A stretch of 64,000 nucleotides of DNA, taken from positions 1-64,000 of IMG/VR virus record IMGVR_UViG_2700988815_000001. One strand, given 5' to 3'. Shown in pieces: positions 1-64,000 of this stretch. Origin of the DNA: a virus (lineage: Duplodnaviria > Caudoviricetes). The notes beneath the pieces are model-generated. The model saw only the letters and a list, made by a program, of their open reading frames with translations, was not told the DNA's origin and did no database searches. The first letter of the stretch is position 1, and the number at the start of each line of letters is the position of its first letter. The translations under genes were made by a program, and so were the position numbers.

Positions 1-185
1 AGCGAAGCGATCTCACTTTCAATAAATTGTCAAGCATTTTCTTAGAATGATTAGCTATGTCCTACGGACAAAAGAATATAACACCATACGGGCGAATCCC
101 TCAAGGTTGGCACGCACCATGCAAGGCAAACAGCATGCCAGATAATCCCCTTGACAATGGCCCTCCCCTTGTGGTGTGTCCTCTC

Positions 186-377
186 TATATAGTGCAACGG
201 TAATTCAAATGAGAGTAATTCGCATTCAGGGTAGCACACCCTGTGAGGGTAATCCTCCTGTATATAGTGCAACGGTAATTAATGCACACCGAAATGAAAT
301 GAGCACCCCTAAGAATGTATATCCTAACGTGCGTGCCATCCCTTGTGTGATGCTCTTCTATATAGTGCAACGGTAAT
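186..377. repeat. Three identical 19-bp direct repeats TATATAGTGCAACGGTAAT
   Basis: Exact copies at 186-204, 261-279 and 359-377 in a gene-free region. Confidence 0.95.
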
Positions 378-621
378 GCCAAAGGGTATGTTTCACGTGG
401 AACATTAACCCCCAAAGGGTACAACCAAAGGGCGAGCCATCCCTAATGAGAACAACTATTGAGTGAGAATGCCTCTCATTATTTTCATTTTACGGGCGGC
501 CAACCATCGGGCTGTTGTCATTGGTTAAACACCTCTCGCTCAAATCTGGGTTCTGGAAAAGGGGTAGGAACACCCTATAAGACACCCTATAAGTCAAGCA
601 TTATATTTTCCTACGGAAACA

Positions 622-650
622 AGAAAGCCCTCACAAGGAGGGCTCTTTCT
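622..650 (-). terminator. Intrinsic terminator ending the left arm (possibly bidirectional)
   Basis: AGAAAGCCCTC-acaag-GAGGGCTCTTTCT hairpin at the 3' end of the minus-strand gene array. Confidence 0.7.
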
Positions 651-1092
651 ACGGGGCGGCGGGGGAGGGAATGAGCTTGAAAAGGGATGTATCAAAATAG
701 GCCATTTGCTCTATGTCAAAGGCATCACCCCTGTCGGTTCTTCCGCCCGTTCCACTCGTCATTGGTGTATCCTCGTTGATAACGAGAAAGTGAAGCCCAT
801 CTGTCCACTGGACAAAGAAGATGTAAGGAACGCCTTCGGCCTTAGCTAGTGCAATCCCTCTATCAATTTTCTTCTTAGCCACCATGTATGTTGGGTATTG
901 ACGGCGAGGATTGGAACGCTTCTTGAACTCTGCCAAGGCAACGAGGGTATTATCCCGAGTAATTTCAAAGTCAAGGTAGTGTTGTGCTGGTGTCTTCTTG
1001 AGTGTACACTTTGCCCAAGCTTCAATTTGCTTTTGCACTACAAGTTCGTTATCCCTGTCTGCTTGTGTTTCATAACGTGGTCGATAGCTCAA
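649..1092 (-). CDS. PD-(D/E)XK nuclease-like protein
   Basis: LDF...AEFKKR motif; TTG start overlaps the upstream stop. Confidence 0.55.
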   Translation of the reverse strand: MSYRPRYETQADRDNELVVQKQIEAWAKCTLKKTPAQHYLDFEITRDNTLVALAEFKKRSNPRRQYPTYMVAKKKIDRGIALAKAEGVPYIFFVQWTDGLHFLVINEDTPMTSGTGGRTDRGDAFDIEQMAYFDTSLFKLIPSPAAP

Positions 1093-1337
1093 TCTGGAAG
1101 CCTCAACACCGTGCGGAAACACATACGTCCTCTGTACTCTCGCACTCTCAGGATGAGGCCATCCTCAATGAGCTTTCGCAATATTGGTGTGCGAGGAAGA
1201 GAAGGCATATGCCTACAGTTGACAGCCATACCGTGAGGCTGACGCCTCTTGAGTTCAGCCAGCCACCATTGTCTTTGCTCCTTTGGAGACAGCATCAAGA
1301 GTGAGCTATCCCATGTATCAGTCTTGGCTCTCATCAT
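1089..1337 (-). CDS. Hypothetical protein
   Basis: ORF with AAGGAG RBS in a tightly packed array. Confidence 0.7.
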   Translation of the reverse strand: MMRAKTDTWDSSLLMLSPKEQRQWWLAELKRRQPHGMAVNCRHMPSLPRTPILRKLIEDGLILRVREYRGRMCFRTVLRLPD

Positions 1338-1458
1338 TATTCTCCTTCATTTCATCTTCCCAAGATGGGATGCCATACCCTCTCAGATTCTCTATGTAAC
1401 GTTGGTGCTCTAATTGCTGAGCACAACGTCCACACCATCCGCAATCGCACTCTTCCAT
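1318..1458 (-). CDS. Small Cys-rich hypothetical protein (46 aa)
   Basis: Hand translation MEECDCGWCGRC...; fills the gap with coupled start/stop. Confidence 0.55.
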   Translation of the reverse strand: MEECDCGWCGRCAQQLEHQRYIENLRGYGIPSWEDEMKENNDESQD

Positions 1459-1655
1459 CAGTGTTTAGTCAGGTCGATTTGCAGAGAGTCATTGATTTGA
1501 ATATTCATTCGATCAACAACCAGTGCGAGAGCTTCACGGATGGCGTTCTCTACGCACATCAGGTGGCTAGACCGTGATGTGGTATTCTTGATGGTTTCTT
1601 CCGCACGTGCAGCAATACGGTTGATTTCTTGTGCGTTAGGGATAGGCAGTTTCAT
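1458..1655 (-). CDS. Hypothetical protein
   Basis: TAATG coupling with the upstream gene. Confidence 0.7.
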   Translation of the reverse strand: MKLPIPNAQEINRIAARAEETIKNTTSRSSHLMCVENAIREALALVVDRMNIQINDSLQIDLTKH

Positions 1656-2026
1656 TAGTAGTCTTCTCCGTTCAGGAATGCTTCGCACTCTTCTTTGATT
1701 TCATCATCCGCCAAGATAAACTCTGCCCACAGGGCAACATCCTTACGGTATTCATCTTCGCTCCAAGTGCCGTTTGCTTCTTCCCAAGCACTGTTGTATG
1801 GTTCGAATTTGAGTTGTTGGTCAGTGCAAGACAATACATGACCAGTGGACAGAACATAGCGGTCAGCTTTGATTTCCTCTACAATTGCATGGAAACCTTT
1901 GCTGTCCAAGAAGTCGTTCCACTCAGTGCCGTAGGAATAACGGTCAAAGAAGTAGTCGGTGAAGGATTCACCAGCGTCCATTTCCCAATCACGGATACGT
2001 TCTACGAGGGTTTCTACTGGGGTCAT
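1655..2026 (-). CDS. Hypothetical acidic protein
   Basis: ORF with RBS, coupled to neighbours. Confidence 0.8.
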   Translation of the reverse strand: MTPVETLVERIRDWEMDAGESFTDYFFDRYSYGTEWNDFLDSKGFHAIVEEIKADRYVLSTGHVLSCTDQQLKFEPYNSAWEEANGTWSEDEYRKDVALWAEFILADDEIKEECEAFLNGEDY

Positions 2027-2145
2027 ACTGGTTCTCCTTTGATGTATTGTTGTAGTAGTGCTTTGTAGTTTGGTTCCTCAAGGGGGAATTTCTCTCTCCA
2101 CTTGCGAATGTAGGCCATCCAGCCTGTTGGACTTTCCCCCTTCAT
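2023..2145 (-). CDS. Small hypothetical protein (40 aa)
   Basis: MKGESPTGWMAYIRKW...; TAATG and ATGA overlaps at the two ends. Confidence 0.6.
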   Translation of the reverse strand: MKGESPTGWMAYIRKWREKFPLEEPNYKALLQQYIKGEPV

Positions 2146-2537
2146 TACGTTCTCCCTAAGAGATAGAACACAGCCAAGTCTTCATCACCGTAGAGGTCAA
2201 TAGCTTCCTTGGCTTCTTTTAAGCCACATCCCACCTTCTCTCGCACGTTCTTGATCATCATCACCTTGTTGGGAATACTTGCAACACGCTGAAACTCTTC
2301 TTGTTCAGTATTGTATTGCTTTTCCGATTCGATTGCAAGCACTAAAGAGGTGAGCATTTGAAGAGCTTTCTCTTTGTTGGCATGTTGTGACCGTTCAGAG
2401 TCACAGGAGACACCCAGCCCAGTTGGGATATGATGCACGATAATCCCGCTTGTGGTGAGTCCTACAGTCATCCCGCCAGCACCATAGCCACTCTGTGGCA
2501 GGTAGGACGTTACACGTATATCTTGTGGATCAAGCAT
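2145..2537 (-). CDS. Class I release factor (RF-1) domain protein with GGM motif, fused to an L7/L12-CTD- or EF-Ts-N-like helical domain
   Basis: DIRV..SGYGAGGMTV...IIVHHIPTGLGVSCDSERSQHANKEKALQML matches RF domain 3; C-terminal KVMMIKNVREKVGCGLKEAKEAID. Confidence 0.8.
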   Translation of the reverse strand: MLDPQDIRVTSYLPQSGYGAGGMTVGLTTSGIIVHHIPTGLGVSCDSERSQHANKEKALQMLTSLVLAIESEKQYNTEQEEFQRVASIPNKVMMIKNVREKVGCGLKEAKEAIDLYGDEDLAVFYLLGRT

Positions 2538-2985
2538 CTTCTTCTCCGTAGTAGAGGATTTCTTCAAAGGTGTGTTCGAAGTTTTCAAGTACAGCCTCGT
2601 TGAACCAACGAGAAGCACCAGTAGGGCAGAGCTTCCCGCACTCTGCTAGTGCAGCATAGAAGTTATTATACTTCACTTTCTCTCGCATTGCAAGGTCGTG
2701 TTCCGTAGGAACATTTCTCCATCCGAAGTAGCAGGTTTCGATCTGAACGCCTGTGTCGTTAACCAGAACGAGCACACGATCACTCCCATAACCACTCTTC
2801 CAGTAGTGCGTGTAGGCGTCTATCTGATACCACTTCTCGCGTCCAGCCGTGGATTGGAGTTGCATGCAGTATGCACGATCCACTACCTCACTGTCAGGAA
2901 ACTTGTTGTAGAACGAGAAGTCACTTGAGGTGTAGCCCGTTTCCATGACGTAACATGGACGTTTGTCAATCAGAGTATCCACCAT
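2530..2985 (-). CDS. Hypothetical protein
   Basis: 151-aa ORF in the array. Confidence 0.8.
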   Translation of the reverse strand: MVDTLIDKRPCYVMETGYTSSDFSFYNKFPDSEVVDRAYCMQLQSTAGREKWYQIDAYTHYWKSGYGSDRVLVLVNDTGVQIETCYFGWRNVPTEHDLAMREKVKYNNFYAALAECGKLCPTGASRWFNEAVLENFEHTFEEILYYGEEDA

Positions 2986-3149
2986 ATTCCACTCTCCCTT
3001 CTTAGTCGTTTGTATTCCAGCTCAGTGATCATAGAGCCGTCAGCCATTTTGTACATCCATCCTCGGACTGGACTCAGGAAGCGCGTGGCGCCCCTTAGAC
3101 GCTCACGCACTGCCCTTCGTTGTTCTTCTAGTTCACGATACCTGTCCAT
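2970..3149 (-). CDS. Small hypothetical protein (59 aa)
   Basis: Hand translation MDRYRELEEQRR...; fills the gap. Confidence 0.5.
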   Translation of the reverse strand: MDRYRELEEQRRAVRERLRGATRFLSPVRGWMYKMADGSMITELEYKRLRRESGIWWIL

Positions 3150-3227
3150 CAGTGGTCAGTGCTCATGACGAGGACGAGAATGCAAATCCAGACACAGAAC
3201 AGGGCAAGGTCTAGTTCGTTGTTCATG

Positions 3228-3470
3228 TTAGTCTCCCCAGTAAGTGAGTTCTTCGTCCACTGCTTCTTTCGCACTGTACATCATTTCTCCACCTTCGTCT
3301 TTCGAGTGGTAGTGCAGATTATCCGCAAGCTCATAAGCCTGATCAACTTCTTCCTGTGCGTAGAGGCCAATGCTAATCATGTAAGCCACTGCATCAGCGA
3401 TCCACTCTTTACGTTCTGCTGCTTGACGGTCAGAACGAGTTACAAATGTCACTGCTTTAACTGCTGTCAT
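3228..3470 (-). CDS. Hypothetical protein
   Basis: ORF with AAGGAGG RBS. Confidence 0.8.
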   Translation of the reverse strand: MTAVKAVTFVTRSDRQAAERKEWIADAVAYMISIGLYAQEEVDQAYELADNLHYHSKDEGGEMMYSAKEAVDEELTYWGD

Positions 3471-3673
3471 TCTGGATAATCCTCCTTGTTAAAGTTTTGA
3501 CCCCAGTGGATGAGTGCATCTTCCAGTGTGAAGAAATACTCTACTGGAGGGAGGACATACGATCTTGCGTATGCCCTGATTTCCTCGTTCATGGGTTGTT
3601 CGCACCACGGTAGTGGCTCGACGTTCCCACAAATGTTACAGACTTTCGGAGTGTGTAACGGTTCCATTTTCAA
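3467..3673 (-). CDS. Hypothetical protein
   Basis: ORF with ATGA overlap; CxxC. Confidence 0.6.
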   Translation of the reverse strand: MKMEPLHTPKVCNICGNVEPLPWCEQPMNEEIRAYARSYVLPPVEYFFTLEDALIHWGQNFNKEDYPE

Positions 3674-4046
3674 TTACCACCGCTTGGTGAGAGTAGTAGC
3701 CATTGTGCTCGTTGTAAGCCACGAATTGCAGAACACCCTCAGATGTGTTGATGTTGATGAACATGATCCCGCCCTCGTACACGTCTTTGATTTCTACGTG
3801 CTCCAGAGCTTGCCCAACTGCCTCGATACCGTAGTATTCAGCACCGACATACTGTGCGAGGTTGTCTTCGGAGATAATGTAGCCCCAATTCTCGCAGCAG
3901 GACTGGCCGTTGTCAATACCCATTTTGATCTTTTGACCATTGTCGAGAGTGATTTCATAACCCTCATAGGAATACCAAGTGGAGTGTTCTTTGCCGAAGG
4001 TGACTTCTTCGATAGATGCGATTTTCATTTGTCTCTCCTTTTTCAA
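3636..4046 (-). CDS. Conserved phage hypothetical protein
   Basis: QSCCE and YNEHNGYY motifs typical of a common phage family. Confidence 0.8.
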   Translation of the reverse strand: MKKERQMKIASIEEVTFGKEHSTWYSYEGYEITLDNGQKIKMGIDNGQSCCENWGYIISEDNLAQYVGAEYYGIEAVGQALEHVEIKDVYEGGIMFININTSEGVLQFVAYNEHNGYYSHQAVVIENGTVTHSESL

Positions 4047-4088
4047 ATTTAGAAAGGGGCTACTGCCCCAATTTTTACACGCGGTCGC

Positions 4089-4433
4089 TTAGGCGATGAT
4101 ATCGTCCCATGGAACACTTGCCATTACGAAGTCTGCGTAAGGGATCATCACTTCTACAGCCCCGCCAGTCTCGTTGTAGATGGAGTAGCTTACCATTTCA
4201 CCCAAGAATGCAGTGTTAGGGAAGAAGTCGCTCCAAACGCGAGTGCGGACACCGTAGGGAAAACCCTTTGGCAGTGCCATGACCAGTGCATTCTGTTTGA
4301 TAGCTTCATCAAGGATCAGAGGCACGTCAGGGACGTAGAAATTGATGCTTTTGGCTTTGATTACAGTGTCAAGACGGTAGTCGCTGATCTGTCCACCCGG
4401 ACGACACACGTCGCCATCATACCCGTAGAACAT
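4089..4433 (-). CDS. Hypothetical protein
   Basis: ORF with AGGAG RBS. Confidence 0.8.
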   Translation of the reverse strand: MFYGYDGDVCRPGGQISDYRLDTVIKAKSINFYVPDVPLILDEAIKQNALVMALPKGFPYGVRTRVWSDFFPNTAFLGEMVSYSIYNETGGAVEVMIPYADFVMASVPWDDIIA

Positions 4434-4464
4434 TTTGTATCTCCTATGTTGAGTTCTAGTACCG

Positions 4465-4487
4465 AAAAACCCCGCCGAAGCGGGGTT
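4465..4487 (-). terminator. Intrinsic terminator after terD
   Basis: AACCCCGC-ttcg-GCGGGGTTTTT on the minus strand. Confidence 0.85.
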
Positions 4488-4492
4488 AGGTA

Positions 4493-5068
4493 TTACGCGA
4501 AAGCTTGCAGCACTTGGTTAGGGTTAGCTGCCGCCGATTCGCCCATTGGTTGGAAGCCCCAACCGTCTGCTGTACGTTGCAGAGTACCAACATGCAGAGC
4601 AGTATGGTTGACAAACTGTTGCAACTTGTATTCAGCCAGCAGTTTGTTGTCCTGATCGTACAGTTTGAAGCTACCACCGCTGATCATGCTCAGGTCTTGC
4701 TGGCGAGTTACCGCGTCGTGCAAGAAGACAAAGTGTTCAACCTTGTCGATGTGAGCAGGAATCTTGCCGATTTCAACGAAGATTTCTTCGTCATCTTGAC
4801 CAGCAGTATCAGCACCGTTACGGTTGTCACGTGGCAGAACAACAGCACCATTGTAGCAGTCTTTGTTGTTGAAGAAGCAGACGTTCTTCATATCGCCTTG
4901 GATGCTACCGTTGCTGGTCAGGAACATGAAAATGTCTAGGTCAAATTCATGGCCTTTCGAAGCCATCGGGTGCAGTTCCCAGTTCAGAGCGCCACGCAGG
5001 CGGGTCAGCGAAGGGGAAACTTTGGTCAGGTCCAACATCAGGGTATCTTTGCTCAAGTTAAGCTCCAT
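4493..5068 (-). CDS. terD: TerD-family stress/tellurite protein
   Basis: FDLDIF, FFNN, DNRNG..DDEEI and WGFQPMG motifs. Confidence 0.9.
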   Translation of the reverse strand: MELNLSKDTLMLDLTKVSPSLTRLRGALNWELHPMASKGHEFDLDIFMFLTSNGSIQGDMKNVCFFNNKDCYNGAVVLPRDNRNGADTAGQDDEEIFVEIGKIPAHIDKVEHFVFLHDAVTRQQDLSMISGGSFKLYDQDNKLLAEYKLQQFVNHTALHVGTLQRTADGWGFQPMGESAAANPNQVLQAFA

Positions 5069-5133
5069 TATCAAGTCCTCTTTAGTAGTTTGGTTGAGGG
5101 GCCATTGTGCCCCTCTTTCAGTTTGGTGTCAAG

Positions 5134-5805
5134 TTATTTGACGAAGTATTTGTGTGCAGCAGCTACAGCAACAACAGTCAGGCCACCTACAGCTTTAGCG
5201 ATCAAGTGGTTCACTTCGCCAACGTAGCTGATGAAGTGTGCGTCAGAGACGATCATTTCAGCACCCACCACACCCAGCATTGCAGCACCGATCCAAATAA
5301 TCACTTTGAAACGATCCATCAGGCCACTCAGGTACTTCGCACCGTAGATGATGATTGGAATGCTGATCACGATACCTGCAACAGCGTAGATAGTCGAGTG
5401 TTCACCAGCGGCAGAAGCAGCACCAGCTACAGCCATTACGTTGTCCAGCGAGAGCATGAAGTCAGCTACGATGATAGTCCAAACAGCGCCCCAGATCGTA
5501 GATTTCTGTGCAACCTCTGGGTCATCTTCGTGTCCAGTCAACAGCTTGTAGCCGATGAAGACAAGGTACAGACCAGCGATCAGCTTCAAGTACGGCACGC
5601 CCAGAAGGAACGTTGCAAACACCAGAAGGACAGCTCGCAGTGCAATCGCACCAGCAGTACCCAGAAGAATCGCCTTACCACGTACACTTACCGCCAACGA
5701 AGCACATGCCAGAGCAATTACGATTGCGTTGTCAAGCCCGAGAAGCAAGTCGATCATTACAATCTTGAAGACCGCTGCCCACTCGATGGTTGCCAAGAAT
5801 TCCAT
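5134..5805 (-). CDS. terC: TerC-family integral membrane protein
   Basis: IDLLLGLDNAIVIALA and ADFMLSLDNVMAVAGAA signatures; multiple TM segments. Confidence 0.92.
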   Translation of the reverse strand: MEFLATIEWAAVFKIVMIDLLLGLDNAIVIALACASLAVSVRGKAILLGTAGAIALRAVLLVFATFLLGVPYLKLIAGLYLVFIGYKLLTGHEDDPEVAQKSTIWGAVWTIIVADFMLSLDNVMAVAGAASAAGEHSTIYAVAGIVISIPIIIYGAKYLSGLMDRFKVIIWIGAAMLGVVGAEMIVSDAHFISYVGEVNHLIAKAVGGLTVVAVAAAHKYFVK

Positions 5806-5836
5806 TATTTTGTTCCCCTTTCAGTTTGTTTGTGTG

Positions 5837-5870
5837 GGGCCATCTTATAGTGGATGGCCCTTGGTGTCAA
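5837..5870 (-). promoter_or_regulatory. Sigma70-like promoter with an 8-bp inverted repeat over the -10 box
   Basis: TTGACA-17-TAAGAT; GGGCCATC/GATGGCCC arms. Confidence 0.75.
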
Positions 5871-6512
5871 TCACTTTGTTGCGAAAGCTTTGAATTCTTC
5901 GTTCAGCAACAGCTCATAGAACTTGTTCTGATCGACAGCCTTCGGATTCGGGATGTACAGCACTTCAACAGTGTCGTACTGGGCCGCAACGCGATCCAGA
6001 TAACGCTTGTCAACGCCGTTACCGATTGCAACGATTTGCACGAAGGTGTTTTCCAGCGAATCCAGTTGAGCTTCGAACTCGTACTGGTCGTTGTTCGCAC
6101 CGTCAGTGATCAGAGCCAGATACGTCGGGGTTTGCTTCTTGCCGAACGAGAAGAACCCACCTTTGTTGCTGCCTTTCAGCGACTTGATCGCATCTGCGAA
6201 GTTGGTGCCGCCACCAGCCGAGATACCGTGCTTACGGATGTAAGTGTGAGCATCTGCAACAGTCATGTCTGGAGTGCGTTTGAAGCTGGTGTTGAAGAAA
6301 CCAATCTCCATCTTACCGTCGTCATCGAACTTCATGGCAGCAGCCAAGAACAGGTCGAGAGTGTCTTGTACCCAACCGCAACGGAATTCATCGTCCATCG
6401 AGCCAGATTTATCAACCGCCAGCTTTACAGCCATAGTGATTGGTGTGAAAATCTGAGCCTTTTCAAGATTCAGTTCCAGTGCTTTGGTCAAGTCTAACAT
6501 TGGCATACCCAT
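5871..6512 (-). CDS. vWA-domain protein (Ter-associated type)
   Basis: MIDAS DKSGSM, GGTNF and ITDG motifs. Confidence 0.88.
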   Translation of the reverse strand: MGMPMLDLTKALELNLEKAQIFTPITMAVKLAVDKSGSMDDEFRCGWVQDTLDLFLAAAMKFDDDGKMEIGFFNTSFKRTPDMTVADAHTYIRKHGISAGGGTNFADAIKSLKGSNKGGFFSFGKKQTPTYLALITDGANNDQYEFEAQLDSLENTFVQIVAIGNGVDKRYLDRVAAQYDTVEVLYIPNPKAVDQNKFYELLLNEEFKAFATK

Positions 6513-6527
6513 ATATCCTCCTTTGGA

Positions 6528-6782
6528 TTAAATTTTGTTGGCCCAGTCTTTGTAGACTGCCAGCCGAGTGGTGAAATCGAAAGGCTGGGCCTTGTAGTCA
6601 AGGTAGCCCCCGAGCGAACCAAACCCTTTCAGGTAAGTGGTGATTTCGCCTTTTGCAGCAACAAACTCTTCTGCGGTGATGATGCCCTGTCGAGCAGCGG
6701 CTTTGAGAGAATGGCACATAAGGCCATCCTTCTCGTTGTACAAACCTGCTTCGATCACCTTGTTGAATGTCTCTTGTACCAT
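6528..6782 (-). CDS. Hypothetical protein
   Basis: ORF with AGGAGG RBS. Confidence 0.8.
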   Translation of the reverse strand: MVQETFNKVIEAGLYNEKDGLMCHSLKAAARQGIITAEEFVAAKGEITTYLKGFGSLGGYLDYKAQPFDFTTRLAVYKDWANKI

Positions 6783-6806
6783 TGTAGCCTCCTTTGTTTC
6801 GATGAG

Positions 6807-7955
6807 TTAGATTGTACCGGCTGCCTTCAACGCTGTCAACAACGATTTTTGCCCTTCTACAATCTGTACTGCTTCTTGCTCACGTTTCGCTTGGGCGTCT
6901 GTTTCCACACGCTTAACTTCGATCACGGTTTCCATGACACGATTACGCAAGATTTGCAGAGTGTCGCTAGTGATCACTGGAGTGTTCAAAGCTTTAGCAC
7001 TTGCAATGGCAGCCATCTTAGCGGAGTCCGCACCCTGAGTCAAGGTTTTAGTTGCCAATGTACGCACCTCGTTGGTCAGTTTAATGCTCTTCTGCGAGTC
7101 AACAGTCTGGATGTACAGTGCAAACTCCATCTTAACGATAGGAATAGTCTGACTGATGATATCCTTCAACGTGCTGATAGTCACGCGGGAAGTGTCCTGC
7201 TGTTGACGAATCTTCGGGCTGTTCAGCTCGGTCATCGCTTTCAAGCGTACAAGGTTGTCCAGCTTCATACGGAGACGGTTCAGCTTCGTTTCAGCGTCAC
7301 GGGTCTGTTGGATAGCCATAGCAGCGGTTGGGCTGTTCATGTCAATCTCAGGCCAGCTCTTGATCTGGTTGTCCACATAAGCGATCAGACGCTCAGTCTC
7401 GCCCATTTCAGCAACGATCTTCTGGTAGTGCTGGAAGTTCTCCATGTACAGAGACTCCAAGTCCTTCACCCACTCCTGTTGAGTGGTGATGTGCGTACCG
7501 ATCTTACCTTCAAGGTTGTCGAACACACCCTGAGCACTTTTCAGTCGCATGGTGAGGGTTGCCTTTACGTCAGTAAACTTGTTCTGCAACCAGCCGACTA
7601 CGCCACCCTTCTGCAAGGAGGCAGGGTCGAGCTTGTCCACTTCGCCAGTGATCTGAGTCAGGATTGCACCCAAATCGTCAAACTTACCCACAACCATCTT
7701 GTCAATGATCTTCTGAGTGGTTTGACCAATCTCGCGGGAAACATCCTCACCGATCTTGTCAATGTCCGAATCAGTTACGATCAGGTTTTGCATTGGCAAA
7801 GCCGCTGGTGTCTGTTGCATGGCCGCAGGGAACACATTACGTGCAGGCTCTGCGTAAGCTGTTGGGGCAACAGTGGTGTTGCCCATCTTTTGGAATACGT
7901 GGCTCATGTATTTATTCTCCTGCCTCAATTCGGCCAATTTCTGTAGGGGACTCAT
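6807..7955 (-). CDS. telA: TelA-like toxic anion resistance protein
   Basis: Long coiled coil with an IISQTIPIVK-type motif; Ter context; start may be 7907. Confidence 0.75.
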   Translation of the reverse strand: MSPLQKLAELRQENKYMSHVFQKMGNTTVAPTAYAEPARNVFPAAMQQTPAALPMQNLIVTDSDIDKIGEDVSREIGQTTQKIIDKMVVGKFDDLGAILTQITGEVDKLDPASLQKGGVVGWLQNKFTDVKATLTMRLKSAQGVFDNLEGKIGTHITTQQEWVKDLESLYMENFQHYQKIVAEMGETERLIAYVDNQIKSWPEIDMNSPTAAMAIQQTRDAETKLNRLRMKLDNLVRLKAMTELNSPKIRQQQDTSRVTISTLKDIISQTIPIVKMEFALYIQTVDSQKSIKLTNEVRTLATKTLTQGADSAKMAAIASAKALNTPVITSDTLQILRNRVMETVIEVKRVETDAQAKREQEAVQIVEGQKSLLTALKAAGTI

Positions 7956-8298
7956 CTAACTTACCGCTCCATTTCAGTGTTCTGCCGTTCAGGCCGTGGA
8001 AGAGAATATACCCGTCTTTGGAGTACAAGTCAACACCGTCTGTAACAGGCTCACTGTAGCGGGTTGGAACTTCATAGCCACGAACGTTGTAGAAGTACCA
8101 ACGCTCGCCGCAGCATTCACAGTAATTCCAAGCGTCAGCTTTGTCAATAAGCTCGTTCATGATTTCTTCCGCTTGCTCAGAGTTGAAAGCTTGAACAAAC
8201 ACTACGTCAGAAACGAAGTCGTCACGTTCAAAGTAACCACCAGAGTTGTTCTGGTCAAACTCATACCACAATGCACCTTCGATTTTAACTGGTAGCAT
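7912..8298 (-). CDS. Conserved phage hypothetical protein
   Basis: FDQNNSGG...CECCGERW motif. Confidence 0.8.
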   Translation of the reverse strand: MLPVKIEGALWYEFDQNNSGGYFERDDFVSDVVFVQAFNSEQAEEIMNELIDKADAWNYCECCGERWYFYNVRGYEVPTRYSEPVTDGVDLYSKDGYILFHGLNGRTLKWSGKLDESPTEIGRIEAGE

Positions 8299-8299
8299 G

Positions 8300-8803
8300 T
8301 CAATCCTCCTTTAAGTCTGTTTGTGGCACATGCTCTCTTGGGTAGATGAACACTGCCGGATATTTCATCAATCTTACGTTGTCATCACAGTAGTTGTCAA
8401 CCAATCTATCGTGTAAAATCACACACGCTTTCATGTAAACCTGAGCTTGACGTTCTCCAATGTTTAACAGGTGAGAGATTGTACTAGCATTTATCTCTTC
8501 AAGGCAAGCGAAACATTGCATAATATTCTTAGTGCTGAGAGGTCTTTGGTTTTCCCTGTTGCTATACCAATCTAATCGTGACACACCAGCAACCACGTCG
8601 TCAACCCACAAAGGCCAACTTTCTTCGTCCATATAGCGGATTTGCTGAATCTCTGGCTGAATTAAGTTACAAAAAGAGGCGGGCTTGCGGCCCGCCTTCG
8701 ATGGTGAGAAATTGAAGAGAGACTTCTCCCTCTTCGCAATCAACTTATCAGCATTGGCAGAGAGACGTGCGTCAAGAGCCGCAAGTTCCTCCACTGTCAT
8801 CAT
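8300..8803 (-). CDS. Hypothetical protein (possible HTH)
   Basis: INASTISHLLNIGERQAQVY resembles an HTH. Confidence 0.7.
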   Translation of the reverse strand: MMTVEELAALDARLSANADKLIAKREKSLFNFSPSKAGRKPASFCNLIQPEIQQIRYMDEESWPLWVDDVVAGVSRLDWYSNRENQRPLSTKNIMQCFACLEEINASTISHLLNIGERQAQVYMKACVILHDRLVDNYCDDNVRLMKYPAVFIYPREHVPQTDLKED

Positions 8804-9120
8804 GCAGGCATCAACTCTGGAGTTGGCACCAGTGGGTCAGGACGCAAGGATGGATTAGAAGGCCACAGAGCTTTCTCTTCCGCAAGGTAGTAGGACTCCT
8901 TGAACTTTGCATGCCCGCCGTCTGCGTAGTACACGTGGTACTGGACAACAGACGTTTTGGTGCCGTTGCCAGCTCCGTTACGAGCCGCTTTGATGGCTGC
9001 AATGTCAGCACTACCATTGACCGTGCAGTCAACCCACCAGTCATCAACGATAACTCCAGTGCCCTGCCCTGCCACCTCTACCAAACGGCAGATGATGTAT
9101 ACCATTACTCTTTGTGTCAT
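8800..9120 (-). CDS. Hypothetical protein
   Basis: Coupled ORF. Confidence 0.75.
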   Translation of the reverse strand: MTQRVMVYIICRLVEVAGQGTGVIVDDWWVDCTVNGSADIAAIKAARNGAGNGTKTSVVQYHVYYADGGHAKFKESYYLAEEKALWPSNPSLRPDPLVPTPELMPA

Positions 9121-9320
9121 TTCATTCTCCTGTTAGGGGAAGCGTAACTCGCCTCCACTGCTAATTGTACCATGTCAAACAGGATGTGTACACCCCGATT
9201 GTAGTACGGGCCACTCTTCCAGCGAGCTTCCTCGATCTTGTCGAGCATGTAGGCTTTGTCGCTCTCTTCAAGCATTTCCACTCCAAGCATAAACTTGTCT
9301 CGGATTTCTTCTGGTTTCAT
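9117..9320 (-). CDS. Hypothetical protein
   Basis: Coupled ORF with RBS. Confidence 0.75.
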   Translation of the reverse strand: MKPEEIRDKFMLGVEMLEESDKAYMLDKIEEARWKSGPYYNRGVHILFDMVQLAVEASYASPNRRMK

Positions 9321-9328
9321 AGCTACTC

Positions 9329-9544
9329 CTAGCAGTTGCAGTCTGCCCTTACAATACGTTGGTTTTCTTTGACTACGCGGATGCTTGAGATAGCCCAGCC
9401 GAACAGCAGGGACTCTTCAAACTCTCCATGAATGTCATACTTGTCAACGTCGTCAGCAACAATCAACGTCGATGTGGTACGTTGTGGCTTACCATTAGCC
9501 TCTTTGTTGATCATATGCACGAATTCAACTGACACAACTTTCAT
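9329..9544 (-). CDS. Hypothetical protein
   Basis: TAATG coupling. Confidence 0.7.
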   Translation of the reverse strand: MKVVSVEFVHMINKEANGKPQRTTSTLIVADDVDKYDIHGEFEESLLFGWAISSIRVVKENQRIVRADCNC

Positions 9545-10122
9545 TACATTCCTCCAATCCATTTGCTGATGCGATCATAGTCTGCCTGTTTGCTCAGGTT
9601 GAAGACGCTATCTGCACCAATGTGTTCAATTGCCAGATTGATTGCAGTGGCCGTTCCGCCTTTTGGGTTGCCATGTTTATCCAGTCGCGTCCATGCTATC
9701 AGCATTTTGGATGGCTGGTCAAGCGTTCTTCCCAATACTTGAAAGACGTTACGAGTGTGCATCTTCTTGGCACCTTGTTTGCATGCTGCCCAAGCTGGGT
9801 GGATAGCCTCAGCCATACACTCCGCAATGCGTTCGTCAGTGAGTTTAATATCACTCGGGAGAATATTCAAGCCTCCATGAGTATATTTGTGATGGTTTTC
9901 GTAGCCTGCCCACGGTAGGTAGATTTCAGCGGGTGTCCAGTCATAAGGCCCGTCCAACCCGGCGAATTCAAACATCCCATTCTCAAACGCTTGATCTGCT
10001 CCTAAAGCACCTCCAGATCGTAGTGTCCAACCTTGAGAGGCGAGGGCATAGCCCACGCGCTCCATCAGGTCTAGAATGTTAGCAGGCGTCTCTCTCGATC
10101 CAACGCCTGTATACCACTTCAT
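9544..10122 (-). CDS. SLOG/DprA-like nucleotide-binding protein
   Basis: YTGVGSRETP, LRSGGALGADQAFE, RN and GGTATA motifs. Confidence 0.85.
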   Translation of the reverse strand: MKWYTGVGSRETPANILDLMERVGYALASQGWTLRSGGALGADQAFENGMFEFAGLDGPYDWTPAEIYLPWAGYENHHKYTHGGLNILPSDIKLTDERIAECMAEAIHPAWAACKQGAKKMHTRNVFQVLGRTLDQPSKMLIAWTRLDKHGNPKGGTATAINLAIEHIGADSVFNLSKQADYDRISKWIGGM

Positions 10123-10430
10123 TACTTCACAGACCACGTTTCAACTTTGGACTCTTTTGGCGTCTCCTTCGGCAAGCCAACGTTTACCATCGCCAGAATG
10201 CTTACCTTCACAGAAGACAGGGCATCACCGATCATACGGCATGGCAGGATGAACGGGCCATACACCGCTTCACCACAAGCCTCAGAGAAGTCTCTGGAAG
10301 TCACACGACGCACTTCCTTGAACCGAATGCTGTACAGGTAGTAGAACACGTAGGTGAGGTACACAATGCCATAAGCGATTGCGATTTTCAGCCAGTGAGT
10401 GAATAGGAATTCCAGTGCAGAATCAATCAT
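10122..10430 (-). CDS. Membrane protein
   Basis: N-terminal TM helix. Confidence 0.7.
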   Translation of the reverse strand: MIDSALEFLFTHWLKIAIAYGIVYLTYVFYYLYSIRFKEVRRVTSRDFSEACGEAVYGPFILPCRMIGDALSSVKVSILAMVNVGLPKETPKESKVETWSVK

Positions 10431-10584
10431 TTTTATCTCTCCCTTCAAGTTTACGCCATGCGGCATCAGTTTGTTTCAAAAGAGCGTCTAGCTCCTTGAA
10501 TTTCTTTAGTTTGTAAAGCTCTAAGGCTTCACTGCCCGGTGCCAGCCAGTGGCCCGGTCTATACTCAACTGCGTCTCGGTACAT
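10423..10584 (-). CDS. Small hypothetical protein (53 aa)
   Basis: Hand translation MYRDAVEYRPGHWL...; fills the gap. Confidence 0.5.
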   Translation of the reverse strand: MYRDAVEYRPGHWLAPGSEALELYKLKKFKELDALLKQTDAAWRKLEGRDKND

Positions 10585-11071
10585 CTTCTTCCCTCAGCAC
10601 GTAGATAGTGACATTGAAGCGATCATCGAACACATCGTTGATGATTTCAGCTATTGTATCCCAATCCCCACCACCAAGTCCAGCACCAATTTTAGGGAAT
10701 CCAACATTCCACAAATCTCGGCCAGTCAGAAGGTCATCACGCATTGCAACCAATGCTTCCTCCAGTTTGAGGTAGTTTGTGTACGCTGCGGCGTCGTAGC
10801 CGTAGTTGTACTGGCCGTAGAGGTTGTACACAAGCCCTGTTGGCTCTCCAGCTTCGTTACGCAACTGACCTACAGAGATATCGCCAAACTTGTGGATATC
10901 GCCCTTGCCAGTGAGTTGATCCGCTTCCCAAGCACACGGCAGTCGAAGGCGAATAGCCTTGGCAACGCCAGAGTTCATCGTGTTGAAGCAGTTGGCTTGA
11001 TGGCCGATTGCTACCACTTCACCGCTGATAACGGCATCACAGATATCGCCTACTTTGTAGTTAAGAGTCAT
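10565..11071 (-). CDS. Macro domain (ADP-ribose binding/hydrolase)
   Basis: GDI, HQANC..MNSGVAKAI and FPKIGAGLGGGDW motifs. Confidence 0.92.
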   Translation of the reverse strand: MTLNYKVGDICDAVISGEVVAIGHQANCFNTMNSGVAKAIRLRLPCAWEADQLTGKGDIHKFGDISVGQLRNEAGEPTGLVYNLYGQYNYGYDAAAYTNYLKLEEALVAMRDDLLTGRDLWNVGFPKIGAGLGGGDWDTIAEIINDVFDDRFNVTIYVLREEDVPRRS

Positions 11072-11190
11072 GTGTAAAGAGTCTCCTTGAAGTGTTTTGG
11101 TTTAGCCATTTGGCGTTCGTGGTATTTCTCATGAATGTCAGCCAGCAGTGCGATGCCTGCCAAGCCAAGAATGAACAAAAAGATTTCCAT
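11068..11190 (-). CDS. Small membrane peptide (40 aa)
   Basis: MEIFLFILGLAGIALLA...; AGGAGG RBS. Confidence 0.6.
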   Translation of the reverse strand: MEIFLFILGLAGIALLADIHEKYHERQMAKPKHFKETLYT

Positions 11191-11203
11191 GTTTCCTCCT
11201 TTG

Positions 11204-11229
11204 AAAAAGAAGCCCCTCCGAAGAGGGGC
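11204..11229 (-). terminator. Intrinsic terminator
   Basis: GCCCCTC-ttcg-GAGGGGC-TTCTTTTT. Confidence 0.85.
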
Positions 11230-11235
11230 GATACA

Positions 11236-13011
11236 TCATACAGATCGAGAACGAATCTCATCCAGAGTGGAACGCCTCAAGAATACGCCATCACGGTAGA
11301 ACACAGTCAACAGTTGCTCACCGTCGTTTTCACGCTCAGCAGTTACGTTGTCTTCCAGATACAGCGGCCATCCGTCTTGCTCAACATCAGCACTCACGTG
11401 CAGACGACCTTTGGCACTTTTCTTCTTGCTGTCAGTCTTCGGGTCTTTGTAGATTGCAACATCCTTACCGTCGATAACGGAGTGGGTTGCTTTCACAGCG
11501 AAGCCGAAAACATCACGTGTCACACACTGGTAGGTGTAAGAACCAACACCAAACACAACGTTTGCAGCAGCGTAGCCATTCTCAGCCAAACGACGCAGGA
11601 TTTCTTCTGCACGCTTGGTGGTGATTGAGTCACCATAGATCAGACCGATGTGCGAGTCAAGCAGTTTGTGACCTGTTTCAGTGATAGTGCCACCGAAGGT
11701 TTTCCACAGAGTGCGAATTGCACCAGCTACTTCCTCGTAAGCGAAAGTGATATCAGTATCAATACCGCAGCCATCATCACTTGCTGAGAAGTCGTAGAAC
11801 ACGCCACCAATTTTAATACAGTCGTTGTGACTGTAGTCACGGAAGGTGCCATTCTGCTCCACGTAGTCATAAGCAGCATCTTCATTTTCGAAGTCGATTG
11901 CCTTGCCGTCAGCACCAGCTACTGGACGCATGCCGCAGATGACCTTCACAGGATCACCAGAGTCTGGACGTACAACAACTTTGCCCGGTTGCAGACCCAG
12001 TGGGTCACGACGCATGATCACAGCTTTCAGGTACGGATACCCGCGAGTGAGCATACCCCAGAAGTCGTATGTGTCGCTGACGTTCGATACAATGCCGTTA
12101 GGCACGATACGGGTAATCAGGTCGTACACGAACATCACTTCGGCAATCAGTCGCAGTTCTTCACCAGCAACCATCATGTTCACGAAGATTTGAGTCTGTT
12201 CTTCGCTAGCAAACTCGTAGGTGCCTTCTTCCAGCTCTGCCAGAATCGACAGGATGTTGTTGGAAGTTACAGCGTGCTCTGTTGCTGGAACAGAGATACC
12301 GATCAGACCAGTTGCATCGTAATACTTCTTGGCGTGACGGATAGCTGGCAGTGTATCTGTGCCAACAAACTGAGTCAAGTGACCAACACCGCTACGAGCA
12401 GCGTCTTCTACACCAGACATACCACGCATCGAGAAGTCGTGACACATAACCGAGACAGTGAAGGCATCGTAGCAGCCGGTCAGCTTGGTGTAGTGCTCAC
12501 AGATCAAACGATATTCACGTGCAACAGTTGCGTTGGTTGCAGTCTTCCAAGTGGTGCAAGACAGCGGAGTTTCGTGGTAGTTCACCAACCAGAAGAAGTC
12601 ATCCAGAGTGTTGGTGATGGTCAGGACAGGAATACCCATCGGAACCAGCGTACCTTCTGGCAGGGAGCGGAACTCCAGCGGCAGGTAGCCCAGATCGTGC
12701 AGGGCAGCCATTTGTGCCGAAGTTGGCAGATCACGACCGAGGTAGCCCATCAGGAACTCTTCGTATTCAGCGATCACAACATCTTTAGGTTGCTTGAAGA
12801 ACGATGCTTCCCAGTTTTCATGCAGCTCTTGTACAGCAGCTTGACCACCAACCCAAACCAGCTTGCCATCGTAGAACGAGGTGCAGCTACGGCGGTGAAT
12901 CTTGTCAGTACGTGGAGTCAGGTTAGAGCCAACTCGGGTAGTCTTACGGCGATACATTGGGCCGTGGCCGAGTTTGTAACCATCAGTAGCGAACATCATT
13001 TCAAAGAACAT
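11236..13011 (-). CDS. nadV: Nicotinamide phosphoribosyltransferase family (probable Namat of NARP1)
   Basis: TDGYKLGH, HDFSMRG, VPATEH, VSDTYD, VRPDSGDP, IYGDSIT and KDPKTD..KKSAKG motifs. Confidence 0.93.
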   Translation of the reverse strand: MFFEMMFATDGYKLGHGPMYRRKTTRVGSNLTPRTDKIHRRSCTSFYDGKLVWVGGQAAVQELHENWEASFFKQPKDVVIAEYEEFLMGYLGRDLPTSAQMAALHDLGYLPLEFRSLPEGTLVPMGIPVLTITNTLDDFFWLVNYHETPLSCTTWKTATNATVAREYRLICEHYTKLTGCYDAFTVSVMCHDFSMRGMSGVEDAARSGVGHLTQFVGTDTLPAIRHAKKYYDATGLIGISVPATEHAVTSNNILSILAELEEGTYEFASEEQTQIFVNMMVAGEELRLIAEVMFVYDLITRIVPNGIVSNVSDTYDFWGMLTRGYPYLKAVIMRRDPLGLQPGKVVVRPDSGDPVKVICGMRPVAGADGKAIDFENEDAAYDYVEQNGTFRDYSHNDCIKIGGVFYDFSASDDGCGIDTDITFAYEEVAGAIRTLWKTFGGTITETGHKLLDSHIGLIYGDSITTKRAEEILRRLAENGYAAANVVFGVGSYTYQCVTRDVFGFAVKATHSVIDGKDVAIYKDPKTDSKKKSAKGRLHVSADVEQDGWPLYLEDNVTAERENDGEQLLTVFYRDGVFLRRSTLDEIRSRSV

Positions 13012-13039
13012 TGTGTCTCTCCTTTGTGTTTGTCTATGT

Positions 13040-13073
13040 GGGCCATCTTACAGACTGGCCCGAGGTGTGTCAA
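13040..13073 (-). promoter_or_regulatory. Sigma70-like promoter with GGGCCA/TGGCCC inverted repeat
   Basis: TTGACA-17-TAAGAT upstream of the Nampt-like gene. Confidence 0.75.
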
Positions 13074-13076
13074 CAG

Positions 13077-13820
13077 TTATTTTGGCTGTTCGCAGTAGAA
13101 CTTAGGGTTCATCATCAGCGGTGCATCTTCTGGCAGGTAGCACTGTGGTTCCACTTGAGGCTTAGCCACTGGAGCCTGATTCATCATCAGCAGGGCATTG
13201 TTAGTTGCTTGCTGATTAGCAGTCAGGGCGTTAACTTGGGCTTGCAGAGCTTTTTCAGCACTGTTGTCGGTCAAGGCATCATAAATCATCATGCCAGCAA
13301 ACGCACCCATCAGCGAAGAGCCAAACCCGCTTCCACCAGAGTTATAGCCATAGCCATTACCATAGTACCGACCACCATAACCTCGATTATATCCATTGTA
13401 GCCTCCATAATTGTAGTAGTTGCGTTGGATCACAACCTGCTTCGGACGGTAGGAGGCTTTGTAGGCTGTAGGGCTTGCCACCTTACGAGCATACACTGGC
13501 TTTGGAGCCGGAGTGCTACTCACCTTCTTCTGTGTAAACCAGCCACCAGAAGTGGTTGTGGTCTTGGTCGGAGCACTCTTGTATACGTTAGACGATACGG
13601 GAACACTTCGATTGCTTACCGTCGGGATAGAAGCAGGCTTTGTAAAGCCCATATCCTTGAGTTTTTGATTGCTGGATGGCTTTGGCGCCGATACCTTCGA
13701 CGCTGACATCTTTGGGGCAGAGTAACTGCTCCGTGAACTCACACGACTCTTTGCGTCAACCACTCCAACAACAGTGGTCATCATCAGCAGTGCTACAGCT
13801 AAAGCTTTAAAAGTTTTCAA
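13077..13820 (-). CDS. Exported low-complexity (Ser/Lys/Gly-Tyr-rich) protein
   Basis: Signal peptide ending VDA; GY-rich tract; hydrophobic segment. Confidence 0.75.
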   Translation of the reverse strand: MKTFKALAVALLMMTTVVGVVDAKSRVSSRSSYSAPKMSASKVSAPKPSSNQKLKDMGFTKPASIPTVSNRSVPVSSNVYKSAPTKTTTTSGGWFTQKKVSSTPAPKPVYARKVASPTAYKASYRPKQVVIQRNYYNYGGYNGYNRGYGGRYYGNGYGYNSGGSGFGSSLMGAFAGMMIYDALTDNSAEKALQAQVNALTANQQATNNALLMMNQAPVAKPQVEPQCYLPEDAPLMMNPKFYCEQPK

Positions 13821-13833
13821 GTGTATCTCCTAA

Positions 13834-14238
13834 TTAGTCACAAGATGACGAAGAGCTGCTACTGGAACTGCTGTCACACGAAGAGCTGGAACTGCTTGAG
13901 CTGTCACCACCCCAACTGGAGTAGCTGCTGTAGCTGTCATCAGATCGACTTGAGTAGCTGCTTCCACCGCTAGAACTCCGCGAACTGGAGCTAGAATACG
14001 ACTTTGGCTTTGGCTTGTCAACTGGTTTTTCAACCGGCTTCACATAAGCCCTTGGGATGCCAGCATTCACACGTGCTGCTTGTTCAACTTCGAACTGACG
14101 CTCTAGTTTATCCAGAGTGCGTACACTCTCTTTGTAGTCTTCCAGACGTGCAACCCGAAGCTCAACAGGCTCCCGCACAATCAGCCAAATCAACAGCAGA
14201 ACAGCAGAACCAATTACAGCCATAATCAAAAGTTCCAT
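13834..14238 (-). CDS. Membrane-anchored protein with poly-Ser tail
   Basis: N-terminal TM helix; SSSSCD repeats at the C-terminus. Confidence 0.75.
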   Translation of the reverse strand: MELLIMAVIGSAVLLLIWLIVREPVELRVARLEDYKESVRTLDKLERQFEVEQAARVNAGIPRAYVKPVEKPVDKPKPKSYSSSSSRSSSGGSSYSSRSDDSYSSYSSWGGDSSSSSSSSCDSSSSSSSSSSCD

Positions 14239-14247
14239 AAAGCCTCC

Positions 14248-15135
14248 TTAGTATTTCATCACAGTGAGTTTTTCGTTGTTCAGCTCGTCCTGTGGCAGAG
14301 AGTCAGTGGTATAGATTCGATCATACACCCTTGTCAAGTCGTTCAAACCTTTCGAGAAGATACCGTGTGTGACAGCCAGCTCGATACGATCAATGTCATC
14401 TGCGTGTACAACTCCGAAGATTGTGTGAGCAACCTCAGTGAAGGTGCGACCACCATCGCAAATATCATCCAAGATCAGAAGTTGGACTTTACCAGAAAGA
14501 ATCTCTGGGTTCAACACCTCCATGCCCAGAATTTTGCCATCTGCAAGGTTACGCTTCTTGTTGCATTGCAACACGTTCTTCGCCCCAACACGTTTGGCAA
14601 AGTCTTCGGTCTTCTTCGCAGCGCCCATGTCAGGAGCAACGATGATCCAGTTATGCCAATCAGTTTTGATACGCCCAAAGGCGTCAAACTGGTCAGTGAC
14701 GAAGCAACGATCCAAACAACCCACTACAACGGCACTGTGAGGGTCTAGAACGGTCACTGTGGCGTAGTTCTGTGCGTTGATGAGTGTAGCTATCACCTTG
14801 ACGCTCAAAGCCTCTCCAGCGTTGCATACGCGGTCTTGGCGTGCATACGGGAAGTAGGGGATCAGAAGGTCAATCTGAGCCAGCGGGTAAACACGACGCA
14901 GAGCATCAGTTGCAAGGAACATCGCCATCAGTTGGTCGCTGTTCTGAATCTTTGCAATAAGGTCAATACGTGTGACGTTGCTGGTATAGCCTTGTTTCCA
15001 ATCTACAGAGCCAGTGTTGATGTTCACACCAACCTCACCACCCGGAAAGGTCATGGTGCTGACGGATACACGTTGGTTACGCGAGCCGTTCAAGGTGTAG
15101 AACAGATTTTCGTTAAAGCCAGTATTCCAAGCCAT
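14248..15135 (-). CDS. prs: Ribose-phosphate pyrophosphokinase family (probable Adps of NARP1)
   Basis: FPGGE, PYFPYARQDR, DPHS, APDMGA, LDDICDGGRTF and VTHGIFS motifs. Confidence 0.93.
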   Translation of the reverse strand: MAWNTGFNENLFYTLNGSRNQRVSVSTMTFPGGEVGVNINTGSVDWKQGYTSNVTRIDLIAKIQNSDQLMAMFLATDALRRVYPLAQIDLLIPYFPYARQDRVCNAGEALSVKVIATLINAQNYATVTVLDPHSAVVVGCLDRCFVTDQFDAFGRIKTDWHNWIIVAPDMGAAKKTEDFAKRVGAKNVLQCNKKRNLADGKILGMEVLNPEILSGKVQLLILDDICDGGRTFTEVAHTIFGVVHADDIDRIELAVTHGIFSKGLNDLTRVYDRIYTTDSLPQDELNNEKLTVMKY

Positions 15136-15159
15136 GTTAGTAGCCTCCTTTGTTTGTGT

Positions 15160-15194
15160 GAGGCCATTCTGTCAGGAGTGGCCTCCACTGTCAA
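15160..15194 (-). promoter_or_regulatory. Sigma70-like promoter with GAGGCCA/TGGCCTC inverted repeat
   Basis: TTGACA-17-CAGAAT upstream of the PRS-like gene. Confidence 0.7.
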
Positions 15195-15197
15195 GCG

Positions 15198-15593
15198 TTA
15201 AATTGCAACTTGAAAAGCACGTCGCATATCGTCCAAAGCTTCTTGGGGAACGTCATGGATGTTCTGTCCTCCACGGCGGTTCTCTACGACGATGTACGTC
15301 ACACGGTGCCCATACTTCTCAGCCAACTTCCTGTAGTTTTTGAGGCTCTTGCTAGTCGGGAAGACGTTAGACACCACAACTGGCTCGCCCTCAGCCATAG
15401 TGGACTCAGTATCACGCAAGCACTGACGATAAGCATAAGCCATACGCCCCGGAGTCCAAACATAGTCTCCTTCCTCCGTGTAGAGGTATTGGTCGTGCTC
15501 AAAGTGGTTGCAATCCAGTGCATTAGCCAGCTCCATCGCAAATGTTGACTTTCCCGATCCCGGCAGCCCGCGAATCAAATAGAGATTTGACAC
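15198..15593 (-). CDS. P-loop kinase (polynucleotide-kinase-like, AAA_33)
   Basis: LIRGLPGSGKST Walker A; NIHDVP motif. Confidence 0.85.
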   Translation of the reverse strand: MSNLYLIRGLPGSGKSTFAMELANALDCNHFEHDQYLYTEEGDYVWTPGRMAYAYRQCLRDTESTMAEGEPVVVSNVFPTSKSLKNYRKLAEKYGHRVTYIVVENRRGGQNIHDVPQEALDDMRRAFQVAI

Positions 15594-15729
15594 GTTCAAT
15601 TTCCTCCACATAGCGGTTCAACGGCAGCAATACAGCCACAATCAAACCATATTCAACATCACCAGAGAAAGCGGCACTCTGCCGCAATCTGTTCTGGAAG
15701 TCTTTCAGTTCTTCCAATGGAACTGTCAT
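15523..15729 (-). CDS. Hypothetical protein
   Basis: TAATG coupling; overlaps the kinase start. Confidence 0.5.
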   Translation of the reverse strand: MTVPLEELKDFQNRLRQSAAFSGDVEYGLIVAVLLPLNRYVEEIERVKSLFDSRAAGIGKVNICDGAG

Positions 15730-16145
15730 TAGATCAACTTCTCCATCAGGATAGCTTTGGCGTCAGCCGCAGTGAGGGATTCAAGGATCACCTCTTTAGC
15801 CACTTTCTTCACTTCCTGACGGACGCGAAGGTCGATAGCGTTGGTGGCAGACGATACAGCGTCTTCAACAGCCTGAGTCAGAGCCGCTTTCACTTCGGCA
15901 CGTACAGCGTTGTTGATAACCTCCAGAAGCTTGGCATCCTTGATGACTCGGGCAGTGCCGTAGTAGCTCTCACGTGGAGCCATCTTATCCAGACAGCCGT
16001 TCACACGGTCGATTACAGCCTGTTGGATGTTGTCGTTCTTGATGTTGTTGAGAACCGCTTGCTGGATTTCAACAGCAAAGGTTGGGTTCTCAGCGATCAG
16101 GGAACGAAGGCCAGCAGTATCAAGTCGCAGTGTCATGTTGCTCAT
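15729..16145 (-). CDS. Hypothetical helical protein
   Basis: Strong codon bias; RBS. Confidence 0.8.
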   Translation of the reverse strand: MSNMTLRLDTAGLRSLIAENPTFAVEIQQAVLNNIKNDNIQQAVIDRVNGCLDKMAPRESYYGTARVIKDAKLLEVINNAVRAEVKAALTQAVEDAVSSATNAIDLRVRQEVKKVAKEVILESLTAADAKAILMEKLI

Positions 16146-17050
16146 TAGTATTCTCCTTTCTTGGCGTCATAAACAATTTCGTGGAAGTACATTTCAATTA
16201 CAGCTCGACGCTCTGCGTCAGTGTAAGCAGTCCAACGTTCAACGCTGAACCAGCGAGTGATGTAATGTACTACATGGTAGAACTCTTCGTCAATGGTTTT
16301 CAGAAACTCTGACTTATCATTGAACATTTGATCAACTTTCTTCGCACCCATACGCATGAGGAATTTCTTCGTCAGGTAGTGTGGCGACTTGATCTTCATG
16401 ACTGTCTCGCCGTTAGGCAGACGAACCATATAACCTTCGTGCTTGCACTCTTGTGCCATTGTCCACAGCTCACCAAAGGTTCCGTAGAACACTTCTGGAC
16501 GTTTAGCTTTGAGAAACTTAGCCTCTACATCCAACCACTCTTCTGTCATCATTGTGCCAGTGTTCATAGAGCGAGCACCGATCAACCAAGCACCCGGAAC
16601 CTCTTCAACGATGTGTGGATCAGATGGGTCACAAATCTCAAAGAGATAGGTTAACTCAGCATCCATATCGTTATAGACTAGCTTCTCAATATGCTGGCGA
16701 GCCAACACAGCGAAGTCAGAATCCAGAGAACCAGTTGTCGAAACAATCAGCTCACCATTCCAGTAACGGCAAGCCGCCATGAAACCATTGACCTTACGTG
16801 GTGCAATGATCTGTGTGTCAGCCCGAAGCTCAGCTCCAGCACCGTTCTCGTTGTGGTTGAACACCTTGGTGAAGGGCCAAATCACTTTGTTACCCTCGTC
16901 GTCCAAGACAATCCCGCGTGCTTCCAGCAGCAGTGGATCAGTGTTCCAGAGCGCATCATAGAACACCTTCCGTGCGTACTTGAACACAGAGAGGCCGTTC
17001 TCATAACGCTTACGCTTTACCAAACCAGCCTCAATCAGTGCATCAAACAT
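16145..17050 (-). CDS. RNA ligase (T4 Rnl1-like)
   Basis: EARG, PFTKVFN, KVNG (motif I), YLFEI, EGYMV and KIKS motifs. Confidence 0.9.
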   Translation of the reverse strand: MFDALIEAGLVKRKRYENGLSVFKYARKVFYDALWNTDPLLLEARGIVLDDEGNKVIWPFTKVFNHNENGAGAELRADTQIIAPRKVNGFMAACRYWNGELIVSTTGSLDSDFAVLARQHIEKLVYNDMDAELTYLFEICDPSDPHIVEEVPGAWLIGARSMNTGTMMTEEWLDVEAKFLKAKRPEVFYGTFGELWTMAQECKHEGYMVRLPNGETVMKIKSPHYLTKKFLMRMGAKKVDQMFNDKSEFLKTIDEEFYHVVHYITRWFSVERWTAYTDAERRAVIEMYFHEIVYDAKKGEY

Positions 17051-17052
17051 AA

Positions 17053-17274
17053 TTATTGCTCCAGAGTCAGTGTGCCTTCGAAAATATTGTATTGATCAAT
17101 TACCCACTGATCACCATAACTGCCGTCACTCAGAGCGACGCCGGGGAATTCATCCCCAATCACAATCCCAGTAGCCATCACAATGTAAGCTGGTGGCTCT
17201 TTGTGGATCATGAGAGTGCCCGGTACAACATCAACCTGTTCTTTGAAATCAGTCACTACAGTAAGCTTAGCCAT
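17053..17274 (-). CDS. Hypothetical protein
   Basis: Coupled ORF. Confidence 0.75.
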   Translation of the reverse strand: MAKLTVVTDFKEQVDVVPGTLMIHKEPPAYIVMATGIVIGDEFPGVALSDGSYGDQWVIDQYNIFEGTLTLEQ

Positions 17275-17843
17275 TACTCGCGTCCTCCATCGTGATGGTC
17301 AACGACGACAAACTCTTGCTTAGCCATGTGAATCTTGATTTCAGCCAACGAGAATACCTGATGTTCAGGATGGTTGTCAATGCCTACGTCCAGACGCTTC
17401 CCACGTGGTGGGCAAGAGCCGTGGGAGTGACCATGCAGGTGCCATGCACCGTGATGAGCCTTGTTCCAAGTCTCCATTGGGAAGTGGAACAGACAAACCT
17501 TTGTACGGTCAATCGTGATTTCTTTGTAATCACAAACATCCACAATGTGAGCCAGATTGTGTTTTTCAATCTCATCCCACAGTGTCTTCTGGCAGTGGTT
17601 GCCTTTGATGAACGTGATCTGACCATTCAATTGCTTGATGATTTCGACAGTCTTGTTTGCACCTTTCTTGCCAGCGAATGTGAAGTCTCCCAGATGGTAA
17701 ACCTCATCCATCAGCCCGACACGGCTGTTCCAACGGTCGATCAGCTCTTGCTCTTGTTCTTCGAAAGTCCAAGGGCGGTTGCAATACTCGACAATGTTCT
17801 TGTGCCCGAAGTGCAGGTCACTTGTAAACCAAATTTCGCTCAT
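17274..17843 (-). CDS. Calcineurin-like metallophosphoesterase
   Basis: SDLHFGH, HLGD, GNH and HGHSH motifs. Confidence 0.92.
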   Translation of the reverse strand: MSEIWFTSDLHFGHKNIVEYCNRPWTFEEQEQELIDRWNSRVGLMDEVYHLGDFTFAGKKGANKTVEIIKQLNGQITFIKGNHCQKTLWDEIEKHNLAHIVDVCDYKEITIDRTKVCLFHFPMETWNKAHHGAWHLHGHSHGSCPPRGKRLDVGIDNHPEHQVFSLAEIKIHMAKQEFVVVDHHDGGRE

Positions 17844-18310
17844 TCTTCCTCCTTGTAAAACAGTAGTTCTTCTTTCCAGTGTCCAGCAACCAAGATTGCC
17901 AGTTGTTCTGGATACTTCTTCATGCCTTTTTCCCTGTTGTTCAGGAAGCTCTGTTGAAGATTGAACATAGTATCGCAGATTTTCACCTCACGTGCAAGGG
18001 CTGATTTGCAGCATTCCAACATGTAATCGTTGTAATCTTGCCCATCTTGTTTGCTCAAAGTCTTCACACCCAGTGCGATGCACAGGCCAAACTCACGCTC
18101 AATCATTTGCACAGTTACGTCTGTGTCCTCTACAACGTCATGCAGCCACGCAATAGCCACAAGAGTCTGTAGCATTGGGTTGTCCTTGTTACGCTCAACC
18201 ACGTTAACGACAACACCCTCAAGGTGGAATGAGTAATCACGCTCACCATACTTTTGACCTTTGTGTGCTTCGATTGCGAATGCTTTTGCTCGTTGTGCCA
18301 GTGTCAACAT
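17840..18310 (-). CDS. RelA/SpoT-type HD hydrolase (small alarmone hydrolase-like)
   Basis: AH.GQ, H, WLHDVVEDT and VKICD..NL motifs. Confidence 0.85.
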   Translation of the reverse strand: MLTLAQRAKAFAIEAHKGQKYGERDYSFHLEGVVVNVVERNKDNPMLQTLVAIAWLHDVVEDTDVTVQMIEREFGLCIALGVKTLSKQDGQDYNDYMLECCKSALAREVKICDTMFNLQQSFLNNREKGMKKYPEQLAILVAGHWKEELLFYKEEE

Positions 18311-18334
18311 ACGTCTCTCCTTTTATTGAGGCGA

Positions 18335-18359
18335 AAAGAAGCCCTCCTTGTGGGAGGGC
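18335..18359 (-). terminator. Intrinsic terminator
   Basis: GCCCTCC-cacaa-GGAGGGC-TTCTTTT. Confidence 0.8.
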
Positions 18360-18367
18360 ATTCAATC

Positions 18368-18847
18368 TTAGGCTGTCAGACCGAAGAGCGGGATGTACGC
18401 TCGGCTGACCGGCTTGACCATGTGATCAGTCACTTTGATGTGATGTGGAGTAGTGCGAGCCTTTTGCAGCTTCACTTTCTCTACCAGCTTACGAGCGAAC
18501 AGGATGTTCAGAGCGTAGGCACTGATTGCAATGTCCAGACCCGGCAGGTCGATACGATACCAACCCTCTTTCACCTTCACCCACTGTTTACGTGGTGCGT
18601 TGTGAATCTTGACAGCGTTTTCCAGACCGATGTTACGGTTGGCTTTCAGAGCTGGATTGTCAGTGACAAATCCACCAGTTGGCTTACGCTTATCGCCTTC
18701 GGCGCCAGCACGATCCAGACGGTAGCCAAGCGAATCCATTACGTATAGCAGGCTGTCGAGTTGGATGCTGCCAGTGTCCAGCATCTGGAAACCTTCGGGT
18801 TGTACCACGCCAGCCATCATTTGAGCCATTTGATCTTGTTCAGTCAT
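18368..18847 (-). CDS. Hypothetical protein
   Basis: AAGGAG RBS; codon bias. Confidence 0.8.
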   Translation of the reverse strand: MTEQDQMAQMMAGVVQPEGFQMLDTGSIQLDSLLYVMDSLGYRLDRAGAEGDKRKPTGGFVTDNPALKANRNIGLENAVKIHNAPRKQWVKVKEGWYRIDLPGLDIAISAYALNILFARKLVEKVKLQKARTTPHHIKVTDHMVKPVSRAYIPLFGLTA

Positions 18848-18857
18848 ATCTTTCTCC

Positions 18858-20021
18858 TTATTCATAGTCACGAATTACTACACCAGTTGGGAACTGAGGC
18901 AGTTTAGTCTTCTTGTAGCGAGACTGGTATCTTACCGTAATCATCTTACCGATGTAAAGGTGTTTGTTTGCCAGATACTCTGCTCGTTGAACCATTGAAC
19001 CCAGTGTAACAGTAAACGTCCTGTCGTTCAAGTTGTTTCGAACGAGGAAGCGAGAACCTTCATCACTGTCTGGTAGAACGTCGAGAATCTCAAACTCGGC
19101 ATCCACAAACTCTTTGTACTTCTGCAAGTCGCTGGAGCGTTTACCGCTCTCATACAGACCCTTGAAGTTACGCAACATCAAGCCTTCGTAGCCACGGTTG
19201 ACAGCATCGTCGTGCTTCACCTTCATATCAGCTTCATCAGCAACCCAAACGTATTGGGTAATCTGAATGCAAGGCGATACTACAGGAATACCACACAACT
19301 CTTCAAGGTCGCTCACACGGTCGTAGAACGTCTTGTCCGAGTATACGTCAAAGATGTGGAACTCAAGCTTAGGACGAATCTCATGGATCAGTCGAGCTTC
19401 AACCAGTTCAGCCTCAAGCAGAGCTTTCTTCTCTGCATCTTTGGCCTTGCCAATCTTACGCAGGATTTCTTCAATCTTGCCTTGAGTATCAGTGCGACCA
19501 ACAGCAGACGTAATGTCTTGCAGCACTTCACCATGCAGGTAGATTTCACCATCCCAGATATCGCCATCACGCATGTGGATCGACAGAGCAGCATGGATGT
19601 GCGGAATGTCGTAAGCCTGTGAGGTACGGGACTCAATCGTCACAACACCATCACGCTTCTTCGCCAGAGCACGAACACCGTCATACTTGTCAGAGCCGAA
19701 GCAAGGGAACACAACGCTCTTGCCACGTTTACGATAATCTGCTGCAAGCATAGCAAGAATGTCGAGTGATTGCAAGTCGATTTGGTTCTCTCGATAGTTC
19801 TTGTCTTCCTGCTTCTTGATGCGAGCACGTGCCTCAAGATCAGCCTGTTCACCAACTGTCCGGCCTTGCTTGCCTTCTGTGATGATTTCATTCTTGACGG
19901 TCATCTTACCGCCGAGCTTGCCGTGGCTGATAGTGATTTCACCTGCGGTCGATGTGGTGATAGTCCACACCTTCATTTCGCCTTTCTTGTCAAGGCCGTA
20001 AAGTGTCTTAATCAATGTCAA
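18858..20021 (-). CDS. ATP-dependent DNA ligase with N-terminal WGR-like domain
   Basis: KYDGVR, WDGEIY, FHIFD, YEGLMLR, KYK and PQFPT motifs. Confidence 0.93.
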   Translation of the reverse strand: MTLIKTLYGLDKKGEMKVWTITTSTAGEITISHGKLGGKMTVKNEIITEGKQGRTVGEQADLEARARIKKQEDKNYRENQIDLQSLDILAMLAADYRKRGKSVVFPCFGSDKYDGVRALAKKRDGVVTIESRTSQAYDIPHIHAALSIHMRDGDIWDGEIYLHGEVLQDITSAVGRTDTQGKIEEILRKIGKAKDAEKKALLEAELVEARLIHEIRPKLEFHIFDVYSDKTFYDRVSDLEELCGIPVVSPCIQITQYVWVADEADMKVKHDDAVNRGYEGLMLRNFKGLYESGKRSSDLQKYKEFVDAEFEILDVLPDSDEGSRFLVRNNLNDRTFTVTLGSMVQRAEYLANKHLYIGKMITVRYQSRYKKTKLPQFPTGVVIRDYE

Positions 20022-20247
20022 GTTCCTCTTGAAGTTGCAGGATACGCAGCAGAAGTGCGTTCTTAAAGTCGCCGCTACTGAAGTCGCTAGAGGTAGATCG
20101 TACCTCAACTCGGTAGACGTATGCAAGCTCTTCGTTCATATCAGTCTCAACCTGATGCACAAATCCAGAAGGACTTTCTACACCTTCATACAAATCAAGG
20201 TAATGATCCCCTGATTCAGTTGTCATTGCCACAGCCACAACACTCAT
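20008..20247 (-). CDS. Hypothetical protein
   Basis: TESGDHY motif; coupled. Confidence 0.75.
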   Translation of the reverse strand: MSVVAVAMTTESGDHYLDLYEGVESPSGFVHQVETDMNEELAYVYRVEVRSTSSDFSSGDFKNALLLRILQLQEELDID

Positions 20248-20609
20248 ACTTTCTCTCCTTTCCAATGCCAAGGGCAGTCGCTTACCCGGTAACGATCAGC
20301 AGTATGCCCGAAAAGTTCCATGTTGTCAAACAATGGACAGGTACAGCCTTTGATTTCCAACTGATAACGATGGAACCTTGGATCTTGAGGGAATTTCCAC
20401 AAGTGTTGTAGATCATACTCCAACTCTCGGACAACATCCTCTACACTGCCAAAAACCTCTGGATGTTCCAGAGCATAGTGCAACTGATCGTACACTTTGT
20501 CAAGGGCTTCGCGCTCTACGTCACTCAAACCCTGCTTGTCAGCTAGTGCTTCATTGTAGTGCATTAGTAGCCCTCCATATTCACTTTGAAATACTCGTTC
20601 TTCATCCAA
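20244..20609 (-). CDS. Hypothetical protein (possible Zn-binding)
   Basis: CTCP..DN...CPWH. Confidence 0.75.
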   Translation of the reverse strand: MDEERVFQSEYGGLLMHYNEALADKQGLSDVEREALDKVYDQLHYALEHPEVFGSVEDVVRELEYDLQHLWKFPQDPRFHRYQLEIKGCTCPLFDNMELFGHTADRYRVSDCPWHWKGEKV

Positions 20610-20797
20610 GCCTTGGTATACAACTGATAACCCATATTGCGTGCAATTTCGATAATCAAATTACCCTGCTTGCGACGTTCGCTAGGATTGGCACAGTTAC
20701 TGCAAGACTCACGCATTGTGCAGAGGCAGTAGCCACCTTGGGTGGACTCCCAAATCTTCTGCATAGCGTTGTCAGGCTCATATTCATTCTGGAACAT
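20564..20797 (-). CDS. Hypothetical Cys-rich protein
   Basis: CLC...CSNC. Confidence 0.6.
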   Translation of the reverse strand: MFQNEYEPDNAMQKIWESTQGGYCLCTMRESCSNCANPSERRKQGNLIIEIARNMGYQLYTKAWMKNEYFKVNMEGY

Positions 20798-21188
20798 AGT
20801 GTTGCACCTCCACGTTGTACTTACGCAAATAGTCAATGCCAGTTGTCAAACGGTACTCATCCCGATACACGACACGCTTCACTCCGGCACGTACCAAGAG
20901 TTTGGAGCATTCAAGGCACGGAGATAGGGTAACGTACATGGTAGCACCATACGTGGAGAGCCCTTGCTCCAGACATTTCCCCAAACTATTAAGTTCGGCA
21001 TGTACAACCTCGGGATTCCCGTCAGGTGAGAATTCCCATTGATTAGGGCCACCACTCGCCATCCCGTTGAAGCCACCCGACACGACTCCGCTTGCCAGTA
21101 CGAGAGCACAGCCCACATGCGTGCGGGGGCATTGAGATTCATTAGCGTAGGCTTCGGCTGTCGCCATGTGCATTTTGTCATACTTCAT
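20784..21188 (-). CDS. dCMP deaminase
   Basis: HAELN and SPCLEC motifs. Confidence 0.93.
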   Translation of the reverse strand: MKYDKMHMATAEAYANESQCPRTHVGCALVLASGVVSGGFNGMASGGPNQWEFSPDGNPEVVHAELNSLGKCLEQGLSTYGATMYVTLSPCLECSKLLVRAGVKRVVYRDEYRLTTGIDYLRKYNVEVQHYVPE

Positions 21189-21379
21189 CTTACCTCCTTA
21201 TGTCTATACCTCGCAACATATTCATAGATGCTCACCTCTCTCAAGGTTTGCCTCCAACTGATGGGGTCACTGTGGATGATCAAGACGGAGTAGATATCCC
21301 CGTCCCAACCGCCCATCTTCTCTCTGGGCTTCTCCTTATACGCACACCACGTGCCACAAGGATGTTTTGCAATCCACAT
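21185..21379 (-). CDS. Hypothetical protein
   Basis: Coupled ORF. Confidence 0.7.
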   Translation of the reverse strand: MWIAKHPCGTWCAYKEKPREKMGGWDGDIYSVLIIHSDPISWRQTLREVSIYEYVARYRHKEVR

Positions 21380-21585
21380 TACGGGAACAGCACAATAACT
21401 TCTTGTGCATCCTCACCAGCTTCCTCACGGCAGTCAACAGTGGAGCCATCCTCGTAGAAGGTACGTTCAGCACCACGGCAGATATCGTAGTCATTGCCTT
21501 CTGGGTCAGACTGCAAGATCACAGTAATGTCGCCGTGCTTCTGTTGCAGTTTGGTCAGATCGTAAATCAGTTGAGCCAATTTCAT
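21379..21585 (-). CDS. Hypothetical protein
   Basis: DPEGN motif; coupled. Confidence 0.75.
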   Translation of the reverse strand: MKLAQLIYDLTKLQQKHGDITVILQSDPEGNDYDICRGAERTFYEDGSTVDCREEAGEDAQEVIVLFP

Positions 21586-21926
21586 CGTTTTTGTCCTCTG
21601 CGAGTTGCTGTTCCGAAGGCAGGCTTGCTGTCTTCTCCGAGTGGTTTGCCCTTCTGCAAGCGGCTTGTATTCACTGAGTATCGTCCTTTTCCGTATTCCT
21701 TGTCAACCCATTCTTGTGCGACAGCTCGTTTTGCTGTGTGGATGAAAACGTAGTCGCCCATTGCATCTTTGATGAAGAACGTCGCTGGAGGGATGAACTC
21801 CCACTTGGCGAAATCCGTATACGATACAAGGGTAATCTTCTGTTTGTCAACGGTGTAGACAACATAAATGCTCTCCTTAGCCTGCATTTTCTCCAACACT
21901 TGTTCCATTAGGCTAATCTTGCTCAC
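21582..21926 (-). CDS. Hypothetical protein
   Basis: AGGAGG RBS. Confidence 0.75.
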   Translation of the reverse strand: MSKISLMEQVLEKMQAKESIYVVYTVDKQKITLVSYTDFAKWEFIPPATFFIKDAMGDYVFIHTAKRAVAQEWVDKEYGKGRYSVNTSRLQKGKPLGEDSKPAFGTATRRGQKR

Positions 21927-21994
21927 TACTACCTCCTTTCGACAGACATAAAAATGGCCGGCTGCTGTTGGGCAACCGGCTCATGGGGTGTATC

Positions 21995-22606
21995 TTACTC
22001 GTCGAACGGTGGACTGTCAACCACTTGTTCATCATGAGCGATAGCTTCACGCATTGCATCACGGTACTGAGCATAGGCTGTCAGACGCTCAGCCAGCTCT
22101 TCACCTTCAAAGTACATCTCACGCCCGTCAATTACACGCTCAATCTCTTCCTCAGTCAAGAACCCTGCGTAGGTGAGACGCACGTAGCGTTCGATCATCT
22201 TCGTGTTGTGACGCACGTTAGCTTCAACGTGTGGTGCCATGCCAACATAGCCATAGCTTCCTGTGTGTACCATGAAAGAGGACATGTCGTCAATCTCCCA
22301 CTCTTCACAGGCCAGAGCAATCGCTGTGCCAGCCGATGCACAGGTAGGCCCGATATAGGCAACTACGTGAGCAGCAGTACGCTGAATAGCGCGACATAGC
22401 ATATGAGCTGTATCCATACTCCCACCCGGTGTAACAATATCAACTTTGATAACATCACGTTCTCCCGCAGCAGCAAACAACTGGAACTCATCTTCGAAGT
22501 CATCAACTTCTGTAATAGGGCGAGCCAGTCTCAGGTGGTATTCATTCGCAACATGTTGTGTCATCAGGATGCGATTCGGTTTATTCATGATCATTTCCTC
22601 ACTCAT
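21995..22606 (-). CDS. ClpP-like serine protease
   Basis: TPGG, CASAGT and FMVH catalytic motifs. Confidence 0.88.
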   Translation of the reverse strand: MSEEMIMNKPNRILMTQHVANEYHLRLARPITEVDDFEDEFQLFAAAGERDVIKVDIVTPGGSMDTAHMLCRAIQRTAAHVVAYIGPTCASAGTAIALACEEWEIDDMSSFMVHTGSYGYVGMAPHVEANVRHNTKMIERYVRLTYAGFLTEEEIERVIDGREMYFEGEELAERLTAYAQYRDAMREAIAHDEQVVDSPPFDE

Positions 22607-23360
22607 ACTTGACTCCTTCTCGTTCGTCTTTCTCGAAAGCGATGATCCAGTCTTTACAGGCTTGACTACGCTCAATGTCGTTTACATGGTTGAAGTCGAT
22701 AAAGCCAATGTTCAAGTGAGTGTGCTTAGCTGCCATACGAGTCAGCATCTTCAATCCACTGTGAGACTTCAAAGCACTTTGGCTTACGTCACCAGAGATA
22801 ACCATTCGGCAGTCTTTACCTTGACGGGTAACGATGTTCTTGGCTTCCTCTTGGTTAATGTCCTCGCCTTCGTCCACAATGAAGAAGCAACGCTCAGCAG
22901 AGAAGCCTTTCAAAACTTCCAGAGGTACATATTGGATATTGCCATTCTCGATGGCTGTTTCCAATCCGCCCGGTGTCAGACGATCCTTCAAGATGTTGAT
23001 AACAGGCATCAGCCACATTTCCATCTTTTCCAACGCACTACCCTTAAACATACCAAGAGATTTACTGTTGGAAATATTAGGACGCACAAACACAATCTTG
23101 TCGATTTCACCTTTAAGGTAAGCATCGCAAGCCATGACTGTGGGGATGTAGGTTTTGGATGTTCCTGCGTAGCCTGTGGCAATCGTCAGGGGGTTTTCCA
23201 TGATGGACTGGATGTACGCACGTTGTTTCTCATTGCGAGGCACCAGCGGCTTTGTGTTGGCTGCACGTTGTTCAACAAACTTTGGATTGACTTCGCGGCC
23301 CTTTTGTTCTTTTTCTTCCCAGCGTTTACCAATAACTTTGGATTGGTTTCTCTTAGCCAT
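22599..23360 (-). CDS. phoH: PhoH-family ATPase
   Basis: NEKQ, GYAGTSKT, RP, IVDE and SGDVSQ motifs. Confidence 0.92.
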   Translation of the reverse strand: MAKRNQSKVIGKRWEEKEQKGREVNPKFVEQRAANTKPLVPRNEKQRAYIQSIMENPLTIATGYAGTSKTYIPTVMACDAYLKGEIDKIVFVRPNISNSKSLGMFKGSALEKMEMWLMPVINILKDRLTPGGLETAIENGNIQYVPLEVLKGFSAERCFFIVDEGEDINQEEAKNIVTRQGKDCRMVISGDVSQSALKSHSGLKMLTRMAAKHTHLNIGFIDFNHVNDIERSQACKDWIIAFEKDEREGVKYE

Positions 23361-23373
23361 TATGCACCTCCAT

Positions 23374-23395
23374 GAAAGAGGGCGCCGAAGCGCCC
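23374..23395 (-). terminator. Intrinsic terminator
   Basis: GGGCGC-ttcg-GCGCCC-TCTTT. Confidence 0.75.
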
Positions 23396-23401
23396 AACAT
23401 A

Positions 23402-23746
23402 TTACTCGTCTTTGTCAGCCTCTGGGATCATAGCCATCAGAATACGGATACGTTCGTCGTTGACTGCATCAGACACTTGGTGAGAAGCAACAATCACGTT
23501 GTTGAACTCGTCACTCTTCATGATCTTATCGACACGTTTGATTGTGGCGAAGTCAACACGCTCAAGGAAGGCCGATCCTACGATTTCTGTGTAGGTATTC
23601 AGGTCAACCATGTTCAACAGTTCCTCGGCCAGCTCAGAGGTCATCTGGATGCCTTGTGCATGGAGGATTGGGAACAGTGCGTTGCTCAGATCGTTCTTTG
23701 CGAAGTCATAGAAGAACTCGCGTTGTGCTTTGGTAAGTTTTGCCAT
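23402..23746 (-). CDS. Hypothetical protein
   Basis: TAATG coupling. Confidence 0.8.
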   Translation of the reverse strand: MAKLTKAQREFFYDFAKNDLSNALFPILHAQGIQMTSELAEELLNMVDLNTYTEIVGSAFLERVDFATIKRVDKIMKSDEFNNVIVASHQVSDAVNDERIRILMAMIPEADKDE

Positions 23747-24186
23747 TATTCATTTCCCTCCAGTTCATCTTTAGTCGGTTCAGCTTTCAAAGCTTTCTTT
23801 GCAGGAGCTTTCTTTGCTGGTTTTTCTTCTTGCTTGGCTTCCACTACATCTTCCTGTTTAGGAGCCATCTGGATGCTCTTCAAACCCTTCTCATCGAAGA
23901 AGTGGTTGCCACCCTCTACGAAGGTATAGCCAGCATGCACAAAGGTCTGTACAAGCAGCATGAAGGCCATTGCATCGTAATGCTCAACCTGACCTGTGTG
24001 GTCTTTGGCGATGACTACACCGCTTGGCTTGTCAGTCTTGAATAGGCGGATGGTGTTTCCGTATGCACTGAACTGAGGATAGCCGGGGATCGTGTTGGTC
24101 ACTTGGTAGCCTTCTGCGATTTTCTCACAAACTTCCTTGACGAACAGGATAGGGCTATGGCTTACTACATCAATAAAATCGGTCAT
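23746..24186 (-). CDS. Hypothetical protein with Lys/Ala-rich tail
   Basis: AAGGAG RBS before ATG 24186. Confidence 0.8.
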   Translation of the reverse strand: MTDFIDVVSHSPILFVKEVCEKIAEGYQVTNTIPGYPQFSAYGNTIRLFKTDKPSGVVIAKDHTGQVEHYDAMAFMLLVQTFVHAGYTFVEGGNHFFDEKGLKSIQMAPKQEDVVEAKQEEKPAKKAPAKKALKAEPTKDELEGNE

Positions 24187-24217
24187 AGGGTTCTCCTTGT
24201 TGATTTGATAATTCTCG

Positions 24218-24278
24218 ATAGTACCACACTTTTCCCAGTTGTCAAGACCTTGACGTGGGAGCAAACGTCTGGTAGTAT
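24218..24278. promoter_or_regulatory. Back-to-back divergent sigma70-like promoters
   Basis: Minus TTGACA-16-TACTAT; plus TTGACG-17-TAGTAT; joined by the GTCAAGACCTTGAC palindrome. Confidence 0.7.
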
Positions 24279-24290
24279 GGAAAAACTGAT

Positions 24291-24600
24291 GGAGAGATAT
24301 GTCTGCGAAAGCATCACTCACCGGCCATCAGGGAACACGACTATGAAGAGTTGCTACTTGGTCAAGCTGAAGTCTAATCTGTTTATAGCGTAGCGGTTAC
24401 GCCTTCGGGTGGAATGAACAGAGCCTGAGCGAAAGCTCTCCTGCCCATGCAGGCCAATCACGATCTCAAGCGTCATGAGAATGTGGAGAAGGTAGACTCA
24501 AGGTTACGTCTTAGGCAGATTCTTTCTGTATGGCGTTTCCTTGGGTTAAGTCTACCTTCCAATACGAAACTCAGCGTCATGAGCAGATCAAGAACAATAA
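24291..24600 (+). ncRNA. Candidate structured ncRNA, copy A (paralog of 59860-60130)
   Basis: Conserved blocks and compensatory stem changes relative to copy B. Confidence 0.7.
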
Positions 24601-24682
24601 CCAACACATACAACCACCTAAAACATTGATATATAAGGAGATTGTATGAAATAACCCCAAATAATATAAGGAATCCTTACCC

Positions 24683-24877
24683 ATGAGATGCAAGTGCTGC
24701 GATGTACCGCTGATCAATAATGATAGTCCCGCGTGGAATAAGCTCGCACAGAAAGAGGAAGACCTCTGTAGTGTGTGCAGAAATCTTGTATACAATTCAT
24801 ACACAGAACGAGAGTATTGCTGCGGACGGTATCCAGTTGACGGTGTTACTGGCCCTGTACCAATCAAAGAAAATTAA
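24683..24877 (+). CDS. Small Zn-finger-like protein
   Basis: CKCC...CSVC; AAGGA RBS. Confidence 0.65.
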   Translation: MRCKCCDVPLINNDSPAWNKLAQKEEDLCSVCRNLVYNSYTEREYCCGRYPVDGVTGPVPIKEN

Positions 24878-24891
24878 TTTCAATTGAGGGG

Positions 24892-24919
24892 TTGACAGAT
24901 CGTGCAATCGTGCTATACT
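24892..24919 (+). promoter_or_regulatory. Sigma70-like promoter
   Basis: TTGACA-16-TATACT with extended TG. Confidence 0.7.
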
Positions 24920-25032
24920 TACCACACTTAGACAGAGAACTGTCTTATAAGTTATGTGAGTGGAGCATTCCTGTTTCCTCCTCCTTTCGGGTTGTAAGCC
25001 TACCACTCACCCTATTTAGAATGGAGAATGCA

Positions 25033-25353
25033 ATGGAACAGAAAAACAAAGGTGGTCGTCCTACGAAAGCTGAAATGGCTGCACGTGGTATTACCAAGAC
25101 AGAACTAGAAGTGGCATTGAAGATTCTTAAAAAGATTTTCGGAAATGCTATTGACGTGATGGTGGAAATCAGCGATGATCCTTCTCTCACAATTAAAGAG
25201 AGATTCAGAATGAAACAAGAGCTTGTGAACATGTACCACGCTCTGTACAAATCTGATATCGCTATTAAAGCACAACTGGCTAAAGGAACTGATGAGGCTC
25301 CTGATGAAGCAGAAGATAAGCCTCTGGCTCCAGTCTTCAACTTCGCCAAGTAA
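25033..25353 (+). CDS. Putative terminase small subunit
   Basis: N-terminal GGRPTK, helical core, C-terminal beta-like PVFNF. Confidence 0.45.
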   Translation: MEQKNKGGRPTKAEMAARGITKTELEVALKILKKIFGNAIDVMVEISDDPSLTIKERFRMKQELVNMYHALYKSDIAIKAQLAKGTDEAPDEAEDKPLAPVFNFAK

Positions 25354-25357
25354 CAAT

Positions 25358-25434
25358 TGGACGTTGGCCGACCGGCGCGAGGCAACAGGCTTTTAACCTG
25401 TATTAACTGAGTTCGATTCTCAGGCGTTCAACCA
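25358..25434 (+). tRNA. tRNA-Lys(TTT)
   Basis: Cloverleaf; ACAGG-ctTTTaa-CCTGT; CCA. Confidence 0.9.
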
Positions 25435-25438
25435 ATAT

Positions 25439-25527
25439 AGAGAGTTACGCAGCTAGGTGGCTGCACTTGTTTGCTAAACAAAGTGATCGAGAAATCGGTT
25501 GGGGATCAAGACCTCAGCTCTCTGCCA
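25439..25527 (+). tRNA. tRNA-Ser(GCT)
   Basis: ttGCTaa loop; long variable arm; GCCA. Confidence 0.8.
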
Positions 25528-25641
25528 GAATGATCGTGTCGCTCACGATATGACAAACGACTACATCGTGAGGGTTCTGCGATGTTCTTGAGCCAGATGG
25601 CAATCGGGGTAAGAGTCCCCACAGGCAACCTCTAAATTTAT

Positions 25642-25731
25642 GGCGGGTAGTGATCATGGCGATCAAGCTGTTTAGAAAGCAGTACCATTGGCTAGTACCC
25701 GGTGAGAGTTCGATTCCCTTACCCGCCTCCA
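25642..25731 (+). tRNA. tRNA-Ser(AGA), atypical
   Basis: GCTGT-ttAGAaa-GCAGT; long variable region; TCCA. Confidence 0.65.
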
Positions 25732-25737
25732 ACACAA

Positions 25738-25814
25738 CGGCAGTTGAAGCAACTGGTAATCTTCGTCAGCTCAAACCTGATGTATTCTGAGTTCGAATCT
25801 CAGACTGCCGACCA
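25738..25814 (+). tRNA. tRNA-Leu(CAA), short variable loop
   Basis: GTCAG-ctCAAac-CTGAT; ACCA. Confidence 0.8.
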
Positions 25815-25820
25815 AGCAAA

Positions 25821-25894
25821 GCTTCTTTAGTTTAATGGTAGAACGCCATCCTTACACGGTGGCTGCGGTGGTTCGATTCCATCAAGAAGCACCA
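25821..25894 (+). tRNA. tRNA-Val(TAC)
   Basis: ctTACac loop; ACCA. Confidence 0.92.
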
Positions 25895-26040
25895 AACATC
25901 ATAAAGTAATCGCGTTAGGGTTCGATTCCCTCCCAAGCCTCGGTGGACACCTGAAAGGGTGTGGTTCACAAAACGGATGAAACGTGACTAGAGAGTTGAC
26001 AAAGGATGGCCATCTGGAGTAGACTCTCGGTACTAACAAT

Positions 26041-26117
26041 TGGGGATTAGAATAGATGGCCTAATTCATCGGTCTTTGACACCGACAGCACTGGTTCGAA
26101 TCCAGTATCCCCTGCCA
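26041..26117 (+). tRNA. tRNA-Gln(TTG)
   Basis: TCGGT-ctTTGac-ACCGA; GCCA. Confidence 0.92.
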
Positions 26118-26136
26118 AACACAATAGGAGTATCAA

Positions 26137-26697
26137 ATGATTTACCTACGCTTCCTAGCACTATTCACAGTTGACATTCTGCTGACGATCCTTACGGTTG
26201 TTCCAGCAGCAATCATTGTTCCACTCTTCACAAGAGCACAGCAATGGGGTCAGAAAGAGTACACATGGGGCTGGCTGTGGGGTACATACGACAATCCGCC
26301 ACAAGGTGATGAAGGGTACTGCCGCAAGCGTGCTCTCTTCCTGAACGAGCTTACGGGCTTCAAGGGCTATATCAACCGAGTGATGTGGATGTTGAGAAAC
26401 CCTCTGTATGGGCTTGCCAAACGAATGGCATTGCCTTATAGTGAGACAGCAACATTGGTGATCACAGGTAATCCTGATATCTCTGACAAGTATCGAATTC
26501 CCGGCAGCATGATGGCCCGTCTGTACGAAGGCAACAAGCTGGTCGGTTTTGAGTTCTACATGGTCAAGCCTTGGAGTGCGAATAGAAACATTCGTTGCCG
26601 ACTAGGCTGGAAGATGACCACAGAGAAATACAAAGAAAAGGGCTTTGCCCAATTCGTCGGTACGTGCAATCCATTCGATGGATACGGCGACGATTGA
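26137..26697 (+). CDS. Hypothetical membrane-associated protein inside the tRNA array
   Basis: AGGAG RBS; N-terminal TM helix; WMLRNPLYG motif. Confidence 0.85.
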   Translation: MIYLRFLALFTVDILLTILTVVPAAIIVPLFTRAQQWGQKEYTWGWLWGTYDNPPQGDEGYCRKRALFLNELTGFKGYINRVMWMLRNPLYGLAKRMALPYSETATLVITGNPDISDKYRIPGSMMARLYEGNKLVGFEFYMVKPWSANRNIRCRLGWKMTTEKYKEKGFAQFVGTCNPFDGYGDD

Positions 26698-26788
26698 CAG
26701 AACATACCGCGCCTTGGTATGATCACCAAACCAACTGGTGATGTGACGCTCAGGAGACAGCGTGTTATAAGTGTCTCCCACGAATTAT

Positions 26789-26865
26789 AGGGGTGAAGTG
26801 TAATGGCTATGCACGCGGGATTCCAAATCCTTGCAGACTGGGTTCGATTCCTAGCACGCCTGCCA
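26789..26865 (+). tRNA. tRNA-Trp(CCA)
   Basis: ttCCAaa loop; GCCA. Confidence 0.85.
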
Positions 26866-26870
26866 AATAT

Positions 26871-26951
26871 GGTGTTATTGGTGACAGTCTTCTAGAGGGC
26901 TGGTTGTTGTGATGATTCTAGAGCGGGCAACATTTGTGCTTGACACCGCCA
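26871..26951 (+). ncRNA. tRNA-like RNA (acceptor stem and CCA, non-canonical body)
   Basis: GGTGTTA/TGACACC-GCCA; no TTCG T-loop. Confidence 0.55.
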
Positions 26952-26958
26952 ATCAAAT

Positions 26959-27035
26959 GGCCTTATAGTGTAAGGGAATTAGCACATCATCCTTCTAAGT
27001 TGATAGATAAGGTTCGAATCCTTATAGGGCTACCA
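26959..27035 (+). tRNA. tRNA-Arg(TCT)
   Basis: ctTCTaa loop; ACCA. Confidence 0.9.
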
Positions 27036-27056
27036 GAAAATAAATTGAAATAGTTG

Positions 27057-27085
27057 TTGACAACTGACTAAAGTCATGGTTTAAT
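27057..27085 (+). promoter_or_regulatory. Internal promoter of the tRNA array
   Basis: TTGACA-17-TTTAAT. Confidence 0.6.
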
Positions 27086-27117
27086 ACTCATACAGTTTAA
27101 CAAAAGGAGAGAATGAA

Positions 27118-27246
27118 ATGGCACAGCGTCCATACGATGCAACAAAGGAACACGCTCCACTGGATCGTACTCCAAAGAATAAAGGTCGTCACCCTAACAA
27201 ACGGGTGAAGAATAGTAAGCACCCAGTGACTGGGAAAAGCTACTAA
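27118..27246 (+). CDS. Small basic protein (42 aa)
   Basis: AAGGAG RBS; MAQRPYDATKEHAPLDRTPKNKGRHPNKRVKNSKHPVTGKSY. Confidence 0.65.
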   Translation: MAQRPYDATKEHAPLDRTPKNKGRHPNKRVKNSKHPVTGKSY

Positions 27247-27254
27247 GAATTAAT

Positions 27255-27331
27255 GCTCTTGTCGTCTAAAGGTATAGGATGGCTGACTTTCAATCAGTTG
27301 ATGTTGGGTTCGAGTCCCACCAAGAGTACCA
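27255..27331 (+). tRNA. tRNA-Glu(TTC)
   Basis: ctTTCaa loop; ACCA. Confidence 0.9.
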
Positions 27332-27335
27332 ATAT

Positions 27336-27411
27336 GGCTTATGTTTCCTCTGGGAAGGAAGGCACACTGTCTATGTGTCAGTTGAGGGTTCGAATCCCTT
27401 ATAGGTCGCCA
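27336..27411 (+). tRNA. tRNA-Asp(GTC)
   Basis: ctGTCta loop; GCCA. Confidence 0.85.
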
Positions 27412-27471
27412 AGCGCAGTCGTCATCGCAGACTTAAAATGGGATCGTCTCGGGCACGTTATAGCTCCCAAT

Positions 27472-27546
27472 GCCCTTGTCATATAAAGGCTATTATGCCT
27501 GTTTTGTAATCAGGTTATTGCGGTTCGAATCCGTACTGGGGCACCA
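27472..27546 (+). tRNA. tRNA-Thr(TGT)
   Basis: ttTGTaa loop; ACCA. Confidence 0.88.
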
Positions 27547-27552
27547 AATTCT

Positions 27553-27627
27553 TGCCGGATAGTATAGTGGTCTGTACACTCGCCTGATAAGCGATAGGTG
27601 AAAGTTCGATTCTTTCTCTGGCAACCA
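27553..27627 (+). tRNA. tRNA-Ile(GAT)
   Basis: ctGATaa loop; ACCA. Confidence 0.9.
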
Positions 27628-27633
27628 AATGAT

Positions 27634-27711
27634 ATAGCTGTGGCCCGAACTGGACTAGGCACCATCCTACGAAGTTGGTAAATGCAGGTTCGAATCCTGT
27701 CAGCTATGCCA
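27634..27711 (+). tRNA. tRNA-Arg(ACG)
   Basis: ctACGaa loop; GCCA. Confidence 0.9.
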
Positions 27712-27717
27712 AACAAA

Positions 27718-27797
27718 TGCGAAGGCGTTAAGACGGCTGGAACTGTCACTCGGCTCATACCCGAATACAAGAGGTTCGATTCCTCCTTTCGCAACCA
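27718..27797 (+). tRNA. tRNA-Met(CAT)
   Basis: ctCATac loop; ACCA; Met versus Ile2 identity not resolved. Confidence 0.8.
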
Positions 27798-27866
27798 AAC
27801 GCTGGGTGCTCCCCACGTACAGCCAGATAGAGTGTGCTGTATAAATATAGTCTCTATCAGAACAAT

Positions 27867-27943
27867 TGGTAATAGTCTCCCACGGCGGGGGTCTGCGGCT
27901 GTTAACCGCAAGTTGCTTGGTTCGATTCCAAGATTACCAGCCA
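27867..27943 (+). tRNA. tRNA-Asn(GTT)
   Basis: TGCGG-ctGTTaa-CCGCA; GCCA. Confidence 0.85.
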
Positions 27944-27950
27944 ATTTAAT

Positions 27951-28036
27951 TCCGTGTGTAGGGGAACTGGTAGACCCACCTGACTGTTAATCAGGCGCTA
28001 ACGCAACTGTAGGTTCGAAGCCTACCACCGGAGCCA
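27951..28036 (+). tRNA. tRNA-Asn(GTT) second copy, long variable arm
   Basis: CCTGA-ctGTTaa-TCAGG; 13-nt variable region; GCCA. Confidence 0.8.
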
Positions 28037-28041
28037 AACAA

Positions 28042-28128
28042 GGTCGTTGTAGAGATAGATGGCTACTATCAGGGTGCTGTAACCACCCCGCTTCATGCTA
28101 GAGGTTCAATTCCATCCTTCGACCACCA
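28042..28128 (+). tRNA. tRNA-Tyr(GTA)
   Basis: GGGTG-ctGTAac-CACCC; ACCA. Confidence 0.8.
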
Positions 28129-28154
28129 ATTTACAAATGACCTAACAAGTCAAT

Positions 28155-28228
28155 CTCTCGGAAGCGTTACGGTAGCGTACTTTGTTTGGAACGAAGTGGC
28201 GGTGGTTCGACTCCACCCCGAGTGACCA
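28155..28228 (+). tRNA. tRNA-Pro(TGG)
   Basis: ttTGGaa loop; ACCA. Confidence 0.88.
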
Positions 28229-28371
28229 ATTTACTGAAAAGGATTGTGCAGATTTGGTAAGTCGCAATTCGTCCCAGCCACGAATATAACCTGATCGGTA
28301 TGCTAGTGGGAGAAAGACTACGTGCAGGAATGAAGTGATCGCACGGGTCAACTGGCAGTAGACGCGATTAT

Positions 28372-28445
28372 GGGCTGTAAGAATTATGATAGTTCGCTAC
28401 GCTTGCACCGTAGAAGCCGGGGTTTGACTCCCCGACGGTCCACCA
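28372..28445 (+). tRNA. tRNA-Ala(TGC)
   Basis: CTACG-ctTGCac-CGTAG; G3:U70; ACCA. Confidence 0.88.
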
Positions 28446-28461
28446 AATTATAGGAGACAAT

Positions 28462-28614
28462 ATGAAAGTCCGAGTTAAGCAACGTGCAAAACGATTCAGT
28501 AGTATGTCGTGCAGATGCTGTACCAGAATTCATTTCAAAGAGGAAGCTATTGACAAGCAAGCCCTCAAAGAAGCTCTTGAAGAAATCCACACTCAAGAAG
28601 AAGAGTGGGTTTAA
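28462..28614 (+). CDS. Small protein (50 aa) inside the tRNA array
   Basis: AGGAG RBS; MKVRVKQRAKRFSSMSCRCC...EEEWV. Confidence 0.65.
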   Translation: MKVRVKQRAKRFSSMSCRCCTRIHFKEEAIDKQALKEALEEIHTQEEEWV

Positions 28615-28623
28615 AGATTTAAT

Positions 28624-28698
28624 GGTGAGGCCGTTGTCACTGGCTGACACTTCCGGCTGTGACCCGGTTGTTGGAGTTCGAATCTCCACCTCACACCA
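28624..28698 (+). tRNA. tRNA-His(GTG)
   Basis: ctGTGac loop; ACCA. Confidence 0.8.
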
Positions 28699-28704
28699 AA
28701 CAAT

Positions 28705-28781
28705 GCTCCTGTAGGCCAACTGGTAGAGTCAGTGCGCTTAGAACGCATAAAGTCTCGGTTCGAATCCGAGTGGGAGTACCA
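28705..28781 (+). tRNA. tRNA-Leu(TAG), short variable loop
   Basis: GTGCG-ctTAGaa-CGCAT; ACCA. Confidence 0.9.
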
Positions 28782-28838
28782 AATGTAGCCGCAAGGCAAG
28801 TAGTCTGCTAGACCCGGACTTAATAATGGGTGACGAAT

Positions 28839-28913
28839 GTGTCTTTGTCCGAGCGGCTGAGGTAGCGGATTGCAAACCCGTTTAGGTTGGTTCAACTCCA
28901 ACAAGATACTCCA
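28839..28913 (+). tRNA. tRNA-Cys(GCA)
   Basis: ttGCAaa loop; U73; CCA. Confidence 0.88.
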
Positions 28914-28919
28914 AATTCT

Positions 28920-28995
28920 GCGTGATTCGTATAGAGGTCTAATACTCTCGGCTTCCACCCGAGGAACCACGGTTCGACTCCGTGATCCCGCACCA
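28920..28995 (+). tRNA. tRNA-Gly(TCC)
   Basis: CTCGG-ctTCCac-CCGAG; ACCA. Confidence 0.9.
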
Positions 28996-29000
28996 ATTAT

Positions 29001-29076
29001 GCACTCTAAGCTGACTCGGTAGTAGCGACGGCCTGAAAAGTCGTAGGACTTGGTTCGACTCCAAGAGATTGCACCA
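29001..29076 (+). tRNA. tRNA-Phe(GAA)
   Basis: ACGGC-ctGAAaa-GTCGT; ACCA. Confidence 0.9.
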
Positions 29077-29081
29077 AACAA

Positions 29082-29167
29082 TGAGTTCGATAGCTTAATG
29101 GCAGAGCCTCCACACCATTCACGGTGTCAATGGACGACAGAGGTTCGATTCCTCTTCTGACTCACCT
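29082..29167 (+). ncRNA. tRNA-like RNA or pseudo-tRNA with an extended anticodon arm
   Basis: Canonical D and T arms; TCCA-CACC-attcac-GGTG-tcaa-TGGA; ends CCT. Confidence 0.6.
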
Positions 29168-29233
29168 AACACAGACGACTTAACCAATCTTACATTGCTA
29201 CGTGCAATCATTGTAAGTCTGTCTTGTCTCGAC

Positions 29234-29261
29234 AACCCTCTTCTTGAGGGTTTTCTTGTTT
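29234..29261 (+). terminator. Terminator after the tRNA array
   Basis: AACCCTC-ttctt-GAGGGTT-TTCTTGTTT. Confidence 0.75.
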
Positions 29262-29285
29262 CTATAATTCTAAAAGGGAACAATC

Positions 29286-30563
29286 ATGAACCTTACTCCA
29301 AACGATATGCTGAAAGCTCTAGCCTCTATTGGCCTAGATGGTATTATCTCTGCTGGCCTTGTATCGAGTGCTGGCGTCAAGCCGCTGCGTCGTAACGTTG
29401 CCATCTATGGTGACAGTCGCACAGCAAACTGCTCTAGCGGCTCCCTCCCAAACAAGATCACAGAAAACTATGGCTACGCCTCTTGGCTCGGTCAATACTC
29501 TGAGGGTCGTATCTTCTTTGAACCAGCATTCAACTTTGGTGTAGGTGGAAACACTTCTGCTCAGTGGGCTGCTCGCGTTGGTGATGTAATCGCCTCTCCT
29601 TCTGATGTTGTTGTATGTCTTATCTCGACTAACGACCGCACTGCTGACTTCACACTTGCTCAAACTCAACAGAACATTGAAGGTGTTGTGATGAAGTTGA
29701 AACAGGCTGGTAAGATTGTTGTGTTCATCAACGAGACTCCACGCGGTGGTGCAAACGCCCTGACAGCTCCAAGACAAGCCATTCATGAACAAGTGAGAGC
29801 TTGGATCAACAGCTACCTTCCAAAGCTTGGTGTGCGTGTTGTGGACGTTTGGGACAAGATGACTGATACCGCTGCTGTCACTGTAGACGGTCTACACTTC
29901 AACCCAGTTGGTGCAAACATCGTCGGGCAAGCCCTTGCAAGAGAAATCCAAGACCTGTTCAACTCTCCAGTGCCCCTGCCTCGCGTTACAAGCGCGTATG
30001 ACTCTGCTACCAACCCGTTTGGTCAGATCAACACGAACGCCCTTCTAACAGGCACCACAGGGACTAAGGGAGGCTCTGCAAACACAACAGGTGACGTAGC
30101 CACTGGTTACACCGTAGCTGGAAGCTCTTGGACTGGTATGACTGTTGTTGCTTCTAAGGAAGCCGCGTCTGTAGGTGAAGCTCAAGTGTTCAAGTTCAGT
30201 GGTACACCAACTACATCTGGCGCTCTGTACACATTCGAACAGATCATCAGCTTGCCTAACGCAAAGCTTGCAGCAAACATTAAAGCTGTTGCTGATATTG
30301 AATTCGAAATGACTGGATGCCTCGGCGTTAGTCTCGACTTCCGCTTCCTTGACTCTGGCACTTTCAACTCTAAGTGCTGCGACCGTTACCAAGATGGATT
30401 CCCAATGTCTCCAATCAAAGTTGATGGTGTTCAAGAAACTCCAACTACAGCAATCACTGCTGGATGTACAGAAGTTAAAATTCGTGTTGCTGTTTACGGC
30501 AGCCAAAACGTTCCAATGACTGGGACGGTAAAGATTAAACAACTCGCAGCTATTGCTGCTTAA
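29286..30563 (+). CDS. SGNH/GDSL hydrolase with C-terminal beta-rich domain
   Basis: YGDSRT, GVGG, STND and DGLHFN blocks. Confidence 0.88.
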   Translation: MNLTPNDMLKALASIGLDGIISAGLVSSAGVKPLRRNVAIYGDSRTANCSSGSLPNKITENYGYASWLGQYSEGRIFFEPAFNFGVGGNTSAQWAARVGDVIASPSDVVVCLISTNDRTADFTLAQTQQNIEGVVMKLKQAGKIVVFINETPRGGANALTAPRQAIHEQVRAWINSYLPKLGVRVVDVWDKMTDTAAVTVDGLHFNPVGANIVGQALAREIQDLFNSPVPLPRVTSAYDSATNPFGQINTNALLTGTTGTKGGSANTTGDVATGYTVAGSSWTGMTVVASKEAASVGEAQVFKFSGTPTTSGALYTFEQIISLPNAKLAANIKAVADIEFEMTGCLGVSLDFRFLDSGTFNSKCCDRYQDGFPMSPIKVDGVQETPTTAITAGCTEVKIRVAVYGSQNVPMTGTVKIKQLAAIAA

Positions 30564-30578
30564 TCGAGGGAATGAAAG

Positions 30579-30842
30579 ATGGCTACTATTCCAGATGTTA
30601 TCCTAACAGGAACAGCCTACCAAAACTTGTATGCAGCTACGTCTATCGTAGCTGGTACAGCAGTCACAATTCAAAATAAATCTGGATACCCAGTATATAT
30701 CCAGAACATCGCGTCTCAACCAAGCTCTGGAAGTAAGAATGGATTCGTCCTAGAGCCTTATGCTGCTGTTGACGTTACAGGGGCAATCGCAGGTCTTTGG
30801 GCGAAGGGCTCTGGCCCTGTTATGGTTGAGGTAATCGGATAA
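30579..30842 (+). CDS. Small beta-rich putative virion protein
   Basis: ORF coupled to the fibre gene. Confidence 0.7.
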   Translation: MATIPDVILTGTAYQNLYAATSIVAGTAVTIQNKSGYPVYIQNIASQPSSGSKNGFVLEPYAAVDVTGAIAGLWAKGSGPVMVEVIG

Positions 30843-32653
30843 TGACATTCTCTGTTCACGGTAGTGCAACTGGCGGATACGCTGTTGGCCCAGTAGAGAA
30901 TGCTTTCGAAGGTGTTGACCTTGCTGCTGCACAGGCAGCACGTGACGCATACTTCGCATCCAATCCAACTAAACTGGCTGCTTACGACAGCAATCCATTC
31001 TATCTAATCCGTCTAACATATGGTGCTACAACAAACGCTGAGTACCGTATGGGAGGCCAGTGGATCGACTACACACCTTTCCTACAAGGATTGCCGGGAG
31101 AAGTTGCTTCTCTGGCTAACGTGCCTGTAGGTGAGCTTCCATACAAAACACTTGATGGTACATTCGCAGGTTCTCGTATGCGTGTGTTGGATGATGGTTC
31201 TCTCCTAGCTCCACCGGGCTTTGGTGTTGAATCTGGTTCTGTTAAGTTTGGTGACGTACTGTTGCTATCTGAGGCTGCTGGATTCCTATCTATCAGCAAT
31301 TTGATTAATGAACGTCCATACACAATCCTTGACTACTACACACCACGTGATGCCGCCTCTGCCGTTCCAACAGCATTTATGGCTTCTGCACCAGCATTCG
31401 GCTTTGTGGCACAGCCTGATGACAGTGTTAACATGACAGATGAACCACTGTTGTTTGACTACACAATCCAGAACACTTCCCGCACTTACTCCCTGTTTAT
31501 GCGTGCATTTGCAGCAATGTCTAACGTCCGAATCAAGATTACCCAAATCTCTAACGGCGTTGCACTGAAGTATCTGCCATCTAAAGAAGCTTGGGAAACT
31601 GAGGAAGGTGGGCTTGAGTGGATTATTGGAGACAATACATTCGACTTTGGTGATACACCGCTTATCTTCAACACAGGACAAAACATCAGATTTGAAATCC
31701 GTGCCACAACTATGTCGTTGAAAGGTAACGCATCTGGCATTCCATACTTCGGAGGCTCTGACCAACTAGGTGAGTTCCGTGACGTGCTTATGGCTGACCA
31801 GTACACAGCAACTGACGTTAGAGACAAGCTGGCAACACTCACCGGCACCAACAGACTACCAATGAGCGCCATTAAAGATGGTGTTGTAAGTGTCGCTGGG
31901 CGCCTCGGTGCGATTGTACTGACAGCATCTGACGTAGCTGGACTGTCCACTGTTGCAACAACTGGGGCTTACTCTAGCCTGTCTGGTCTGCCGTTCATTC
32001 CTACAAACACAAGCCAGCTAACCAACGGAGCCAACTTCATCACTGCTGCTCAAGCTCCAGTGCAAAGTGTCCAAGGTTACACTGGTGCTGTTGTTCTCGC
32101 AAGGTCGGATATTGGACTTGGAAACGTAGACAACACGTCTGACATTAACAAACCAACGTCTACAGCACAACAAACATCCATCGACGTGAAGATGTCTCAG
32201 CACAACGCTGCTGTTGATCCTCACCCACAATACACAACTGTTGCCGAAGCTTCTGCTGCGGCTCCAATCCAGAGTATTGTTAACGGTAGAGGTATTACCG
32301 CATCGACTCTTACTGGTGTAACAACCGTAGGATCGACTGAGTTCCCTCTTGTGTTCAATGGTTCTGGTGCTGCTTCTTCACCAAAGATTTGGTATGGAAC
32401 TGCAACGTCCGATGTAAACGGAGTGTTCATTGTTGATATCTCTTCCGCTGGATTTACGCTAGCTCCAACTGTCACTGTGTCTGCTACCCTTACAACAGTG
32501 ACTCTAACTGACAGAGCATGGGCAACACTCGCTTCTGTAACTGCAACAACCGCATCTGGTTACACCCTACGAGGCATCAACCTATCGGGTAACGGGGCAA
32601 CCGTAAGGCTAGCTCCAAACACAACAGTCAATATCATGGCTATCGGTATTTAA
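30842..32653 (+). CDS. Fibre-like virion protein outside the tail module
   Basis: VxSVxGxxGAVVL repeats, GLGNVDNTSD and DPHPQY fibre motifs. Confidence 0.75.
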   Translation: MTFSVHGSATGGYAVGPVENAFEGVDLAAAQAARDAYFASNPTKLAAYDSNPFYLIRLTYGATTNAEYRMGGQWIDYTPFLQGLPGEVASLANVPVGELPYKTLDGTFAGSRMRVLDDGSLLAPPGFGVESGSVKFGDVLLLSEAAGFLSISNLINERPYTILDYYTPRDAASAVPTAFMASAPAFGFVAQPDDSVNMTDEPLLFDYTIQNTSRTYSLFMRAFAAMSNVRIKITQISNGVALKYLPSKEAWETEEGGLEWIIGDNTFDFGDTPLIFNTGQNIRFEIRATTMSLKGNASGIPYFGGSDQLGEFRDVLMADQYTATDVRDKLATLTGTNRLPMSAIKDGVVSVAGRLGAIVLTASDVAGLSTVATTGAYSSLSGLPFIPTNTSQLTNGANFITAAQAPVQSVQGYTGAVVLARSDIGLGNVDNTSDINKPTSTAQQTSIDVKMSQHNAAVDPHPQYTTVAEASAAAPIQSIVNGRGITASTLTGVTTVGSTEFPLVFNGSGAASSPKIWYGTATSDVNGVFIVDISSAGFTLAPTVTVSATLTTVTLTDRAWATLASVTATTASGYTLRGINLSGNGATVRLAPNTTVNIMAIGI

Positions 32654-32668
32654 TATAAGGAAACTGAA

Positions 32669-32896
32669 ATGACTACAACAGTAGAAAAGCTTGAACTGGT
32701 ATCGCAACTTGGTCTGATCGAAGGAATCAAGGCAGGAGCATTTGATGTTGCTGCTGACGACGTTCCAACGAAAGCCGAGGTAACTGCTCTTACGGCAGTG
32801 GCTACGGCTGACGGTTCTGACCCAGAGACAACCCAAGCCTTGGCTAACGCCTTGAAGGTAAAAGTGAACGAAATTATTGCTGCATTGAAAGCTTGA
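32669..32896 (+). CDS. Small head-fibre-like protein
   Basis: ANALKVKVNEIIAALK C-terminal motif. Confidence 0.6.
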   Translation: MTTTVEKLELVSQLGLIEGIKAGAFDVAADDVPTKAEVTALTAVATADGSDPETTQALANALKVKVNEIIAALKA

Positions 32897-32928
32897 CAAC
32901 TATTTTCAATAAATGTTATGCTTAGGGG

Positions 32929-32956
32929 TTGACAACTGTCAATTCCGATGTACAAT
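32929..32956 (+). promoter_or_regulatory. Sigma70-like promoter upstream of terL
   Basis: TTGACA-16-TACAAT. Confidence 0.6.
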
Positions 32957-32993
32957 AATATACATAGAGAGGACAAACTCTCTAACACAAAAC

Positions 32994-33027
32994 AGGGATG
33001 TGGCTTCGGCCACGCCCTATTTTATTT
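32994..33027 (+). terminator. Terminator-like hairpin just upstream of terL
   Basis: AGGGATGTGGC-ttcg-GCCACGCCCT-ATTTTATTT. Confidence 0.7.
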
Positions 33028-33047
33028 CCTAAAGATGAGGACAGGCA

Positions 33048-34517
33048 ATGGCTGACGATATGGTCTTCGATCTTGACCCTAACGTTATCGGGCCAAAGTC
33101 GAAAAAGCAATATGACTTCATGCACTCCGAAGCTGACATCACCGTATTCGGTGGAGCGGCTGGAGCAGGCAAAAGTTATCTGGGAGTTATGGACTTCCTA
33201 AAGCATGTGCAATATCCAAAATTCAGAGGTTGTATGGTAAGACGTACAACTCCACAACTTAAAGGGCCGGGTGGACTCCAAGAGAAAGCCGAAGAACTCT
33301 TTAAGCTTATTGATCCAAAGGTAAGATGGCGTGACAAAGAACACCACTTCGCCTTCTCTAACGGAGCTAAGATTTACCTCCGTCACTTCGAAAACCCAAA
33401 AGACACTGAGAACTTCCAAGGTTGGGAAGTAAACCACTTCCTTGTTGACGAAGGTCAACAGTTTGAAGAAATGATGGTTGAATACCTCACCTCTCGTATG
33501 CGTAACCCGAAGTGTCCAGAAGTTAAACCACACATGAAGATCACCTGTAACCCTGACTATGGCTCGTTCCTACGTCATTGGTTGGACTGGTGGCTTGATC
33601 CTGAAACCGGAATCCCTCTTCCAGAACGTGACGGCGTTGTTCGTTACTTCCTCAAGTTGGACGGTAAGATGATGTGGGGCGATTCAAGAGAAGAGCTTAT
33701 TGAGAAGTATGGTAAGCCGCATCTACCCGCTGATCACAAAAACCAAGTTAAACCACTCAGCTTTAAATTCATTGCTGCCAACGTTTACGACAACCCAGTT
33801 CTTTGCAACGCTCAACCAGAATATGTTGGTTGGTTGGAAGGTCTTGGTCGTGTTGAGAAAGAACGTCTCCTATACGGAAGCTGGCTAGCACGTGCTGAGG
33901 GTACAGGCTACTTCAAAACCCAATGGTGCAACATGGTAACTCAACGTGACCTCGCTTCTATTAAGCGTGTTCGTGCATGGGATATCAGCGGTACTGTTGA
34001 ATCTGAAACCAATCGAAACCCTGACTGGACTGCTGGTGTTCTCATGAGCAGAAACAAACTGGGTATCTTTACTGTTGAAGATGTTGTTCGTGATCGTCGC
34101 CGTCATGGTGGTGTATTCGACATGATTCTGGAAACAGCAAAGCACGATGGTGATGATGTTCAAATTATCGTTCCATGCGACCCCGGTGCTGCCGGTAAAG
34201 CTTATGCTGCTCAGCTCATTCGTGACTTGGCAGATCATGGTTTCTACGCTCGCATGAAAACAACTAACAAATCCAAAGTCACTCGATTCGCTCCTTTTGC
34301 TGCAACAGCAGAAGCAGGTAGTGTTGAGATTGTTGAGGCGGATTGGACGAAGGACTACTTGATGGAACTAGAACGTTTCGATGGTAGCAAGAATATTAAA
34401 GACGACCAAGTGGACGCCACATCTGATGCCTTCCACGCACTATCGTCTGAACAATATCTTCCTGACTTCTCTGTCCCAGTTATGACTCAGGCAAATCCAT
34501 TTGCATTCTACAGATAA
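33048..34517 (+). CDS. terL: Terminase large subunit
   Basis: GGAAGAGKS Walker A, LVDE Walker B, TCNP, AWD and DDQVDA motifs. Confidence 0.97.
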   Translation: MADDMVFDLDPNVIGPKSKKQYDFMHSEADITVFGGAAGAGKSYLGVMDFLKHVQYPKFRGCMVRRTTPQLKGPGGLQEKAEELFKLIDPKVRWRDKEHHFAFSNGAKIYLRHFENPKDTENFQGWEVNHFLVDEGQQFEEMMVEYLTSRMRNPKCPEVKPHMKITCNPDYGSFLRHWLDWWLDPETGIPLPERDGVVRYFLKLDGKMMWGDSREELIEKYGKPHLPADHKNQVKPLSFKFIAANVYDNPVLCNAQPEYVGWLEGLGRVEKERLLYGSWLARAEGTGYFKTQWCNMVTQRDLASIKRVRAWDISGTVESETNRNPDWTAGVLMSRNKLGIFTVEDVVRDRRRHGGVFDMILETAKHDGDDVQIIVPCDPGAAGKAYAAQLIRDLADHGFYARMKTTNKSKVTRFAPFAATAEAGSVEIVEADWTKDYLMELERFDGSKNIKDDQVDATSDAFHALSSEQYLPDFSVPVMTQANPFAFYR

Positions 34518-34528
34518 GGTGAGGAACA

Positions 34529-35986
34529 ATGGCTAAGAGAAAAGTTGAAAAAGCAGTTGCTCCGATGCCCAGACTTCGCCTTGGTGAGATTGGTGCGATT
34601 GGACTAAAACAATATGGTGGACATGTAGCGGAAGAGAATCGTCGTGAACTTAGGTTCCCAGAGGCGTGCAAAACATTCCGTACAATGTCCCAAGACGCTA
34701 CAATCAAATCTGCCATCTCTCTTGTTGAGATGATGATTAGTCGAGTTGATTGGAGTGTTGATCTGGGTATTGAACCTAGTGCTGAAATGAAAGCTCGCGG
34801 AGAATTCCTTGAGTCTGTTATCAACGACATGGAGCACAGCTTTGCTGACTTCATTCGTGAAGTGACAAGCATGTACACATACGGCTTCTCTGTTCATGAG
34901 AAGGTTTACCGTCGTCGTACATTCGAATCTGGTAGCTCTTACAATGACAACAAGATTGGCATTCGTAAGCTCCCTGTTCGCTCTCAGGACACAATCTCTC
35001 GTTGGGTATACAGTGATGACGGTCGTGACCTTATCGGCCTTGAGCAGTCCCTAGCGGGCGTTCAGAACGGTGATCGTTACTTCAACCTCAGCTCTGATGG
35101 CATCATCCAGATTCCACGTAAGAAATTTATGCTGTTCCGTGTAGATTCTAAGCGTGACAACCCAGAAGGCAACAGCCCTCTACGTGGTTGCTACAACGCT
35201 TGGCTCTTCCGCAGACAGATTGAAGAACAGGAAGCTATCGGTATCACACGTGATATGAACGGTATGCCAACTCTGTATCTTCCACCACGCTACATGAGTG
35301 AAGACGCATCTGATAGTGAGAAGGCAATCTTCGAATACTACAAGAACGTTATCCGTAACATCCAAATGAACGAACAATCTGGTCTGATCTTGCCACAAGC
35401 ATTTGACCCAGAAAGCCGTCAACCTCTCTTCAAGTTCGAACTGACTTCTACCCAAGGTGGAAAGATGTACGACACAGACGTGATCATCAAACGTTGGGAT
35501 AACAAAATCCTGATGGTGTTGTTCGCTGACATGTTGAAGATGGGTCAAGACCAAGTTGGATCTTACTCTCTAGCTGGTGCAAAAACAAACATCATGGCGA
35601 TGGCTATTGAAGCCCGTCTGAAAGAGATTCAAGACACGCTCAACAACGACCTGATCCCACAACTCTTTGCACTGAATGGAGAAATCCTGACAGCAAAAGA
35701 ACTGCCTAAACTGTGCTACGGTGATCTTGACGAAGTTGACTTGGATGAATTCTCTAAAGCAATTCAACGTATGGGTAGTGTTGGTGCTCTTGAACTTGAC
35801 CGCGATATGGCGAACAAGATTCGTGAATCTATCAAAGTGACATTGAAGAAACCAGATGAACCAGTTGACAAAGAAGAAATCATGGGAGGCGAAAGCCAAG
35901 CTGGTGACGGACTTGCAGCAGGTGGTGGAAACGGTGCCTCTAAGAAAGCTTCTGGTAGAGACAATGCTGCTGCAAACAACGCATAG
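34529..35986 (+). CDS. Portal protein
   Basis: Position after terL; YGFSVHEKVY and NPEGNSPLR motifs. Confidence 0.92.
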   Translation: MAKRKVEKAVAPMPRLRLGEIGAIGLKQYGGHVAEENRRELRFPEACKTFRTMSQDATIKSAISLVEMMISRVDWSVDLGIEPSAEMKARGEFLESVINDMEHSFADFIREVTSMYTYGFSVHEKVYRRRTFESGSSYNDNKIGIRKLPVRSQDTISRWVYSDDGRDLIGLEQSLAGVQNGDRYFNLSSDGIIQIPRKKFMLFRVDSKRDNPEGNSPLRGCYNAWLFRRQIEEQEAIGITRDMNGMPTLYLPPRYMSEDASDSEKAIFEYYKNVIRNIQMNEQSGLILPQAFDPESRQPLFKFELTSTQGGKMYDTDVIIKRWDNKILMVLFADMLKMGQDQVGSYSLAGAKTNIMAMAIEARLKEIQDTLNNDLIPQLFALNGEILTAKELPKLCYGDLDEVDLDEFSKAIQRMGSVGALELDRDMANKIRESIKVTLKKPDEPVDKEEIMGGESQAGDGLAAGGGNGASKKASGRDNAAANNA

Positions 35987-35995
35987 GAGTGACAC

Positions 35996-36451
35996 ATGGA
36001 ATTCACTAAGCAAGCACTTCTTGACATGATCGAGAAATGTTTTGGAGGCTCGCAAGAGTCTCCAGAGCTAAAAGTTGAAGTTACCAAGTCTCTAGACGAA
36101 GAGGATCGTAAGGCTCTCTTCGTTGTTCTTGAACCAGATGTAGTTGACCTTCACGGTGATACTTACACAGCGGTTGAAGTTGAGAAGGCTTGTGACAACT
36201 ACAATGAACACTGCCGCGTTGCAAACCTATTCCATCAGATCGAAACAGAAGAAGCTACCGTAGTTCAATCGTTTATCGCTCCTGCTTCCTTCACACTAGA
36301 CAATGGTGTTGAAGTGCAGAAGGGTACTTGGTTGCAATGGTGGAAGTTCCCTGAAACTGAAACTGGTGAGGCTTTGTGGCAAGGTGTTAAATCTGGTGAC
36401 ATTAATGGCGTGTCCATTGGTGCTCTGGCCGTAGCTGAGGAACTAGAATGA
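35996..36451 (+). CDS. Putative prohead protease (XkdF-like)
   Basis: VLEPD..DLHGD, GTW and GVSIG motifs. Confidence 0.75.
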   Translation: MEFTKQALLDMIEKCFGGSQESPELKVEVTKSLDEEDRKALFVVLEPDVVDLHGDTYTAVEVEKACDNYNEHCRVANLFHQIETEEATVVQSFIAPASFTLDNGVEVQKGTWLQWWKFPETETGEALWQGVKSGDINGVSIGALAVAEELE

Positions 36452-37368
36452 CTGACCAAACAAAAGCAAAGCGTCGTCTAACAGACATTAGCTTTGAACA
36501 TGAAGGTGCTCACGTAGCCCTTGTTAGTAAGACACAAGGTGGCCCAGCTAACGGTGTGACAACCCTTATCACGAAAGCCACAAATCAAATCGACAAAGAC
36601 CTCATTGAGAAGGCTACAACAGTAACCGTCGAAATGCAGTTCCCCGAATTCCTCCGTAAGTTCTTTGGACTGTACTGGGAAGATGCAGAAGTTCTCTCTT
36701 CTGTAATGGGCTATGGACGTACAGAATATCCTGATACTTCTGAGAAGGATTATATCGACTCCCGAGTTGAATCCATCCATATCATGAAAGCTGTATACCG
36801 TGCCGAAAACTTGGAGAAGGCACTAGCTGACCTAACTCCAGATCAATCGCTGGCTCTTTTGAAAGATCAAGAGATGCTGGAAAAAGCTCTGGAGTCTCTG
36901 CCAGAACAAACCAAATCTAAACATGAGGACACTCCCTTGGAACAAATCCTGAAATCCGCTCACCTAGAAGCTCTGGCTGATGCCGTTGCTATCGAAAAAG
37001 CTGCCGGTGTTGCTGCTGTTGCAGAAGTTCAAAAAGCTCTTGACGCTCAAGCAGAAGTGCTAAAGTCTGTTCAAGCAGAAGTTGAAACTTTCAAAGCTGC
37101 CGCTGCTACCGCTAAAGTTGAAGCTCGCAAGTCTGCACTTGTTGACGCTAAAGTTCCTGCCGAAAAACTGGAAGCAGTTCTGAAATCGCTTACTGCTCTA
37201 GACGACGAAGCATTTACCGCTCAGGTAGACTTGCTGAAATCTATGGCATCTGCTGTTGATAATTCTGAAATGATGCAAGAGGCTGGCGTTGCTGGTGCTG
37301 GTGCAGAGTCTCAAGAAGAAGTTGATCGCACAACTGCAATCCTTAAAGCCCGTTACGGCGTTAAGTAA
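36448..37368 (+). CDS. Capsid scaffolding/assembly protein
   Basis: Ala/Glu/Lys coiled coil upstream of the capsid genes. Confidence 0.7.
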   Translation: MTDQTKAKRRLTDISFEHEGAHVALVSKTQGGPANGVTTLITKATNQIDKDLIEKATTVTVEMQFPEFLRKFFGLYWEDAEVLSSVMGYGRTEYPDTSEKDYIDSRVESIHIMKAVYRAENLEKALADLTPDQSLALLKDQEMLEKALESLPEQTKSKHEDTPLEQILKSAHLEALADAVAIEKAAGVAAVAEVQKALDAQAEVLKSVQAEVETFKAAAATAKVEARKSALVDAKVPAEKLEAVLKSLTALDDEAFTAQVDLLKSMASAVDNSEMMQEAGVAGAGAESQEEVDRTTAILKARYGVK

Positions 37369-37394
37369 TTTACTATCTATAGGAGATACACACA

Positions 37395-37781
37395 ATGGCA
37401 CAATACGCTGCTGATGTACAACGTCTAAGCAACTGGCTGGTATACGAAGAAGAAGCTGGAAGTGGTGTAACACGTGAAGTGTTGCTCAAGTCCGCAACTA
37501 ACGCAACCATCACTGGCTCTGTTCTGGACAGCACTGGACAACTGGTTGTTGCAGCTACCCTAGCTGACGCAACTTACATTCTGATTGACGACCTGACTCG
37601 TCCTTCTGCCGCTGAATACACTAAGGTGTTGGTACTTGCTCGCGGTCACGCGAAAGTAGGTAAAGCTGCTCTGATCTTTGGTTCTGACGTTACGACTGAC
37701 AACCAACGTAAAACAGCAACTGACAAACTGGCTCTGAAGAACATCTTCGCAGTTGACCAACTAACCTACAACAACGTTTAA
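37395..37781 (+). CDS. Head decoration protein
   Basis: Size and position immediately before the MCP. Confidence 0.75.
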   Translation: MAQYAADVQRLSNWLVYEEEAGSGVTREVLLKSATNATITGSVLDSTGQLVVAATLADATYILIDDLTRPSAAEYTKVLVLARGHAKVGKAALIFGSDVTTDNQRKTATDKLALKNIFAVDQLTYNNV

Positions 37782-37793
37782 TAGGAGGACTAA

Positions 37794-38855
37794 ATGTCTA
37801 CACAAGTTCAACTCGCTAAGCAGGCCGTTCGTAGCTACGCTAACAACAACTACGAATACACAGACCTGTCCCAGCCGCTGATGATTATCCCGAACGATTG
37901 GTTCCTTGGAACTCAACTGGGCATCTTCGGAAAAGACACAACAAACCAAGAGACGATTACTCTAGAAGAAATCACTGTTGGTTACGGCCTGATCAAAGAC
38001 GTTCACCGTGGTGCTCGTCACACTGTGATCAGTGACCCAACTCGTAAAATGCAAGCATTTGCGATCCCACACTTCACCCTCGACGCTTCTATCACTCCAC
38101 GTGATATCCAAGGTAAGCGTGCTTTCGGTGTTGACCAACTGGAAACTCTGGCAGCAGTTCGCGCTCGCAAGCTAGAAGTTATCCGTAAGTCTTGGGCTGC
38201 TACTCACGAAGCTGCTATCTGGCACACAATCGTAACTGGTACTGCATACGCTCCTAACGGAAACGTAAGCTACGACTGGTACGCTCAATTCGGTGCAACA
38301 CGTACAACTGTTGACTTCGAACTGAACACTGCTACAACTGACATCATCGCTAAAACTGAAGAAGTTTTCGCTTCCATCCAAGACAACGCTCTGGACGGAA
38401 CTGTACGTGGTGAAGTGTTTGCTGTTGCATCGCCAGAGTTCTTCGCTAAGCTGATCGGACACCCAACAATGAAGGCTCTGTGGCTAGCTTACGCTCAGTC
38501 TCCACAAATCCTGCGTGACCGTCTGCAAGCACGTGGCTACGACGCCCGTTACCGTGAGTTCACAATCGGTAACATCACTTACATCGAAAACCGTGGTATC
38601 AACCCAGATGGAACTCGTCAGATTCCAGTTGGCGATTGCTACTTCTTCCCAAGCGATGTGGGCGATGGCGACAACTTCGTGCAATACTTCGGCCCAGCCG
38701 ATCACTTCGACTTCGTAAACACTCAAGGGCAAGAGCTGTACGCCTTCGAATACGGAGACAACCGTGGTCAGATGATCGAAATCCAAACCGAATCCAACTT
38801 CCTGAACGTGCTTCGCCGTCCACAGTTGATCGTAAAAGGCATCGTTGGTGCCTAA
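37794..38855 (+). CDS. Major capsid protein
   Basis: Lambda gpE-like motifs (IPHF, FGPAD, ESNFL..RP); strong codon bias; terminator follows. Confidence 0.93.
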   Translation: MSTQVQLAKQAVRSYANNNYEYTDLSQPLMIIPNDWFLGTQLGIFGKDTTNQETITLEEITVGYGLIKDVHRGARHTVISDPTRKMQAFAIPHFTLDASITPRDIQGKRAFGVDQLETLAAVRARKLEVIRKSWAATHEAAIWHTIVTGTAYAPNGNVSYDWYAQFGATRTTVDFELNTATTDIIAKTEEVFASIQDNALDGTVRGEVFAVASPEFFAKLIGHPTMKALWLAYAQSPQILRDRLQARGYDARYREFTIGNITYIENRGINPDGTRQIPVGDCYFFPSDVGDGDNFVQYFGPADHFDFVNTQGQELYAFEYGDNRGQMIEIQTESNFLNVLRRPQLIVKGIVGA

Positions 38856-38861
38856 TTGAAA

Positions 38862-38894
38862 TGGGGAGAGCTTGTCTCTCCCCTTTCTTGTTTT
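38862..38894 (+). terminator. Terminator after the MCP gene
   Basis: GGGGAGAG-cttgt-CTCTCCCC-TTTCTTGTTTT. Confidence 0.85.
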
Positions 38895-38905
38895 AGGAGA
38901 ACCAT

Positions 38906-39385
38906 ATGCCATACAGCGGAAACCCAGCGACTAGTGCAACCGACAGAGTAAGACTCAACGTTGGTGATATCTGGCCTGACTTTGAACTGCTTCACGATGA
39001 AGACTATCAGTATTTCATCGACAAATACAACGGCAATGAGAACAGAGCGACACTAGATGCTGCTCGCACTCTGATGTTTGTCCTAGCACGCTTCACACGT
39101 GAACGTACAGGCGATATCGAAGTGTATGGTGGAGATATCTTCTCTAACTACTACAAAGCCTTGGAGCTTATCCTGAAAGACCCTAACGCAGCTATCAGCT
39201 TGGCTATGCCATATGCTGGTGGTATTAGTCGTGAGGATATGCACGCTAACAGAATGAACTGTGATAACAACGCTGTCCGTATTGCAACAGAACGTCCACT
39301 CCGTCTTGGTTGTGGCAACTGGCAATACAACTATGACATGCTGAACTGTCAAGGTGTTGGTGGTGGACATGGGTCTTACTATTAA
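38906..39385 (+). CDS. Head-tail adaptor
   Basis: DRVRLNVGD motif; position. Confidence 0.75.
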   Translation: MPYSGNPATSATDRVRLNVGDIWPDFELLHDEDYQYFIDKYNGNENRATLDAARTLMFVLARFTRERTGDIEVYGGDIFSNYYKALELILKDPNAAISLAMPYAGGISREDMHANRMNCDNNAVRIATERPLRLGCGNWQYNYDMLNCQGVGGGHGSYY

Positions 39386-39836
39386 GTTCGACAACAAAAT
39401 CCCAGCTCTCCTAAAGAGGCTGGACAAATTAAATGGTACGGAAGTCGAAGTTGGTTTCTTTGAAGAGGATCGTTATGGCCCTGAGAACCACAACTTGCCT
39501 GTAGCTACAGTAGCTGCTTACAACGAATTCGGTACTGTGCATAACCCACAAAGACCTTTCATGTCTGACACGTTCTCTAGCGATGCTAACCAAGCCATTA
39601 TGGCGAGGTTGATGAAGAACGTATTTGTCAGTGCCATGAGCGGCGGGACAGCCACACAAAGGCTGTTGAACATCCTTGGTCGAATCACTGGAGAGTTGAT
39701 GCAAGTTACCATTGCACAATACGCTGCTATGGGCGGTAACTCCAAAGAGACGATTAAGAAAAAAGGCGGTAGAGATACGCCACTGATTGACACAGGTAAG
39801 ATGCTTGAGTCTGTCAGATTCCACATCCACCGTTAA
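39369..39836 (+). CDS. Neck/tail completion protein (HK97 gp10-like)
   Basis: NEFGT..PQRPF and PLIDTG motifs. Confidence 0.8.
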   Translation: MGLTIKFDNKIPALLKRLDKLNGTEVEVGFFEEDRYGPENHNLPVATVAAYNEFGTVHNPQRPFMSDTFSSDANQAIMARLMKNVFVSAMSGGTATQRLLNILGRITGELMQVTIAQYAAMGGNSKETIKKKGGRDTPLIDTGKMLESVRFHIHR

Positions 39837-39847
39837 GGAGTATAACA

Positions 39848-40216
39848 ATGAGAAATCCCCCACTGCTCCTAACTGGACATACAACGCTCGATATTATCCG
39901 CCGTGAGGCAGAGACAATCATTCGCGGGCGTCCTAGCCCCGGAGCTGAGAGTACAGTCCAAGTTGTATGCAACGTACAGCCGGTGCTGAAATCCACAGAC
40001 ACCTACCTCTTGCCAGAAGCTGATCGTACACGTGCGACACTTAAAGTGTACACGAAAGGTGATCCATTGAGACAGCGTAAAGAAGGCCCAAACGGATATG
40101 CTGCTGACCGATTCTATTGGAAAGGTGAGCTGTACGAAGTGATGAAGGTTATTGATTATGACATGGGCGTTCTCAACCATTACAAAGCCTTGTGCATGAG
40201 GGTTGAGCTAACATGA
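39848..40216 (+). CDS. Head closure/stopper protein
   Basis: Position; beta-rich. Confidence 0.7.
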   Translation: MRNPPLLLTGHTTLDIIRREAETIIRGRPSPGAESTVQVVCNVQPVLKSTDTYLLPEADRTRATLKVYTKGDPLRQRKEGPNGYAADRFYWKGELYEVMKVIDYDMGVLNHYKALCMRVELT

Positions 40217-40782
40217 ATATCTATCAAGACTTAGAAGACTCTCTTTACAATATCGTCTCTACACTTCACCCAGACTGGAATATCCTCTTCGCATTTACTA
40301 ACGCTGCTGAGCCTCAGAATCCTTACCTCGTTATCGACGTAAAGAAGCTGACTCCGATTGGACGTGAGTACAACTCGACACCAACTATTGGTGCTGATGA
40401 TGTGAAGTTGATCCAGACAACAATTCAAGACCACGAAGCAACTGTGAGATTTGAATTTGTTGGTAAGTACGACGATCAAACTTCTGTGGCTGAAATGGCC
40501 CAACAGCTTCAAATTGAGTTGAGGACTCAGAATGGATACTTGCTACAAGCCGAGAATAGACTCTCGCTGTACAGACTGTCCACTCTACGCAGACTTCCAC
40601 TCCCACGGGACACAGACATGTACATGATCTATCAACTGGATTGTGTGTTCGCATACGCTGCTGTACTCACAACAGAACAGGATTACGCGACAGCCCTTGA
40701 AGGCAAAGGCGTATATCACGATGCAAACAGGCCACCAGACTACGTGCTGGAAACCGAATTTGAAATCACTCTACCTACTTAG
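40213..40782 (+). CDS. Tail terminator/neck protein
   Basis: Position before the sheath gene. Confidence 0.7.
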   Translation: MNIYQDLEDSLYNIVSTLHPDWNILFAFTNAAEPQNPYLVIDVKKLTPIGREYNSTPTIGADDVKLIQTTIQDHEATVRFEFVGKYDDQTSVAEMAQQLQIELRTQNGYLLQAENRLSLYRLSTLRRLPLPRDTDMYMIYQLDCVFAYAAVLTTEQDYATALEGKGVYHDANRPPDYVLETEFEITLPT

Positions 40783-40793
40783 GAGAATAACGT

Positions 40794-42077
40794 ATGACCG
40801 TTCTTACGGATATCATTGAAATCAACATCAGCCGAGAAACTGCTGCTGTTGCTCAAACAAACTTCAACGTGCCTATGTTCGTATCTGCTCACACCCGCTT
40901 TGCAGAACGTGCTCGCACATACTCCAGCCTGACTGCCGTAGCAGAAGACTTCAGCCCAAGTGACTCCGCTTACGTGGCCGCTCAGAAGCTCTTCGGACAG
41001 GTGCTCAAGCCTTCCCAGATCGTAATTGGTCGTCGTCTTGTTCCAAGCTCTACAATCAGCATCCAAGCTGCTGTAGCTGGCACATACACAATGACAATCA
41101 ACACAATCAACTTCAGCTACGTCGCTACTGGCGTTGACACAACTATCACTATCGGTGCTGGCCTGAAAGCTGCTTACGACGTAACTCCGGTTTCTGGCGT
41201 AACTGTTACAGACAACCTCGACGGTACACTGACTGTTTCTTCTTTGATTGGTTACTCTCTTGAAGTTACAAGCAACATGGGTCAAGCCAACCAGCCATCT
41301 ACTGAATCTTGGGTAACAACAATCAACGAAATCACCGTAGTGAACAACACTTGGTATGCCGTGATGATTGAATCCCACGCTGAAACTGATGTACTTGCTG
41401 TAGCTGGTCAGATCGAAGGCATGAAGAAAGTGTTCGCCACATCTTCTCAGTCTTCTGATATCAAGACAACTGCAACAACTGACACATTCTCTAAGCTGCA
41501 AGACCTTGGCTACCAACGTACTTTCGGTATGTACTCTGCCACTGCTGACGCTGAATTCCCAGAAGCTGCTTGGGTTGGATACCAACTGCAAGAGCAACCG
41601 GGTTCTAACACTTGGGCTTACAAAGCTCTGTCTGGTGTTACAGTGTCCACTCTGTCTGACACAGAATCTACAAACGTCCACACCAAGAACGGGACAACTT
41701 ACGAAACTGTAGGTGGCTTGAACAGCACTATCGGAGCTAAGATGTTCGGTGGTGAATGGATCGACGTAATGATCTTTGTTGACTGGCTAGAACAGCGTAT
41801 GAAAGAACGTCTGTGGAGCCGCTTGGCTAACAGCAAGAAAATCCCTTACACAGCCGCAGGTGCCGCTATTATCGAAGCTGAGATTCGTGCTCAGTTGAAC
41901 GATGGTATCCGTGTGGGTGGACTGGCTAACAGCCCAGCTCCAACTGTAGAAGTGCCTGATGTTCTTAGCGTGTCTGTCAACGCACGTGCTCAACGTATCT
42001 TCGAAGGCATCACATTCGAAGCCCGTCTTGCTGGTGCTATCCACTTCGTTAAAATCTCTGGAACAGTAACCGTTTAA
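40794..42077 (+). CDS. Tail sheath protein (DUF3383-like)
   Basis: TWAYKAL.GV, WIDV...DW, KIPYT and LAGAIH motifs. Confidence 0.92.
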   Translation: MTVLTDIIEINISRETAAVAQTNFNVPMFVSAHTRFAERARTYSSLTAVAEDFSPSDSAYVAAQKLFGQVLKPSQIVIGRRLVPSSTISIQAAVAGTYTMTINTINFSYVATGVDTTITIGAGLKAAYDVTPVSGVTVTDNLDGTLTVSSLIGYSLEVTSNMGQANQPSTESWVTTINEITVVNNTWYAVMIESHAETDVLAVAGQIEGMKKVFATSSQSSDIKTTATTDTFSKLQDLGYQRTFGMYSATADAEFPEAAWVGYQLQEQPGSNTWAYKALSGVTVSTLSDTESTNVHTKNGTTYETVGGLNSTIGAKMFGGEWIDVMIFVDWLEQRMKERLWSRLANSKKIPYTAAGAAIIEAEIRAQLNDGIRVGGLANSPAPTVEVPDVLSVSVNARAQRIFEGITFEARLAGAIHFVKISGTVTV

Positions 42078-42111
42078 TTACGGTTACATCCAGCCAAACT
42101 AGGAGACTAAC

Positions 42112-42636
42112 ATGGCTACACAACGTCTTGCTACATTCGCTCCAAATGATGTGAGTGTCATTATCACACAAACGAGCACAGGTATTGCCCACGTTATCAG
42201 CGGCTACTCTGAGGACTCCATCGTTAACATCGAATGGACAAGCCCACGATACGCTCTGTACACTGGTGCAGACAACACTGGTACACGTGTCTTCAACGCA
42301 AGTAACTCTGCGACACTGACACTGAGCCTGCAACAAACTTCTGCATCCAACGACGTATTGACTATGTTGTTTAACAACGATGGTCGTAACACCGATGGTC
42401 TTTTCTCTATCCAAGTTAAAGACTCTTCTGGTCGTTCTACATACTTCTCTGACGATGCTTACATTGGTGTACGTCCTAACGCTGGTTTCTCTAACAGCAT
42501 GATGACACGTGATTGGGCTATCCAAGCTTTCAACCTTGACGGGTATGCTGGTGGTAACGCAATCCTCACTCCAGAAGACCAAGCTACTATCGAAACTCTC
42601 GGTGGTACTATCGCTGCGAAGTGGCTACAACAGTAA
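42112..42636 (+). CDS. Tail tube protein
   Basis: Follows sheath; LQQTS.SND and VKDSSG motifs. Confidence 0.85.
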   Translation: MATQRLATFAPNDVSVIITQTSTGIAHVISGYSEDSIVNIEWTSPRYALYTGADNTGTRVFNASNSATLTLSLQQTSASNDVLTMLFNNDGRNTDGLFSIQVKDSSGRSTYFSDDAYIGVRPNAGFSNSMMTRDWAIQAFNLDGYAGGNAILTPEDQATIETLGGTIAAKWLQQ

Positions 42637-42646
42637 TACATTCGTT

Positions 42647-42681
42647 AAGGGGCTTCCATTCGTGGTGGCCCCTTTTCTTTT
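42647..42681 (+). terminator. Terminator after the tube gene
   Basis: AAGGGGC...GCCCCTT-TTCTTTT. Confidence 0.75.
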
Positions 42682-42700
42682 ATATGCACGGAGGTAAATT

Positions 42701-43204
42701 ATGGCAAGCCTACTTAACTACTCCCCAAATGATGTGACAATTACCGTAGCAGGGTTGTACTCCGTTACAGGCTATGCCGAAGGTACATTCGTTCGCATTA
42801 CAAAGGACACACAACAAATTTCTACAACACGCGCTATGGACGGTACAATGTCCCGCGTTAAATCCCCCGATACTGGTTGGAAGGTGGAGATTACTCTCGC
42901 ACAATCTTCTAGCGGTAACGACATCTTCTCTACCCTCTGGAACGTTGACAAAGTTACCGGAATGGGCAAATTCCCGCTGTTCATCAAAGACGGAAGTGGG
43001 AGCACAATGTTTATGGCTGCAACTGCTTGGATTGAAGAGATTCCTGACATCATCTTCTCCAACCAGATGGAAACCCGTACATGGCGTTTCGGAGCTACAG
43101 ACGTAATTGTTAACGTTGGTGGTAACGGTGATGGCGACCTGTCGTCTATCCTCGGCCTGAGTGCTTCTGTACTGCCAGTCCTTCAAAACTTCCAAATCAT
43201 TTAA
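42701..43204 (+). CDS. Tail tube-like paralog
   Basis: YSPNDV, LAQSS..ND and IKDGSG motifs shared with the tube protein. Confidence 0.8.
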   Translation: MASLLNYSPNDVTITVAGLYSVTGYAEGTFVRITKDTQQISTTRAMDGTMSRVKSPDTGWKVEITLAQSSSGNDIFSTLWNVDKVTGMGKFPLFIKDGSGSTMFMAATAWIEEIPDIIFSNQMETRTWRFGATDVIVNVGGNGDGDLSSILGLSASVLPVLQNFQII

Positions 43205-43213
43205 GGAGATTTT

Positions 43214-43750
43214 ATGTCTGGTAGTGTATTGACGTATGACCCGAAGAGTGTTACTATTAGTGTTTGCGGATGGATTGTTCCGGGCATTGTGAGCGTATCT
43301 CTCCAATGGAAATCGGAAGCCTTCTCTGTCCGTAAAGGGATTCGTGGTGTCCACACCCGTATCTACAACCCAGACAGACAAGCCACGCTGGTTATCGAAC
43401 TACTTCAAACCTCTATCGCAAACGATGTATTCACTTCCATCGTCTTGCAGGATGCTCAGCATCACGCAGGTTTGCTCGACCCAGTAATGCTTAAAGACAC
43501 TTCTGGTACATCTCGTTTCACAACGTCGCAAGCTTTCATCAAAACCTTCCCAGAAATGACCTTCAATGCCGAAGGAACAATTACACGTAAATGGGAAATC
43601 GAAATTCTATCGTTCGTAACAGCATCTGGTAACGTTGGTGGTTCTGCCTCTAACGGTATTGACGTTACGGATATTATCTCTGGAGCTATGTCGAGTGCTC
43701 AAGACCTTGTGTCTGACAGCTTCGGTGCAGTCTCTGGGTACTTTAGTTAA
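43214..43750 (+). CDS. Tail tube-like paralog
   Basis: YDPKSV, LLQTS.AND and LKDTSG motifs. Confidence 0.78.
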   Translation: MSGSVLTYDPKSVTISVCGWIVPGIVSVSLQWKSEAFSVRKGIRGVHTRIYNPDRQATLVIELLQTSIANDVFTSIVLQDAQHHAGLLDPVMLKDTSGTSRFTTSQAFIKTFPEMTFNAEGTITRKWEIEILSFVTASGNVGGSASNGIDVTDIISGAMSSAQDLVSDSFGAVSGYFS

Positions 43751-43769
43751 TAAGTAAGGAGAACACTAA

Positions 43770-44132
43770 ATGGCTATTCAACAAAAAGAAGTATTCATCA
43801 ACGGCGAAACATACCTGCTGACTCAACTGCCGGGTATGACTGGACTGAAGCTTGGTAAGCAATTGATCAAAACCCTTGGCCCATCCTTTGCACAACTGCA
43901 AGGTGAAGAAGCAAGCGTTGCTAAAGCTCTGAACATCCTGTTTGATAACCTAGACGACAATGCAGAAGCACTGATCATCGCCCTTGTTAGCTCTGCTTCG
44001 AAAGGAAGCGTAGCAATCAACTTCAACAACGAGTTCGCTGGAAACTACGACACTCTGTTCCTGTTGGTTAAAGAGATTGTGGAGTTTAACTACGGATCGG
44101 TTTTTCAGATGCTAGGTTCCGGCGTCCTGTAA
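43770..44132 (+). CDS. Tail assembly chaperone
   Basis: Position between tube and tape measure genes. Confidence 0.8.
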   Translation: MAIQQKEVFINGETYLLTQLPGMTGLKLGKQLIKTLGPSFAQLQGEEASVAKALNILFDNLDDNAEALIIALVSSASKGSVAINFNNEFAGNYDTLFLLVKEIVEFNYGSVFQMLGSGVL

Positions 44133-44377
44133 ACTCTAACGCGGAGCCACAGATGGTTCATCCTCGACTGAAAAAGGTTGAGGACGGCTATTCACAAGAC
44201 TGGGAAATCTTCCGTATCATGACAAGTGATATGAGAGGGCTTCCCAGCTACATTGAAATGCAAACCACCTGCAACGTAGAGGACATTTACAACATCCTTG
44301 AGATGCTTGATGCTAAGTTTGAGATGGATGAAGTAGCACGAATCCAGCAAGCACAACAGGCTGCTCAGAATAAATAA
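44099..44377 (+). CDS. Tail assembly chaperone C-terminal extension (-1 frameshift product)
   Basis: -1 frame open from 44090; slippery GGTTTTT at 44099-44105. Confidence 0.7.
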   Translation, partial: GFSDARFRRPVNSNAEPQMVHPRLKKVEDGYSQDWEIFRIMTSDMRGLPSYIEMQTTCNVEDIYNILEMLDAKFEMDEVARIQQAQQAAQNK

Positions 44378-44389
44378 TAGTGAGGCTAT

Positions 44390-46747
44390 ATGTTTCAAGA
44401 GGAAATTGCTCGCCTGACGGGTAAACTTGTATTCCAAGTTGACAACCGTCCATTGACTACGTTTCAAAAGAACCTTACTGGAGTGCTCAACGGCCTCAAG
44501 GAACTTTCGACACTAGCCAATAAGAAATTCACAGTGAAGGTTGCTCTTGATAGCAGGTCGCTTCGTGCTCAGATTGATAAGGCTACCAAGACCAAAATCA
44601 CTCTGAATAATGTCGATATCTCTAACGAAGCTCTTCACACTCAAGGTAAACGAATTCAGGACTACCTGAACAAAACAACAATCAACTTGAACAATGTAAA
44701 GGTTGATATCGGTAAGCTGGTTGAACAGAAGCGTTTCATCAAAACTCTACTTGGCCAGATGCAACTCACTCTGCCAGTTAAGCTTGGATTGAACCAACTA
44801 GAACGAGAACTTCGTACTGAGTTGCAAGCCGTTGGTAAGCGTCAGCACATCACTGTTGAAGCAAACATCAACACAACCCAATTCATCATCAAGCTACGTC
44901 GTGCATTGAAACATGCTCAGAACAGTATTGGTGCATTGAAGATTCGTATTGCTGATCCTCAAGTAAGGCTTAAAGTTGACAAGCAACATTTGATTGACGA
45001 AATCAAAGCTGCTATTGCTTCCCATGAATTCCGTATCCGCATCAATGCACGTGACCAAGACTTCGGTGGTGGCCGTCGTGGTAGTGGTGGAGGTGGTGGT
45101 CGTGGACAAGCTGAGCGTGGCCTTAGTGCTGCGGCAGGCTTCGCCAGAGGCGCTCTACCGGGTCTAGGAGCTGCGTTCGCTCTCAGTGAGATGAACCAGA
45201 TCAACCAACAAGTGCAAGCTGCTACAAATAGCCTACACGCGGTTTCTGGTGATGAGAAGACATTCGGTTCTAACAAAGTGTTCCTTGAAAACATGGCTAA
45301 GGAAATGGGTCTGAACTTCCGTGACATTGCTCCGCAGTTCTCTTCCATCTTCCAAGCTGCTGCACCATCTATTGGAGCAGGCGGTACTCAGGATATGTTC
45401 CGTGGCATCATGAAGTTTGGTACTGTACATGGACTTGATAAAGAGTCTATGAAGGGTAGCATGAGAGCCTTGAGCCAGATGTTCGGTAAGGACAAGATCC
45501 AATCCGAAGAAGCAAGACAACAATTCGCTGAACGTATGCCGGGTGGTATGAAACTCTTGGCAGAAGCTGCTAAGAACGCTGGTATCTCCAAGACTGGTAC
45601 AGTAAAAGAGTTCGAAGAGATTATGAAGTCTGGTAAGGGCGACCCTACTAAGATTCTTCCTGAACTTGCCAAGCTGATGGAAACACTGGCTGACAAGAAC
45701 GATGCTTACGCTAAGTCTTTGCTTACAACACGTGTTGCTCAAGGTCGAATGAATAAAGCCTTTGAAGATTCTGTAATGCTCTTCGCAGAAGGTGGTTTTG
45801 ACCGTGGTATGGCAAGCTTCTTCAACGCACTCACAGACGGAATGGAAAGAGCTAAACCTCTGACCGAAGCTCTTGGTGGTGCATTTGAAATCCTGATCAA
45901 ACCAATCAACGCCTTGATTCGTATCGTTGGTGCTATTGGCGAGAACTGGGGTAAGTTTGCTGAGGCTCTTGGTGTATCTAAGACAGCTCTGGCGACATTC
46001 GCTTCTGCTCTTGCAATCTTCATGCTTCCATTCGGTGCTTTCATTACTGCTATCGGTGTTGCTGCTCTAGCAATCGACGACCTGCTAACATACTTCGATG
46101 GTGGTGAATCTGTATTCGGTAATTGGGTCAAGAACACTGAGGGTGGTCAAGAAGCTATTGACGGATTGAATGAGTCTCTTGAAACTCTCAAGAAGACTTG
46201 GACTGAGTTGAAGAATTCTTTTGAAGGTGTTACCAACCCATTCAAAGATTGGTCGCTAGACGCTACGCTACTTTCTGCACTGGACTCTGTAAAGGCTTTG
46301 CTTGACAGCATCACAAGTGTCATGAAGGCAACTATCCAGATTAAAGAGGGCAACTACGCTGACGCTGGTAAGACCTTGTTCGAAGGTGCTAAGACTGCCT
46401 ACGAAGGCTTCCCACTTACAAAGATTTACAAAGCTGGTTCTGCTGCTGCCGGTGGTGCTGTTGATAGTGGACTTGGCTATCTGATGAATCCAAACGGCTC
46501 TATGAAAAACAACCTTCCAGAAACATACTCTGGTAAGATTGATAGAAGCGGTGGAGGAAACACGCCACTCCAACCAATCACAATTGCTCCGGGTGCTATT
46601 CCACTTACACTGACTGTTCAAGCTCCAGAAGGGACTGACCCTCACGTCTTCGGTGATAAACTGGGCGTACATGTTCAGACACTTCTTAACGACGGTATCA
46701 TGAATATGCTGGGTGCTGCTAGAGCACAACAAGCGGAGGGACAATAA
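44390..46747 (+). CDS. Tape measure protein
   Basis: ALSQMFGKDKIQSEE.RQQFAE tape-measure motif; 785 aa. Confidence 0.93.
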   Translation: MFQEEIARLTGKLVFQVDNRPLTTFQKNLTGVLNGLKELSTLANKKFTVKVALDSRSLRAQIDKATKTKITLNNVDISNEALHTQGKRIQDYLNKTTINLNNVKVDIGKLVEQKRFIKTLLGQMQLTLPVKLGLNQLERELRTELQAVGKRQHITVEANINTTQFIIKLRRALKHAQNSIGALKIRIADPQVRLKVDKQHLIDEIKAAIASHEFRIRINARDQDFGGGRRGSGGGGGRGQAERGLSAAAGFARGALPGLGAAFALSEMNQINQQVQAATNSLHAVSGDEKTFGSNKVFLENMAKEMGLNFRDIAPQFSSIFQAAAPSIGAGGTQDMFRGIMKFGTVHGLDKESMKGSMRALSQMFGKDKIQSEEARQQFAERMPGGMKLLAEAAKNAGISKTGTVKEFEEIMKSGKGDPTKILPELAKLMETLADKNDAYAKSLLTTRVAQGRMNKAFEDSVMLFAEGGFDRGMASFFNALTDGMERAKPLTEALGGAFEILIKPINALIRIVGAIGENWGKFAEALGVSKTALATFASALAIFMLPFGAFITAIGVAALAIDDLLTYFDGGESVFGNWVKNTEGGQEAIDGLNESLETLKKTWTELKNSFEGVTNPFKDWSLDATLLSALDSVKALLDSITSVMKATIQIKEGNYADAGKTLFEGAKTAYEGFPLTKIYKAGSAAAGGAVDSGLGYLMNPNGSMKNNLPETYSGKIDRSGGGNTPLQPITIAPGAIPLTLTVQAPEGTDPHVFGDKLGVHVQTLLNDGIMNMLGAARAQQAEGQ

Positions 46748-47550
46748 TGTCTATCGTTATCAGACGTAACAACGGCGACATTCTGTGGTTCGACGCAATC
46801 ACACAATACGACGTGAACTACACTGCGACAGTAACTAAACACCCCGTCGCCAGCGGCGGGTTTATCTCTGACCACACGACAACCGATAACGTTGTCTTGA
46901 ACATCAGCGGTATTCTTTCTGACGCAGACTTCAACATCAACAGGCCAGCGAATCTCGGTTCGCTGCCTACCTTCCAATTCGATACTGGTGCTCACGTACC
47001 AGTTGACGAGAATGGATTGTACAAACCAGTTAGCAAGCAGTACACAAACAACTCTGCTGTTGTGTATCCAGTAACCATCACTGACAAGAGTTCTATCAAC
47101 AAGATTCTCCCAGAGGTTATTGCTCAGTTCACAAAGGACACTATCCCTGATGCGTTTGTAACTCAACAGGATAAAGACAAGACAGCTAAGGCTGTACAGC
47201 GTGAGTTGATCAGAATGTGGAAAGAGCGTGAAGAGTTCCAAGTGCTTGATTTGTTGGAAGACTTCGTAATCGACTCCTTCGGGCCTTGTGTTCTCACAAA
47301 CCTAACATTCAGAGAAGATGAGTCATCTGGTGAGGCTTTGTTCCCAAGCATGACAATCGAACAAGTTGTGTTCACTGACTTGCAGGAAATTACTGTGCAG
47401 GTGAAGACTTCTAACAAAGGCCGCAAGACTGGTTCGATTACAACGAAAACTGGCGCTGCTGCTGAGACTGCACCAGATCACGCACCAAGAACTTACACCA
47501 AAGACTCTAAGAGTTCTGCTGTGAAACCAGTTGGCCCAACAACACAATAA
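46747..47550 (+). CDS. Baseplate/tail tube initiator
   Basis: TKHPV.SG..ISDH motif; follows TMP. Confidence 0.75.
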   Translation: MSIVIRRNNGDILWFDAITQYDVNYTATVTKHPVASGGFISDHTTTDNVVLNISGILSDADFNINRPANLGSLPTFQFDTGAHVPVDENGLYKPVSKQYTNNSAVVYPVTITDKSSINKILPEVIAQFTKDTIPDAFVTQQDKDKTAKAVQRELIRMWKEREEFQVLDLLEDFVIDSFGPCVLTNLTFREDESSGEALFPSMTIEQVVFTDLQEITVQVKTSNKGRKTGSITTKTGAAAETAPDHAPRTYTKDSKSSAVKPVGPTTQ

Positions 47551-47560
47551 GGGGTAGACA

Positions 47561-47902
47561 ATGACTACAACCGTTTATATTGAAATGCCCTTGTACGAAG
47601 ATTTGAAGTACCGTTATGGACTGTCCCTAGAAGGACAGTCTTTTCAGTTTACATTCTACTGGAATACAAGATGCTCTCAGTGGCATTTGGATTTGAGACG
47701 AGAAGACCAGACACCAATTATTCTTGGGTACGCTCTTGTCCCTCAATATCCAATGATGGTTGACTACAACTTGGAAGACTACGGCTTGTCCGGTTACTTC
47801 CTGTTGCTACCAGTCAACGCCACAATCTCAAACAAAATTACAGAAGAGCCAAGCATTATGCCTGAGTTCTTTTCTCTCTTTTACGTCTACAATACGGAGT
47901 GA
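47561..47902 (+). CDS. Baseplate protein
   Basis: WNTR...W motif; position. Confidence 0.7.
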   Translation: MTTTVYIEMPLYEDLKYRYGLSLEGQSFQFTFYWNTRCSQWHLDLRREDQTPIILGYALVPQYPMMVDYNLEDYGLSGYFLLLPVNATISNKITEEPSIMPEFFSLFYVYNTE

Positions 47903-47905
47903 TAT

Positions 47906-48826
47906 ATGCAGAAGGATAGAGTGTTCTCCCTAAAGATTGGAGACTATCAAACAGGCAACGGCCTATTGATTGAGCACCCTCGTAGAGACAGCGATGGTAA
48001 CTTGACCGATAACATCTGGCAGATTACCTTTGACATTTCCAAGAGTGCTGACAACAAACGCAACAACGGCAACTCGGCCACTATCGAGATTTACAATCTA
48101 TCCGACTCGCAGATTCAACTCCTTGAGAGCGACTACCTTGAGGTGGAGTTCTCTGTAGGTTATGAGTCTTCCGGTGCTCACACAATTGTTGTGGGCAACG
48201 TGACTGAATCTTCCACAGTGAAGAGTGGCAACGATTATGTTACTCAACTGAGGATTGGGGAAGGATACACAGACTTGAACCACCAAAGACTTGCCAAGAT
48301 GGTGAGTCCGGGTAAAACAGTGGGCGATGTGCTTGAAGAGATTCGTCAACAAATGCCGGGTGTTGCACGTGGTGCTTACACTGGAACAAACCTTAACAAC
48401 CCAATCGTATTCGGTTGGAGATTGAAAGGGACTCCACGTGAAATGCTGATGAAACTCTGTGAAGCACAGAACATGGAATACAATATCAATGCTGGTGTAT
48501 TGAACGTATCGCAAGAGAACGGATTGTTGTCTAAGGACACACAACTCGCTCCAGTGTTGAACGCAAACACAGGATTGATTGACCTTCCATTCCACACATC
48601 TGAAACAGGACGTAAGCCAAAGAAGGACGCCAAGCGTCGTCGTGGTGTCCAGTTCAAAGCGTTGCTCAACACTGACATTGTTCCCGGCAAGATTGTAAAG
48701 CTGGAAAGTAAGTGGATCACAGGATTCTATCGTGTGAACTCTGCTCGTTTCTCTGGAGACTTCCGAGGGAATGATTGGTATGTGGAGTGCTTCTGCTCTG
48801 AGATTCAAGCGGAGGACTTGGTATGA
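47906..48826 (+). CDS. Baseplate hub protein
   Basis: IEIYNL, VGY and TGLI.P motifs; precedes spike. Confidence 0.8.
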   Translation: MQKDRVFSLKIGDYQTGNGLLIEHPRRDSDGNLTDNIWQITFDISKSADNKRNNGNSATIEIYNLSDSQIQLLESDYLEVEFSVGYESSGAHTIVVGNVTESSTVKSGNDYVTQLRIGEGYTDLNHQRLAKMVSPGKTVGDVLEEIRQQMPGVARGAYTGTNLNNPIVFGWRLKGTPREMLMKLCEAQNMEYNINAGVLNVSQENGLLSKDTQLAPVLNANTGLIDLPFHTSETGRKPKKDAKRRRGVQFKALLNTDIVPGKIVKLESKWITGFYRVNSARFSGDFRGNDWYVECFCSEIQAEDLV

Positions 48827-49584
48827 TTGCACAAGATTTTATGGATATCATCCGAACACAGTTCAGGATTGACATGGCTGATATTCACACAGCCATTCCA
48901 TGTAAGGTGGTTCACGTACACCAGAACATGGAACAACAGAAGGTGGACGTTATCCCGTCCGTCAACACACTACTTAAAGATGGAACTGGCGAAGAGGGTA
49001 TGCAGATTCTTGGTGTACCAATTATCTTCCCCGGTTCTGCCAACACACTTATGAGCTTCCCAATCAATCCGGGTGACACTGTTTGGGTTATGTTCTCTGA
49101 ACGATCTATGGACAACTTCAAGATCGGTTCTGGCGAACCAACTACAGCTAACGACTACAGAAAGTTTTCTGACCAAGACGCTGTGGCTATCCCCGGTTTG
49201 TTCCCATTCGGTAAGAGTATCAACACACCACAAGTAAGAAAGTTTGCCCATGAGCCAAACAGAGACTTGTGCATTGCACACAACATTGCTTCTGGCACTG
49301 AGGTGAATATCCTGCTGAAACAGAATGGTGACTTGATTATCAACACTGAGTCGGCTGTAACTGTGAACTGTAAGACTGGTGTGATTAACGCCACGGAGTC
49401 TTACACTATCAACACTCCAACGATGAACATCAATGCCAACACCACAAACTGGACAGGCAATATCATCCACACTGGTAACTACACAATGACAGGACAAGCC
49501 ACATTCAATGGTGTGCTGTTCGACACTCACTTCCACTCTGGCGTTACGCCGGGTTCTGGAAACTCTGGCCCAGTTGCTGGCTAA
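48823..49584 (+). CDS. Baseplate central spike (gpV/gp138-like)
   Basis: OB fold plus beta-helix; C-terminal THFHSG (HxH). Confidence 0.9.
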   Translation: MIAQDFMDIIRTQFRIDMADIHTAIPCKVVHVHQNMEQQKVDVIPSVNTLLKDGTGEEGMQILGVPIIFPGSANTLMSFPINPGDTVWVMFSERSMDNFKIGSGEPTTANDYRKFSDQDAVAIPGLFPFGKSINTPQVRKFAHEPNRDLCIAHNIASGTEVNILLKQNGDLIINTESAVTVNCKTGVINATESYTINTPTMNINANTTNWTGNIIHTGNYTMTGQATFNGVLFDTHFHSGVTPGSGNSGPVAG

Positions 49585-49592
49585 GGAGATTT

Positions 49593-49958
49593 ATGGACTT
49601 GCTACTCAATTCGGATACGGGCGATCTGGTCTTTCAGAACGGTGCTTGCCCAGCCACACAACTACAGGCAGACGTTGTTGCTCAGCGTCTGCGTATCAAA
49701 CTCTACACATTCTATGGTGAATGGTTTCTGAACACTACAATCGGTGTTCCATACATCCAACAGGTTTTCACTAAGGTGAGAAAGAAGAGCACAATTGACC
49801 TTATCTTCCAAGGAATCATTTCTGCTGATCCGGGTGTAATTGAAATCCTGACCTTCACTTCTTCTATCAACGCCCAGCGTGGATACACAATGACATTCTC
49901 TGTAAGAGCTTTGGACAACACTGAATCTCTTCCACTTACAATTTCTATCGGAGGTTAA
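49593..49958 (+). CDS. Baseplate wedge/sheath initiator (gp25-like)
   Basis: GEWFLN..GVPY motif. Confidence 0.8.
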   Translation: MDLLLNSDTGDLVFQNGACPATQLQADVVAQRLRIKLYTFYGEWFLNTTIGVPYIQQVFTKVRKKSTIDLIFQGIISADPGVIEILTFTSSINAQRGYTMTFSVRALDNTESLPLTISIGG

Positions 49959-49960
49959 TA

Positions 49961-51418
49961 ATGGCCGGTCTTTCCCGCGAAGGTCTGGAAATCAAAACGC
50001 TTGATGACGTTTTGACAGACTATAAAACAACTGCTGCATCCATCTTCTCTGACCTTGTACCTGCTGGTGACGTTGTTGACGTTGGGGATAACTCTGCCAT
50101 CGGTCGTATGATCGGTGTTGTTGCCCCTGCTGAGGCTTCCGTCTGGGAGGCGCTACAACAGGTCTTTGACAGCTTTAACCCAACAACCGCTATCGGTATC
50201 GCCCTAGACAACATCATCGCCCTGAGCGGGATCACACGCCTTGCTGCACAACCAACAAGAGCACAGGTGATTCTGGAAGGCGACCTGAACATCATCGTAA
50301 GCTCTCCACTTGGTAAAGCGTACAGCTCTTCTACACAACGTGTATTTTCTATCCTGAATCCTGTGACTTTGAACCTACTTCAAGCGTCCGGTATTGGTAT
50401 CTACCCAACAACAATTGCAAACAACACAGTATACAGATTCAGTTACAGTGTTGACGGTGTTAACTTCCTTGACGCTGAGTACACTTCTCCTGTGTCTGGA
50501 ACCACAGCTCAGGTAATTTTGGACGGTGTGCAACAAAAAGTTGAAGATTTGTTCTCTGCGACCTTTACAACTTACCAAAGTGGTGGTAGACTATACATTA
50601 CTAGGACAGATCCTTTCCAAGTAGCTGACTTCGATGTGAGTGTAAACTTGCAGGTACAGAAGGTAAGAAAACTTGGCATCGTTGTTGACGATGTGGTTGG
50701 TGTCTTCCCACAAGAAGCCCTAGCAATCGACACAATCTCTGTACCCATCGCTGGATGGGATTCTGTCGTCAACCCAGTAGCTGCGACTACAGGACGTTTG
50801 ACTGAGACAGATGAAGAGCTTCGTGAACGTTTCCGCAACAGTAAATTCTTCCAATCTCAAAACATCCTTGAAGGCATCATCGACGCACTATTCAACGTGC
50901 AAGGTGTTGTTGACGTGGCTGTATACGAGAACGACACAGACGCCGTAGACATTAACGGTGTACCGGGTCACAGCTTCTTGCCAATCGTTCTGGGTGGCCT
51001 ACCATCCGACATTGCAGAAGCCATCTGGGAGAACAAGCCAACAGGTATTCCATCCGTTGGTGATACAACTGTGCAGATTGCTGACAGCCAAGGATTCCTT
51101 CACAATATTTCCTACAGACAACCAGATGAAGTTCCTATCTACATCACAATGACAATTGAAGACCTCGGCGGAATGCCGGGTGACGCTCCAGCACAGATCA
51201 AACAAAACTTGGTCAACTACTCTGACGCAACTCTCTTCATTGGAACTGACGTAGTTTACTCTCGTCTCTACACACCAATCAACAGTGTTGGTGGGTTCGC
51301 TGTAAACTCTTTGTTCATTGGAACATCTCCAAGCCCAGTCGGGACAGCCAACATCGTAATTGACTTCGATCAGGTTGCTACAATCTCTGCTGACAACATT
51401 ATCGTAACACCTGTTTAA
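49961..51418 (+). CDS. Baseplate J-like wedge protein
   Basis: A.GIALD and ETDEELRER motifs. Confidence 0.92.
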   Translation: MAGLSREGLEIKTLDDVLTDYKTTAASIFSDLVPAGDVVDVGDNSAIGRMIGVVAPAEASVWEALQQVFDSFNPTTAIGIALDNIIALSGITRLAAQPTRAQVILEGDLNIIVSSPLGKAYSSSTQRVFSILNPVTLNLLQASGIGIYPTTIANNTVYRFSYSVDGVNFLDAEYTSPVSGTTAQVILDGVQQKVEDLFSATFTTYQSGGRLYITRTDPFQVADFDVSVNLQVQKVRKLGIVVDDVVGVFPQEALAIDTISVPIAGWDSVVNPVAATTGRLTETDEELRERFRNSKFFQSQNILEGIIDALFNVQGVVDVAVYENDTDAVDINGVPGHSFLPIVLGGLPSDIAEAIWENKPTGIPSVGDTTVQIADSQGFLHNISYRQPDEVPIYITMTIEDLGGMPGDAPAQIKQNLVNYSDATLFIGTDVVYSRLYTPINSVGGFAVNSLFIGTSPSPVGTANIVIDFDQVATISADNIIVTPV

Positions 51419-51429
51419 TCGGAGGATTT

Positions 51430-52164
51430 GTGTCTGAACTCAATCCCTTTGTAGAAGAAGAGTTCCTGAATGTGGCACGTTCGCGTGTCACAGAACAGTT
51501 CAAGAACAAACGAATTTATGACAAGTATTTGCAACTCCTGCTTTCGGGTAAGGTTGAATTGCAGAAGGTCATTAAAGATACCATGCAACTCCGTTCTTTG
51601 GATACTGCTGTTGGTGCTCAGTTGGATGTTATCGGTGAGATTGTAGGACGCCCACGCGGTCTTGTAACCTCCGATATCTTCTACTACTTTGGTTTTGAAG
51701 GTGCCCCACAGGGTGAATCTTTCAGCTCCACAACTGACGCCACTGCCGGTGGACAATGGTACTCTCTTGACGCTCCAGTTGGTATCAGCCGTGAGCCAAG
51801 TGACGAAGAGTATCGTTTGATCCTCAAAGCGAAGATCATTAAAAACAGAACAATGGCAAGACCAGAAGACGTAATCGCCGCATACAAGTTTTTGTTCGGT
51901 GCGTCTCAAGTAACTATCACTGAGTTGGCTCCCGCTGAAGTGCGTATTGGTATTGGTAAAATCCTAACCAACGTGGAACGTGGCTTGCTGTTCGACTTGG
52001 GTGGTGCTGGTCAGTTGCTGCCTAAGCCTGCTGGTGTGAGCTATGCCTACACTGAATATCAAGCAGGAAGGGTGTTCGCCACAGACGGATTTCCCGGTGC
52101 TCAAGGTACTGGTGATCTGAATAATCCATCTGTAGGTGGATTCCTCTCTAACCTCATTACATAA
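51430..52164 (+). CDS. Baseplate wedge protein (DUF2612-like)
   Basis: LDTAVGAQLDVIGEIVG, DEEYR and LPKPAGV motifs. Confidence 0.85.
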   Translation: MSELNPFVEEEFLNVARSRVTEQFKNKRIYDKYLQLLLSGKVELQKVIKDTMQLRSLDTAVGAQLDVIGEIVGRPRGLVTSDIFYYFGFEGAPQGESFSSTTDATAGGQWYSLDAPVGISREPSDEEYRLILKAKIIKNRTMARPEDVIAAYKFLFGASQVTITELAPAEVRIGIGKILTNVERGLLFDLGGAGQLLPKPAGVSYAYTEYQAGRVFATDGFPGAQGTGDLNNPSVGGFLSNLIT

Positions 52165-52175
52165 AAGGAACTAAC

Positions 52176-54653
52176 ATGGATCTGATTAAATATGACATGG
52201 CGGATATCTGGGCCTCTGCGGGTGACGTAGTTGCACCAGACTCTGCTAAGATTGCACAAGGTTGGGGTGTCGAAGTTGTTCCACGTCAATGGTGGAACTG
52301 GTTTGAAAACCGTCAAGACAACAACCTTGCTTACATGCTTCAAAAGGGTTTCCCAGAATGGGACGCCACAACTGAATACATCATCAACAAGAGTTATGTT
52401 CAACGTAGTGGTATTGTCTACAAGGCAACTGCAACAAGCACAAACTCTGACCCAATTGCATTGCTCTCTTGGGTAAAGGCTTTCCCAGAATCGTCTAACA
52501 GCCTTGAAGCTATTCGTACACTGACTCCTGCCGCTGACCGTGTTCCATATTACACTGGTGCTGACACCGCTGCTCTGATGACTGTTACAGCCTTTGCTCG
52601 TACACTTCTGGACGACCCCAATGTAACAACAATGCGTTCCACTTTGGGCGCTCAAGCTACTCACCCTAACTTGACAACTCTGTCCACTGTGACGGCTGCT
52701 GCTAACGCCCTGCCATACTTCACAGGAACAAACTCTGCTGCTACGACAACACTTACATCGTTCGGTCGTTCTCTGATTGACGACGCTGACGCTGTTGCTG
52801 CACGTACAACACTTGGACTAACATCTGCTGCAATCACTCAGCTACAGGCTAACGCAACTGAGCGTGATATCGCCAAAATCATGCGTGTTGGTGCTTTCGG
52901 TCTGGGTAGTTTCCTTGACCTGCGTACACACATCTACGCAACTGGTGTTCCAAGTGATTGCTACTCTGCTGGTACAGTCTTCGGATTTGTAAACGGTGGT
53001 GTTGGTGGCTTGGCTATTCCGGGGCTATCTGGTACTCAATACGGTGTCCTGCAAGTTAACGGACAATACAGCGATGCTTCTGGCCTTACCGCTATGTCTC
53101 GCGTATTCATCGGGCCAAGTGGACGTACTTTCACTCAAACTGCTTCCTCTGCTTCGGCTTGGGGCACATGGGTTGAATCTTGGACTACAGGCAACCTAAC
53201 AAAGACAACAAGCAACCGTGACACAACAGCAGGCTCTATGCTGAAAGTTGGTGACTTCGGTCTTGGTGCTGGTGTTGGTTTGACAACAGACGACCTTAAC
53301 ACTGTAATTGACTCCGGCTTCTATCGCCTCTCCACTGCCACTACTAACTACCCGCATGCAAACGCTGGCTTCGGTCAGATGATTGTGTGTCGCGGACAAG
53401 ATACAATCTCTCAGATGGTATTCAGCTATACTGGCCCGCGTATTTGGACTCGCTCTGGCAACCCAACTAACGTTGGTGGTGTTGGTGTTTGGACTCCGTG
53501 GGTTGAACTGTACCACACTGGTAACACTTCTCAGATCGTTTCTGACGTAACTGCTGGTATCCAACCACAATTGGACGCCAAAGTTAACAAAGCTGGCGAT
53601 GTAATGACTGGTCAGTTGAGAGTTCCAAACATTGTTTACACTCCATTGTCTGGACAAGGCGGTACTGCCTACTTCCTAGCGAACGGCTCTACTGCTCCGG
53701 GTGGTACTGACGCAAACATCACAGTGGACACACCTACTGCCGGTAACAACGGTGGACGTATGGTGGTCAACGCTGGCAGGTTCTATATGAACTGCCCTAC
53801 CACTACAATTGGTGTCGCGTCCTTCCAGTCTGATATCAACACATCTGGTAACGTGTCGGCTGTTAACCTTAATGCCTCTGGCACAATTACTGGTGCGTAT
53901 ATTACCTCTACAGGTAACGTAAACGCAGCCGGCACTTTCACTGGTTCTCAAGTCAGCGTCTCTGGCGGTGTTACAGCAGCTAATGGATCTGGTGCTGTTA
54001 CAATTAGTGCTGGTGTTGTCTCTATCAAGTCTACCTCTGCTGGTGCTAACGCCCACGTTTGGTTCTACGACAACGTAGGTAACACGCGTGGTATCATCTA
54101 CGCTCAGCAGTCCAACACTATCACCCTTCAAGCTGGTGGTGCGGTTTGTGCGAACTTCAGTCCTAGTGGTGGTGCAAGTTTCAACCTGACAAGCACATCT
54201 GGTATTGAAAACAACGGACGTGTACGTTCTCTAAAGAACGGAGTCCCAGTTAACGGCAGCATGTACGCAAACTGCCACTACATGGCTGAAACCGCTGACG
54301 GTACACCACCTGCCTACTCTTGGCACCGTGGTGGTAGCTACGCCCTAGCGGTATGGCTGACTAACGGCAACGAATTGCAGATGATGGGTTCTGACGGTGT
54401 AAGTCGTGAGATTGTTAACAACTCCAACCTACCGGCTTGGAACAACTCTCTGTACGCCAACGGCAACCAAAACATTGGTAGCTACGCCTTCGCCCGTAAC
54501 GGCGGCGGTACAGTTGGATTCGGTGGTGCTCAGTCTGGTAGCGTATTGTCTCCGGGTTCCACAGGTGCAAACGCTGGTGCTCTTTCTGGTACTTGGATTT
54601 GCCTTGGATACGCTGGTGGCGGCAACCACACACTGTGGATCAGAACTTCCTGA
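52176..54653 (+). CDS. Tail fibre protein 1
   Basis: WNW..NRQD anchor, YFTG..LT.FGR repeats, knob-like VGxFGLG...W..W domains. Confidence 0.92.
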   Translation: MDLIKYDMADIWASAGDVVAPDSAKIAQGWGVEVVPRQWWNWFENRQDNNLAYMLQKGFPEWDATTEYIINKSYVQRSGIVYKATATSTNSDPIALLSWVKAFPESSNSLEAIRTLTPAADRVPYYTGADTAALMTVTAFARTLLDDPNVTTMRSTLGAQATHPNLTTLSTVTAAANALPYFTGTNSAATTTLTSFGRSLIDDADAVAARTTLGLTSAAITQLQANATERDIAKIMRVGAFGLGSFLDLRTHIYATGVPSDCYSAGTVFGFVNGGVGGLAIPGLSGTQYGVLQVNGQYSDASGLTAMSRVFIGPSGRTFTQTASSASAWGTWVESWTTGNLTKTTSNRDTTAGSMLKVGDFGLGAGVGLTTDDLNTVIDSGFYRLSTATTNYPHANAGFGQMIVCRGQDTISQMVFSYTGPRIWTRSGNPTNVGGVGVWTPWVELYHTGNTSQIVSDVTAGIQPQLDAKVNKAGDVMTGQLRVPNIVYTPLSGQGGTAYFLANGSTAPGGTDANITVDTPTAGNNGGRMVVNAGRFYMNCPTTTIGVASFQSDINTSGNVSAVNLNASGTITGAYITSTGNVNAAGTFTGSQVSVSGGVTAANGSGAVTISAGVVSIKSTSAGANAHVWFYDNVGNTRGIIYAQQSNTITLQAGGAVCANFSPSGGASFNLTSTSGIENNGRVRSLKNGVPVNGSMYANCHYMAETADGTPPAYSWHRGGSYALAVWLTNGNELQMMGSDGVSREIVNNSNLPAWNNSLYANGNQNIGSYAFARNGGGTVGFGGAQSGSVLSPGSTGANAGALSGTWICLGYAGGGNHTLWIRTS

Positions 54654-54660
54654 TATACTT

Positions 54661-54690
54661 GAGGCTCAGCTTGCTGGGCCTCCCTCTTTT
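54661..54690 (+). terminator. Terminator-like hairpin
   Basis: GAGGCTCAGC-tt-GCTGGGCCTC followed by a pyrimidine tract. Confidence 0.6.
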
Positions 54691-54702
54691 AAGGAGAATT
54701 AA

Positions 54703-55071
54703 ATGTTCCCATATGAAACTGAATTTGGTACTACAATCCTTGGCGTTAAAGATGCTTATGTTTCTTGCCCTGATGGTAGCCACATCACTTGCACTATTGT
54801 AACAACTGGTGGTCACTTCGGTGATAAGGAAGTTGAGCTTCCATTCACTGCAACCCCAAATGACCCAATGAAACACGGTGTTGAGATTTACAACTTCCTC
54901 AAGAAAAAGAAAACCACTAAGAAGTATGTGAAGCCAGCTCCAACTCTGCTTGAACTTAAAGATGAGTTTGACGAGTTGATGGTTGACATTACCCTTGGTC
55001 TTGCTTCTGACGAAGAGCTTGCACGTGCTAAAGAACTAAGAGTTCAGATTAAAGAACTTTCCGCTGTATAA
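54703..55071 (+). CDS. Tail fibre assembly chaperone
   Basis: PFTATPND..HG motif; position. Confidence 0.75.
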   Translation: MFPYETEFGTTILGVKDAYVSCPDGSHITCTIVTTGGHFGDKEVELPFTATPNDPMKHGVEIYNFLKKKKTTKKYVKPAPTLLELKDEFDELMVDITLGLASDEELARAKELRVQIKELSAV

Positions 55072-55089
55072 GCCTAGAGGAACTAACCA

Positions 55090-56565
55090 ATGGCAAACAT
55101 TACAAAACCAATTGGCCTGAGCAATGTTTGGGCTGATGGTGGTACGAAGATTGATCCGGGTGCCTCTAAGGTTAACATCGGGTGGGTTGTTCAGCTTCCA
55201 CCATACGAATATCAAAACTGGATTGACAACCGTCAAGATCGTGCCATTGCTCACTTTAGTCAGCATGGTGTTCCAGAGTGGGATGGTGTTACAGAGTACC
55301 AAGGACTTCTGAGCTACGCTCAAGGCTCCGACGGTATCATCTACAAGTGCATCCAAACCAACGTAAACAAAGACCCAGCCAACCCTTTGAACGATGCCTT
55401 CTGGGCACGTGCGTTTGAAGACTATGGCTCTGTTGCTGCTGTACAGGCACAGTTGAACGACCACATCACAAACTACCAGTCTCTGTCTGGAATTGGTAAC
55501 GTTGCTGGCGCCCGAGCTAACTTGTCTGTCTACTCTAAAGTTGAAAGCGATGTAAGATTCGCTGGCTTGAACGGTAACTCTGCTCAAGTGTTTGCTGTTG
55601 CTGTTGCAACACAACCAGAACATGCTGTACGTTTGGGGCAAGTTAATAGCTTGCTGACACAGGCTACAGAAGCAAACCTTGGTGTTGTTCGTCTTGCAAC
55701 CAGCGGTGTAACAGAAGCTGGCACAGACGACCTAAGAGCCATCACTCCATTGAAGGCAGCTACAGTCTACCTCAAGAAGAGCGGAAACCTAGCTGGACTT
55801 GGAAACACTGTTACAGCTCGAAACAACCTTGGACTTGGTGATATCGCAACTGAGAGTCAAGCGTCCTACGCTAAGACTGCAAACAACCTGAGCGACCTTG
55901 CAAGTGTTGTATCGGCTCGTAGTAACCTTGGACTAACATCCACTGCTACTCAGCCTGAAACATACTTCCTGAGAACTGCTCTAAACCTTGCCGACCTCAC
56001 AAACACTGTTACTGCAAGAGCAAACCTTGGACTAACATCTTTGGCTAACACTCCTGCTGCTGACGTTCTCCACAGAGCTGACAACTTGCAGGGGCTGCCT
56101 AACGTCGCTCTCGCACGTTCCAACCTTGGACTGTCTGACTCTGTTATCTACCCAAGCAACACTTGGCTGGTGAGAGTTAACAACCTGTCTGATCTGCCTA
56201 ACGCACAAGCTGCACGTAACAACTTGGGACTTGGTAACTTGTCCACACGTAACGTGTTCGGTGTACCGGGTGACTTGGACTTCACAATCTCCAAAACTTC
56301 TGGTGGATACACAAATCTACCTAACGGTTTGATTATGCAGTGGGGCCAAGGCCCAGCTCTGGGAGACGACCAAGGAACAACAGTTGGATTGTTTGTGGCG
56401 ATGAACGTTGTATCTGTGCAAGTTACAGGTATCGGTGCCGCAACTAACGGTATTGGGCCGGGGTTCTTGACTCAAGGCTGGACAACCACAAGCTTCCAAG
56501 TTTACAACAACTACAACAGTGGGCCTTCTCGTCCATTCAGTTGGCTAGCAATCGGGTACGTTTAA
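55090..56565 (+). CDS. Tail fibre protein 2
   Basis: Repeated NL.DL...AR.NLGL; C-terminal LPNGLIMQWG domain. Confidence 0.9.
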   Translation: MANITKPIGLSNVWADGGTKIDPGASKVNIGWVVQLPPYEYQNWIDNRQDRAIAHFSQHGVPEWDGVTEYQGLLSYAQGSDGIIYKCIQTNVNKDPANPLNDAFWARAFEDYGSVAAVQAQLNDHITNYQSLSGIGNVAGARANLSVYSKVESDVRFAGLNGNSAQVFAVAVATQPEHAVRLGQVNSLLTQATEANLGVVRLATSGVTEAGTDDLRAITPLKAATVYLKKSGNLAGLGNTVTARNNLGLGDIATESQASYAKTANNLSDLASVVSARSNLGLTSTATQPETYFLRTALNLADLTNTVTARANLGLTSLANTPAADVLHRADNLQGLPNVALARSNLGLSDSVIYPSNTWLVRVNNLSDLPNAQAARNNLGLGNLSTRNVFGVPGDLDFTISKTSGGYTNLPNGLIMQWGQGPALGDDQGTTVGLFVAMNVVSVQVTGIGAATNGIGPGFLTQGWTTTSFQVYNNYNSGPSRPFSWLAIGYV

Positions 56566-56566
56566 T

Positions 56567-57124
56567 ATGTTGACAGAAATTGACTACAAACAAGCCGCTG
56601 CACTTCTGGGTGTAGAGCCTGCATGTGTCAAAGCTGTCACTAAGGTGGAGAGCCGTGGAAGCGGCTTTCTTCCCTCTGGTGAACCTGTTATTCTCTTTGA
56701 ACGTCATTGGATGTACAAACTTCTGAAAGCTAAGACTGGCAAAGAACCAGAGCTTAACGAAGTGTGCAACCCAAAGGCTGGAGGATATCAAGGTGGTGCG
56801 GCTGAACATATCAGACTCAACACTGCTGTGATGATTGATCGTGAATGTGCATTGCAAAGTGCTTCTTGGGGGTTGTTCCAGATCATGGGATTCCACTGGA
56901 AGGCTCTTGGCTTTGAAAGCGTCCAACAGTTCATCAACGCACAATACAAGAGTGAAGCAACCCAGCTAGATACATTCGTGAGATTCTTGAAGATTAATCC
57001 GGGCATGTTGACAGCACTCAGAACGAAAGACTGGGCGAAGTTTGCTAAGCTGTATAATGGCCCTAACTATGCCATTAACAAATACGATACGAAACTGGCT
57101 GCTGCCTACGCAAGTTTCATTTAA
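56567..57124 (+). CDS. Endolysin, N-acetylmuramidase (DUF3380-like)
   Basis: VES.G.GF, ILFERH, SWGLFQIMG and FA..YNGP.Y motifs. Confidence 0.93.
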   Translation: MLTEIDYKQAAALLGVEPACVKAVTKVESRGSGFLPSGEPVILFERHWMYKLLKAKTGKEPELNEVCNPKAGGYQGGAAEHIRLNTAVMIDRECALQSASWGLFQIMGFHWKALGFESVQQFINAQYKSEATQLDTFVRFLKINPGMLTALRTKDWAKFAKLYNGPNYAINKYDTKLAAAYASFI

Positions 57125-57139
57125 TAGACGGAGGTTGAC

Positions 57140-57343
57140 ATGGCTAAAAAGAAACACATAACTCTCGGAGTTGTTGCTGCAATCTTTCTTGCAGCGGAAC
57201 CCTTGATGATGTTGTGGCAACCTCTTCTCCCACAAGGAAGTTACGCAGGGATTGCAACATTCGTTGCTGTTGTAAGAGCCGGTTTGGTTTACTACACGAC
57301 AGCGGAGAAGGAAGAAGGAGAAGAAGATGCTGACAACAATTAA
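57140..57343 (+). CDS. Putative holin
   Basis: Two TM segments, charged termini, follows endolysin. Confidence 0.6.
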   Translation: MAKKKHITLGVVAAIFLAAEPLMMLWQPLLPQGSYAGIATFVAVVRAGLVYYTTAEKEEGEEDADNN

Positions 57344-57749
57344 GACATACCTAGCAGTAGGTGTGATTGTGCTGACATTGATGTTAGCTGGATACTCGTA
57401 CAAGCTACATGGAGACGTTCAGAGACTGGAGCGGGAAGTGGCGATGTACGCTGCTGCGGCGGAAGCCAACAAGAAAGAAGCAGAAGATGCAAAATCCTCC
57501 TGCCTAATCACTGTTGACCTTCTTAACCAGCACTACCGCGATGAGATTGCACTCAGCAAGGCCCAGCAAGAGGCTGGAGACGCGATCAACTCTCTACCCA
57601 CCCTGACTATCAAGGAGAACGCTAATGCAGCTCCTACGAAGCCTAAAGGCTTTTCTGATGATGACCGTCTTAGTCCTGACCTTATGCAGTTGCTCGACAG
57701 AGCGTACTGTGACGGTGACAAAGACAGTTGTTCTCCACCCGCCAAGTGA
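57327..57749 (+). CDS. i-spanin (Rz-like)
   Basis: N-terminal TM helix plus coiled coil. Confidence 0.8.
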   Translation: MLTTIKTYLAVGVIVLTLMLAGYSYKLHGDVQRLEREVAMYAAAAEANKKEAEDAKSSCLITVDLLNQHYRDEIALSKAQQEAGDAINSLPTLTIKENANAAPTKPKGFSDDDRLSPDLMQLLDRAYCDGDKDSCSPPAK

Positions 57750-57915
57750 ATTCCTCACTCTGTGCAACCCAGAACGTGTACAGGAAGACACTGTTCGTGC
57801 ATTGGCTCACGCCTATGTGACCAACACTTATGAAGTATGGAAGTGCAACAATCGAATTCAGTCTTACACGGACTGGCTAAAACAGCAGGAGAAGATTTAT
57901 GGCAACAGCAACTAA
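57625..57915 (+). CDS. o-spanin (Rz1-like lipoprotein)
   Basis: Overlaps the i-spanin; lipobox LCSC; AAGGAG RBS. Confidence 0.8.
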   Translation: MQLLRSLKAFLMMTVLVLTLCSCSTERTVTVTKTVVLHPPSEFLTLCNPERVQEDTVRALAHAYVTNTYEVWKCNNRIQSYTDWLKQQEKIYGNSN

Positions 57916-58198
57916 CGATATGGTGAAGGCTGTACTCAATTATGTAGCAGGGGCATTGCTCATGGTATGTGTTGGTGTAGTTGGCTACCAACAATCTCAA
58001 ATTAATAAACTAGACGACCGACTGTACACGCTACAAGCGACAACAGTTACTGAGGATAAGCTTAATTCGGCTATCAACAGATTGTCTTCTGAAATGGATA
58101 CTAAGATCACAAGTCTACGTAGTGAGCAACAAATCACTAACAAGTATCTGGAACGTGTAATGGACAAGCTTGAGGATCGTAAATCTAAAGCTGATTAA
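57899..58198 (+). CDS. Single-TM coiled-coil protein (holin/antiholin candidate)
   Basis: TM helix plus coiled coil in the lysis cassette. Confidence 0.7.
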   Translation: MATATNDMVKAVLNYVAGALLMVCVGVVGYQQSQINKLDDRLYTLQATTVTEDKLNSAINRLSSEMDTKITSLRSEQQITNKYLERVMDKLEDRKSKAD

Positions 58199-58213
58199 GA
58201 GAAGGTATATGAC

Positions 58214-58540
58214 ATGACAAGGAAAACAGACTGGCCTCTAATTACTGCCGTTGGAAGTCTTCTGGCAGCTCTCCTTGTTTGCATTTGTCTACTGGCCTTC
58301 CCCGCATATAATAATAAAACAGGTCAACTAGAGTTAGAAGTAGCCAAACAAGACTACCAGAGACAACTCTCGGCTATTGACAGGAAGTACGAGTCAAAGA
58401 TTAACAACTTGCAGGAACAACTCAGTGCGTTGCAGTTTATCAGCAACAAGAAAACTGACCTGCTAGATGACGACGTAAAAAGGAATAGACGTGAAATTGA
58501 TGACCTTAGAGAAAGAGTAAAGCCCCGCTCACGTGGTTAG
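58214..58540 (+). CDS. Single-TM coiled-coil protein
   Basis: TM helix plus coiled coil. Confidence 0.7.
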   Translation: MTRKTDWPLITAVGSLLAALLVCICLLAFPAYNNKTGQLELEVAKQDYQRQLSAIDRKYESKINNLQEQLSALQFISNKKTDLLDDDVKRNRREIDDLRERVKPRSRG

Positions 58541-58557
58541 TGGCGGGGTTTTTGTTT
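58519..58557. terminator. Bidirectional terminator at the convergence point
   Basis: AAAGCCCCGC...GCGGGGTTTTT. Confidence 0.75.
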
Positions 58558-58566
58558 GCCTGCGAT

Positions 58567-58755
58567 TTAACGCCAGCGTTCTACAGTGGTCTTCACGTTG
58601 CAAACTGGACAATGGATACGATAGATTGTATCACCGCAACCAGTATAGTCACGCACATACTCTTCATCAATGTCAGCATAGTGATACTCAAGCACGCTAC
58701 CGCAGTTACGGCAAGTGCAACGCTTACCGGGCGCACGTTGGACAACCTCAACCAT
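58567..58755 (-). CDS. Zn-ribbon protein
   Basis: CRNC...CPVC. Confidence 0.75.
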   Translation of the reverse strand: MVEVVQRAPGKRCTCRNCGSVLEYHYADIDEEYVRDYTGCGDTIYRIHCPVCNVKTTVERWR

Positions 58756-58891
58756 TGGCGTGTACCAGACGATTGAAGACAGCTCGACAGTGGCTGCACT
58801 CCACACGTGCGGTATACGTCAGCGAGAGTTCAATCAGCTTACCAGACTTACAACGAGTGCAAGTGGTGTTCAACAGGTCTTTCAAAATCAT
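58748..58891 (-). CDS. Zn-ribbon protein (47 aa)
   Basis: Hand translation MILKDLLNTTCTRC...CSHC; GGAGG RBS. Confidence 0.65.
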   Translation of the reverse strand: MILKDLLNTTCTRCKSGKLIELSLTYTARVECSHCRAVFNRLVHANG

Positions 58892-58910
58892 AATGGATTT
58901 CCTCCAGTCG

Positions 58911-58937
58911 AAAAGAAGCCCCCGTTAACGGGGGCTT
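58911..58937 (-). terminator. Intrinsic terminator
   Basis: AAGCCCCCG-ttaa-CGGGGGCTT-CTTTT. Confidence 0.85.
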
Positions 58938-58944
58938 GTAATTG

Positions 58945-59298
58945 TTAACCGCGAGCGGACAGAGCAGCCATCAGCTTCATCAAGAGCATTTCCTCTGGGG
59001 TAGCGTTCTTCATGAATGCTTCTGTGATCTTCTCTTGGTCAGAAACCAGATTAGAAGTCACTTGACGGATGGCAGCTAGGCCACGATCAACTTCGAATGT
59101 GTCGCCCTTCTGAGATTGCTCTGCGGTGATGCTTACAGCTTTGTCAACCATTTCAGTGACAGCCATCACTTCGGCCAGCGATTTTGCCAGATCACCAACC
59201 AGAGTTGCCAGTTGTTCATCTTGAACATCCAGCTCGTTCAGACGGTCAGAAACAGCGAGGCCAGCGAGAACAGCAGTAGCGATAGTAACTTTAGACAT
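58945..59298 (-). CDS. Hypothetical helical protein
   Basis: AAGGAG RBS; upstream promoter-like TTGACA-16-TAGACT. Confidence 0.8.
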   Translation of the reverse strand: MSKVTIATAVLAGLAVSDRLNELDVQDEQLATLVGDLAKSLAEVMAVTEMVDKAVSITAEQSQKGDTFEVDRGLAAIRQVTSNLVSDQEKITEAFMKNATPEEMLLMKLMAALSARG

Positions 59299-59363
59299 TT
59301 TTGAATCTCCTTTGTTGTGTTTGATGTGGTGAAGTCTACAGCATTTCAGAACCTTGTCAACAA

Positions 59364-59756
59364 CTATTTTGTATTCATTCCGCCGTACACGATTGGGATG
59401 CCTCCGCTGATGCGTGTACGTTGCACATAAGACGTGAACCGCTCAGAACGACTCTGCCTTGCATTGATACCGCCAACTGTTGTGGGAGCAAGCCTGATCG
59501 GGTTCATGCCACGATCTTGCAGACAGCTACGTGTCACTTGACGGAATGGAAGCTCCAGTCCCTTGAACTGTTTGAGGCAGTTGGAACACTCAATCTTGCC
59601 AGTGTTCAGGCTGACGGTCTTTAGCGTGCATGCACATGTACGGCAGCCAAGCTTACCCTTGAAGTGGCGGATCGCAATACGTTCCTTCTTCTTGAGCTTG
59701 CACACAGCTCCAACGTCCAGTGTAGGCAGTGCATCTATATAGGCTTGATCGTACAT
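59364..59756 (-). CDS. Zn-binding basic hypothetical protein
   Basis: CRTC...CSNC. Confidence 0.75.
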   Translation of the reverse strand: MYDQAYIDALPTLDVGAVCKLKKKERIAIRHFKGKLGCRTCACTLKTVSLNTGKIECSNCLKQFKGLELPFRQVTRSCLQDRGMNPIRLAPTTVGGINARQSRSERFTSYVQRTRISGGIPIVYGGMNTK

Positions 59757-59786
59757 CGTGGTGTCCTCGTTTGTTTGTGTTGGCTC

Positions 59787-59846
59787 ATCTTATACGAAAA
59801 CTGAATCGAGTCAAGCCCTTGACAGCAGATTTATTCATGATACCAT
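59787..59846. promoter_or_regulatory. Back-to-back divergent sigma70-like promoters
   Basis: Minus TTGACT-16-TAAGAT; plus TTGACA-16-TACCAT; GTCAAGCCCTTGAC palindrome. Confidence 0.7.
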
Positions 59847-59859
59847 TCGTCACGTCGTA

Positions 59860-60130
59860 GGGGAGATATGTCGAACACACTCACCGACCTACGGGAACAC
59901 GCCCTATGAAGAGGAAGCCACAGGGGCAGGTGAACTTGAACTGGATTATACCGTGGCGGCGACCTCTTAGGAGGGAATGATCTGGGCCTGTGACTGATGA
60001 ACTCAGCAGCACATGAAAGGTAGAGTAGAGGTTGATCGAGGCAGGTAGTTCCTGTATGATCAGCCTTGGGACAACTTTACCTGATCTCTCCGAATCTAGC
60101 AGCACAGTGAAGATCAAAAGCATAACAGCA
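59860..60130 (+). ncRNA. Candidate structured ncRNA, copy B (paralog of 24291-24600)
   Basis: Conserved blocks and covarying stems relative to copy A. Confidence 0.7.
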
Positions 60131-60165
60131 ACAACATCTAGATCAAAAGCTTATAAGGAGGTGGT

Positions 60166-60474
60166 ATGTGTATTGTAGTGAACAAATACAAAGTGAATAT
60201 GGATGATCCTGATATTGTGTACATAGGTCGCGGGAGCAAATGGGGTAATCCGTACAGCCACAAAGACGGAACTCGGGCACAATACCGTGTGTCAACCGTT
60301 CATCAGGCGATTATGGAATATCGCAAGTACCTTTGGTCGCAAATCTCTGATGGGTTTATCACACTGGAAATGCTGAAAGAGCTTGACGGAAAACGCCTCG
60401 CCTGTTATTGTACTCCCAATCCCTGTCATGGGAACATTATCAAACAAGCAGTCCAATGGGCTAAGGGGCAATGA
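60166..60474 (+). CDS. DUF4326-family protein
   Basis: VYIGRGSKWGNPY and LACYC.P..CHG motifs. Confidence 0.88.
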   Translation: MCIVVNKYKVNMDDPDIVYIGRGSKWGNPYSHKDGTRAQYRVSTVHQAIMEYRKYLWSQISDGFITLEMLKELDGKRLACYCTPNPCHGNIIKQAVQWAKGQ

Positions 60475-61103
60475 TGAGTCGTGTAGTAATTCTTGGTGGC
60501 GGTACATTCAATCATGTGGCTTGCCATCTGGCGTTGGCCGCTCCAGCCTTTGGTGGGACAGCCAAGCAACTCAACAAGATGTTCGCTGATAACGGCACGC
60601 TTGAGCCTTACCTCGCCCTGACGAAGATGGCAGACCCTGCCAGTCATATGATCACTAACGATCACGTTGCTCATTTCATTGAGCTGGCCCTTGGGGACGA
60701 AGACGTTAAGGCCATCATCATGAACGCAGCCATCTGTGATTTTGAAATGGATAACCCCAGCGAGGCTTCTCGCCTGTCCAGTTCTCAGGACTATCAGGTG
60801 ACGCTGCGAGGGATCAACACTAAGATCATGGCTTCCATCAAACAGAAGCGTCCAGATATCATCGTGGCTGGCTTCAAGACCACACACGGTGCAAGCAAGG
60901 TCGAGCAGGTGGCTAAAGCCTTCTCATCTATGCACAACTCGGGGCTTGACATGGTGTTGGCAAATGATGTAGAGACACGAAACAATATCCTTGTTACAAA
61001 GGATTTGACAATACAGACTGGCAGCCGTGAGTTTCTGCTTGACCAGTTGATGTGTACTACTGTAATCTACTACAACATGAAGCAATGGAATCTTGAAGAA
61101 TGA
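60471..61103 (+). CDS. CoaB-like (phosphopantothenate-cysteine ligase/DFP domain) protein
   Basis: GGGT, IMNAAICDF, VAGFK and VLAND motifs. Confidence 0.75.
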   Translation: MMSRVVILGGGTFNHVACHLALAAPAFGGTAKQLNKMFADNGTLEPYLALTKMADPASHMITNDHVAHFIELALGDEDVKAIIMNAAICDFEMDNPSEASRLSSSQDYQVTLRGINTKIMASIKQKRPDIIVAGFKTTHGASKVEQVAKAFSSMHNSGLDMVLANDVETRNNILVTKDLTIQTGSREFLLDQLMCTTVIYYNMKQWNLEE

Positions 61104-61315
61104 CTCACTGGCTGATCAAGACCGAGCACGGATACATGCTTGAGGATGCAGACGGACGGTTGATTGAATGGTTTGACATGGCATGCAACTCTAAGGCATA
61201 CTGCATGGAAGCCGGGATTACCCCGGTATATTTGACACAGAAGTGCCGACTGGCAGATCGTCAGGCATACAATGCCTACACAGGCAAAACATTATGGTGG
61301 GAGAACGAACAATGA
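61100..61315 (+). CDS. Hypothetical protein
   Basis: ATGA coupling. Confidence 0.65.
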   Translation: MTHWLIKTEHGYMLEDADGRLIEWFDMACNSKAYCMEAGITPVYLTQKCRLADRQAYNAYTGKTLWWENEQ

Positions 61316-61545
61316 CGCATGAAATGCACGCTCTGTTTATGCAGTATCCAGAGGCAATGGAAGAGCTTCAATACCAGATCGCGCGTAATGGTTTGGAGTA
61401 CGCTGACAGTTTCCGAATGGCGTTCTTTGATGACGATGCACAGGTTGAAGCCTACGATGATGCTGTCACCTGCTGTGGGAGTTTCGACACCACCATGAAG
61501 ATCAACGGAAAGCGCGTTCTCATTGGCTGCAACTACGGACACTGA
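61312..61545 (+). CDS. Hypothetical protein
   Basis: CCGSFD...IGCNYGH motif. Confidence 0.7.
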   Translation: MTHEMHALFMQYPEAMEELQYQIARNGLEYADSFRMAFFDDDAQVEAYDDAVTCCGSFDTTMKINGKRVLIGCNYGH

Positions 61546-61546
61546 T

Positions 61547-61762
61547 ATGAAGTTTATTGTTGGGCTTGGGTTGTGTACTGTTGCTATGTTTGGTAGTATC
61601 TTTATGGTGCAGGCTAACCACTTCGATGATCAGAAAATGGCTTGCAAGAGAGCTGATGGTCGTGGTAGCCTAGTTGTCAGTCGAGCAACAGGAATTCCAA
61701 TTGGATATGAGTGTATGAGAATGCACTTGGTACTTAAATACAGAAATGGAGAATACAGATGA
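61547..61762 (+). CDS. Membrane-anchored hypothetical protein
   Basis: N-terminal TM helix. Confidence 0.6.
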   Translation: MKFIVGLGLCTVAMFGSIFMVQANHFDDQKMACKRADGRGSLVVSRATGIPIGYECMRMHLVLKYRNGEYR

Positions 61763-61953
61763 ACAGAGAATTGGCTCATGCTTTCTCGCAACTGCGGGTT
61801 AGCCAACGTACTACTGTGCTGCAAGATATCAATTTGAATCTCCATCAAGCGAAGGAAGAGAGCAACAACGACTTCATGAAACGTTGCTTGGAAAAGATTG
61901 CATGTGCAGGGTTGATTCGTGAGCTGGAAGCTGCTATGCTGAGGTTTCAGTGA
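61759..61953 (+). CDS. Hypothetical protein
   Basis: Coupled ORF. Confidence 0.65.
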   Translation: MNRELAHAFSQLRVSQRTTVLQDINLNLHQAKEESNNDFMKRCLEKIACAGLIRELEAAMLRFQ

Positions 61954-62270
61954 GCGGCTGGGAACGTCAAGAGTTTTATGGCCATGATCCAAAGATTGTG
62001 GCGTTTGACTTTGATGAGACAATCAGCGATAATGAGCCGCTGTGGCTTCAAGTGATGCTTGCTCTGGAGAAGGGTGGCTACCATGTGATTGTCTGTACGT
62101 GGAGGACACCAACAACTTATCCAGAAGATTTGAAATTTCTTGTTGACAGGGGATTTAAAGTGTACTACACTTCCGGTCAAGCAAAACAAGATTACATGGC
62201 TAAGCAAGGAATCAGGGTAAACATTTGGGTTGATGACAATCCATTTGCAATCCTAAATAATGCAAAATAA
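61950..62270 (+). CDS. Minimal HAD-family phosphatase
   Basis: AFDFDETI, T.R, K and WVDDNP motifs. Confidence 0.85.
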   Translation: MSGWERQEFYGHDPKIVAFDFDETISDNEPLWLQVMLALEKGGYHVIVCTWRTPTTYPEDLKFLVDRGFKVYYTSGQAKQDYMAKQGIRVNIWVDDNPFAILNNAK

Positions 62271-62273
62271 GAG

Positions 62274-62301
62274 TTGACAGACTTCAAAAGTCTGCTACAA
62301 T
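62274..62301 (+). promoter_or_regulatory. Sigma70-like promoter with a 7-bp inverted repeat in the spacer
   Basis: TTGACA-16-TACAAT with extended TG; CAGACTT-caa-AAGTCTG. Confidence 0.75.
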
Positions 62302-62330
62302 GACCAAATCAAATATCAAAGGAGAAAGAT

Positions 62331-62948
62331 ATGACACAGATTTCCGTAACTCGCGCTCTGGCAGAAGTTAAAGCACTGAACGACCGCATCGAGAAAGCAA
62401 CCCGACAGGCCACCTTCATCAGCGTCACTGTTGGTGGCAAGGTTCCTAACGGTTCTGATCTGCAAGCAACAACCAACACCATCCGAGCAAACCTGCAATC
62501 GGTTCAAGACCTGATCGCTCGTCGTCAGGCTGTGAAGGGCGCTGTTGTTCGTTCCAACGCTGTAACCGAGGTTGTCATCAACGGCGTCACCATGACCGTC
62601 GCTGAGGCTATTGAGCGTAAAGGCTCTATCGACAAAGAGCGTACCCTTCTGGCTGTCCTGCAACAACAGCTCAACCAGAACCGCGTAGCAGTTGAACGCA
62701 ACAACGTCACCATGAACCAGAAGCTGGACATGATGATTCAGACTGCTGTTGGTAAGGAGCGTAAAGCTACCGAGGAAGAACTGGAAGCCATCAGCAAGCC
62801 TTACACCGCATCGAACATCACTGCTCCACTTGACCCTAACGGGCTGGAAGCTGTGATCGCCAAGCTGGAAGCAGAAATCAACGGGTTTGTATTCGAAGTT
62901 GACTTCGTTCTGTCTGAGGCAAACGCTAAGACTCTGATCGAGGCGTAA
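62331..62948 (+). CDS. Alpha-helical hairpin protein (reminiscent of DIP1984/DUF6847-type families)
   Basis: SVTRAL..., IVxSNAxT-like VVRSNAVT, MTVAEAI.RK and VD..LSE.NA.T.IE motifs; strong codon bias; family name is from memory. Confidence 0.8.
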   Translation: MTQISVTRALAEVKALNDRIEKATRQATFISVTVGGKVPNGSDLQATTNTIRANLQSVQDLIARRQAVKGAVVRSNAVTEVVINGVTMTVAEAIERKGSIDKERTLLAVLQQQLNQNRVAVERNNVTMNQKLDMMIQTAVGKERKATEEELEAISKPYTASNITAPLDPNGLEAVIAKLEAEINGFVFEVDFVLSEANAKTLIEA

Positions 62949-62955
62949 TGTTTTA

Positions 62956-63246
62956 TTCATGCTGCGACGAATTGCCTAAATTCTCGTGACCCTTTCCTCT
63001 GGGGTATATCAGGGGAGCCTATTATAGAATGGTATTCTAACCAATCACGCCAACCAATTCTCTGGCGAGAACTAGCATTGACAACGCTTAAAGTTCAAAT
63101 AGGAAAGCTGAAAAGCTTAAAGGTCAACTACTAACCTTTTAAAATTTGAAACAATACAGCTAAAAGCTTCTCCAAACCTTGGGATTACGTTGAGACGTAT
63201 AACGAGACGGACGCTGGCAATGCACCCGAGCTGTCGTTAGCATGAA
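62956..63246 (+). ncRNA. Candidate ~290-nt structured RNA with an A-rich heptad-repeat core
   Basis: Three nested long-range helices, several local hairpins, about 13 AAAGYT-like units. Confidence 0.75.
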
Positions 63247-63254
63247 AACCAATT

Positions 63255-63283
63255 AAGCCCTGCCCTCACCGGCGGGGCTTTTT
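63255..63283 (+). terminator. Intrinsic terminator
   Basis: AAGCCCTGCC...GGCGGGGCTT-TTT. Confidence 0.85.
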
Positions 63284-63295
63284 CACATCTAGGGG

Positions 63296-63323
63296 TTGAC
63301 AAGGGGTTAGAATGGTGTAGAAT
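63296..63323 (+). promoter_or_regulatory. Sigma70-like promoter
   Basis: TTGACA-16-TAGAAT followed by GGCCCACAT, as at 13040. Confidence 0.75.
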
Positions 63324-63351
63324 GGCCCACATACCAGACAGGAGATACACA

Positions 63352-63564
63352 ATGATTACTGAAGGTCAGATACTAAACTTCGCGGATGAACTTGAGAAAC
63401 GTGTACAAGAACGAGACAGCAGCTACACTGTGCGTGTACAATCCGCACAAGGGATTCACGGCCCTATGTTCTTGATTCATGTAGAAAATGCTACCGACTC
63501 CCAACGATTCGTGGTAGACTCTGCGCTTCACACATTCCTGAGAGAGTATGACGTTGGACAATAA
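63352..63564 (+). CDS. Hypothetical protein
   Basis: AGGAG RBS. Confidence 0.75.
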   Translation: MITEGQILNFADELEKRVQERDSSYTVRVQSAQGIHGPMFLIHVENATDSQRFVVDSALHTFLREYDVGQ

Positions 63565-63676
63565 AATCAGAAATCCCTTGGCAGCAGCCAACCGACGTGT
63601 TAATGTACCCAAGGTTGAACGCGACCGTACCAAGTATCGTCGCAAACGTAAACACAAGAAAGGAGAACAAGAATGA
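63548..63676 (+). CDS. Small basic protein (42 aa), ArfA-like motif
   Basis: MTLDNKIRNPLAAANRRVNVPKVERDRTKYRRKRKHKKGEQE; coupled at both ends. Confidence 0.65.
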   Translation: MTLDNKIRNPLAAANRRVNVPKVERDRTKYRRKRKHKKGEQE

Positions 63677-63855
63677 ATGTAGGTGATCGTGTAAAGGTTG
63701 TTGCAATCGTTGGCTCGCCACATGACTTCATGGGTGACGAAGGCACCATCGTGAAGCTGACAGAAGTACGTGACGGTGTTGTGTATGAAATGGAGGTTGA
63801 CTTTGACGAGTGGTTTGCTGTACCATTCATGGCTTCTGAACTGGAGGTGATTTAA
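63673..63855 (+). CDS. SH3/KOW-like small protein
   Basis: VGDRVKV...G..GTI...ELEVI. Confidence 0.7.
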   Translation: MNVGDRVKVVAIVGSPHDFMGDEGTIVKLTEVRDGVVYEMEVDFDEWFAVPFMASELEVI

Positions 63856-64000
63856 TGGCTAGCATCCCAACCCTGAACGGCAACACAATTATGATTCCGT
63901 TCCCAACAATCAACGCTGCATGGGACTTCTGTGTATCCGCTGGGCTGACTCAATTTGCAGTGCGAGAGTTGCCTGATGGCTTTAGCCTAGCAACCCCAAT
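63855..64000 (+). CDS. Hypothetical protein, truncated by the window edge
   Basis: TAATG coupling; open to the end of the window. Confidence 0.55.
   Translation, partial: MASIPTLNGNTIMIPFPTINAAWDFCVSAGLTQFAVRELPDGFSLATP

What the first reader, a model, noticed from the sequence alone, without database searches (positions are those of the whole stretch)
62274..63283. Self-contained protein + structured RNA unit with a 7-nt periodic repeat core: candidate new ribonucleoprotein system
Seen: a dedicated promoter (62274-62301), a 205-aa helical protein with strong codon bias, a ~290-nt non-coding element starting 8 nt after the stop, then a terminator. The element folds by three nested long-range helices: TTCATGCTGCGACG 62956-69 / TGTCGTTAGCATGAA 63232-46 (14 bp, one bulge), ATTGCC 62971-76 / GGCAAT 63216-21, and TCTCGT 62982-87 / ACGAGA 63202-07. 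Local hairpins include TTCCTCTG/CAGGGGAG, TAGAAT/ATTCTA, TTCTC-tggc-GAGAA and TACGT-tgag-ACGTA. The stems enclose an A-rich tract (63083-63180) of about 13 degenerate 7-8 nt units: AACGCTT AAAGTTC AAATAGG AAAGCTG a AAAGCTT AAAGGTC AACTACT AACCTTT t AAAATTT g AAACAAT ACAGCTA AAAGCTT ctcc AAACCTT. Inference: the protein may oligomerise on the repeat tract (about one subunit per heptad), with the RNA acting as scaffold, ruler or antitoxin. This could be a type III TA-like, membrane-active or anti-defence RNP. I do not recognise it as a named family.
Basis: partly seen in the sequence, partly recalled or inferred. Interest (0 to 1): 0.92.

Follow-up and report, generated by a model that had tools for sequence, protein, structure and literature searches.

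The report
Phage helical protein plus heptad-repeat RNA
Right behind a small helical-protein gene this Pseudomonas phage encodes a knotted, roughly 290-base non-coding RNA that displays twelve 7-base repeats, and the same unnamed gene-plus-RNA pair recurs in phage T5, hundreds of other large phages and some Bacillus chromosomes, so it looks like an undescribed protein-RNA particle whose job is unknown.

Summary
Window 62274-63283 is one transcription unit: a near-consensus sigma-70 promoter, a 205-aa mostly helical protein (phrog_1491, labelled 'tail fiber protein' there), a 291-nt structured RNA (62956-63246) and an intrinsic terminator. G-U pairs fix the folded strand as the transcribed one. 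An 87-nt tract (63083-63169) parses into twelve 7-8-nt units, family consensus AAAGNUY. The gene followed by a ~7.25-nt-periodic tract recurs in 96 of 99 viral loci down to 34% protein identity, including T5 and Bacillus phage G. It also recurs in 77 of 80 cellular genome contigs, where the two loci I checked sit among ordinary chromosomal genes. Rfam, Pfam, NCBIfam, PADLOC, PDB fold searches and five literature searches gave no name for either part. Heptad positions 1, 2 and 6 are constrained and positions 5 and 7 are not. The tract is not hypervariable, which argues against a fast-changing VIPR/CRISPR-like guide. My best reading is that about twelve protomers bind the heptad array, which the knotted core holds as a loop. 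Binding and function are untested. This scan found the same family earlier on other phage DNA.

The parts
62274..62301 (+). sigma-70-type promoter: TTGACA, 16-nt spacer with TG, TACAAT
   Evidence: 11 of 12 matches. No other + strand promoter-like site was reported between 62301 and 63296.
62320..62324 (+). Shine-Dalgarno sequence AGGAG, 6 nt before the ATG
   Evidence: Read from the sequence.
62331..62948 (+). CDS of 205 aa: helical-bundle protein of unknown function (phrog_1491, labelled 'tail fiber protein' in PHROGs)
   Evidence: E 2.1e-73; pLDDT 87.7; no Pfam family; 2,830 clusters at 50% identity; 737 phage records.
62956..63246 (+). Structured non-coding RNA of 291 nt, from the P1 5' strand to the P1 3' strand
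62956..62969 (+). P1 5' strand TTCATGCTGCGACG. It pairs with 63232-63246 (14 bp, one bulged T)
   Evidence: helix 1. Family-wide the closing helix has different sequences, 13-20 bp ungapped in distant clades.
62971..62976 (+). P2 5' strand ATTGCC. It pairs with GGCAAT at 63216-63221
   Evidence: Invariant in 16 close phages. In the 5 intermediate sequences aligned there, 30 of 30 cells pair, 9 of them compensatory.
62982..62988 (+). P3 5' strand TCTCGT(G). It pairs with 63201-63207
   Evidence: two columns with compensatory change (AU/UA 10:6, CG/UA 10:6). These are the top two covarying pairs in 28 sequences.
62989..63017 (+). 5' H-type pseudoknot. S1 is ACCC 62989-92 with GGGT 63002-05. S2 (= P4) is TTCCTCTG 62994-63001 with CAGGGGAG 63010-17. 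GCC follows
   Evidence: S2: two compensatory columns. S1 is invariant in the close clade, but S1 and S2 have different complementary sequences in other clades. The family-wide score exceeds the 95th percentile of own shuffles in 35 of 90 RNAs.
63018..63082 (+). Variable region with local hairpins (TAGAAT/ATTCTA 63025-39, TTCTC/GAGAA 63058-71) and the invariant TTGAC at 63079-83
   Evidence: mean pairwise identity 0.59. Other phages carry other hairpins here.
63083..63169 (+). Heptad tract of 12 units: AACGCTT AAAGTTC AAATAGG AAAGCTGA AAAGCTT AAAGGTC AACTACT AACCTTTT AAAATTTG AAACAAT ACAGCTA AAAGCTT
   Evidence: Units 6 and 8 can pair (AAAGGT/ACCTTT, 63119-24/63134-39, helix 5, 85% of cells paired). 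Relatives insert a UUCG- or GAAA-capped hairpin there.
63174..63183 (+). AAACC motif plus the 3' pseudoknot 5' strand CTTGG(G) at 63178-83
   Evidence: helix 6, 100% of cells paired; 50 of 55 cells.
63187..63198 (+). P7 hairpin ACGT-TGAG-ACGT, specific to the close clade
   Evidence: 96.9% paired. Only 14 of 44 cells pair in the intermediate clade.
63225..63230 (+). 3' pseudoknot 3' strand (C)CCGAG, followed by the conserved CUG. The helix crosses P2 and P3
   Evidence: AAAYC + 5-bp helix + (G)CT[GA] in 79 of 89 distinct regions, against 4.5 expected. About 20 different complementary 5-mers.
63232..63246 (+). P1 3' strand TGTCGTTAGCATGAA
63257..63283 (+). Intrinsic terminator: G+C-rich hairpin followed by TTTTT
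   Evidence: core 63262-63278. I extended the stem by reading the sequence.

Best explanation
The locus is an autonomous two-part module. One strong host-type promoter drives an mRNA that encodes a 205-aa helical protein. Its 3' part folds into a closed RNA of about 290 nt.

In that RNA a stacked rod (P1-P2-P3) and two pseudoknots form a clasp. The clasp holds an 87-nt, mostly single-stranded loop made of twelve AAAGNUY heptads.

I infer that the protein made from the same transcript binds the array at about one protomer per heptad, reading A1, A2 and U6. That would give a particle of defined size, roughly twelve protomers on one RNA, either a closed ring with an RNA belt or a short capped filament.

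The array is kept stable over evolution rather than re-programmed. The particle would therefore do one fixed job that large virulent phages and some Bacillota both need, most likely in RNA or translation-related housekeeping or host take-over.

What is shown: the transcription-unit signals, the RNA fold, the repeat array, and the linkage of gene and RNA.
What is inferred: binding, stoichiometry and function.
For: 1. Single unit: promoter 11 of 12, a terminator, and no + strand promoter-like site between them.
2. RNA fold: 94.2% of cells paired against 34-45% slid; 32 both-side changes against 11.9, with 0 of 500 shuffles as high. G-U pairs are fixed in 16 of 16 sequences at five P1 and P4 positions, which would be C-A on the other strand.
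3. Pseudoknot plus closing helix occur family-wide: 79 of 89 regions against 4.5 expected. The P1 run is at least 8 bp in 68 of 78 RNAs.
4. The heptad array is a family hallmark: the dominant period is 6.75-8.5 nt in 96 of 99 viral loci, while the upstream control is spread over 4-15. It is 6.75-8 nt in 77 of 80 cellular loci.
5. The parse gives 12 units in 39 of 90 RNAs and 13-15 in 29.
6. Constraint is periodic: mean pairwise identity at unit positions 1, 2 and 6 is 0.93, 0.86 and 0.85, against 0.56 and 0.61 at positions 5 and 7. Third codon positions of the neighbouring gene in the same phages give 0.57.
7. Only the module (gene plus about 290 nt) is shared between Bacillus or Lysinibacillus species whose flanks differ.
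8. The tract's two ends are brought together by the core, which is the topology a belt round a ring would need.
Against:
- The protein is not basic: pI 5.73, with 24 K+R against 25 D+E.
- It has no recognisable RNA-binding fold.
- Parts of the tract can form small hairpins (AAGCU-GAAA-AGCUU; units 6/8), so it is not wholly single-stranded.
- The unit count is 11 or fewer in 17 of 90 parses. I checked only one of these (L004), where an inserted hairpin breaks the chain.
- Function is a guess.
Confidence: 0.55

Rival explanations
1. Non-contiguous guide RNP, VIPR-like logic with unrelated parts. Protomers clamp the constant bases and expose positions 5 and 7 of each heptad (about 24 bases in all) to read a nucleic-acid target.
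For: Constrained and free positions alternate within each unit. The array has 12 units, in the range of the 9-16 repeats of vrRNAs (Results section of bioRxiv 10.64898/2026.04.26.720920). The module sits in phages. A structured tail follows the array.
Against: - The array is not hypervariable. In 23 distinct T5-like phages tract identity is 0.982, against 0.869 at third codon positions of the adjacent gene.
- In the Pseudomonas clade positions 5 and 7 drift at about the synonymous rate, not faster.
- There is one RNA per locus, not an array of RNAs.
- In the B. pumilus group the whole 6.6-kb locus is syntenic in 7 species.
- I ran no target search.
Confidence: 0.12
2. Cis-acting 3' UTR only. 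The structure stabilises the mRNA or lets the protein autoregulate its own synthesis, and there is no separate particle with a function of its own.
For: The RNA is always on the same transcript, beginning 4 to 92 nt after the stop codon. No separate promoter was found.
Against: A fold of 290-430 nt with two pseudoknots and a conserved 12-unit array, kept from T5 to Bacillus phage G and into bacterial chromosomes, is far more than a stabiliser needs. Autoregulation would still require the protein to bind the RNA.
Confidence: 0.15
3. The RNA acts on host factors as a sponge or decoy for an RNA-binding protein or an RNase that likes A-rich single strands. The neighbouring protein is only a helper, or is unrelated.
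For: The tract is A-rich and single-stranded (45% A). The protein is not basic and has no RNA-binding fold. Sponge RNAs with repeated short motifs are known (CsrB/RsmZ, recalled).
Against: Linkage of gene and RNA across 34-100% protein identity, in very different hosts (Pseudomonas, E. coli, Vibrio, Bacillus, Lactococcus), points to a partner that travels with the RNA rather than to a host factor.
Confidence: 0.12
4. Type III toxin-antitoxin pair: the protein is the toxin and the repeat RNA is the antitoxin.
For: A protein gene sits next to a repeat RNA with pseudoknots, and the module is found in phages and chromosomes.
Against: - No ToxN-type family at E up to 1, and no PADLOC model for the window's protein.
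- The repeats are 7 nt, not about 34-37 nt, and lie downstream rather than upstream behind a terminator (recalled features of the family; I saw the tenpIN papers only in the listing).
- The model is a helical bundle.
Confidence: 0.03
5. DNA-level element: a replication origin, iterons or a promoter cluster upstream of the primase/helicase gene.
For: The tract is AT-rich and repeated, about 1.5-2 kb upstream of a T7-like primase/helicase gene in relatives. The KIL phage annotators placed a promoter inside the region.
Against: - The G-U pairs are strand-specific and the helices covary.
- The orientation relative to the gene is always the same.
- The module is also present in bacterial chromosomes among ordinary genes.
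- The scan found no + strand promoter inside the region.
Confidence: 0.03

Closest known systems
VIPR systems (Vipr protein + vrRNA). bioRxiv 10.64898/2026.04.26.720920: abstract and Results read. Companion 10.64898/2026.04.26.720927: abstract in a listing only.
   Same: Mostly phage-encoded. A small protein gene sits next to a non-coding RNA made of about 9-16 very short tandem units in which fixed and free positions alternate. A structured, pseudoknotted part flanks the array. Protomers are reported to oligomerise along the repeats.
   Different: - Vipr is a RAMP (RRM core, G-loop, thumb). This protein models as a helical bundle.
- The unit is 5 nt (GGY/NN) there and about 7 nt (AAAGNUY) here.
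- vrRNAs are about 100 nt, often several per locus, and hypervariable at NN. Here there is one RNA of 290-430 nt closed by a long helix, and its array is conserved.
- No vap-like partner gene was seen here.
TRAP and HutP, ring-shaped proteins that bind regularly spaced triplets in RNA (recalled from general knowledge, not from a call)
   Same: An oligomer of fixed size reads a short motif repeated at a fixed spacing on single-stranded RNA. As I recall, HutP's UAG motifs are 7 nt apart and TRAP reads 11 triplets.
   Different: Those are small regulators acting on leader RNAs of other genes. There was no sequence-family match here (Pfam). Their RNA targets are not closed knotted domains and are not co-inherited with the protein gene as one module.
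Type III toxin-antitoxin systems (ToxIN, CptIN, TenpIN). Papers seen only as titles and abstracts in the listing; features recalled.
   Same: A protein plus a tandem-repeat, pseudoknot-forming RNA encoded side by side. Found in bacteria and phages.
   Different: Their repeat is about 34-37 nt, lies upstream of the toxin and is cut by it. The toxin is an endoribonuclease. Here the units are 7 nt, lie downstream inside one large fold, and no nuclease family was found.
DUF6847 / DIP1984 (PDB 3KDQ), a protein family of unknown function
   Same: Weak matches only: 3kdq at E 0.39 with the family profile. PF20935 at E 0.11-0.19 in 2 of 8 distant homologues. An Atlas cluster in which 16% of members carry PF20935, score 0.89.
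   Different: All these are below every threshold, and the family has no known function, so it explains nothing.

Membership tests
VIPR | The protein is a RAMP: RRM core with G-loop and thumb | tested here: inconclusive
   The AF2 model has five helices (6-26, 44-74, 90-140, 148-162, 172-200) and four 3-4-residue strands, which does not look like an RRM. No Cas or RAMP chain appeared among the Foldseek or VIA rows shown, but absence from a fold list is not exclusion.
VIPR | The RNA is made of 9-16 tandem 5-nt GGY/NN units | tested here: not met
   The period is 7.25 nt and the consensus is A.87 A.79 A.58 G.56 N U.81 Y.
VIPR | The variable positions are hypervariable among close relatives | tested here: not met
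   In 23 T5-like phages tract identity is 0.982 against 0.869 at codon position 3. In the Pseudomonas clade positions 5 and 7 give 0.56 and 0.61 against 0.57 at codon position 3.
Type III toxin-antitoxin | The toxin belongs to a ToxN/CptN/TenpN-type endoribonuclease family | tested here: not met
   Pfam at E up to 1 gave only POTRA_1, below its cut-off. PADLOC gave nothing for the window's protein.
Type III toxin-antitoxin | The antitoxin is an array of about 34-37-nt repeats upstream of the toxin gene | tested here: not met
   The units are 7-8 nt and lie downstream of the gene inside one closed fold. The family's feature is recalled.
Type III toxin-antitoxin | The protein is toxic and the RNA neutralises it | not testable with these tools
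   Needs expression experiments.
Any Rfam 15 family | Covariance-model score at or above the gathering threshold | tested here: not met
   Window 61000-64000 at E up to 10: the best hit is isrJ at 23.4 bits against a threshold of 37, and it lies on the terminator hairpin. Ten diverse loci at gathering threshold gave only tRNAs.
tmRNA / tRNA-like | ARAGORN detection of a tRNA-like domain with a tag | tested here: not met
   In the window ARAGORN found 20 tRNAs at 25358-29076, no tmRNA, and nothing at 62949-63290.
DUF6847 (PF20935) | Pfam score at or above the gathering threshold (27 bits) | tested here: not met
   Not listed for the window's protein. 12.1 and 12.9 bits in 2 of 8 distant homologues. 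A distant relationship stays open.
Phage tail fibre (the PHROG and RefSeq label) | Late structural-gene context and a fibre-like fold | tested here: not met
   The gene sits among small genes just upstream of the primase/helicase gene and has its own sigma-70-type promoter. The model is a compact helical bundle. Homologues sit among ordinary chromosomal genes in Bacillus and Lysinibacillus. No virion proteomics were checked.

The most novel reading that the evidence does not exclude
A second, independent invention of non-contiguous nucleic-acid recognition. About twelve helical, non-RAMP protomers clamp A1, A2 and U6 of each heptad and present positions 5 and 7 (about 24 bases) to read one fixed target. 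Cells such as the B. pumilus group and large phages such as T5 would share this particle.
Probability: 0.1. Interest if true: 0.95.

Novelty: categorically new. Interest (0 to 1): 0.85.

Why it matters
If the protein and RNA form a particle, this is a large and old ribonucleoprotein family that no catalogue I searched names. The protein family has 2,830 clusters at 50% identity and appears in 737 phage records. It is present in the model phage T5 and in Bacillus chromosomes, so it can be tested at once with standard genetics and biochemistry.

The RNA architecture is a closed, doubly knotted clasp presenting twelve 7-nt units. That is a new way of displaying a short-repeat array. It gives a second example, unrelated in parts, to set beside the recently described VIPR systems. 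Whether the array is a ruler, a belt for a ring or a reading head is an open, directly answerable question.

It also corrects a 'tail fiber protein' label that appears on many of the 737 phage records.

Tried and rejected
Rfam, Pfam, PHROGs (8, label only), NCBIfam and PADLOC gave no name. So did a PDB sequence profile (17), Foldseek PDB (nothing at E <= 1e-3), VIA-align wide (65; best Z 9.1 to syntaxin, within the noise stated for helical models), BFVD (76; only uncharacterised phage proteins) and the ESM Atlas (92; 'hypothetical protein').

Expression. The look-up of sequencing runs listed no holder on record as RNA. I laid four coded wastewater 'RNA-Seq' runs, kept as contigs and probably DNA. 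They showed pieces of related phages and nothing about RNA ends or level, so they are no evidence either way.

A covariance model of the whole RNA could not be built (forecast over the limit). I used nhmmer, hmmalign and alignment-free scripts instead. These select or fit sequences, so their pair counts lean towards the structure. Shuffle controls are given with each.

A scan of all column pairs in 28 close sequences found no further helix beyond P3 and P4 above the phylogenetic noise. P7 failed in the intermediate clade (14 of 44 cells). The hmmalign test left the 5' half of 6 of 11 intermediate sequences unaligned, so the P1, P3 and S1/S2 counts there are uninformative.

About 6 of the 79 pseudoknot hits lie at odd positions and are probably chance hits. 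The P1 control is weak for the close clade, because G-U pairs are allowed, the sequences are A/T-rich and a bulge breaks the run. Only 32 of 78 rows beat all 100 of their shuffles.

I considered a group I intron, but there is no second exon: a terminator follows. I considered a coding region, but no + strand ORF of 30 aa or more lies in 62949-63290 and a 7.25-nt period is not a coding period.

Literature searches found no description of this pair. Section 2.3 of bioRxiv 10.64898/2026.10.21.760802 reports a period-7 cluster, but it is from Patescibacteriota and has no partner protein. Supplements were closed and may list more. I ran no search for targets of a position-5/7 code.
Full report
WHAT THE WINDOW IS. 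The window is a Pseudomonas syringae myophage of the Otagovirus type. The stretch 62274-63300 is 99% identical to phiPsa397 and phiPsa300. The genome held is 98,287 bases with terminal repeats. It carries 20 tRNA genes at 25358-29076.

THE TRANSCRIPTION UNIT. The pattern scan finds TTGACA-16-TACAAT at 62274-62301, 11 of 12 matches with TG before the -10. The next comparable + strand site is at 63296-63323, after a terminator-like hairpin with a T-run at 63262-63283. There are 8 promoter-like sites in 2 kb against 2.4 expected. Between them lie AGGAG (62320-24), an ORF of 205 codons (62331-62948) and 300 nt without any + strand ORF of 30 aa or more. A weak terminator-like hairpin lies inside the CDS (62894-62907). 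I take it as chance.

THE PROTEIN.
- It matches phrog_1491 (E 2.1e-73), whose label 'tail fiber protein' explains the RefSeq names.
- It matches no Pfam, NCBIfam or PADLOC model above threshold.
- With 25 homologues, AlphaFold2 gives pLDDT 87.7 and pTM 0.79: helices 6-26, 44-74, 90-140, 148-162 and 172-200, plus four very short strands.
- Foldseek against the PDB finds nothing at E <= 1e-3.
- The exhaustive VIA search peaks at Z 9.1 (syntaxin). The tool's own note places that within the range seen for unrelated helical bundles.
- BFVD returns only uncharacterised phage proteins.
- It has no hydrophobic segment, and its pI is 5.73.
- The family is large and uniform in length: 2,830 clusters at 50% identity with E <= 1e-3, and nearly all of the best 150 are about 195-240 aa.
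- tblastn finds it in 737 phage records: 285 Salmonella, 140 Escherichia, 55 Vibrio, 50 Pseudomonas, 33 Bacillus, 32 Klebsiella and 22 Lactococcus among others. These include T5 relatives and Bacillus phage G.
- Across 38 distant members L10, N76, A93, I94, L194 and N198 are invariant, and R8, K14 and K69 nearly so.

THE RNA FOLD IN CLOSE RELATIVES. The non-coding stretch alone finds 42 phage records, 40 of them over at least 80% of its length at 70-100% identity. An alignment of 16 distinct phages shows nearly invariant 5' and 3' parts, a variable middle, and inserted hairpins capped by UUCG or GAAA loops, as expected of an RNA.

I counted my fuller structure: P1, P2, P3, P4, a hairpin between heptads 6 and 8, P7 and a pseudoknot.
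- 94.2% of 816 cells are standard pairs, against 34-45% with partners slid by 1-3 columns.
- 8 pairs changed on both sides.
- 32 such cells, against 11.9 in shuffles, with 0 of 500 shuffles as high.
- The covariation score is 0.145 against 0.077.

The compensatory columns are in P3 (AU/UA 10:6 and CG/UA 10:6) and P4 (CG/GC 11:5 and GC/UA 9:6). In an unbiased scan of all column pairs in 28 sequences these four are the top four. G-U pairs are fixed in all 16 sequences in P1 and P4. They would be C-A mismatches on the other strand, so the folded strand is the transcribed one. The window's RNA folds to -82 kcal/mol against -62.8 for shuffles, z = -3.8.

TWO PSEUDOKNOTS. Right after the repeat tract comes AAACC and then CTTGG(G) at 63178-83. 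This pairs with (C)CCGAG at 63225-30, just before a conserved CUG and the P1 3' strand. That helix crosses P2 and P3.

An alignment-free search for AAAYC + 5-bp helix + (G)CT[GA] finds it in 79 of 89 distinct regions downstream of homologous genes, against 4.5 expected in shuffles. The two strands are usually 47-55 nt apart. About 20 different complementary 5-mers occur, for example T5 CCTAG/CTAGG, phage G CCAAG/CTTGG and others CCGCA/TGCGG. About six hits lie elsewhere and are probably chance.

In 11 intermediate sequences that were found by sequence similarity, not by complementarity, 50 of 55 cells pair.

At the 5' side, ACCC (62989-92) can pair with GGGT (63002-05) around the 5' strand of P4, giving an H-type knot followed by GCC. 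These bases do not vary in the close clade. Other clades have the same arrangement with other sequences, for example GCGTCC/GGACGT with TTCTCGC/GCGAGAG, and TGGGGT/ACCCTG with TTACGGTGT/ACATCGTAG. The best knot score exceeds the 95th percentile of own shuffles in 35 of 90 RNAs, about 4.5 expected by chance. I rate this knot likely, not proven.

THE CLOSING HELIX AND P2. With the 3' knot as anchor, the 20 nt after it pair with a stretch 4-92 nt behind the stop codon. The ungapped run is at least 8 bp in 68 of 78 RNAs. It is 13-20 bp in the distant clades (20 bp in T5), with unrelated sequences. The shuffle control is weak for the close clade, and only 32 of 78 rows beat all 100 of their shuffles. 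P2 is invariant in the close clade but changes to GTTGTC/GATGAC or GTTGTT/AGCAGC in intermediates: 30 of 30 cells pair and 9 are compensatory. P7 does not hold outside the close clade (14 of 44 cells).

THE HEPTAD TRACT.
- In the window, A-power peaks at 7.25 nt (2.92, against a maximum of 2.34 in 500 shuffles). Identity autocorrelation at lags 7, 8 and 21 has z = 3.0-3.3.
- Downstream of 99 viral homologues the strongest period in any 84-nt window is 6.75-8.5 nt in 96. Upstream controls scatter from 4 to 15 nt, and 15 of 98 round to 7 or 8.
- An EM/Viterbi parse of 90 distinct RNAs gives the consensus A .87, A .79, A .58, G .56, N, U .81, Y .75.
- The parse gives 12 units in 39 RNAs, 13-15 in 29, 16-18 in 5 and 11 or fewer in 17. 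I looked at one short parse (L004), where an inserted hairpin breaks the chain.
- The window has 12 units at 63083-63169.
- In the 16-phage alignment, mean pairwise identity by unit position is 0.93, 0.86, 0.73, 0.79, 0.56, 0.85 and 0.61. Third codon positions of the neighbouring gene in the same phages give 0.57. So positions 1, 2 and 6 are held, and positions 5 and 7 drift about neutrally.
- In 23 distinct T5-like phages the tract is 0.982 identical. The RNA's 5' part is 0.966 and its 3' part 0.989, against 0.869 for third codon positions. That set was picked by an exact 25-nt match in the 3' part, which biases only that part.
- The few variable tract columns fall at unit positions 3, 4, 5, 7 and 8, never at 1, 2 or 6.
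- The array is therefore conserved, not re-programmed.

DISTRIBUTION AND CONTEXT.
- A profile of the close-clade RNA finds it on the + strand just behind the gene in 52 of the 98 loci then held, including the 174-kb phages Milchi and Astolliot, whose protein is 52% identical.
- In T5 and phage G the annotated gaps behind the gene are 442 and 520 nt.
- In one-genome-per-species contigs, 91 stretches encode a relative. Of the 80 kept, 77 have the 6.75-8-nt period downstream, and the strict knot pattern matches 32. They include Lysinibacillus, the B. pumilus group, Brevibacillus, Paenibacillus and Sericytochromatia MAGs.
- In Lysinibacillus (L154) the neighbours are DUF1963, an MFS transporter and a TRAM-domain RNA methyltransferase. 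In B. pumilus (L140) they are homocysteine S-methyltransferase, an amino-acid permease and subtilases. These are not phage genes.
- The B. pumilus group is syntenic over all 6.6 kb in 7 species. Between groups with different flanks only about 900 nt, the gene plus its RNA, is shared.
- In several phages tRNA genes flank the module.

WHAT IT IS NOT. Rfam has no match, and ARAGORN finds no tmRNA. It is not a VIPR system as defined in bioRxiv 10.64898/2026.04.26.720920 (abstract and Results read): the unit length, motif, variability and RNA architecture all differ, and the model does not look like a RAMP. It fails the tested type III toxin-antitoxin features. A DNA-level role does not fit the strand-specific covarying fold, nor the chromosomal copies.

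HOW IT MOST LIKELY WORKS. Shown: one transcript carries the gene and a closed RNA whose core brings the two ends of a 12-heptad loop together. Gene and RNA are inherited as one unit across very distant hosts. Three positions of each heptad are constrained.

Inferred: the protein binds the heptads at about one protomer each, and the result is a particle of fixed size. A ring with an RNA belt fits the closed-loop topology. A short capped filament fits as well. The stable array, and the locus syntenic across seven species of the B. pumilus group, suggest a fixed rather than programmable task. The company of tRNA genes, RNA ligase and replication genes in phages hints at RNA or translation-related work. 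That is a guess.

Against the inference: nothing here shows contact, the protein is slightly acidic, and parts of the tract can form small hairpins.

EARLIER NOTES OF THIS SCAN. Three follow-ups on other Pseudomonas phage genomes reached much the same reading. They gave me the VIPR and DUF6847 leads. I re-derived the fold, the knots, the periodicity and the distribution from my own calls. Their statement that the RNA is seen as a discrete molecule I could not test.

VERDICT. The feature is real and widespread, and nothing I could search names it. The structure is well supported. Binding and function are open.

Noticed in passing
L002 (phiPsa267, MT670417) 1390-3493, equivalent to window 61901-63700: This record carries the element as an inverted, partly duplicated block. 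Window 61901-63044 is colinear, then comes the reverse complement of 62877-63297, then 63161-63700. It is either a misassembly or a real rearrangement around the RNA.
   Followed up: partly
window 25358-29076: A cluster of 20 tRNA genes on the + strand, including two tRNA-Asn and two each of tRNA-Arg and tRNA-Leu. Homologous modules in other phages often sit beside tRNA genes.
   Followed up: no
window 62316-62960, minus strand: A 214-codon open frame runs antisense to the whole gene. With low ENC it ranks among the most biased mechanical ORFs. It is most likely a shadow of the codon usage on the + strand.
   Followed up: no
L140 2998-3883; L154 2972-3914: In bacteria the module has sharp borders. 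Species with unrelated flanks share only the gene plus about 270-290 nt downstream at 70-75% identity, as if the 0.9-kb unit moves or is kept on its own.
   Followed up: partly
window 61950-62270: The upstream 106-aa gene (phrog_4256, E 1.1e-47) has weak matches to phosphatase-like families labelled phosphoheptose isomerase and polynucleotide kinase. It is not part of the module in other clades.
   Followed up: no
L009 285-509 (Pyxpy01): The small gene just upstream of the module is annotated 'SsrA-binding protein smpB' in that record. It is 74 aa, the label looks doubtful, and I did not check it.
   Followed up: no
window 63079-63084 and L001 3323-3351: An invariant TTGAC(A) sits just before the heptad tract. 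The KIL phage annotators called a promoter inside the RNA, but the scan here reports no + strand promoter there. What the TTGAC does in the RNA is unexplained.
   Followed up: partly
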